Assembly (NCBI RefSeq): GCF_000016745.1
Contig: NC_009483.1
Span: 4,800,001-4,832,000, forward strand
Direction: 5' to 3'
DNA length: 32,000 nucleotides
From: Geotalea uraniireducens Rf4
GTDB taxonomy: Bacteria; Desulfobacterota; Desulfuromonadia; Geobacterales; Geobacteraceae
Below, one piece after another: positions 1 to 32,000 of the stretch (within the stretch, counting starts at the first letter, position 1; every line of letters starts with the position of its first letter). Made by a program: the position numbers and the translations under genes. The notes under the pieces are model-generated. The model was given only the letters and a program-made list of their open reading frames with translations, made no database searches and was not told the origin of the DNA.

Positions 1-43
1 CCGCCAGCATGAGTGTCGCCAGCAGCATGATGCGGACTATCAT
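1..43 (-). CDS. N-terminal 14 codons of an unidentified ORF that runs off the window; hydrophobic leader MIVRIMLLATLMLA
   Basis: Reverse complement of 1-60 reads AAGGGGAGGGACCCGCGT ATG ATA GTC CGC ATC ATG CTG CTG GCG. A GGAGG-type RBS lies a few nt upstream of the ATG, whose first base is at 43. Too short to identify. Confidence 0.3.
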   Translation of the reverse strand, partial: MIVRIMLLATLMLA

Positions 44-111
44 ACGCGGGTCCCTCCCCTTCCTGGCAATAACCGATCAGCACTGACCATATCAGGTTTT
101 TACAACAACAA

Positions 112-249
112 TTCCCCCCTCACCCTAGCCCTCTCCTTTAGGCCCGCAATTTGGGTCCGCAAGGGGCGAGGGGACTTTAAAGCTCCCCTCCCTTGATGGA
201 CCCAAAGGGCCTAAAGGAGGGGCTGGGGGAGGGTGCAATGTGCTGGTTT
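112..249. repeat. GC-rich palindromic intergenic element, copy 1 (long variant)
   Basis: TTCCCCCCTCACCCTAGCCCTCTCC...GGGGAGGGTGCAATGTGCTGGTTT is near-identical to 18515-18615, apart from two extra segments (137-157 and 200-216). Confidence 0.8.
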
Positions 250-689
250 TTATGGCTTGGTGAGTCAGTGCAATTTTCTAACCGGACACTACTGACGAAT
301 GTAATCCATTATACCTCTTTTCCAGCGGATGACGCCCATTCGTGCAGCCGGCTTAACAGGACCATTTGCAATTTATCTGTTTTTCTGTCTAATTAAGAAA
401 ATAAAATAGATCGCTATCCCCTCTTAATTCCTACCTTTTTTTGTCAGTTGTAAAAAATTTTTACACCTGCAAAAGCCTAACCTATCGATATTTCAATTGA
501 ATTTCTCTATTTTCTCGTGTAGATACAACTGAGAGCTCATTAATACCAGGCAAGATCGTAGCCGAGCTTATCAGAGGCGGTTGTTGCAGGTATGCAGTGT
601 TTGTTAAGATCGCAATATTGCACCCTAATGTGAATTCAGGCTGCTAACCGCCGTTCGGTGCTCGTCATCAACCCGAGAAGGAGAGCTGG

Positions 690-1994
690 ATGCCGCGCGT
701 AACGATTATTTGCCCGCATTGCAGTTTTAGCCGCGAAATGGATGATGCTGCGATCCCCGCCGGGGTGACCAGGGCCACCTGCCCCAAATGCCGGCAAGGA
801 TTTGGCTTGAGCGAAGCAATCAGGCCACTGGCTGTTGTTTCACCGCCACAGCCGCCTCTCGCACAAGCTGCACCGCCCCCCCTTGAGCCTCCGGCCGCAG
901 TTCCCAAGCCAAATGTACCGCCGAACCCCCGCCCGAAGACCCTCCGCTTCTCCTTCTCAGGCAACGCCCGCGACTACTTCGGCATCTGGATCGTCAATAC
1001 CCTGCTGAAGATCGTCACCGTCGGCATCTACTCGGCCTGGGCCAAGGTCCGCAAACGCCGCTACTTCTACGGCAATACCATGCTCAACAATACCGTCTTC
1101 GAGTATCTGGCCGAACCCATGGCCCTCTTCAAGGGGTGGCTCATCGCCGCAACCTTCTTCCTCCTCTATTCAGTCGGCTCGAAAGTGAACCCCATGCTCG
1201 CAAGCGTACTCGGCATCGTCTTCTTCATCGGCACGCCGTGGCTGATCGTCCGCTCCCGCGTCTTCAACATGCGCAACTCGGCGCACCGCAACATCCGCTT
1301 CACGTTCCAGCCCGACTATCGCGAGGCCTATGTCGTCTTTGCCGGGCTCCCGTTCCTCATCCCGTTCACACTGGGGTTTATCGTCCCCTACATGGTATAC
1401 CGCCAGAAGAAGTTCTTTGTCGAGCAGAGCGGCTACGGCAGGACCCGCTGCACCTTCGACGCCACTGTCAAAGAGTTCTACCTGGTTTTCCTCAAAGCGG
1501 CCGGCGGGTTTGTCCTGCTGATTGCCGGCTTGATCCTGGCCGCATACTTTCTCTCCGCAACCTTCCGGGAACTTTCGCCGCTTTTCCTGGATGGCAGCGG
1601 CCTGGACAAGAAGACCCAGCAAAAAGGCGCTGTCGCCATGGTCTTCATCATTTTCGCCGTCCTGAACCTCTTCTACATCTATTTCGCGGTCTACGTCCAG
1701 ACAGCCCTGGCGAACCTCACCTGGGGCGGGACGCGCATCAGGAACAGCCGGTTTTCCAGCACCCTCAGGGTCCGCGACATGGCCTGGCTCTACTTATCCA
1801 GCGCGGCCGCGATATTTCTTTCCCTGGGGCTCCTCATCCCATGGGCCTCCATCAGAATAACCCGTTACCGCTTGAAAAACCTCTCTCTCAACCTCAACGA
1901 CGACATGGAGGGATTCCTGGGTTGGGGACATGCGGGAGTCGGCTCCGCCGGAGAGGAGATCGGCGATATGTTCGGCATCGACGTGGGGCTATGA
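690..1994 (+). CDS. Membrane protein: N-terminal MJ0042-type zinc ribbon, Pro-rich linker, DUF898 (YjgN-like) domain
   Basis: GAAGGAGAG RBS at 677-685. CPHC...CPKC zinc ribbon, then a PPQPPLAQAAPPPLEPP linker. DYFGIWIVNTLLKIVTVGIYSAWAKVRKRRYFYGNT is the typical DUF898 signature. Several hydrophobic helices. Confidence 0.85.
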   Translation: MPRVTIICPHCSFSREMDDAAIPAGVTRATCPKCRQGFGLSEAIRPLAVVSPPQPPLAQAAPPPLEPPAAVPKPNVPPNPRPKTLRFSFSGNARDYFGIWIVNTLLKIVTVGIYSAWAKVRKRRYFYGNTMLNNTVFEYLAEPMALFKGWLIAATFFLLYSVGSKVNPMLASVLGIVFFIGTPWLIVRSRVFNMRNSAHRNIRFTFQPDYREAYVVFAGLPFLIPFTLGFIVPYMVYRQKKFFVEQSGYGRTRCTFDATVKEFYLVFLKAAGGFVLLIAGLILAAYFLSATFRELSPLFLDGSGLDKKTQQKGAVAMVFIIFAVLNLFYIYFAVYVQTALANLTWGGTRIRNSRFSSTLRVRDMAWLYLSSAAAIFLSLGLLIPWASIRITRYRLKNLSLNLNDDMEGFLGWGHAGVGSAGEEIGDMFGIDVGL

Positions 1995-3034
1995 GTCCCG
2001 TCCGCGCCTATTACTACGACGGCAAGATTTCTGCCCGGCGCATTGTCTCGCTGGAGCGCATCGGTGAAAACCTGCGGCTCCATGGCGACGGGGTGGATGT
2101 GAACTACCCCGTTGCATCGGTCCGCGTCTCTCCCCCCATCGGCCATGTACGCCGCTCGCTCCGTTTCCCCAATGGAATCCTCTGCGAGATCATCGACGAC
2201 GCGTCGCTTGGAGAACTACTGGGAAACGACGGCGGCCTTATCCCGCGACTGCTCGCACGCTGGGAGCGAAGCATCCCGTTGGCCCTGTTGGCAATGGTAC
2301 TGACCGTCGCAACAATTGTGCTGTTCATCAAGTACGGCCTGCCGGCGGTTGCCCGTCACGTGGTCCATGCGGTCCCCGCCTCCTCGGAGGCGAATCTGGG
2401 CAGGGAATCACTGGCTTTTCTCGACAAATACATGATGCAGCCGTCAAAGTTGCCGGAGGCCAGGCGGCGAGAGGTCATGGCCCTCTTCAAAAGGATGCGG
2501 GACACCTTGCCGGAAGCCAATGGCTACCGTCTGGAATTCCGCTCCAGCGATCAAATCGGCGCCAACGCCTTCGCCCTGCCCGGCGGGACGATCGTCGTCA
2601 CCGACGGCATGGTGGAGCTGGCAAAGCGCGACGAGGATCTGACCGGCGTCTTAGCCCACGAGGCGGGTCATGTCCATAACCGCCATGCCCTGCGCCACGT
2701 CCTGCAAAGCACCGGCAGCGGACTCCTCATCGCGGCCGTCACCGGGGACATCACCTCCATCACCTCCCTTTCGGCGACGCTGCCGACGGCGCTCGTCAAT
2801 GCCGGCTATTCACGAGAATTCGAAAACGAGGCGGATGATGCGGCGGTTGCCTACCTGGTCAAGGCCGGGATAGAGCCGAAGACCTACGCGGAGATGCTGG
2901 CCAGGCTTCAGGCAGAACACGACAAGCGGGCAGGCAAGAAGGGAGATACCCGGCACTGGAGCCCCGCGGATCTCTTCGCGTCCCACCCGGAGACCTCCGA
3001 GCGGATCAGACGGGTGCTCGGGAAGCGCAAATGA
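1991..3034 (+). CDS. M48-family zinc metallopeptidase with N-terminal soluble domain and one TM segment
   Basis: HEAGHVHNRH (HExxH) plus a downstream EFENEAD acidic motif. The ATG at 1991 overlaps the upstream TGA (ATGA), suggesting translational coupling. The 1136-1990 part of the long ORF lies out of frame over the DUF898 gene and is discounted. Confidence 0.85.
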   Translation: MSPVRAYYYDGKISARRIVSLERIGENLRLHGDGVDVNYPVASVRVSPPIGHVRRSLRFPNGILCEIIDDASLGELLGNDGGLIPRLLARWERSIPLALLAMVLTVATIVLFIKYGLPAVARHVVHAVPASSEANLGRESLAFLDKYMMQPSKLPEARRREVMALFKRMRDTLPEANGYRLEFRSSDQIGANAFALPGGTIVVTDGMVELAKRDEDLTGVLAHEAGHVHNRHALRHVLQSTGSGLLIAAVTGDITSITSLSATLPTALVNAGYSREFENEADDAAVAYLVKAGIEPKTYAEMLARLQAEHDKRAGKKGDTRHWSPADLFASHPETSERIRRVLGKRK

Positions 3035-3122
3035 TAAAGCCGTTCACTATTTCATGTTTTCAAGTTTGCATTTTTATCGCAATTATGTAAAATATGTTTT
3101 ACAAATTAATTAGGAAACGGCA

Positions 3123-4412
3123 ATGGAATACTTTCTCAGCGAACAGCAGCGGCTGATCGAAACCGTCAGTCCGACGAAGCGGTATCTCTATGACCGCATC
3201 GACTGGAATGAGCGATGTCTCGGCATCCTGGGAGCACGCGGCACAGGGAAGACTACCCTGATGCTGCAGCATATCAAGGAGAGCTACGGGACCACGGACA
3301 AGGCGCTCTACATCTCCGTCGACAGCCCATACTTTCAGGCCCACAACCTCTTCGAGTTTGCCAGGGAGTTCCACCAGCTGGGGGGTGAGGTGTTGTTGGT
3401 GGATGAAATCCACAAGTACCCCGACTGGTCGGTCCATATCAAATCCATTTACGACTCCCTCCCCGACCTGAAGATTGTCTTCTCCGGCTCCAGCCTTTTG
3501 CAGATCGCCAAGCAGAAGGCGGACCTCTCCCGCAGGGCCATCATTTTCAAGCTGCATGGTCTTTCCCTGCGGGAGTATATCAACTTTACCCTCAAGAAAG
3601 AGTATCCGGCCTATGCGCTTGAAGACATCCTTACACGTCACCAGCAGATTGCCGGTGACGTATGCCGTGAGATGAAGGTGCTCAGGCAGTTCCGGGATTA
3701 TCTCCAGGGGGGTTACTACCCGTTTTTCCTGGAGGGGGAGTCCTATTACAAGCTGCGGGTCCGCGAAGTCATCAACCATATCCTTGAGGTAGACCTTCCT
3801 TTCGTCAACCGGATCGAGGCCCGGCAGATATCCAAAATAAAAAAGCTCCTCTACCTGCTGGCGGTTGGTGTACCGTTCACGCCGAACATTGCCAAACTGG
3901 CCGAAGCGACGGATATATCCCGGCCAAGGTTATACGAGTATCTGGAGAATTTGCAGGATGCCCGGCTGTTAAATCTGGTACGGTCGCAGGGTAGAGGCTA
4001 TGAAGTCCTGACCAAGCCGGACAAGATTTACCTGGAGAACAGCAACCTGATGTATGCCATTTCCGAAGAAGTGAATATCGGTTCATTACGGGAGCTGTTC
4101 TTCGTCAATCAAATCAGGAATGCGGGCAGCATCCATCCCAATTTGATTGAAAACTCCGTCGAGCTGTCCGGTCGTGGTGATTTCATTGTTTACCCGTTCC
4201 GTACGGATGCGAATTCGGGCGTACGCCAAGGCAGCGACGAAGCCGACACAGGGAGACGTCTGAAGGCGGAGTCGTACACCTTCGAGATCGGCGGCAAGGG
4301 GAAAGGATTCCGGCAGATAAGCGGTGTCGAAAACAGTTTTGTCGTGGCGGATGATATTGAGGTGGGACTGAAGAATAAGATACCACTCTGGATGTTTGGG
4401 TTTATGTACTGA
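3123..4412 (+). CDS. AAA+ superfamily ATPase (COG1373-like, AAA_14-type N-domain with nuclease-like C-terminal module)
   Basis: Walker A GARGTGKTT and Walker B LLVDEIHKY. The C-terminal FEIGGKGKGF...IPLWMFGFMY is typical of this family. Confidence 0.8.
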   Translation: MEYFLSEQQRLIETVSPTKRYLYDRIDWNERCLGILGARGTGKTTLMLQHIKESYGTTDKALYISVDSPYFQAHNLFEFAREFHQLGGEVLLVDEIHKYPDWSVHIKSIYDSLPDLKIVFSGSSLLQIAKQKADLSRRAIIFKLHGLSLREYINFTLKKEYPAYALEDILTRHQQIAGDVCREMKVLRQFRDYLQGGYYPFFLEGESYYKLRVREVINHILEVDLPFVNRIEARQISKIKKLLYLLAVGVPFTPNIAKLAEATDISRPRLYEYLENLQDARLLNLVRSQGRGYEVLTKPDKIYLENSNLMYAISEEVNIGSLRELFFVNQIRNAGSIHPNLIENSVELSGRGDFIVYPFRTDANSGVRQGSDEADTGRRLKAESYTFEIGGKGKGFRQISGVENSFVVADDIEVGLKNKIPLWMFGFMY

Positions 4413-4514
4413 TGGGATGCAAGCATATTATAGAAAAACATGCATCCTGATATAGGCGCTTGCGACTTGAATCGTTACAAATATGTGAGCAAAATGTTCA
4501 AGCAAGACATGACT

Positions 4515-4626
4515 CACGCGACGACGCACCAAAAGTAGGCGCTTTTAAGCGACGACGCAACGAAAGGTTTTTAAACAAATTATTGGTTCATGGTTTTAAA
4601 ACGTTGCGTCGCCGCGTCGTTGCGTG
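4515..4626. repeat. Nested direct and inverted GCGACGACGCA repeats forming a long imperfect hairpin
   Basis: CACGCGACGACGC (4515-4527) and GCGACGACGCAACG (4549-4562) are mirrored by CGTTGCGTCGCCGC (4602-4615) and GCGTCGTTGCGTG (4614-4626). The centre is AT-rich. Confidence 0.6.
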
Positions 4627-4769
4627 TAATAAAATATTTTTGGTTCCAGCTTGCCCGGCTTAGGATATTGGGGACTGTCAGCCAATCAAGTAGTTCGGCA
4701 GAAAGAAAAACTACAAAAGGCTAATGACAGATTTACTGTGTTGTCGCTGGTTTGTGTATAGATAAGCAC

Positions 4770-5063
4770 GGGGAAGCCACCAAGATTGCCGCCATCGGTG
4801 AAGCGACTGCCCAGGCCTACAGCAAGCAGCAGGAGGCAATCGGTGAAGAGGCCATCAAGCAGATCAAGATCGTGGAGCTGATTTCAGCCGCCATCGAAAA
4901 CGGCAACATCAAGATTGTCCCGGATGTGCTCGTCAGCGGCGGAGGCAACGCTGCTGACGGGCTGATGGGTATGTTGACAAAGCTTTTGCCAGGGGTCGAT
5001 ATTCCGGCGTTGGTTAAAAAATCCGGTACAGCGTCGGTTGAGGGGCGTTCAACTGGTAGTTGA
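4770..5063 (+). pseudogene. 3' fragment of an SPFH/band-7 (flotillin-like) gene; 5' part missing
   Basis: GEATKIAAIGEATAQAYSKQQEAIGEEAI...IKIVPDVLVSGGGNAADGLMGMLTKLL resembles the Ala/Glu-rich C-terminal tail of SPFH proteins. An in-frame TGA at 4725-4727, no credible start and no N-terminal SPFH core upstream. Confidence 0.45.
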
Positions 5064-5090
5064 AGGGACAGACATTTTTATGTTCACAGA

Positions 5091-5111
5091 TTAATACTAC
5101 TCCGACACATA
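5091..5111. repeat. IS left terminal inverted repeat TTAATACTACTCCGACACATA
   Basis: Exact reverse complement of 6595-6615. Confidence 0.9.
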
Positions 5112-5148
5112 GCTTGATATAATCTGTTTCATGTGATAATCTCTGCGA

Positions 5149-6435
5149 ATGACAACAGAGATCGTTTTCCCCGGCATCGAAGAATATATGGCTCCCTATT
5201 ATGGCTATTTCCATCGGTCAGAGAGCCGTGAACTGGCAGAATGTTACTTGGCCGGCCTGCTCATGGACGGTGAGCGCAAGTCAGTTGAACCCATGTCAGA
5301 GAAGGTAAACGCATCTGAACGAAGTATGCAGCGCCTCCTTTCGACTGCCAAATGGGACGATCAACTTGTTGCTGAGCAATTCCGCCGTTCCATGCTTGAC
5401 GTCACTTCCGACCCGCAGGGGATCCTGGTTCTTGATGATACCGGGTTCCCTAAGAAAGGGTACGACAGTGTATGTGTTGCCCGGCAATACTGCGGTGCAT
5501 CAGGCAAGACTGACAACTGTCAGATTGGCGTAAGCATGACGTATGTCGGCAGAGATGTCGCCTGGCCATATGCCATGGAACTGTTCGTCCCGGAATCCTG
5601 GGATCAGCAAAATGATGATTGCACCGCAAAGCGTAAAAAGGCTCACATGCCGGAGTCAGTGCACCATAAGTCAAAATGGCGCATGGCACTTGATTTTGTT
5701 GACCTGGCCCGAAAAGACAATGTTCCCCATCGTGCAGTCCTTGCTGACAGCTGGTATGGCAACATTCCGGAGTTTCGCAAGGAGCTTGAGTCCCGCAGTG
5801 AAAATTACATCCTGGGAGCTTACTCCAACACCCCGGTATTTCTTGAGGAGCCGGTCTTTGAAATTGCGCCAGTCAAAGAGCATAAGCGAGGGCGTCCACG
5901 AACTCGCCCTAAGGTAGTCTCCACAAACCCCGAACCGGTCAAGCTGTCGGTACTGGGCGAAAGCATTGCCGATGATGCATGGCAACGGCTAGAATTGAGG
6001 CTCAATTCCAAGGACAAGCCACTTGTTGCAGAGGCCGTCTCAATGAGAGTGTGGCCGGCTCACGGATGGCGGCAGGGCAATCATCATGAACAAGTCTGGC
6101 TCCTGATAGAGCGCCGCCCCCTGAACCTGGGTGGATACGAGCTTCGCTATTTCTTCAGCAATATGCCGCAGCATCTGGCAACGATTGACCTTGCCCGCCT
6201 CTACCATGAACGTTATTGGATAGAGCATGGCTATCAACAGCTAAAGGAAGAGCTTGGCCTTGATCACCATGAAGGGCGCTCATGGAGCGGATGGCATCGA
6301 CATGTGCTCCTGACGTCCCTGGCATATGGCTATCTGACACTGTTGCGTTTGCAGCAAAAAAAACAGAAGAGTGCGACAGCGCGGAGCAACTGGATTCAGA
6401 AAAAATCGACACTGGCCAACGACGCTTTGTTCTGA
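5149..6435 (+). CDS. IS701-family DDE transposase
   Basis: An N-terminus (YFHRSESRELAECYLAGLLMDGERKSVEPMSE) typical of the family. Catalytic-type motifs LVLDDTGFPKKG, LADSWYG and WIEHGYQQLKEELGLDHHEGRSWSGWHRH. Confidence 0.9.
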   Translation: MTTEIVFPGIEEYMAPYYGYFHRSESRELAECYLAGLLMDGERKSVEPMSEKVNASERSMQRLLSTAKWDDQLVAEQFRRSMLDVTSDPQGILVLDDTGFPKKGYDSVCVARQYCGASGKTDNCQIGVSMTYVGRDVAWPYAMELFVPESWDQQNDDCTAKRKKAHMPESVHHKSKWRMALDFVDLARKDNVPHRAVLADSWYGNIPEFRKELESRSENYILGAYSNTPVFLEEPVFEIAPVKEHKRGRPRTRPKVVSTNPEPVKLSVLGESIADDAWQRLELRLNSKDKPLVAEAVSMRVWPAHGWRQGNHHEQVWLLIERRPLNLGGYELRYFFSNMPQHLATIDLARLYHERYWIEHGYQQLKEELGLDHHEGRSWSGWHRHVLLTSLAYGYLTLLRLQQKKQKSATARSNWIQKKSTLANDALF

Positions 6436-6594
6436 AAACCAAACACCTGGAAAAGTGGCGCCATCGTTGCTGTTCTCTTCGTTCCTCTGAGCGATGGAGG
6501 CGGAGGCAACGACTCAAAGGCATGCCGTCCTTGCCTGACATCAGGCATCAGATTGCAAAGCTTCTGGTGCGAATATTGAAATGTTAAAGAACTA

Positions 6595-6615
6595 TATGTG
6601 TCGGAGTAGTATTAA
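6595..6615. repeat. IS right terminal inverted repeat TATGTGTCGGAGTAGTATTAA
   Basis: Exact reverse complement of 5091-5111. Confidence 0.9.
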
Positions 6616-6634
6616 ATGTTCCATTTGGGTAGAT

Positions 6635-6664
6635 CACCAGTTCACGCGCGCGCGTGAACTGGTG
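6635..6664. repeat. Perfect 30-bp palindrome CACCAGTTCACGCGC|GCGCGTGAACTGGTG
   Basis: Read directly from the sequence; both 15-nt halves are exact reverse complements. No T-tract follows. Confidence 0.9.
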
Positions 6665-6823
6665 AATAACGAGTTGGTCGCAGACAGGGAGGGCTGGAAC
6701 CGTGTTAGACGATCGCATCCTGAACGTGGAGACCAAGAAGGAACTCGCAGCCGACGAGGCTTCCGCGTGCCTGAAGCGCCTCGGTCTCTTACCGATGAAG
6801 CCATCCTACGATCTGGATGGGAA

Positions 6824-6873
6824 TACCTTAAGGGGTCAATACCTTAAGGGGTCAAAATACCTTAAGGGGTCAA
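6824..6873 (+). repeat. Three exact direct copies of TACCTTAAGGGGTCAA (16-mer)
   Basis: Copies at 6824-6839, 6840-6855 and 6858-6873, so the periods are 16 and 18 bp. Each contains the self-complementary CCTTAAGG. Confidence 0.9.
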
Positions 6874-6996
6874 AGCTCCAAATATCAAATTTTCAGGATC
6901 GCTTTCACTTTCTCCACCTCTTCACACAACTTTGTATCTTGAAAAATAGAGGAAAATGAGGGACGCTTCCCATATTTTCACAGACCCTCAAGATGG

Positions 6997-7033
6997 AACG
7001 GGGAACCGCCCTTTCAGCGGTTCCCCGTTTTGC
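6997..7033 (+). terminator. Rho-independent terminator-like hairpin
   Basis: Perfect 13-bp stem AACGGGGAACCGC / GCGGTTCCCCGTT with a 7-nt loop, running into TTTTGC on the + strand. No U-tract in the minus-strand reading. Confidence 0.6.
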
Positions 7034-7169
7034 TATCTTTGTCGTTGTCTTTGAATTCCAATCGTTATATCTTTGGGCAATAAAAAACCCCGGGATCGTC
7101 ACCGACTCAAGGTCGGGAGAGGATTTCTCCGGGGGCTGCATATATATAATATGCTTTTACGGGTGGTAC

Positions 7170-7847
7170 ATGCAAGCAAATTTTTCAGAACAACTTCGCC
7201 GGGCAATCTCACACGAACGCCTGGACGCCTACCGACAGCGTGGCACCAGCAGTGACGATGCTGAGTTGTTTACCCATTACGCATGGAACATGGCATTATC
7301 CGAAAGCCTTTACACCCCGCTTCAATGCCTGGAAGTCTGCCTCAGAAACAGCATTCACGATGCCGCCACGGCATATTTCAAAACCGATACTTGGTTTGAC
7401 GTCCCAGGCGTGTTGCTTGCGTCGGAACTCGACAAGGTACGGGAGGCGAAGGGATCACTTCTCAAAGGCAAAAAGACGCTTGACGCGGGGAGAATAATCC
7501 CTGAACTCACCTTCGGATTCTGGACAAGCCTTTTAGATGTGCGCTACGAAAAGGTTCTCTGGCCGTGGCTCTTAAAACCAGTTGTTCCCAATATGCCCCG
7601 CCGGATAAGGATCAGAAAGAATCTCTCCAAACGATTCAACCACATACGGACACTCAGGAACCGGATATTTCATCACGAACCGATCTGGCACTGGGGCGAT
7701 CTTCCGAATCAACACAGCGACCTGCTTGAAGCAATCAGATGGGTGAACCCGGCAATGATGACATTTGTGGAACCATTTGACAGCTTCAAGTCGGTTTACA
7801 ATAACAGCATAAGCGAATACAGGAAGGTTGTTTCAGCCCTTCCTTGA
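7170..7847 (+). CDS. Abi_2-family (AbiD/AbiF-like) abortive-infection protein
   Basis: ELTFGFWTSLL and IRTLRNRIFHHEPIW motifs typical of Abi-like proteins. ATG at 7170 preceded by GGGTGG. The 6993-7169 part of the ORF crosses the terminator hairpin and is discounted. Confidence 0.75.
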   Translation: MQANFSEQLRRAISHERLDAYRQRGTSSDDAELFTHYAWNMALSESLYTPLQCLEVCLRNSIHDAATAYFKTDTWFDVPGVLLASELDKVREAKGSLLKGKKTLDAGRIIPELTFGFWTSLLDVRYEKVLWPWLLKPVVPNMPRRIRIRKNLSKRFNHIRTLRNRIFHHEPIWHWGDLPNQHSDLLEAIRWVNPAMMTFVEPFDSFKSVYNNSISEYRKVVSALP

Positions 7848-7954
7848 AATGTCGGCACGATGGATACGGCAATCGAGAAGATGCCTACATAATTGACACG
7901 TACGAAGAACACCCTCAGAAGATTATTCTAGCGCCATTCAGGTCTGACCCCTAA

Positions 7955-8171
7955 TGTGTCGTGCGGACCGGTATGGCGAGGTTAGGAGTGCCGGAAAGAC
8001 ACGCAGAAGCTTTATTAAACCATATACAAAACGGAGTGAAGAAAGTATACGAGCCTCTTGTACGAGTATGACAAAGAGAAGAAGGCGGCACTTACGAAAT
8101 GGTCGAAACACCTCGAGTCGCTGATAAACATGTCCAAAAAACAACAAAACGTGGACACATGCACAAAATAA
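7955..8171 (+). pseudogene. 3' remnant of a tyrosine recombinase (phage-type integrase) gene, frameshifted
   Basis: One frame (7955-8071) reads CVVRTGMARLGVPERHAEALLNHIQNGVKKVY, the integrase C-terminal box with the catalytic Tyr. The next frame (8061-8171) reads YEYDKEKKAALTKWSKHLESLI. Stops at 7952 and 8069; no N-terminal part. Confidence 0.5.
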
Positions 8172-8219
8172 GTCCATACTGTGGACACATTTTCAAATCC
8201 TAACTTCCAGGAAACATCT

Positions 8220-9299
8220 ATGCCTTTCAATCCTCTAATGCCCTATAACGATTTACCGCTGCTGCCGCCACAGGCAGAGTTGGAGAGCAAAGACATTCTG
8301 AGGAAAGCAATAAGTGCAAATAGAGCACTTGCGGAGTTAAAAGGGGCTGGGGAGTTAATCCCAAATCAGAGTATGTTGATAAACTCTATCCCTCTTCAAG
8401 AAGCCCGTACAAGCTCTGAGATTGAGAATATCATCACCACGAATGATAAGCTCTTCCAAGCCGCTGCGGTAGAGTCTGCGAGTGATCCTGCGACAAAGGA
8501 GGTTCTCCATTATCGCACAGCTCTAAAGAATGGCTTTGACATGCTTCAGGAGCGGCCCATCTCTGTAAATCTAATGATCGACATCTGCCGGACTCTTAAA
8601 AACACAGAAATTGACGTCAGGAAAGTTACAGGGACCACTCTTTCCAATCCCGCTACCGGCGAGGTCTACTATACGCCGCCGGAAGGGGAAGGAATAATCC
8701 GAGAGAAACTGGGAAACCTTGAGACGTATATCCACCAGGAAGATGACCTTGACCCGTTGATCAAGATGGCAGTGATGCATTACCAGTTCGAGGCTATTCA
8801 TCCCTTTCATGATGGTAATGGAAGAACCGGCCGAATCCTGAATATTCTTTTCCTGGTAGAAAAAGGTCTTTTGAAAATTCCGGTGCTATACCTGAGCCGC
8901 TACATCATCCAGAACAAGAATGAGTATTATCGTCTGCTGCGGGAAGTGACGGCAAAAGGGGCGTGGGAGCCGTGGGTGATTTATATGCTTGCTGCTATTG
9001 AAGAGACTGCTTTATGGACCTGTGAAAAGATAAAGGCCATCCGTGATCTGCTGGAAGAAACTGTTATTCTCTGCAAAGAGAAGCTATCAGGATCAATATA
9101 TTCACGAGAGCTTGTTGACCTGATATTCGTCCAGCCATACTGCAAGATAGCTTTTTTGGTCGAAGCGGGAATAGCGGAAAGGAAGACTGCCTCTGTTTAC
9201 CTTCAAAAATTGGAAGGGATAGGGGTGCTTCGATCTGCCCAGCTTGGCCGAGAAAAGGTCTATATAAACCCAAGACTCATCGACTTGCTTAATGGCTGA
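8220..9299 (+). CDS. Fic-family protein (Fic_N + FIC domain + C-terminal winged-helix-like region)
   Basis: Canonical HPFHDGNGRTGR motif. The N-terminus PYNDLPLLPPQAELESKDILRKAISANRALAELKG is typical of Fic_N. SSEIEN matches the (S/T)xxxE(G/N) inhibitory helix. ATG at 8220 preferred over GTG at 8181. Confidence 0.9.
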   Translation: MPFNPLMPYNDLPLLPPQAELESKDILRKAISANRALAELKGAGELIPNQSMLINSIPLQEARTSSEIENIITTNDKLFQAAAVESASDPATKEVLHYRTALKNGFDMLQERPISVNLMIDICRTLKNTEIDVRKVTGTTLSNPATGEVYYTPPEGEGIIREKLGNLETYIHQEDDLDPLIKMAVMHYQFEAIHPFHDGNGRTGRILNILFLVEKGLLKIPVLYLSRYIIQNKNEYYRLLREVTAKGAWEPWVIYMLAAIEETALWTCEKIKAIRDLLEETVILCKEKLSGSIYSRELVDLIFVQPYCKIAFLVEAGIAERKTASVYLQKLEGIGVLRSAQLGREKVYINPRLIDLLNG

Positions 9300-9342
9300 A
9301 TATGTCCAAATTTCTGCCGCAATTGGATATATCCCTCTGACG

Positions 9343-9359
9343 TGTCCATGACATGGACA
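9343..9359. repeat. Perfect 17-bp palindrome TGTCCATG-A-CATGGACA
   Basis: Read directly from the sequence; lies 44 bp after the fic stop codon. Confidence 0.85.
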
Positions 9360-9415
9360 TGTGGGAGTTCCGCAGGCAGATCAAAAGAAGAATATGTATT
9401 CCGAAAGACCATGAC

Positions 9416-9586
9416 CCTAGGAGCTTGTCGGACTTAGGGAATCGTAGCGAGAGAATGGAAAATCGAGGACAGATTTTCGGAAATTTGAGAGCGAATAGTG
9501 GACCTATTTGTCGAAAATTTACGAGAATATGGACCGATTTGCCGTTCTCGCAGTAGATTCATTCCTAAGTCCGACAGGCTCCTAGC
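9416..9586. repeat. Inverted-repeat-bounded ~170-bp unit containing three degenerate ~32-bp direct repeats
   Basis: CCTAGGAGCTTGTCGGACTTAGG (9416-9438) against CCTAAGTCCGACAGGCTCCTAG (9564-9585) has 1-2 mismatches. Internal cores are GGACAGATTTTCGG (9467), GGACCTATTTGTCG (9500) and GGACCGATTTGCCG (9531). Confidence 0.7.
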
Positions 9587-9660
9587 CACAGTCGTGCAAC
9601 AACTTTGAATTTCTGCAACATCCTCCGCAACGATCTAAGGGAAGATAACCGGAGAAACAG

Positions 9661-9927
9661 ATGAAGGTAACCAAACGAGACTGGCTGTTTGCCACTGTTG
9701 TCGCCATTGTGCTCGGCATTCTTCTGCTGAATACCGGTAAGGAGAAGGCCAGGCGGGTGCCCGCTGACGACAGGCACCGTCCCTTTTTGCAACGTCTGGC
9801 AAGGGGGGCCGACAGGGAAGAGGTGGAGAGGGAGTGTGCCACCTGCCACAATGCCCGGAGCATCGCCCTCCCCGGAAATCATCCACCCAAGGAGCAATGC
9901 CTGCTCTGCCACGTGAGGAAAGGTTGA
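9661..9927 (+). CDS. Small membrane-anchored diheme c-type cytochrome
   Basis: Two CxxCH motifs (CATCH, CLLCH), an N-terminal TM helix WLFATVVAIVLGILLL, and a GGAGA RBS. Confidence 0.75.
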   Translation: MKVTKRDWLFATVVAIVLGILLLNTGKEKARRVPADDRHRPFLQRLARGADREEVERECATCHNARSIALPGNHPPKEQCLLCHVRKG

Positions 9928-9954
9928 CAACTGCGAACAGCTGAGGAAAAAACC

Positions 9955-10617
9955 ATGGATCGTTCATCGCGCAACAGGCTTAACGAACGGCTCCTCCCCC
10001 AGTTCCCCGGCGAGACGCTCTTCGACCGGCTGGCCCGGACCGTCTGCCGAGCCGGCTGCCTGCCGCGCAAGGAGCTGTACGAGGCGTGGGAGGTGGCAAG
10101 ACGTGTACGGCGCCGCTTCCGGGGGGGCCGGGTAGTGGACCTGGCCTGCGGGCACGGGCTGCTGGCGCAGATTCTTCTTCTGCTGGACGACAGCTCGTCC
10201 CTGGCCCTGGCCGTTGACCGGCGCATTCCGGAACAGGCCGCCAGGCTCGCGGCCTGCCTGGCGGAGAGCTGGCCACGCCTGGCTGGCCGGGTGGAGTTCG
10301 TGGAGAAGGACCTGGAGCAGGTGGCGCTGCAGCGGGACGACCTGATCGTATCGGTCCACGCCTGCGGCGGGCTGACCGATCTGGTCCTGGAGCGGGCCAT
10401 GGCGGTCGGGGCGCGGGTGGCGGTGCTCCCATGCTGTCACGATCTGGCCGCCGGTGACCTGGGCGGCCTGCAGGGATGGCTGGACGGGCCGCTGGCCCAG
10501 GATGTGCTCAGGGCCGCCCGCCTGCGCGAGGCGGGCTACCGCGTTGTCACGCAGCAGATTCCCGGCGACATCACGCCGAAAAACCGCCTGCTGCTGGGGG
10601 AGCCGCCAGCCCCCTGA
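9955..10617 (+). CDS. Class I SAM-dependent methyltransferase
   Basis: VVDLACGHGLLA glycine-rich SAM motif, then HACGGLTD and LPCCH motifs. GAGGAAAA RBS. The antisense ORFs in this GC-rich stretch have no motifs. Confidence 0.7.
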   Translation: MDRSSRNRLNERLLPQFPGETLFDRLARTVCRAGCLPRKELYEAWEVARRVRRRFRGGRVVDLACGHGLLAQILLLLDDSSSLALAVDRRIPEQAARLAACLAESWPRLAGRVEFVEKDLEQVALQRDDLIVSVHACGGLTDLVLERAMAVGARVAVLPCCHDLAAGDLGGLQGWLDGPLAQDVLRAARLREAGYRVVTQQIPGDITPKNRLLLGEPPAP

Positions 10618-10631
10618 CTGCACGCGAACAA

Positions 10632-10653
10632 GTCCAAAAACGGCAGTTAACCA
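10632..10653 (+). repeat. Heptamer-array element copy A, left part (box GTCCAAAAACGGCAGTTAACCA), cut by the intron
   Basis: Matches 16150-16171 and 15573-15591. It continues at 12727. Confidence 0.75.
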
Positions 10654-10770
10654 GTAGAGTAGGAAGCAGGTTACTACATCATTAGGTTTGGCTTGTCCGT
10701 TTCCGCCCCTTTCGTTTGGCGGTGCCTAAGTAGCCTTACCATAGTTGCCTTAACCAGCTCCCCCTCGTCA

Positions 10771-10802
10771 AACCGTACGTGCGGATTTCCCGCATACGGC
10801 TT
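10771..10802 (-). ncRNA. Group II intron domain V
   Basis: The minus strand reads AAGCCGUAUGCGGGAAAUCCGCACGUACGGUU, the conserved DV hairpin with the AGC catalytic triad context and a GAAA-type loop. Confidence 0.85.
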
Positions 10803-10853
10803 ACCTATCAGCCTCTTGCTGCACGGCATTATTGAGGAGTTGTGGCTTTGCTG

Positions 10854-12158
10854 TTACAGGTAAACCAGACCATATCGCTTAAGTCCGGCATACAGGCTTT
10901 CACCTGCCCTGAAGGGTTTGCTCCGCCTTTGGCTCCGATTGTTCAGAAATATTCGAAAGCGAGTCCTCGTGTAATGATTCACGTCTCGAAATACTTTCCG
11001 GGGATACCCGTAGTCGAAGTAGTTGCCCCATCCGCGAAGGATGCTGTTTACCTCGGCAATTGCTTCGACAAGCGGCTTTTTGTATCCGCTTCGGGTCTTC
11101 TCCCGGATTTTTCCCTTGAGTGCTCCTATGGCCTTCTTACTCGGCATGATGTTGAGATAATCCCAATCTCTGCCCCGCAGGTCACGGTCATAGCGGAGGG
11201 TGAATCCCAGAAAGTTCAGGCTCTCTTTCTTGTTCATTCTGACAATACCGGTTTTGTCACGGTTGATGCTGAGTCCAAGGTCTGTTTCGAGTTTCTCTTC
11301 CAGCCATCCGGTTATGCGATTGCCCATGTGTCTGGCCATTACTACGAAGTCGTCGGCAAACCGTACCATGCGCGCTCTGGCGAAGTGGTAGGGGCTGTCT
11401 GCTTCTTCGTGAAAGGCCCGGTCGAGCCGGTGAAGGTAGATGTTGGCAAGAAGGGGAGATATTACCCCGCCTTGTGGCGTCCCTTGTTTGGGACGGCTGA
11501 TGCTGCCGTCTTCTTCTACTACCGGACTGTGAAGCCATTGCCGGATCAGTTTGAGGACACTCCGGTCGGCTATGCGCCGCTCAAGTTCTACTATCAGGTG
11601 CTCGTGGGGGATGCTGTCAAAGTAGCTCGAAAGATCCGCGTCATACACTTCCTGCCGTCCGAGTTGGAGGTTATTACCGACTTGGTCGAGGGCTCCATGG
11701 GGACGCCTTTTGGGACGAAATCCATGGGAGCAGTCGAGAAAGTCCACCTCAAATATCGGTTCGAGGATAAGGAGTACGGCTGCCTGTACAATTCTGTCCC
11801 GCACGCACGGTATGCCGAGCGGGCGCAGTTTGCCGTTGGGCTTGGTGATGTAGACGCGACGCACCGGGGATGGTTTGTAGTTTTTGGTTCTCAGGCTTTC
11901 TTGAATTTCGTCAAGATAGCCGGATATTCCGTCTGCCCGCACCTCGATGGATTCAATGCTGACACCATCGACTCCCGGCGCGCCCTTGTTCGCCTTTACT
12001 CGCAACCACGCCGTTTCAAGTACATCACGACGATGGATTCGGTCGTAAAGGGCATAGAACCGGAACTGCGGTTCTCGTTTGGCCTTGCTGCTCAGTTTCC
12101 ACCGCAGAAGGGAGACTTTTACCGGCAGTCCGGGTTCAGGTTCGAATCCTTCGGCCAT
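10854..12158 (-). CDS. Group II intron reverse transcriptase/maturase (no endonuclease domain)
   Basis: [63 protein letters not shown] (a YADD variant) and the X-domain ILRGWGNYF. It ends about 60 aa after domain X with no HNH motif. MAEGFEP (12158) is preferred as the start over the 12437 ORF start. Confidence 0.9.
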
Positions 12159-12726
12159 CCATTCCGTTATGGAGCGTCTGTCGCTCAAGCGGGTCTCCTC
12201 TCTTTCCGTGTAAACATGACTGAAGTACGGCCCCTTGGCTCCACGGGCATTACCCCGCTTCCCGGCTACTATGGGCCGCTCCGAATTCCGACCGTACACG
12301 CTTGGCGGGTTATTGATTCCCCGTCGGCGTTCTCCCTTCGGCGAAACCCTTTCGCTTTGGGAATTACGTCGGACCTCCCAGGTTCCTCGGCTGATCTTTC
12401 GACACGCGCCCTCCCCAATCACCCCGGACAGTCCCACCGGTTCTTTCGCTCGTTTATCACCGGTGGATGGCAGGCTTCACCACATTCGGAAGGTTGGCCA
12501 CTGTCAACTACGTGTAACGAGGCCGAAACGGGTTCGCTTGCGCTGGGCTCGCGTCTTCGTCGTCAGGGTAGTTATCGTACCCTTCGCTCTTTTCTTACAA
12601 AGAACCGGTCTTACTCCCCACGTTTGGTTACCCTCTCGTGACAGACCGCGACTACATGGTGAACGAGCAATTTACATGTCTGACACTTTTCAGTCAGATA
12701 GATCAGCCAGGCTTGGCCTGGCGTAC

Positions 12727-12847
12727 CGAATGACACGAATAAACACTAATGTTTTTAACCCCTTGGTAAATCTTGAGTAGTCACCGATCTGGTGAGTGCC
12801 TTCTGCATCACATGAGCTTGTATATTCGTGGCTAGATGCTTTTTATA
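12727..12847 (+). repeat. Heptamer-array element copy A, right part
   Basis: CGAATGACACGAATAAACACTAATGTTTTTAACCCCTTGGTAAATCTTGAGTAGTCACCGATCTGGTGAGTGCCTTCTGCATCACATGAGCTTGTATATTCGTGGCTAGATGCTTTTTATA aligns with 16172-16313. The right arm keeps only one ATTCGTG. Confidence 0.8.
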
Positions 12848-12894
12848 GGATAATACTTGACGGGCAAAAGCCCGTTGTTTGAGGAGAGAAGGAC

Positions 12895-13239
12895 ATGACA
12901 GAGACGGGGTGTGACTTTTACTGCGGGAAGATCCTGAGAGGGCTGGCGGATATCCGGGTCTACTGGGAGAACGAACGGGTCTTCGCCTTTCACCATACCA
13001 ATCCCTTGTGGGAACATCATGTGGTATTGCTGCCCAAGAAGCACATCGAATCGCTCCTTACCCTGGAGGAAGCCGACAACGATCTGCTGCTTGAGCTGCT
13101 GGCCACGGCCAAGCGAATTGCCGCCGATTTCACGGAGCGCTACGGGGCATGCCGTGTCTATACCAATGTCGGCGAGTATCAGTCGTCCAAGCATCTCCAC
13201 TGGCATATCGGCTGCGGGAAACAACTGCGGCCATATTGA
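12895..13239 (+). CDS. HIT (histidine triad) family protein
   Basis: HLHWHI histidine triad near the C-terminus and a GAGGAGAGAAGG RBS. Confidence 0.85.
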   Translation: MTETGCDFYCGKILRGLADIRVYWENERVFAFHHTNPLWEHHVVLLPKKHIESLLTLEEADNDLLLELLATAKRIAADFTERYGACRVYTNVGEYQSSKHLHWHIGCGKQLRPY

Positions 13240-13249
13240 GGAGCCAACC

Positions 13250-13453
13250 ATGAAAGGATCTCTCATAACTACGACCAAAGACGACGCCACGGGCCTTACC
13301 TACGGCATCTACCTGATCAGGTATACGGACAAACTCTGGATAGCGACCTACGATATGGACCACGACATCATCGTCCAGATGCAGAAGGTCATCCTGTCGG
13401 AAGACAGAGTCCCCGAGCACGTTCGGAAAGCCGTGGTGACGTGGCTTCTTTGA
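13250..13453 (+). CDS. Hypothetical 67-aa protein
   Basis: ATG at 13250 with a GAGGAG RBS at 13238-13243, 10 bp after the HIT stop. No recognisable motif. Confidence 0.5.
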   Translation: MKGSLITTTKDDATGLTYGIYLIRYTDKLWIATYDMDHDIIVQMQKVILSEDRVPEHVRKAVVTWLL

Positions 13454-13606
13454 ACGGAGTTGCATCCCCCGCCGGAATATTTCACCTCTCACTTTGCATC
13501 TCCTGCCGGTATGCTATTATTTCCGGTAGCGCACCGTTCGGGTGTGCCATGCCCCAATGCCCTGCACAGAGCCGGACGGGTGCAATCTCAATTCAGGAGG
13601 CTATAC

Positions 13607-14113
13607 ATGTCAAACGGACCGAAATCGGAAAAGGATCTCAAGGAGGCCTTCGCCGGCGAATCACAAGCTAATCGCAAGTACCTCGCCTTCGCAAAGCAGG
13701 CGGACAAGGACGGCTTCCCCCAGGTCGCCCGGCTCTTCCGGGCCGCGGCCGAGGCGGAAACCATTCACGCCCATAACCACCTGCGGGCGCTCGGCGGCAT
13801 CAAGGAGACGCGGGAAAACCTCGTCGAAGCCATCGCCGGCGAGACCCACGAGTTCAAGAGCATGTACCCCCAGATGATCGCCGACGCCGAGCTGGAGGGG
13901 GCGACCGAGGCGCGTCGCTCGTTCACCTTTGCCAATGCCGTGGAGAAAGTCCACGCGGACCTTTACCAGAAGGCGCTCGACTCCTTGGGAGTGGCGGCTG
14001 AGGAGTTCGATTACTTCATCTGCCCGATCTGCGGTCATACCGTCGAGCGAGAGGCACCGGAAAAGTGCGAGGTCTGCGGCGCCGTCGGCTCGGTATTCTT
14101 CCGGGCAAAGTAG
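13607..14113 (+). CDS. rbr: Rubrerythrin
   Basis: Ferritin-like diiron ExxH motifs (EAETIHAHNH, GETHEF) and a C-terminal rubredoxin-like CPICG...CEVCG. AGGAGG RBS. Confidence 0.9.
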   Translation: MSNGPKSEKDLKEAFAGESQANRKYLAFAKQADKDGFPQVARLFRAAAEAETIHAHNHLRALGGIKETRENLVEAIAGETHEFKSMYPQMIADAELEGATEARRSFTFANAVEKVHADLYQKALDSLGVAAEEFDYFICPICGHTVEREAPEKCEVCGAVGSVFFRAK

Positions 14114-14135
14114 CCGGGGAGAACAGGAGGTCGTC

Positions 14136-15134
14136 ATGGAAGCGAAAGTCTGGTCCCCCGCTGACCTGTTGCAGCTCTCGGGCGGCTATTGGAGCGCCTG
14201 CGCCCTCCATGCCGGGGTGAAGCTCGACGTCTTCACCCCCCTGGCCGACCGGGCGCTCACCGCCCATGGGCTGGCCGAGGTGCTGAAGAGCGATGCGCGG
14301 GGGGTGGCCATGCTCCTCAACGCCCTGGCGGCCCTGGGTCTGCTGGAGAAAAGTGGGGACAACTACGCTGACACCTCCTTCGCCGCCGAGTTTCTTTGCC
14401 GCACCTCCCCCCGTTACCTGGGGCATATCATCCTCCACCATCATCACCTGATGGAGGGCTGGGCCCACCTTGACGAGGCGGTGAAGAGCGGCGGACCGAT
14501 CAGGAAGCGGGTTTCCCACGACGTGGGGGAGGATGAACGGGAAAGCTTCGAGATGGGGATGTTCAACCTCGCCATGCAGGTCGCACCGCGGATCGTTCAC
14601 CAGATAAACCTCTCCGGCCGGCGGCGGCTCCTGGACCTGGGAGGGGGGCCCGGCACCTATGCCATCCACTTCTGCATGCAAAACCCCGATCTCACGGCGG
14701 TGGTCTACGACCTCCCCACCACCCGCCCCTTTGCCGAACAGACCATTGATCGCTTCGGCCTCACGGGTAGGATTGCCTTTGAAGACGGGGATTTCATTGC
14801 AAAGGGGATCAAGGGGACTTTCGACGTGGCCTGGCTCTCGCACATCCTCCATGGTGAGGGACCGGAGGGGTGCGCCGTCATCCTGGAGAAGGCCGTCGCT
14901 GCCCTGGAACCCGGGGGGATGATCCTCGTGCAGGAGTTCATCCTCAACGACTCGTTCGACGGCCCCCCCTTTCCGGCGCTCTTTTCCCTCAACATGCTGA
15001 TCGGCACCCCGGCAGGCCGGGCATATTCCGAAGGTGAGCTATTCAATATGCTGGCTGCTGCAGGAGTCGGCGATCTGAAGCGGTTGCCGCTGGAACTCCC
15101 CAATGGCGCCGGGATCATCGCCGGCACCGTTTGA
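14136..15134 (+). CDS. O-methyltransferase family 2 (dimerisation domain plus SAM-dependent MTase)
   Basis: LLDLGGGPGTYAI SAM motif and an N-terminal winged-helix-like dimerisation region. AGGAGG RBS. Confidence 0.8.
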   Translation: MEAKVWSPADLLQLSGGYWSACALHAGVKLDVFTPLADRALTAHGLAEVLKSDARGVAMLLNALAALGLLEKSGDNYADTSFAAEFLCRTSPRYLGHIILHHHHLMEGWAHLDEAVKSGGPIRKRVSHDVGEDERESFEMGMFNLAMQVAPRIVHQINLSGRRRLLDLGGGPGTYAIHFCMQNPDLTAVVYDLPTTRPFAEQTIDRFGLTGRIAFEDGDFIAKGIKGTFDVAWLSHILHGEGPEGCAVILEKAVAALEPGGMILVQEFILNDSFDGPPFPALFSLNMLIGTPAGRAYSEGELFNMLAAAGVGDLKRLPLELPNGAGIIAGTV

Positions 15135-15311
15135 GTGAAAGACTGATAGCGGCTGTGATGGCGGATCCCCCCTGTCGGCGACCGCCGAAGTTCCGGCGCA
15201 AGAAAATTTCTACTTCATTTTCCGGGCAAACTGACGATTGGTTACTTGCAAGGGGATGCCATCTCCCCGTAAACCTTAAAGATCAGCGTTTCCGCTTTCG
15301 GAGGTAGGTAA

Positions 15312-15572
15312 ATGAAGCACTTGTGCGGCACTACGGGGATGCTCCTGCTCTTGTTTGGATCGGACCTGCCGCTCTCGGAGCGGGGGATGGTGTTGGCGGC
15401 GCTATTCCTTGGCATCTGTCTCTGCCTGGCTGCTCTGGCGCTCATGGCGCATCCGCTGCTGGAATGGATTGTCATTGAATGGGATACCGCCTATTATGTG
15501 AAGCAGCACGAGATGCGCGAGATAAATAATCAGCATCTGCAGATAACCCTTGATAAGGAAAAGGACGATTAA
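15312..15572 (+). CDS. Hypothetical small membrane protein (86 aa)
   Basis: GGAGGTAGG RBS and two hydrophobic helices. The TAA stop is immediately followed by repeat box ACCCAAAACGGCAGTT. Confidence 0.45.
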   Translation: MKHLCGTTGMLLLLFGSDLPLSERGMVLAALFLGICLCLAALALMAHPLLEWIVIEWDTAYYVKQHEMREINNQHLQITLDKEKDD

Positions 15573-15721
15573 ACCCAAAACGGCAGTTGGACACGGATTA
15601 ACACGGATCTGGACGGATTTTCACTGATAAACCAAGGACAACCCTTTGGATCTTGGTTCTTGGTCTTCTAAATCCGTGAAAATCCGTACAAATCAGATTT
15701 GATCCGTGTGCAAATGCGTTT
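15573..15721 (+). repeat. Heptamer-array element copy B (CACGGAT/ATCCGTG variant)
   Basis: Box ACCCAAAACGGCAGTT. Heptamers at 15592, 15602 and 15612, with inverted heptamers at 15672, 15682, 15692 and 15702. Ends in AAATGCGTTT. Confidence 0.75.
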
Positions 15722-15843
15722 AGACGGACGGAGTTGTTCCGTCATCACGTGCGGGCTGCCCTTCCCAATTTTTGATTGACTGGGAGCCCATTGATCAGGT
15801 ATATCCTTCGTACTTTTCGCGCCGACAAGGTTGAACAATCCCC

Positions 15844-16149
15844 ATGGACCCCTATTTCCCCTACATCTTTATCAGCAACGTCTTTCTCACCCTCGCCGAT
15901 GCAACCATCGGCTACCACGCAGCGCCGTCATTGATCCGCCTGGGAACAACCGACGAGGAGTCGGCCGTCCGGACGCTCAGCGGGGTGCGCACGCTCCTGG
16001 CAGGGGTCGTGGCGATCTACATGTTCTGCAACTGCCTCGCCTTCTTCAACAAGCAGCCGTTCTTTCTCCTTGTCGTCACCGGCATCATCGTCCTCGACAT
16101 CGTTGCCCAGCTCGTGGTAAGCGGCAAGATGAGAAACCGGAAAGAATAA
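15844..16149 (+). CDS. Hypothetical membrane protein (101 aa, about 3 TM)
   Basis: Three hydrophobic segments but a weak RBS. The TAA stop is immediately followed by box ACCCAAAAACGGCAGTT. Competing ORFs in other frames look non-coding. Confidence 0.45.
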   Translation: MDPYFPYIFISNVFLTLADATIGYHAAPSLIRLGTTDEESAVRTLSGVRTLLAGVVAIYMFCNCLAFFNKQPFFLLVVTGIIVLDIVAQLVVSGKMRNRKE

Positions 16150-16313
16150 ACCCAAAAACGGCAGTTAGCCACGAATGACACGAATAAACACGAATGTTTT
16201 TACCCCCTTGTTAAGTCTTGAGTAGTCAACGATCTGGTGAGTGCCTTCTGCATCACAAGAGTTTGTATATTCGTGAAAATTCGTAAAAATTCGTGGTTAA
16301 AATGCTTTTTAAA
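16150..16313 (+). repeat. Heptamer-array element copy C (CACGAAT/ATTCGTG variant), uninterrupted
   Basis: CACGAAT at 16170, 16179 and 16189. ATTCGTG/ATTCGTA at 16269, 16279 and 16289. The core is nearly identical to copy A. Confidence 0.8.
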
Positions 16314-16342
16314 GGTTAAATACACCAAACCGAAAGAGCAAA

Positions 16343-17989
16343 ATGAAAAAGAAAACCTATGTGATTGGCCACCGCAACCCCGATACCGACTCGATAGCCT
16401 CGGCCATCGCCTATGCCGAACTGAAGCGGCTGTTGGGCGAAGACGGGACCGTTGCCGCCATGGCCGGCGAACCGAATCCCCAGACCGCCTATGTCCTGGA
16501 ACGGCTCGGCATTGAGCCGCCGCTCTACCTGGCCGACGTCCACCCCAAGGTCAGGGATGTGCTGAACCGGAAGCCGGTGACCGCCGGTGCCGACCTGCCG
16601 ATGATGCAGGCGCTGGAGCTGTTCCACCGCAACAATATCCGTGTCCTGCCGGTGGTGGATGCTGCAGGGAAACCGAGCGGCATCGTCTCGCTGCTCAAGC
16701 TCTCGGAGAAATACCTCCTGACGGGCAAGGACCGGATGCGGGGGGTGAACACCTCGCTCCGCTCGCTGGCCATAAGCCTGGAAGGCGACTTCCTCTGCGG
16801 TGCCCCATGCGATGACCATGAACACCTGCACCTCTTCATCGGCGCCATGGAACAGGAATCATTCAGCGCCCGGATCGACGGCTATCCACCCGAATCGCTC
16901 CTGATCATCACCGGCGACCGGCGGACCATCCAACTGGCCGGCATCGAAAAGGGGGTGCGGCTCCTGGTGGTGACCGGCGGACTGGCGGTGGAGAAGGACC
17001 TCCTGACAAAGGCCGCAGAACTGGGCGTCACGGTCCTTTCGACCCCTTTCGATACCGCCACCGCAGCCTGGCTGACCCGTCTCTCCACGCCGGTGGGGCT
17101 GTTCGCTGAAACAAATTTCGAGCGGATCGGCGTGGGCGAACCGCTCAGCCACCTGAAACTGAAACTTCTCCACAGCGGCGAGCCGGCGGTGATCGTCGTG
17201 GAGGAGGACGGCACCCTGGCGGGGATCGCCACCAAGTCGTCGCTACTGGCGCCCATCCCCTCCTCCCTGATCCTGGTGGACCACAATGAACTGGGGCAGG
17301 CGGTTCACGGGGCGGATGAGCTGGAGATCCGCGAGGTCATCGACCATCACAAGCTCGGGAACAGCCACACGAACCAACCGGTTACCTTCATCACCGCACC
17401 GGTGGGAAGCACCTGCACGTTGGTTGCCGGCCTCTACCGCCATGAAGGGGTTGAACTGGCCCCCTCCTTTGCCGCCCTGCTTCTGGCCGGCATCCTCTCG
17501 GATACGGTCATCCTTAAATCACCGACCACCACCAATCGGGACCGGGAAACGGTTCTCTGGCTTGAGCAACTGGCAGGGCTCGACCATGGAGAGTTCGGCA
17601 AAGAGATCTTTGCCGCCTGCTCGGGTCTTGCCGGCTACGGCACCCCGGAAAAGGTCATCACCACCGACTTCAAGGTTTTCACGGGGAGCTCCGCCCGCTT
17701 CGGGGTCGGACAGGTGGAGGTGATCGGCTTCGACGAGTTTTTTGCCATGAGGGAGGAACTGAAGGGGGCGCTGGCGGAGCTGAAGCAACGGGAAGGACTG
17801 GATCTGGCAGGACTGATGGTGACCGACATCTACACGGAAACGACCCTCTTTCTCGTGGAAGGAAAAAAGGAGTTGGCCCACGTCATGGGGTACCCCCAGG
17901 TGGAGGCGCACCTCTACGAGCTGAAGGGGGTCATGTCGCGGAAAAAGCAGATGGTGCCGCACCTCTTGCAGGTGTTGGAGAAGATCTAG
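16343..17989 (+). CDS. CBS-domain-containing family II inorganic pyrophosphatase (DHH-CBS-DRTGG-DHHA2)
   Basis: N-terminal VIGHRNPDTDSIASAIAYA (DHH), a CBS pair, IITGDRRT...VVTGG (DRTGG), LVDHNE, DHH at VIDHHKLG, and a DHHA2 tail. Confidence 0.9.
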   Translation: MKKKTYVIGHRNPDTDSIASAIAYAELKRLLGEDGTVAAMAGEPNPQTAYVLERLGIEPPLYLADVHPKVRDVLNRKPVTAGADLPMMQALELFHRNNIRVLPVVDAAGKPSGIVSLLKLSEKYLLTGKDRMRGVNTSLRSLAISLEGDFLCGAPCDDHEHLHLFIGAMEQESFSARIDGYPPESLLIITGDRRTIQLAGIEKGVRLLVVTGGLAVEKDLLTKAAELGVTVLSTPFDTATAAWLTRLSTPVGLFAETNFERIGVGEPLSHLKLKLLHSGEPAVIVVEEDGTLAGIATKSSLLAPIPSSLILVDHNELGQAVHGADELEIREVIDHHKLGNSHTNQPVTFITAPVGSTCTLVAGLYRHEGVELAPSFAALLLAGILSDTVILKSPTTTNRDRETVLWLEQLAGLDHGEFGKEIFAACSGLAGYGTPEKVITTDFKVFTGSSARFGVGQVEVIGFDEFFAMREELKGALAELKQREGLDLAGLMVTDIYTETTLFLVEGKKELAHVMGYPQVEAHLYELKGVMSRKKQMVPHLLQVLEKI

Positions 17990-18043
17990 AGCAACTGTGC
18001 CGCGCTGTCAACCGACAACTTACCCGGCGCGGATGGATCGCCG

Positions 18044-18481
18044 TTACACGCCGATATCTTCATTCCACAGTTCCGGTCCGGTCTCGATGAAATCGGTCAT
18101 CATGCTGATGCACTCCTGCTCCTGCAGCACATCCACCGTCACTCCCCGCGATTTGAGGAGCTCTTCCTCGCCGAGAAACGTCCGGTTTTCGCCGACGATC
18201 ACCCTCGGTATCCCGTACAAAAGGATCGCCCCGCTGCACATGGCACAAGGGGAGAGAGTCGTGTAGAGGGTGCATTCCCGGTAAACCGCTGCCGTCTGCC
18301 GGCCGGCGTTTTCCAGCGCGTCCATCTCCCCGTGGAGAATGGCGCTTCCTTTCTGCACCCGGCGGTTGTGCCCGCGGCCGATGATCCGGCCATTGTGGAC
18401 GATCACCGAGCCGATGGGAATTCCCCCCTCCGCCTGACCCTGTTTCGCCTCTGCCAGCGCTGCCTGCATGAATGTGTCCAT
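18044..18481 (-). CDS. Cytosine/nucleoside deaminase of the CMP/dCMP-deaminase zinc-binding fold (yeast Fcy1-like)
   Basis: HGEMDALE and TLYTTLSPCAMCSGAILLYGIPRVIVGEN...LWNEDIGV closely resemble Fcy1-type cytosine deaminase. ATG at 18481 with a GGAGGAG RBS. The 18482-18604 extension only translates the repeat element. Confidence 0.85.
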   Translation of the reverse strand: MDTFMQAALAEAKQGQAEGGIPIGSVIVHNGRIIGRGHNRRVQKGSAILHGEMDALENAGRQTAAVYRECTLYTTLSPCAMCSGAILLYGIPRVIVGENRTFLGEEELLKSRGVTVDVLQEQECISMMTDFIETGPELWNEDIGV

Positions 18482-18514
18482 TATCCGCTCCTCCAACTCA
18501 TATGTGACTTTCGC

Positions 18515-18615
18515 TTCCCCCCTCACCCTAGCCCTCTCCCGCAAGGGGCGAGGGAACTTTAACTGCTCCCCTCCCTTGATGGGAGGGGTTAGGGGAGGGT
18601 GCAATGTGCTGGTTT
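18515..18615. repeat. GC-rich palindromic intergenic element, copy 2 (short variant)
   Basis: Same ends and core as 112-249; lies between two minus-strand genes. Confidence 0.8.
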
Positions 18616-18630
18616 CGAAAGGACCTAAAG

Positions 18631-19404
18631 CTACGCTGAAGCGTATTTCTGCAGATTATGGAGGGCTCGTTCCAGCTTTTCCCTGCTGTGCGCCTCGATG
18701 GTCCAGGCGGCCTGGGGGGCGTATCGCTCCATGAGGGTGAAGAAGAGGGGGAAGTCGATGTTCCCCTCCCCGAGCGGGGCATGCTCGTCACGCAAACCAA
18801 AGTTGTCGTGGATATGGGTTTCGGCGATGTAGTTCCCCAGAGTGGCGAACCATTCCTCCAGCCCCACTTTCCTGAAGAGATTCCAGTGCCCCACATCGAA
18901 ACAGTGGCGGAAACGAGGGGAGTCCACTGCCTCTAACAGCGCCTGAAGGGTGGACGGCTCCTCTTCGAAGATGTTCTCGACGGCCACGATGCAGCCGATC
19001 CGCTCGGCACGCTCCAGCACCGACTGCCACGAATCGATGCTGTATTGCAGCCACGCATCCTTGTTGTCCCCATAGCGCCAGCGGTCATAGCCGGGGTGAA
19101 AGACGATCACCTCCGGCCTGAGAATGGCGGCCGCGTCCAGCACATCGTTGAAGCTTTGCAGGGTGATGTCCCGAATCTGCCGGACCACCGAACCCGGGTT
19201 GAGATCCATGAACGGAGCATGGATGGTGCATTTCAGGCCGTTTGCCGCAAGGGCCTCTGCTTCCGCCGCCAGTTGTTCGGGAATCACCGCATCCAGGGCA
19301 TCGCCGGAGAAAAATACCTCCGGATTGATCCTGTCGGCAATCAGGTAATCCAGGTTCCGGGAAAGATGCGGATAGGGGATATGGGCAAAAACCGTATTAT
19401 GCAT
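18631..19404 (-). CDS. Xylose-isomerase-like TIM-barrel protein (sugar phosphate isomerase/epimerase family)
   Basis: Length and motifs (VFHPG, VENIFEE, DVGH, HIHDN) are typical of the AP endonuclease 2/TIM-barrel family. The start overlaps the upstream stop by 8 nt (ATGCATAA). Confidence 0.7.
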   Translation of the reverse strand: MHNTVFAHIPYPHLSRNLDYLIADRINPEVFFSGDALDAVIPEQLAAEAEALAANGLKCTIHAPFMDLNPGSVVRQIRDITLQSFNDVLDAAAILRPEVIVFHPGYDRWRYGDNKDAWLQYSIDSWQSVLERAERIGCIVAVENIFEEEPSTLQALLEAVDSPRFRHCFDVGHWNLFRKVGLEEWFATLGNYIAETHIHDNFGLRDEHAPLGEGNIDFPLFFTLMERYAPQAAWTIEAHSREKLERALHNLQKYASA

Positions 19405-20452
19405 GGTGATGCGGCTCTTTTCTGTGTTTGTTTATGACTGCATCGGCGCATTTTTCGCAGTTGACCAACTCTTCCAGCTTCTGGATTGCGCCAGGCTCGC
19501 CGAGGACGATGAGGGTGTCCCGCGCCTCCAAATGGCTGTGGGATTCGGGGTTGAAAACCATCTTCCCCGATGTCTTCTTGATGCCGATGATGATGACGCC
19601 GGTCTCCTTGCGAAAACCGGAGCTGGCCAGGTTCTCGCCGACAAAAGCGGATTGGGGCGGGATGAGGATCTCTTCCATCTGCAGTTCCAGAAATTCCCGG
19701 CCCGTGGCTATCTCGATGAAGTCCACCACGTTGGGGCGGAGTATCGCCTGGGCCATGCGGGTGCCGCCGATCACGTAAGGGGAGACAACCTTGTTGGCGC
19801 CTGCCCGTTTCAGCTTGATTTCCGATCCTTCCTCCCCGGAACGGGCGAGGATGTAGAGGTCGGGGTTTAGTCCGCGGGCGGTCAGGGTGATGTAAACGTT
19901 CTCCGTATCGGAGGTGACCACCGAGATCAGCCCCTTGGCATTTTTGATCCCTGCCTTGAGCAGTGTCTCATCGTCCGTGGCGTTTCCCCTGAGAAACAGG
20001 TAGCTGTCCTGCTCCAGCCTTTCCACCACCTGCGGGTCCTTTTCCACCACCACAAATGGGATCGGCTTGGCAGCGAATTCCTTGCAGATCAGTGCGCCGA
20101 TCCTGCCGAAGCCGCAGATTATGTAATGGTCCTTTAGTGCCTCGATCTTTTTTTCCACCTTTTTCCTCCCGATAATCCGCTGGAACTGCCCTTCGAACAT
20201 GATCTGGGCAAGACTGCCGACGATGTAGCCGAGCACACTGACGCCGAAGACGATCAGCAGCATGGTGAAGAGCTTGCCGCTGTCGCTCAGCTCGTGAACC
20301 TCTCTGAACCCGACTGTGCCGAGGGTGATGACGGTCATGTAGAGGGCATCGAGAAAACGCCACCCCTCGATCCCCATGTAACCGACGGTACCGAGGGAGA
20401 CCAGCAGGCCAAGCACGAATATGGATATTTTAAGGTGGCGAACCGGATCCAT
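19397..20452 (-). CDS. Two-TM pore-loop channel with RCK (TrkA-N/TrkA-C) domains, K+ channel family
   Basis: Pore helix/filter region LYMTVITLGTVGFRE, Rossmann motif IICGFGRIG, and a C-terminal TrkA-C-like domain. Confidence 0.85.
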   Translation of the reverse strand: MDPVRHLKISIFVLGLLVSLGTVGYMGIEGWRFLDALYMTVITLGTVGFREVHELSDSGKLFTMLLIVFGVSVLGYIVGSLAQIMFEGQFQRIIGRKKVEKKIEALKDHYIICGFGRIGALICKEFAAKPIPFVVVEKDPQVVERLEQDSYLFLRGNATDDETLLKAGIKNAKGLISVVTSDTENVYITLTARGLNPDLYILARSGEEGSEIKLKRAGANKVVSPYVIGGTRMAQAILRPNVVDFIEIATGREFLELQMEEILIPPQSAFVGENLASSGFRKETGVIIIGIKKTSGKMVFNPESHSHLEARDTLIVLGEPGAIQKLEELVNCEKCADAVINKHRKEPHHHA

Positions 20453-20558
20453 CAGAACTCCTTGGCGCTAAAATACTCCCGGGCGGGGCAAATTTCAAGT
20501 TTAATCCACCGCCAAAAATGCGTAACTATTTGATTGCTCCGCCTTATAGGGTAAGTTC

Positions 20559-20590
20559 TTGACAAATTGTGTATACTGTATACAATTTGC
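20559..20590 (+). promoter_or_regulatory. Sigma70-like promoter with an embedded GntR-type operator
   Basis: TTGACA (20559-20564), a 16-nt spacer, then TACAAT (20581-20586). The spacer and -10 region carry AATTGT-GTATAC-T-GTATAC-AATT, i.e. two self-complementary GTATAC hexamers within inverted AATTGT/ACAATT arms. Confidence 0.5.
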
Positions 20591-20611
20591 CTGATACCCC
20601 AAGGAGACATC

Positions 20612-21319
20612 ATGAAAAAGAACATCGACAAACATCTCACCCTGAGGGAACGGATACTGGAAACCATCCGCGACGCCATCATGAGCGGGTCGATGAAACC
20701 GGGAGAAAAAGTCGCCGAGCCGGAACTTGCCGAACGTTTCGGCATCAGCAGGACCCCCATCAGGGAAGCATTCCGGCAACTGGAGTCGGAGGGTTACCTG
20801 ACGGTCATTCCCCGCAAGGGGGCGGTGGTCGCCTCTTTCTCTCCGCGCGACGTGGAGGAGTTTTACGCCATAAAAAGCATCCTGGAGGGGTACGCGGCAC
20901 GCAGGGCCTGCGAAAAATTAACCCCGCGGGAACTGGACAAGCTGTCGGCCATCAACGACAAATTGCGCCACCTTGCCGATGAAGGGGACATCAAGCATTT
21001 TTTCAAGGTGCATAACGACTTTCACGAACTGTTCATAAAATCGGCCAACAATGAAAAGCTCCACGACATGATAAACAGCCTGGTGAAAAAATTCCAGCGG
21101 CTGCGCGTCGCCTCCCTGAGCAAACCGGGAAGGATGCATGTGTCGGTGGACGAGCACGATAAGATAATCGAGGCATTTCGCAACAAGGACGGCGGCCTGG
21201 CGGAAAAGCTGGTCCGTAAAAATGCCGAATACGGCGGCATTGTCCTGATGCAGAGCAGCCCGGGAAGCCCCCCGCTGAAACCCGCGGAAAAAACGGCGGC
21301 CAAGCATCTCGATCTTTAG
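20612..21319 (+). CDS. GntR-family (FadR/FCD subfamily) transcriptional regulator
   Basis: The winged HTH LAERFGISRTPIREAFRQLESEGYLTVIPRKGAVVA followed by an FCD-type helical domain. AAGGAGA RBS. Confidence 0.9.
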   Translation: MKKNIDKHLTLRERILETIRDAIMSGSMKPGEKVAEPELAERFGISRTPIREAFRQLESEGYLTVIPRKGAVVASFSPRDVEEFYAIKSILEGYAARRACEKLTPRELDKLSAINDKLRHLADEGDIKHFFKVHNDFHELFIKSANNEKLHDMINSLVKKFQRLRVASLSKPGRMHVSVDEHDKIIEAFRNKDGGLAEKLVRKNAEYGGIVLMQSSPGSPPLKPAEKTAAKHLDL

Positions 21320-21344
21320 GATATCCCCCCCTTAACCCGATTTC

Positions 21345-21430
21345 AAACATCCACAGATTTCCCGGTTTGTCGCAGATTGATTCGTTGCTGAAAAATCTGT
21401 TCAAACTGTGTTAAACTGCGGATGTTTTTT
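21345..21430 (+). terminator. Long composite hairpin followed by a T-run (possible terminator of the GntR gene)
   Basis: AAACATCCACAG (21345-21356) pairs with CTGCGGATGTTT (21416-21427) with 1 mismatch, and TTT follows. An inner CAGATT/AATCTG hairpin is present. The loop is unusually long for a terminator. Confidence 0.35.
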
Positions 21431-21465
21431 ATCCAATCCAGCAAAAGTGGCGAAAGGCGGCAAGT

Positions 21466-22854
21466 TTGACCATTTTAAAAAACATCCCGAAGGTGGATAA
21501 AGTCCTCGGCTGGGAAGGCCTGAAATCCCTCCTCGCAGCATATCCCCGGCCGGTGGTGATCACGGCTGTCCGCAGTTCGCTGGAGGCGTTGCGCGCAGAG
21601 GCCCTGCGGGGCGAAACATGCGCTGAAGCTTTTGCGGAAAAGGGCGTCGTCGGGCGGATAGCCCGCGAACTGGCAACGGTTAACGCCCTGAAGCTGAAAC
21701 GGCTGGTCAACGGCACCGGGGTGGTAATCCACACCAACCTCGGCCGCTCTCCCCTGCCGGAAAGCGTCAGGCAGGCGCTGAATGAGGTAGCCTTCGGCTA
21801 TTCGAACCTGGAGTTCGACCTGGCTTTAGGGGAGCGGGGAAGCCGCTATTCCCACGTGGAAGGGATCATCTGCGAACTGACCGGCGCGGAGGCTGCGCTG
21901 GTGGTAAACAACAACGCCGCCGCGGTTCTCCTCGCCCTGAGCTCCCTTGCCGCCGGCAAAGAGGTCATCGTCTCCCGCGGCGAACTGGTTGAAATCGGCG
22001 GCTCGTTCCGCATCCCCGATGTGATGCGCCAGAGCGGCGCCGTATTGAAGGAAGTGGGCGCGACCAACCGCACCCATCCGCGCGACTACAGCGGAGCAAT
22101 AACCCCCGAAACCGCGCTGCTGCTAAAGGTTCATTGCAGCAACTTCGCCGTGGTCGGCTTCACCGCCGAGGTGTCCGCCGCAGAGCTGGTCGAGCTTGGC
22201 CGCGGGCATTCCCTGCCGGTCATGGCCGATGTGGGAAGCGGCAACCTTGTCGAGCTGTCCGGGCTTTTAGGCTGCAATGAGCCGACGGTGCAGGAGTTCG
22301 TCCGCGCCGGCGTCGACGTCATCACCTTCAGCGGCGACAAGCTCTTGGGCGGCCCCCAGGCGGGCATCATCGTCGGCAAAAGTTCCCTGCTGGCGCCGAT
22401 GAAGAATCATCCGCTGCTGCGCGCCGTAAGGATCGACAAACTGACCCTGGCTGCACTGGAAGGGACCCTGCGTCTTTATCGCGACGAACGACGGGCCCTG
22501 AAGGAAATACCGACGCTGCGGATGCTTACCGCCTCAGCCGCCGATCTTTCCCGCACGGCAAAGGCCCTGCTGCGACGTCTGCAACGGGCCATTCCGGCAA
22601 CGGTAAAGCTGTCCCTTTCCGCCGGCTTTTCCCAAGTGGGGGGAGGAGCGCTGCCGCTCCTGGAGCTTCCCACCACACTGATCGCCGTCACGGCCGACGG
22701 CATGTCTGCTCAGGATATCGAGACGACCCTCAGGGGATGCCCGGTTCCGGTTATCGGGAGGATATTCAAGGGAACATTCCTCCTTGATCCGCGCACCATC
22801 CTCAATGACGATGTTCCCGCCCTGATTGCTGCGTTGCAGACGCTAGCCAGGTAA
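21466..22854 (+). CDS. selA: L-seryl-tRNA(Sec) selenium transferase
   Basis: NLEFDLALGERGSRYSHVE, FSGDKLLGGPQAGIIVG (PLP lysine region), and an N-terminal IPKVDKVL. TTG start. Confidence 0.9.
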   Translation: MTILKNIPKVDKVLGWEGLKSLLAAYPRPVVITAVRSSLEALRAEALRGETCAEAFAEKGVVGRIARELATVNALKLKRLVNGTGVVIHTNLGRSPLPESVRQALNEVAFGYSNLEFDLALGERGSRYSHVEGIICELTGAEAALVVNNNAAAVLLALSSLAAGKEVIVSRGELVEIGGSFRIPDVMRQSGAVLKEVGATNRTHPRDYSGAITPETALLLKVHCSNFAVVGFTAEVSAAELVELGRGHSLPVMADVGSGNLVELSGLLGCNEPTVQEFVRAGVDVITFSGDKLLGGPQAGIIVGKSSLLAPMKNHPLLRAVRIDKLTLAALEGTLRLYRDERRALKEIPTLRMLTASAADLSRTAKALLRRLQRAIPATVKLSLSAGFSQVGGGALPLLELPTTLIAVTADGMSAQDIETTLRGCPVPVIGRIFKGTFLLDPRTILNDDVPALIAALQTLAR

Positions 22855-22888
22855 CGCAACAGAGTAAAAAGTTTGCCGCCTCCCCCCC

Positions 22889-22916
22889 AGACCAGCCAAT
22901 TTTGTCTGGTCTTTTT
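22889..22916 (+). terminator. Rho-independent terminator after selA
   Basis: AGACCAG (22889-22895) pairs with CTGGTCT (22906-22912) and TTTT follows. Confidence 0.7.
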
Positions 22917-22926
22917 CTGTTATCAT

Positions 22927-22934
22927 TGTATAAT
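22927..22934 (+). promoter_or_regulatory. Extended -10 element TGTATAAT upstream of ispD
   Basis: TGnTATAAT consensus match about 90 bp upstream of the ispD start. No clear -35. Confidence 0.35.
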
Positions 22935-23025
22935 CATACGATTTTATACGAAATTCCGGCATGGCAAGGGCAGTTCGCGCGGGAAAATGCCGCTCCATTT
23001 CGACAATTCTTTCAGGAGTCCCGAC

Positions 23026-23727
23026 ATGAGGGTTACGGCACTTGTCCCGGCAGCAGGGATGGGCAAGCGGATGGGAGCGGACATCAACAAGCAGTATCTC
23101 CTCCTGGAGGGCAAGCCGATCCTCGCCCATACGCTGGCGGTCTTCGAGCTGGCCCCTTTCGTCGACGACATCTACGTCATTACCCCCGAAGCAGAGATTC
23201 CGTACTGCCGCGAGCACGTGGTGGAGCAGTTCGGCTTCACCAAGGTTCGCGGGGTGGTGGCGGGTGGCAAGGAGCGGCAGAATTCGGTACTGAACGGACT
23301 GCGGGCCATCGACGCCAGCGACGAAGACGACGTGGTGCTTATCCATGACGGGGTGAGGCCGTTCATACCGACTGCTGTGCTGAAAAGGTCCGTCGAGGTA
23401 GCGACCGCCGAGGACGGCGCGCTGGTGGCGGTGCCGGCCAAGGACACCATCAAGACCGTCGAGGCTGGCATAGTGACCGGCACCCCCCCCAGGGAGAACA
23501 TCTGGCTTGCCCAGACCCCCCAGACCTTCAGGTACGGGATCATCCGCGCTGCCCACGAGCTGGCCGCAGCCGAAGGCTTTCTAGGCACTGACGACGCCTC
23601 GCTGGTGGAGCGGCTGGGTAGACAGGTGCATGTGGTCATGGGGGATTACCGCAACATCAAGATTACAACGCCGGAGGATATGCTCCTGGCCGAGGCGTTT
23701 CTAAAATCGGTGAATAGTGAAAGGTAA
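23026..23727 (+). CDS. ispD: 2-C-methyl-D-erythritol 4-phosphate cytidylyltransferase
   Basis: [12 protein letters not shown]-loop-like motif, HDGVRPF and AQTPQTF motifs. Confidence 0.9.
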
Positions 23728-23736
23728 AAAGCGATT

Positions 23737-24210
23737 ATGCGTATAGGTCACGGTTACGATGTGCACAAACTGGTGGAGAACAGGAAACTGATCCTCGGCG
23801 GGGTCGACATACCCTATGAAAGGGGGCTCCTCGGCCACTCCGATGCAGATGTGCTTCTCCACGCCATCTCCGACGCCATCCTCGGCGCCATCGGCGAAGG
23901 GGACATCGGCAAGCACTTTCCCGACACGGACCCCGCCTACAAGGGGGCCGACAGCATTAAACTGCTGATGCACGTCATGGCACTGGCCGTCGGCAAGGGG
24001 TATGCGATCGGCAACCTGGACGCCACCATCGTCGCCCAGCGGCCAAAGCTCGCACCGCACATCCCGCAGATGCGGGAGAACATCGCCAGGGCACTGAAAG
24101 CGGATGCGGACCGGATCAATGTCAAGGCCACCACCACCGAGGAGCTCGGCTTTGCCGGCCGGGGCGAGGGGATCGCCGCCTACACGGTGGTGCTTCTGGA
24201 GCGGAAGTGA
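23737..24210 (+). CDS. ispF: 2-C-methyl-D-erythritol 2,4-cyclodiphosphate synthase
   Basis: [10 protein letters not shown]...[19 protein letters not shown] and the characteristic length of 157 aa. Confidence 0.95.
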
Positions 24211-24246
24211 TCATCATTTCTGACGCCTTTCATAAGGGGGCACGGG

Positions 24247-24576
24247 GTGAAAAAAAAGCAGCTGACCACCGATGAGATTATGGAAATTTTACGGAAAGAG
24301 CTTTCGTTTCTGGAAAAGACCTATGGCGTCATGCATATTGCCGTATTTGGCTCCGTCGCAAAGGGTGAACAAAAAGAACGCAGCGACGTGGACATCCTGG
24401 TAGAGCTCAGGGAGCCTTTGGGATTTGCCTTCATCCGAATGGCGCGCCACCTGGAAAAGATCCTGGGCAGAAAGGTGGATATCTCGACGACCGATTGTCT
24501 TGACAGCGGTATCGACAATCCCCGGTACCGTCACATCGCCCGCGACATCCAGAGGACCATGCGTCGTGTCGCATAA
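24247..24576 (+). CDS. mntA: MNT-type nucleotidyltransferase antitoxin (type VII TA)
   Basis: FGSVAKGEQKERSDVDILV (GSx10-SDxD motif). GTG start with an AAGGGGG RBS. Overlaps the downstream gene by 11 nt. Confidence 0.85.
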   Translation: MKKKQLTTDEIMEILRKELSFLEKTYGVMHIAVFGSVAKGEQKERSDVDILVELREPLGFAFIRMARHLEKILGRKVDISTTDCLDSGIDNPRYRHIARDIQRTMRRVA

Positions 24577-24946
24577 CAGGCGGGATGCGGATTATCTGAG
24601 GGATATTCTTGAGGCGATGGCACGCATATCGTCCTACACAGCAGGGATGTCTTTTGAAGGGTTCATGGATGATCCCAGGACCCAGGATGCCGTTGTCAGA
24701 AATCTGGAGGTCATCGGAGAGGCGACGAAGAGACTTTCCGGCGAACTGCGGAAGAAATACCGGACAATTCCCTGGAAAGACATGGCTGGGGTAAGGGATA
24801 AGCTTATCCATCATTATTTCGGGATCGAATATAAAATCGTCTGGTCCATCGCTTCGGTGGATCTGCCGAAGCTTACCGATGAGCTGAAAGATATTCTGGC
24901 CAAGGAAGCGATACAATTGCATCTGACGGATTCCGTGAATGACTGA
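24566..24946 (+). CDS. hepT: HepT (DUF86) toxin, HEPN-family RNase
   Basis: RDKLIHHY matches the Rx4HxY HEPN motif. N-terminal YLRDILEA is typical of DUF86. GTG start inside the 3' end of mntA. Confidence 0.85.
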   Translation: MSHNRRDADYLRDILEAMARISSYTAGMSFEGFMDDPRTQDAVVRNLEVIGEATKRLSGELRKKYRTIPWKDMAGVRDKLIHHYFGIEYKIVWSIASVDLPKLTDELKDILAKEAIQLHLTDSVND

Positions 24947-24973
24947 ATTTTCTTAAGACAGAGGAAGACGCAT

Positions 24974-26680
<1,707 letters not shown>

Positions 26681-26722
26681 CTGCAGAAGCTGCCGGAAGA
26701 ACTATCAGTGATAAAGGGGGAC

Positions 26723-28591
26723 ATGTCGCTGCACATCCTGGTGATCAATGAAAACGAGGCGCTCTGCGACTTCCTCTCCCACCTGCTGTCTGAGGATGGA
26801 CACGAGGTTTCCTGCGTCCGGGGATACAGGGAGGCCTTGCAGGCAGCCCGCAGCGAAAGACCTGAGCTTATCATCCTTGAAGTGTCGACAACGGCGATCG
26901 GCGCCGTAGAGACCGCCGATCGCCTCCATCGTGCCGAAGAAAGCCGCCACGTACCGGTCATCGTCATTTCGGATTATCCGGAACTTGAATTCGAGCTGCT
27001 CAATCTCTTCGACTTCATCCTCACCCCGGTGGACACGGCAAGGCTCCGGGAAGATATCGAGACCATCGCCCAGGGGGGTAAAAAGCGGTCACTCCCCAGC
27101 CAGAGCGAACCTCTTTCCGAGCAGGACTACCTGCTTTACTACGAATATCTCCTCGGACACAGCGGCCTGCACTTCGAGCGGCGCAACCTGAAGATCCTGG
27201 AGCGGGGCCTTATCAAGCGAATGTCGGCGCTGAAAATCGACTCTTACCGGGAATATTACGACTACCTGATCCTCCACCAGGAAAGACGGCAGGAGCTGAA
27301 AAAACTCCTCCCCTTCCTGACTATAGGTGAGACATATTTTTTCCGTTACCATGCTCACTTCGCCGCCCTGCGCAAGCTGCTCCTTGACGAACTGGCGACA
27401 AAGAAACCGGGGGAGAAAATCAAGCTCCGCCTCTGGTCGGCGGGGTGCTCGACCGGCGAAGAGCCATACTCGATGGCGATGACCATCATGGAAACCGTCC
27501 CCGGCTGGCAGGATATGGATATAAAGATACTCGCCACCGACATCGACAACCGGGCGTTGAAAAGGGCGCGGGATGGCATTTATGGTCCGTGGGCCATGCG
27601 GGTCATAGAAAAGCGTTACCTGGATCGTTACTTCGACAAAATCGGCAAAGGGTACCGGTTAAAAGACGAAGTGAAGAGCCTGGTCGATTTTTCCCATCTG
27701 AACCTGCAAACCGCTGAATTTCCGTCTTCTGCCGGAGAATTCAGCGAGCTCGATGCAGTCTTCTGCCGCAATGTCATCATTTATTTCACCCTCGCCACCA
27801 CCAGGGAGATCATTGAAAAATTCAGCGCTTGCCTGAAACCGGCGGGTTACCTGTTTTTGGGGCATTCCGAGACCCTGTCCCATATCTCGTCGCGGTTTGA
27901 AAGACAGACCCAAGACGGCGGTTTTTATTACCTGAAAAAAGTTTTCCCGCCGGTTGCAGTATCGAACGAACAGCCGCGTAGCAAGCCGTCTAAAACGACC
28001 GCCACCGTGATAAAACCGGCAAGGCCGAAACCGCCCCTGCCGGTAAAAACCGTTCCGCCCCGGTCCAACGCGCCGGCGCAAAGCGAAATCGACCTCTCCC
28101 AACTATTCCGCAAAGCCCGGCAAATGTTTGAGGAGGAACATTTCACGGAAGCAATGCAACTGCTGAAAGAGGTAATCCGTCATCAGCCCGACCATGCCGG
28201 CGCATTGATTACCCAGGGATTCATCCTTGCCAACGATGGTCATTTTCAGGAGGCGCTGGCTGCCTGCGGCAAAGCGCTGGGCATAGACGATCTGCTGGCG
28301 GAGGCTTACTTCCTCAAGGGACTTGTCCTGGACATGTCCGACAACTTGACCGAGGCGGCGGAAGAATACCGGAAGGCCATTCTTCTGGAAATGAACTTTG
28401 TCATGCCCCATTACCAGCTGTCATGGCTCTATGCACGCATGGGAAAGGATAAGGAACGGCAGCGCGAGTTGAACAACACCCTCAACATTCTGGCAAAACT
28501 GGGGAAAAACAGCACCATTCCCTACTCCGGCGGACTGTCGCGCGAAGCGTTTATCGAACAGTTGAAAAGAGAACTGGAAATGGCGGGCTAA
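26723..28591 (+). CDS. cheR: Receiver-like domain fused to a CheR-type MCP methyltransferase and C-terminal TPR repeats
   Basis: LRLWSAGCSTGEEPYSMAM and FCRNVIIYF CheR motifs. The N-terminal roughly 115 aa have the CheY fold pattern. TPR-like helices cover about 28100-28560. ATG at 26723 with an AAGGGGGA RBS. Confidence 0.85.
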   Translation: MSLHILVINENEALCDFLSHLLSEDGHEVSCVRGYREALQAARSERPELIILEVSTTAIGAVETADRLHRAEESRHVPVIVISDYPELEFELLNLFDFILTPVDTARLREDIETIAQGGKKRSLPSQSEPLSEQDYLLYYEYLLGHSGLHFERRNLKILERGLIKRMSALKIDSYREYYDYLILHQERRQELKKLLPFLTIGETYFFRYHAHFAALRKLLLDELATKKPGEKIKLRLWSAGCSTGEEPYSMAMTIMETVPGWQDMDIKILATDIDNRALKRARDGIYGPWAMRVIEKRYLDRYFDKIGKGYRLKDEVKSLVDFSHLNLQTAEFPSSAGEFSELDAVFCRNVIIYFTLATTREIIEKFSACLKPAGYLFLGHSETLSHISSRFERQTQDGGFYYLKKVFPPVAVSNEQPRSKPSKTTATVIKPARPKPPLPVKTVPPRSNAPAQSEIDLSQLFRKARQMFEEEHFTEAMQLLKEVIRHQPDHAGALITQGFILANDGHFQEALAACGKALGIDDLLAEAYFLKGLVLDMSDNLTEAAEEYRKAILLEMNFVMPHYQLSWLYARMGKDKERQRELNNTLNILAKLGKNSTIPYSGGLSREAFIEQLKRELEMAG

Positions 28592-28618
28592 AAATGCGCG
28601 GAAAAGAGGCTCTGAGAA

Positions 28619-29167
28619 ATGACGGTTGAAAAGAACGCTGGATATGATATCGGCTCCATCCTGGACGAGATGAGGGAGGAGTACTGGCAAGGCTTGACAG
28701 AAGTTGAGGAGGCCCGGGAAGAGCAGCAGGAATATATCACCTTTACCCTCGGGGGGGAAACCTTTGCCTTTGAAACAGTCCATGCCTCAGAGGTTATCCG
28801 GGTGCCGAAACTGGTGAAAATCCCCAGGGTACAGGAGCTTATCGCCGGGGTCTTCAACCTTCGCGGCGAGATAACCGCAGCCGTGGATATCAGGCCGCTC
28901 CTCGGTCTTCCCCAGCCCCCCATCTCCACGTCGGGCAGGATCATCGTCGTCAAGTCCGACAAATTTGCCACCGGCATCCTTACCGAAAAGGTGCAAGGGG
29001 TGATGCCTCTTCCGCTGAACGGTCTTGAGCCGGTGGTTACATCCCTCGACGGAACCCAGCGCGAATATATCCGCGGCCAGTTAAACTTGAACGGCAGCCT
29101 GATCATGATGCTCGACATCGTCAGACTGTTGAATGCACCGGAAATTGTCGTTGAGCATAATCCGTGA
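28619..29167 (+). CDS. cheW: Chemotaxis coupling protein CheW
   Basis: EYITFTLGGETFAFETVHASEVIRVPKLVKIPRVQELIAGVFNLRGEI is the classic CheW domain. Confidence 0.9.
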   Translation: MTVEKNAGYDIGSILDEMREEYWQGLTEVEEAREEQQEYITFTLGGETFAFETVHASEVIRVPKLVKIPRVQELIAGVFNLRGEITAAVDIRPLLGLPQPPISTSGRIIVVKSDKFATGILTEKVQGVMPLPLNGLEPVVTSLDGTQREYIRGQLNLNGSLIMMLDIVRLLNAPEIVVEHNP

Positions 29168-29218
29168 AGCGTGTATTTATAAGGTGTAATCCTCTCATTT
29201 TACAGGCAAGGAGTTGCT

Positions 29219-30955
29219 ATGTTTAACAAACTGTCAGTCAAGATTGCAGCGATTCTCATTCTGGTAATGATCGTCATCATGTCGTTTTTTACGGTTTATT
29301 TCGTCAAATCGAGAAGCGCATCCATGGAGGATGAACTGCTGTCAAAGGGTAGGATCGAGGCCCTGGCCGGCGCCAAGATGATGGAGAGGATCCTTGAGGA
29401 CGCCATTGCCAGCGGCAGGTTCAGCGAGGCGGATATATTCGATGAACACTACATCCCGATCCCGAACACCGACCCGCCGAAATATCACACCAAGTACGAT
29501 AAATACCTGGACCAGTCTGTTCAGGAGCTTGAGGATGAGTACCTGAAAGACGATCAGGTGGTTTTTGCCGTGCTCGTTGACAGGAACGGCTACCTGCCGA
29601 CCCATAACCTGAAATATTCCCAGCCGCTGACCGGCGACCAGGCTAAAGACCGGACGGGCAACAGGACAAAACGGATGTTCAATGACGAGGTCGGCCTGAA
29701 GGCGGCCAAAAACCTCGAAGAACTCCTCCAGCAGGTCTATTTCCGGGATACCGGCGAAAGGATGTGGGATATCTCCGCGCCGGTTTTTGTCAACGGCAAG
29801 CACTGGGGAGCATTCCGCATCGGTTTTTCCATGGAGAAAACCGACCGGAAGATTGCCGCCCTCAGAACCCAGATTATCGGCTCCATGCTTCTTATGCTGC
29901 TGGTCTCCAGCATGACCATCTTTTTCGTGGTCCGTTATTCCATCAGGCCGCTGCTGAAACTGACCGAGGCGGCGCGCCGCATCGCCGACGGCAATCTGAA
30001 CGAGGAGATCCCCGTTGAAACCAGCGATGAAATCGGCACACTGGCCGAGGCGTTCAACAAGATGACCACCGTCATTGTCAAAAATCTCAAAGGGGAGATT
30101 GACAAAAGCTCCAGGCTGATCGCCTCCATAAGGGAAGCCATAATCCGGTTGTCCAGCTCCGCCAACGAAATGATGGCCATCAGCGCCCAGCAATCTTCCG
30201 GCGCCACCCAGCAGGCAACCGCCGTGCAGGAAGTGACGACAACCTCGGAAGAGATCGCCATTACCGCCAAGCAGATAACGGACAATGCCAAATCGGTCGA
30301 GTCCATGGCAGAGGAAACCACCCAGAGCTGCACCGCGGGCACAAGCGATGTGACCAACGCTATTGAAGGAATGACCATACTGAAAACCCAGGTCCAGAGC
30401 ATTGCCGAGAGCATGCTGCAACTTGGGGACAACAGCCAGAAAATCGGCGGGATTGTTGAAATCATCGATGAAATCAGCGATCAGACCAACCTGCTTGCCC
30501 TCAACGCGGCCATTGAGGCTGCAGGCGCCGGAGAAGCGGGCAAACGCTTCGCCATCGTCGCACAGGAAGTAAAACGGCTGGCAGAACGGACCGTTGATGC
30601 CACCAAGCAGATCAAGGGGCTTATCGAAGAAATCCAGAAGGCGACCAACAGCACCATCATGGTTACCGAAGAGGGGACCAAGGGGGTGGATGCCGCATCA
30701 GCGTTGGTGGACAAGGTCCAGCTCTCGTTCAGCAACATCATCAACATGGTGGAAGAGACCGCCCGGGCCGCCAAGGAGATAACCCTCTCCACCCAGCAGC
30801 AGACCTCAGCCTGCGAGCAAATGGCGGAAACCATGACCGAGGTGCGGGACGTGGCCCAGCAGGTGGCTACGAGCGCTACTGAAACCGAACGTGCCATATC
30901 GGATATCATGGAACAGACGGAAAAACTGCGGGATCTGAGCGACAAAGAGGCCTAG
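29219..30955 (+). CDS. Methyl-accepting chemotaxis protein (periplasmic Cache-like sensor, HAMP, MA domain)
   Basis: Two TM segments flank a roughly 190-aa sensor. HAMP motif [13 protein letters not shown]. Signalling hairpin [38 protein letters not shown]. Confidence 0.9.
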
Positions 30956-32000
30956 ATGCCGAACCTGAACAAATACCTCAAGATATTCTTCAAGGAAGCG
31001 CAGGAGCACCTGGAAGCTCTCCAGAAGGGGCTTCTCACCCTGGAAAAGGAGCCGGCCGACCGGGTGCTCCTTCGCGACCTCATGCGCAATGCCCACACCC
31101 TGAAAGGATCGGCGAAACTGGTGGGGCTGGAGGAGATAGGCGCCATCGCCCACCGAATGGAAGACCTGTTCGAGGAGATCGAAAGGGGGGGCAGGGAGGT
31201 GAACAGCCAGGTCATCGACCTCTTGCTTAAGGGATCTGACGCCATTTCCCGGCTGGTCACCGCCCGGATCAACAACGATGAGCCGCCGTTCGACGTGGAG
31301 AAATTCATCATCGCCTTTACACAAGGTGATATCACCCCCGAAGTGCTGGAAAGGAAAGTACTGCCCCAGGCTAACGAAGGAGAGGAAACGGTCCGGACCA
31401 ATGTTAAAACCCTCGACAACCTCATCAACCGCCTCGGCGAGCTGATCATAAACAAAAAGCGCTTCGAAGATAAAATTGTCCGGCTGAAGGGTCTGTGCGG
31501 CAAAACCGTCGACCAGGAATTCGCTCCTGCGCTCCAGGGATTTCAACGGGAGCTGGAGGAAGATGTCCTGTACCTCGATTACCTGGTTCAGGAGCTGCAT
31601 GGCGAGGCAATGGCTCTTCGCATGCTTCCGTTGCGTACCATTACCGACGGGTTTGAGCGCATGGTACGCGATCTGTCGCATGAACAGGGAAAGATAATCG
31701 AATTTAAGGTCACCGGTGCGCAGATCGAGATGGATCGGGTGCTCCTTGATGCTGTCAAGCCCATGATCCTGCACATTCTCAGGAACTCCGTGGATCATGG
31801 CATTGAATCCCTCGAAGAGCGCCTTGTGGAGGGAAAACCGCCAAAGGGCACCATAGAAATATCTGCCAGGCTTGATGGAGGCGGGGTACGTCTGGATATT
31901 CGCGATGACGGTCGGGGGATCGACCCGCAGCTGGTCAGAGAGGCAGCACTGCGCAAAAGGCTAATCAGCCGGGAAGACGCCGTTTCAATGGATGACAATG
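30956..32000 (+). CDS. cheA: Chemotaxis histidine kinase CheA, N-terminal part (continues beyond the window)
   Basis: The ATG directly follows the MCP TAG stop. Hpt motif LMRNAHTLKGSAKLVGL, dimerisation region, and N-box HILRNSVDHGIE. Own translation; the frame stays open to the window end. Confidence 0.9.
   Translation, partial: MPNLNKYLKIFFKEAQEHLEALQKGLLTLEKEPADRVLLRDLMRNAHTLKGSAKLVGLEEIGAIAHRMEDLFEEIERGGREVNSQVIDLLLKGSDAISRLVTARINNDEPPFDVEKFIIAFTQGDITPEVLERKVLPQANEGEETVRTNVKTLDNLINRLGELIINKKRFEDKIVRLKGLCGKTVDQEFAPALQGFQRELEEDVLYLDYLVQELHGEAMALRMLPLRTITDGFERMVRDLSHEQGKIIEFKVTGAQIEMDRVLLDAVKPMILHILRNSVDHGIESLEERLVEGKPPKGTIEISARLDGGGVRLDIRDDGRGIDPQLVREAALRKRLISREDAVSMDDN

Follow-up and report, generated by a model that had tools for sequence, protein, structure and literature searches.

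Heptamer-array repeats of Geotalea uraniireducens are probably small non-coding transposable elements of IS1380-type parentage

The three related intergenic elements A, B and C of Geotalea uraniireducens Rf4 are very probably copies of a small non-coding transposable element (MITE) descending from a divergent clade of the IS1380 family. They were investigated in a stretch of 32,000 nucleotides (NC_009483.1, positions 4,800,001 to 4,832,000), called the window in the following. The MITE-like nature of the family follows from target-site duplications, an empty site in relatives and autonomous insertion sequences (IS) with the same ends. All three were found, and the real, MITE-like repeat family assumed in the earlier note is thus supported. 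The kind of element is ordinary; its paired heptamer arrays are an addition occurring in the MITEs only. The elements comprise about 150-170 bp, typically about 165 bp, with the left end CCT(A)AAAACGGCAGTT and the right end AAATGCTTTTTnTAGG. Terminal inverted repeats are present, in which CCTAAAAA-CG-GCA pairs with TGC-TTTTT-n-TAGG (helix 1, 93% paired). Open reading frames that overlap the elements in the ORF listing use alternative frames and were not counted as genes.

The earlier description is correct for the boxes, the positions of the heptamers, the motifs at the ends and the splitting of A by an intron. The box CAAAAACGGCAGTT is found three times in the window (10635, 15575 and 16153), with 0.13 occurrences expected by chance. 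CACGRAT heptamers were located in B at 15592 and 15602 (minus strand: 15672 and 15702), in C at 16170, 16179 and 16189 (minus strand: 16269 and 16289) and in A once at 12734 and once at 12824. Degenerate units are GACGGAT (15612), ATCCGTA (15682), ATCAGAT (15692) and ATTCGTA (16279). As end motifs, AAATGCGTTT (15712-15721) was identified in B, AAATGCTTTT (16300-16309) in C and AGATGCTTTT (12834-12843) in A. The features of the elements could be kept as described before, but the true ends lie a few bases outside the limits given previously (C 16151-16315, B about 15574-15727, A 10633-10653 plus 12727-12849). The features are as follows.

10633-10653, plus strand: left part of element A (TCCAAAAACGGCAGTTAACCA), cut within heptamer 1
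10654-12726, minus strand: group II intron inside element A, not part of the MITE (Rfam RF00029 at 10654-10804; RVT_1 plus GIIM ORF, reverse transcriptase/maturase, at 10854-12437)
12727-12849, plus strand: right part of element A (CGAATGACACGAAT … AGATGCTTTTTATAGG), 93% identical to C over 104 nt
15569-15573, plus strand: target-site-like pentamer TTAAA at the left end of B, including the TAA (15570-15572) of the 86-aa ORF
15574-15727, plus strand: element B, older divergent copy with decayed right end (…AAATGCGTTTAGACGG), absent in three close relatives, junctions not clean
15592-15618, plus strand: left array of B, CACGGAT, CACGGAT and GACGGAT at 15592, 15602 and 15612
15672-15708, plus strand: right array of B, ATCCGTG, ATCCGTA, ATCAGAT and ATCCGTG at 15672, 15682, 15692 and 15702
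16146-16150, plus strand: left target duplication copy ATAAA of C, including the TAA (16147-16149) of the 101-aa ORF (empty-site alignment)
16151-16315, plus strand: element C, complete copy of the probable MITE, 165 bp, CCCAAAAACGGCAGTT ... AAATGCTTTTTAAAGG, absent at the orthologous position in three close relatives
16170-16195, plus strand: left array of C, CACGAAT three times at 16170, 16179 and 16189
16226-16240, plus strand: putative relic of the central palindrome in C, TCAAC-gatct-GGTGA (helix 5, 89% paired), matching TCACC(n)GGTGA at the transposase gene start of the IS
16269-16295, plus strand: right array of C, ATTCGTG, ATTCGTA and ATTCGTG at 16269, 16279 and 16289
16316-16320, plus strand: right target duplication copy TTAAA of C, 4/5 identical to the left copy (empty-site alignment; 5-bp duplication throughout the family)

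The halves of A, rejoined as CGGCAGTTAACCA/CGAATGACACGAAT, are colinear with C, no base being gained or lost; the exon junction of the intron in A is TTATTCGTGTCATTCG/TGGTTAACTGCC. The palindrome of A consists of TCACC (12781-12785) and GGTGA (12791-12795). The core of B differs and contains a CCAAGG…CTTTGG hairpin. No clean target duplication was detected in the flanks of A (3/5 matching) and at the right junction of B. In both B and C the TAA lies 1 nt upstream of the CCC end.

The elements of the family are flanked by a 5-bp duplication with the target consensus W-T-N-A-W. A perfect duplication (5/5) was found in 28 of the 40 scorable genome copies (shuffled partners: mean 2.4, maximum 8), and none of the other duplication lengths tried on these copies fits. 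For the metagenome copies, 25 of 42 carry a perfect duplication (shuffled: 2.0, maximum 8), the full-length IS L160 and L226 included. Three close relatives of the window genome (L127, L128 and L131) have conserved the gene order O-methyltransferase, 85-88-aa ORF, 101-aa ORF and DHH-CBS phosphatase. Their spacers comprise 23 nt and 106 nt, and neither B nor C is present. C is a precise insertion between two ATAAA copies, and the empty junction in the three relatives reads GAATAAATACACC. This base-exact empty site was obtained for C only; B is also absent in the relatives, but its junction is inexact.

In 13 ORFs with a length of 60 codons or more, the stop coincides exactly with the T-N-A core; 6 of them lie at left and 7 at right element ends. 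At each of the other ORF-end offsets from 1 to 15, 0-3 ORFs were counted. Both TAA and TGA fit the T-N-A target core, and the duplication would regenerate the stop codon. An insertion exactly on the stop codon would leave the gene intact and be tolerated, which would explain why B and C appear to start at stop codons. A functional link to the gene, which could be read from the former statement that the elements begin at stop codons, was not confirmed. The stop codon coincides with the T-N-A core of the 5-bp duplication, and this applies to left and right ends alike.

For the whole family a genome scan blind to the heptamers was performed, and the 120 pattern hits were sorted with an nhmmer profile. 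Of these, 74 are true copies, separated from the remainder by a gap in score (at least 20.9 versus at most 10.4), so that the search for further copies proposed earlier was successful. Ungapped arm identity and Smith-Waterman arm scores did not separate true copies from chance hits; the profile did. The copies are spread over 39 assemblies (Geobacterales, Nitrospirota and others). Bursts of near-identical copies were observed within each genome, for example five copies each in CAMTXX and JBCKZY. A subfamily with the heptamer CACAGAG and a period of 9 is shared by genome bins of Geobacter, Gallionellaceae and 'Deltaproteobacteria'. The copies are enriched at gene 3' ends, 18 being located between convergent and 4 between divergent genes. 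In co-directional gene pairs no bias in element orientation was found (12 versus 11), and the flanking genes have nothing in common.

An autonomous element with the same ends, for which a search had been suggested, was found in metagenomes and encodes an IS1380-type DDE transposase. The metagenome scan revealed insertion sequences sharing with the MITEs the 16-nt ends, the 5-bp duplication and the TCACC…GGTGA palindrome. There are 11 full-length elements (L200, L206, L228, L246 and seven others; 1.62-1.71 kb) and one deleted element with inverted CCTAAAAACGGCAGTT ends. Their transposase ORFs reached 74.4 and 53.7 bits against Pfam PF13701 (gathering score 34.7). The NCBIfam model IS1380 (NF033539) was matched with E = 3e-40 and 138 bits, which is under the curated cut-off of 180. 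The partner transposases probably form a divergent IS1380 clade; such a transposase is present in 21 of 120 loci. Members of the IS1380 family have ends starting with CC and duplications of 4-5 bp. Compared with ISEcp1, L122, L123 and L124, the partner IS have the ends CCTA…TAGG and a duplication of 5 bp. Three other IS1380 members (among L122-L126) show CCC/CCT ends without box or palindrome.

The distance of the palindrome from the left end is 85-100 nt in all five IS ends read, and in some IS copies the ATG of the transposase gene is found within it. The central palindrome of the MITEs may be what is left of the beginning of this gene (codons H-P-x-G-E). The right ends differ: AAATGC-TTTTTnTAGG in array-bearing MITEs versus AACTGCCGTTTTTAGG in the IS. 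With the ISEcp1 transposase as tblastn query, neither the window nor any of the 120 genome loci yielded a transposase of the partner kind. No match was obtained in a plasmid collection by blastn with two MITE copies, and when ISEcp1 served as seed for protein searches, nearly all proteins recovered were ISEcp1-like. As another candidate partner, the IS701-like element of the window (5091-6615, DDE_5) was rejected, its 21-nt terminal repeat being unrelated. In the mechanism suggested by the shared ends and duplications, a transposase supplied in trans would bind the conserved terminal box and then cut and paste the MITE. By this route, an IS1380-type transposase would move copies onto A/T-rich 5-base sites, often containing the stop codon of a gene. 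That transposase activity has acted on the MITE in this genome is inferred.

Other identities were examined for the elements. That they are attC sites of an integron, with ORF-plus-element gene cassettes, or REP/REPIN sequences moved by a RAYT transposase can practically be dismissed. Each element is an imperfect palindrome right after a stop codon, a small ORF is bracketed by B and C, and a group II intron in opposite orientation is present as in IIC-attC introns. These similarities are opposed by the 5-bp target duplication, the IS1380-type partner and the occurrence of both element orientations, also between convergent genes. Among the 20 larger window ORFs scanned there is no integrase or Y1 transposase, and, judged by eye only, neither a RYYYAAC/GTTRRRY core pair nor GTAG heads were seen. 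A composite transposon with the 101-aa ORF came into question because the left pentamer of B and the right pentamer of C are both TTAAA. This idea and that of an integron cassette were rejected, since the relatives keep the ORF in place without B or C; it is not cassette-borne.

A structured RNA was rejected as well. Rfam scans by gathering threshold and by E-value were empty, RNAalifold found no consensus stem and the wobble asymmetry was flat. With Rfam 15 only the group II intron was matched in the window; the elements gave far sub-threshold hits to microRNA precursors only. The scan for intrinsic (Rho-independent) terminators yielded none for the whole element and three minor hairpins, with 1.7 expected. 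The long stem flanked by A5 and T5 resembles a terminator; this is a resemblance only.

The covariation of left and right heptamers noted before in the window copies holds for the whole family. Both arms are concordant in 44 of 77 elements (permutations: mean 12.3, maximum 23). In an alignment of 32 sequences, 82% of the proposed pairs form, versus 36-43% with the partners slid. Double changes were found in 18 pairs, and 52 double-change cells were counted versus 29 in shuffles (0/500 reach the observed value). The spacers are not complementary, as already stated in the earlier note; 48% are paired, which is below the shuffled mean of 57%. Position 4 of the heptamer is unpaired in 24/32, 17/30 and 19/31 cells, and the other positions are conserved. 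Subfamilies differ in their heptamer, as do copies of a single genome (CACGGAT for B, CACGAAT for C), with the arms remaining complementary. Each arm has 2 to 4 units. A helical phasing at 10 bp, as claimed from the window copies, is not general, since the units are spaced by 8, 9 or 10 nt according to subfamily; among the 77 elements the best period is 10 in 36-41, 9 in 18-22 and 8 in 13. The arrays occur in MITEs with either right-end type (L158 and L212 versus L201 and L240). They were found in MITE-sized copies only and in none of the five full-length IS ends read or of those scanned. The proposal of subterminal transposase sites is not supported by this. The heptamer unit was also placed beside the inner terminal box (AACGGCAGTT against AACGCAGAT); these motifs are too short for a test and no similarity is claimed.

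Concerning the role of the arrays, we tentatively prefer, with less than even confidence, an action on double-stranded DNA. The heptamers would be repeated sites in opposite orientation, either bound by protein or architectural, which assist the pairing of the two ends of so short an element; in some subfamilies, a neighbouring IHF-like site would contribute. The lack of orientation bias, of wobble asymmetry and of an Rfam family, the unpaired position 4 and the spacer complementarity below chance argue for the DNA level. Protein sites are in turn questioned by the missing arrays in the autonomous IS, by a spacing of 8-10 nt that is not uniformly helical and by heptamers that change with the arms still complementary. 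The latter is the classic signature of base pairing and not of the site of one protein. It leads to a rather unlikely alternative, in which the elements are still MITEs but the arms matter as a nucleic-acid hairpin. The hairpin could form in RNA of the 3' UTR, where, with A5 and U5 on its sides, it would terminate transcription in both directions or stabilise the mRNA, or it could form in single-stranded DNA; the arrays would be structural and the covariation would result from selection for pairing. The window copies B and C fold far better than shuffles (B -57.7 kcal/mol, z = -6.0; C -49.1 kcal/mol, z = -4.7). The pair and double-change counts given above point in the same direction, as do the enrichment at gene 3' ends and the stem base GCA/TGC, which on both strands has A5 before it and T5 immediately after it. 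However, 325 G:T-type versus 348 A:C-type mismatches favour neither strand as RNA, and the elements lie in either orientation relative to transcription. With the missing Rfam match, these values do not support a strand-specific RNA stem; the earlier note had argued against a plain RNA stem. Moreover, a mostly mismatched position 4 and spacers pairing below chance are not expected of a simple inverted duplication, RNAalifold gave no consensus long stem and the terminator scan nothing for the whole element.

A host protein as reader of the arrays appears quite improbable. According to this explanation, the arrays are sites of a global regulator or nucleoid protein (IHF/HU), and the elements persist by regulating flanking genes. 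Paired opposite-strand arrays were annotated as putative IHF/HU sites by Aklujkar et al. (2009, PMC2700814), whose units GTTGCTYN and TCTCCGTS are also found in the family members L002 and L004. Of the 77 copies, 11 contain the IHF consensus WATCARNNNNTTR (1.6 in shuffles, at most 7), at a constant position immediately internal to the arrays. In the left end of ISEcp1, nt 32-44 match this consensus perfectly. Yet the IHF-like site is restricted to a minority of copies and lies beside the arrays, not within them. The heptamers vary widely, with B and C differing inside a single genome, so that no single host protein can recognise all of them, and the CACAGAG subfamily extends over Geobacter, Gallionellaceae and 'Deltaproteobacteria' bins. 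Furthermore, the flanking genes share nothing and the close relatives manage without B and C at the same locus. It is also possible, but doubtful, that the arrays are functionless, having arisen by slippage duplication of 8-10-nt units in each arm with arm-to-arm correction and amplification from one master copy. The near-identical bursts mean that uniformity within a subfamily can be simple descent; the variable unit number and the autonomous IS doing without arrays are consistent with this, too. In contrast, unit, number and spacing match in both arms across many independent subfamilies of several phyla, the arrays occur with either right end, and arm-to-arm correction would make the spacers complementary, which they are not. 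Returning to a function in the MITE, there is a modest chance that the arrays are a device evolved only in MITEs, by which the passenger captures the trans transposase or a DNA-bending host protein better than the parent IS, or that copies were co-opted by the host to serve at gene ends as terminators working in either orientation or as landing pads for regulators. The MITE-only device would consist of repeated sites in opposite orientation, inserted in the interval from the transposase box to the remnant of the transposase gene start; concerted change of the array sequence in the two arms would then distinguish MITE lineages. Host co-option, if true, would revive the 'global regulator' idea of 2009 on the basis of a mobile element.

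With the MITE identity, transposon debris is the explanation for the palindromes with arrays that recur at gene ends in Geobacterales, Nitrospirota and further bacteria of groundwater and sediment. This debris now has a defined partner (a divergent IS1380 clade), a target (W-T-N-A-W) and an insertion logic that preserves stop codons. For annotation this is of use, as unrecognised elements invite false calls of small RNAs, terminators or regulators, and metagenome assemblies are broken by them. Co-varying arrays in many MITE lineages and none in the parent IS make it a tractable question how passengers compete for transposase.

The known relative ISEcp1 (IS1380) resembles the family in its ends CCTAG…TTTAGG and in having one DDE transposase of Pfam PF13701. 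It carries TTCACCCATTGGGTGA at nt 75-90 from the left end, and the central palindrome of the MITE L025 is located at the same distance. Target duplications of 5 bp at A/T-rich sites were described for ISEcp1 (PMC2887853). In contrast, the window elements are non-coding 165-bp derivatives, and the partner transposases are only distantly related, without a tblastn match at the level of loci. The heptamer arrays are found neither in ISEcp1 nor in the partner IS.

Correia elements (MITEs of Neisseria) and ERIC/IRU are intergenic imperfect palindromes of 100-160 bp with terminal inverted repeats, often co-transcribed at gene ends. Correia elements carry a site for IHF, and transcripts can be terminated or processed at them. 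They are among the elements listed in PMC3184786. The present family is similar in small size, intergenic imperfect palindromes, terminal inverted repeats and location at gene ends. Correia elements differ by a TA duplication, 26-bp repeats and the lack of a known partner, and reiterated co-varying heptamer arrays are found in neither Correia nor ERIC/IRU. [quoted passage not shown] With 178-235 bp, 21-bp terminal repeats and 9-bp direct repeats it is a separate family, and it was rejected as identity of the elements on account of these different terminal and direct repeats. BOX elements of pneumococcus are modular with a variable number of internal modules. From eukaryotic transposons and MITEs, short motifs repeated inside both ends in opposite orientation are known as the hexamers of Ac/Ds and the 12-mers of En/Spm. 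The subterminal repeats of Ac and En/Spm are present in the autonomous element itself and are bound by its transposase, whereas the autonomous IS of the present family is without repeats.

The earlier note did not recognise a named family, but paired arrays with matching units had been annotated in G. metallireducens in 2009 as putative IHF/global regulator sites (PMC2700814). The predicted sites of classes 1-3 consist of the units GTTGCTYN (four times), TCTCCGTS (three times) and MTYCTGA (five times) (Aklujkar et al. 2009, PMC2700814). They are paired on opposite strands, with 3-5 tandem hepta- or octanucleotides, and lie mostly 3' of genes (PMC2700814). Units of the published type, compared by consensus strings only, were identified in L002 (GTTGCTCA three times) and L004 (TCTCCGTGT). 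The G. metallireducens sites differ in being read as regulator sites, and their description mentions neither terminal repeats nor target duplications nor a partner transposase (PMC2700814). For the interpretation of such arrays as binding sites of a global regulator, the MITE basis is a concrete and testable alternative. Many of the G. metallireducens pairs are interrupted by elements of the IS110 and IS481 families (PMC2700814), and in the window a group II intron interrupts A.

Three related elements sharing a box were described in the earlier note, and the box CAAAAACGGCAGTT occurs three times in the window (10635, 15575 and 16153) compared to a chance expectation of 0.13. The CACGRAT heptamers are clustered where they had been placed, and the end motif AAATGC(G/T)TTT was read in all three copies. 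The family is a transposable element and the guess of a MITE-like nature was right, as a 5-bp target duplication, an empty site in relatives and an IS with the same ends were found.

10633-10653 and 12727-12849: element A, in two parts
10654-12726, minus strand: group II intron inside A, with Rfam RF00029 at 10654-10804 and an RVT_1 and GIIM ORF (RT/maturase) at 10854-12437
about 15574-15727: element B
16151-16315: element C

The splitting of A by an intron was likewise correct. Without 10654-12726, the joined halves CGGCAGTTAACCA and CGAATGACACGAAT are base-for-base colinear with C, and over 104 nt the right part of A shares 93% identity with C. The intron, which lies inside heptamer 1 of A and is oriented against the flanking genes, has GUACG at its 5' end instead of the usual GUGYG; no endonuclease domain was detected in the ORF 10854-12437.

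When the flanks are aligned, T-N-A-W-CCT-A… and …T-A-G-G-W-T-N-A stand out as the conserved ends. Immediately outside CCT and AGG lies a 5-base direct repeat with the target consensus W-T-N-A-W. Of 40 copies that could be scored, 28 have it without a mismatch; shuffled partners gave a mean of 2.4 and a maximum of 8, and only the length of 5 bp fits. With 13 homologues at 53-96% identity, the 101-aa ORF between B and C is a genuine gene. On the contigs of the closest homologues the order O-methyltransferase, 85-88-aa ORF, 101-aa ORF and DHH-CBS phosphatase is kept, with intergenic gaps of just 106 nt and 23 nt. At the site of C the relatives carry GGAAAGAATAAATACACC and the window GGAAAGA[ATAAA]-element C-[TTAAA]TACACC. 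The uninterrupted junction of the relatives thus indicates that C is a precise insertion into ATAAA, which already held the TAA of the 101-aa ORF. B is also absent from the relatives, but its junctions are blurred by a differing ORF tail, a decayed right end and an extra hairpin after it.

Directly after this decayed end, the sequence 15722-15760 is absent from the relatives. It contains the hairpin GACGGA-gttgt-TCCGTC and forward-oriented GACGGAC/GACGGAG, resembling the left-arm heptamer of B, and may have been left by another, incomplete copy or by a rearrangement. The C-terminal tail of the ORF upstream of B (15312-15572) is variable: it ends with …LDKEKDD in the window, where the stop is the TAA at the edge of B, and with …LDKDNVEET and …LDKESAADH in the relatives (L127 2628-2894 and L131 1373-1630).

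According to the earlier note the elements begin at stop codons. Stops do sit on the element edge, and this is explained by the T-N-A target core. Family-wide, the core coincides exactly with the end of 13 ORFs of 60 codons or more, at left (6) and right ends (7) alike; 0-3 ORF ends were counted for each other offset of 1-15. TAA and TGA match the core, and target duplication would leave one copy on each side, so that the gene would keep its stop codon. Copies were found between convergent genes in 18 cases versus 4 between divergent genes, and between co-directional genes in either orientation (12 versus 11). This pattern fits target preference with tolerated insertion and does not fit a strand-specific function.

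One genome per species was scanned with the pattern AAAACGGCAGTT-N{110,140}-ARATGCKTTT, leaving the heptamers unspecified. At least 120 loci matched. A profile from clear cases split the matches listed cleanly into 74 family members, scoring 20.9 or more, and 46 chance or coding matches, scoring 10.4 or less. Further copies therefore exist in several phyla, at least 74 in 39 assemblies among the matches listed: 17 Geobacterales/Desulfuromonadales, 14 Nitrospirota including Thermodesulfovibrionia, five "Deltaproteobacteria" bins, two Gallionellaceae/Nitrosomonadales and one other. Many of the 8-kb loci hold two or more copies. Head-to-tail or nested copies were seen in L118 (1-313, with …AAATGCTTTTTCTAGGAT-A-AACCTAAAAACGG…), L025 (14-281) and L009 (7324-7616); on the minus strand of L025 (about 7909, reversed coordinates) a 22-nt insert lies within a heptamer. 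Many copies are located at contig ends, thus the family probably disrupts metagenome assemblies.

The CCTA…TAGG ends and the 5-bp duplication led us to suspect the IS1380 family. The clinically important ISEcp1 (plasmid pC15-1a, L121) has the ends CCTAGATTCTACGT … ACGTGGAATTTAGG. Nucleotides 75-90 of its left end are TTCACCCATTGGGTGA, and TTCACC of the MITE in L025 is found equally far in (nt 75-80). A 5-bp duplication is made by ISEcp1 (PMC2887853). ISEcp1 thus shares the TTCACCCATTGGGTGA palindrome (L121 871-886) with the environmental elements, but has it about 95 nt upstream of its annotated start codon, and a perfect IHF consensus AATCAAAGCCTTG is present in the left end (L121 about 830-842). 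ISEcp1-like transposases with 83-90% identity are common in environmental metagenomes, e.g. in ANME-2 and Labilibaculum bins.

No IS1380-type transposase was detected in the window and the genome loci listed, and protein-led searches found no partner transposase. An autonomous element with the same ends, for which the earlier note suggested a search, was found in metagenomes. Scanning with the 16-mer CCTAAAAACGGCAGTT gave 120 loci. Eleven elements there are 1.62-1.71 kb long, and a deleted copy measures 1.16 kb; all twelve have inverted CCTAAAAACGGCAGTT at both ends. Each partner IS has a single long ORF with the motif D-x-D-S-T…Q-E-x-A-x-x-G-Y-N-P, scoring above the gathering score of Pfam PF13701 and, with E = 3e-40, under the curated cut-off of the NCBIfam IS1380 model. 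Such a transposase is present in 21 of the 120 loci; in public protein collections these proteins are named merely "transposase", e.g. for Spirochaetota and Candidatus Acidoferrum. The 5-bp duplication is perfect in 25 of 42 metagenome copies, including the full-length L160 and L226. In all five IS left ends read, TCACC(C)nnn(G)GGTGA is located 85-100 nt from the end. This palindrome reads in frame as H-P-x-G-E close to the N-terminus of the transposase, and in L206 and L193 it includes the ATG. This indicates that the central palindrome of the MITEs is what remains of the transposase gene's 5' end.

The heptamer varies by lineage (CACGGAT, CGCAGAT, CGCTGAT, CACAGAG, CACAAAA, CGCAAAG, CACGAAA, GCAACNGA and others). 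In 44 of 77 elements the right arm carries the left unit in reverse-complemented form, versus a permutation mean of 12.3 and a maximum of 23. Universal 10-bp phasing was not confirmed: among the 77 elements a period of 10 nt fits best in 36-41, one of 9 in 18-22 and one of 8 in 13. Pairing was examined, with pairs drawn by hand, in 32 aligned sequences of mostly 10-nt spaced subfamilies including B and C. Paired cells amounted to 82% versus 36-43% with partners slid, and 52 double-change cells were counted versus 29 in shuffles (observed value reached in 0 of 500). Hence, the arms are truly complementary and co-varying, as proposed from the window copies.

Hairpin formation by the arms, which we rank second, agrees with this pairing; the predicted folds of B and C are also much better than those of shuffled sequence (z = -6.0 and -4.7). 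A selected RNA stem is, however, argued against, in line with the earlier note. G:T-type and A:C-type mismatches are equal (325 versus 348), position 4 of the heptamer lacks a pairing partner in most cells (24/32, 17/30, 19/31) with the other six conserved as C-R-C-n-G-A-T, and the 3-nt spacers pair less than chance (48% versus 57%) because both arms bear the same A-rich/T-rich spacer on the same strand. RNAalifold gave no consensus stem, Rfam no match on the elements, and the terminator scan stayed at chance level. In the family alignment (columns 28-31/143-145 and 39-41/133-135) the heptamers alone are inverted.

The proposal of subterminal transposase sites was not supported, since arrays are absent from the full-length IS examined. 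All copies with at least three units are MITE-sized and none adjoins a transposase gene. Arrays occur with both right-end types (L158 and L212; L201 and L240), thus they arose or spread within MITE lineages, and we treat them as a MITE-only elaboration. Immediately interior to the arrays, 11 of the 77 copies have a match to the IHF consensus, versus 1.6 and at most 7 in shuffles. We lean weakly towards putative architectural or protein-binding sites at the DNA level; a neutral by-product is ranked third.

The original observation is real, yet of an already known kind, a MITE with a DDE-transposase partner. The novelty is modest and lies in a family defined by ends, target, partner clade and cross-phylum spread, in the explained stop-codon association and in the demonstration that the parent IS lacks arrays. 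Other repeats of the window are:

5091-6615: IS encoding a 428-aa DDE_5 (IS701-like) transposase (5149-6435), bounded by perfect 21-nt inverted repeats TTAATACTACTCCGACACATA
6822-6873: 18-mer AATACCTTAAGGGGTCAA, repeated in tandem as three perfect copies at spacings of 16 and 18 nt, just downstream of this IS
9417-9438 and 9564-9585: inverted repeat with 22-nt arms, 95% complementary and separated by 125 nt, between Fic-family and methyltransferase genes
112-250 and 18421-18615: second repeat family, G+C-rich, internally palindromic, TTCCCCCCTCACCCTAGCCCTCTCC … GGAGGGGCTGGGGGAGGGTGCAATGTGCTGGTTT

The ends of the IS701-like element are unrelated to the MITE ends, and no target duplication was obvious in its flanks. 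The second repeat family, with short indels between its two copies, resembles the CCYTC-pentamer 'class 4' multicopy sequence of G. metallireducens. Chunjie, a described Geobacter MITE, was rejected as identical due to its 21-bp repeats and 9-bp duplications (length 178-235 bp). Correia and ERIC elements are comparable in function but unrelated. For G. metallireducens, Aklujkar et al. [quoted passage not shown] Together with the intron in A, these insertions suggest that other mobile elements may preferentially insert into the MITE. As the same units are present in the MITE members L002 and L004, the class 1-3 sites, compared by unit consensus, very probably belong to this kind of element.
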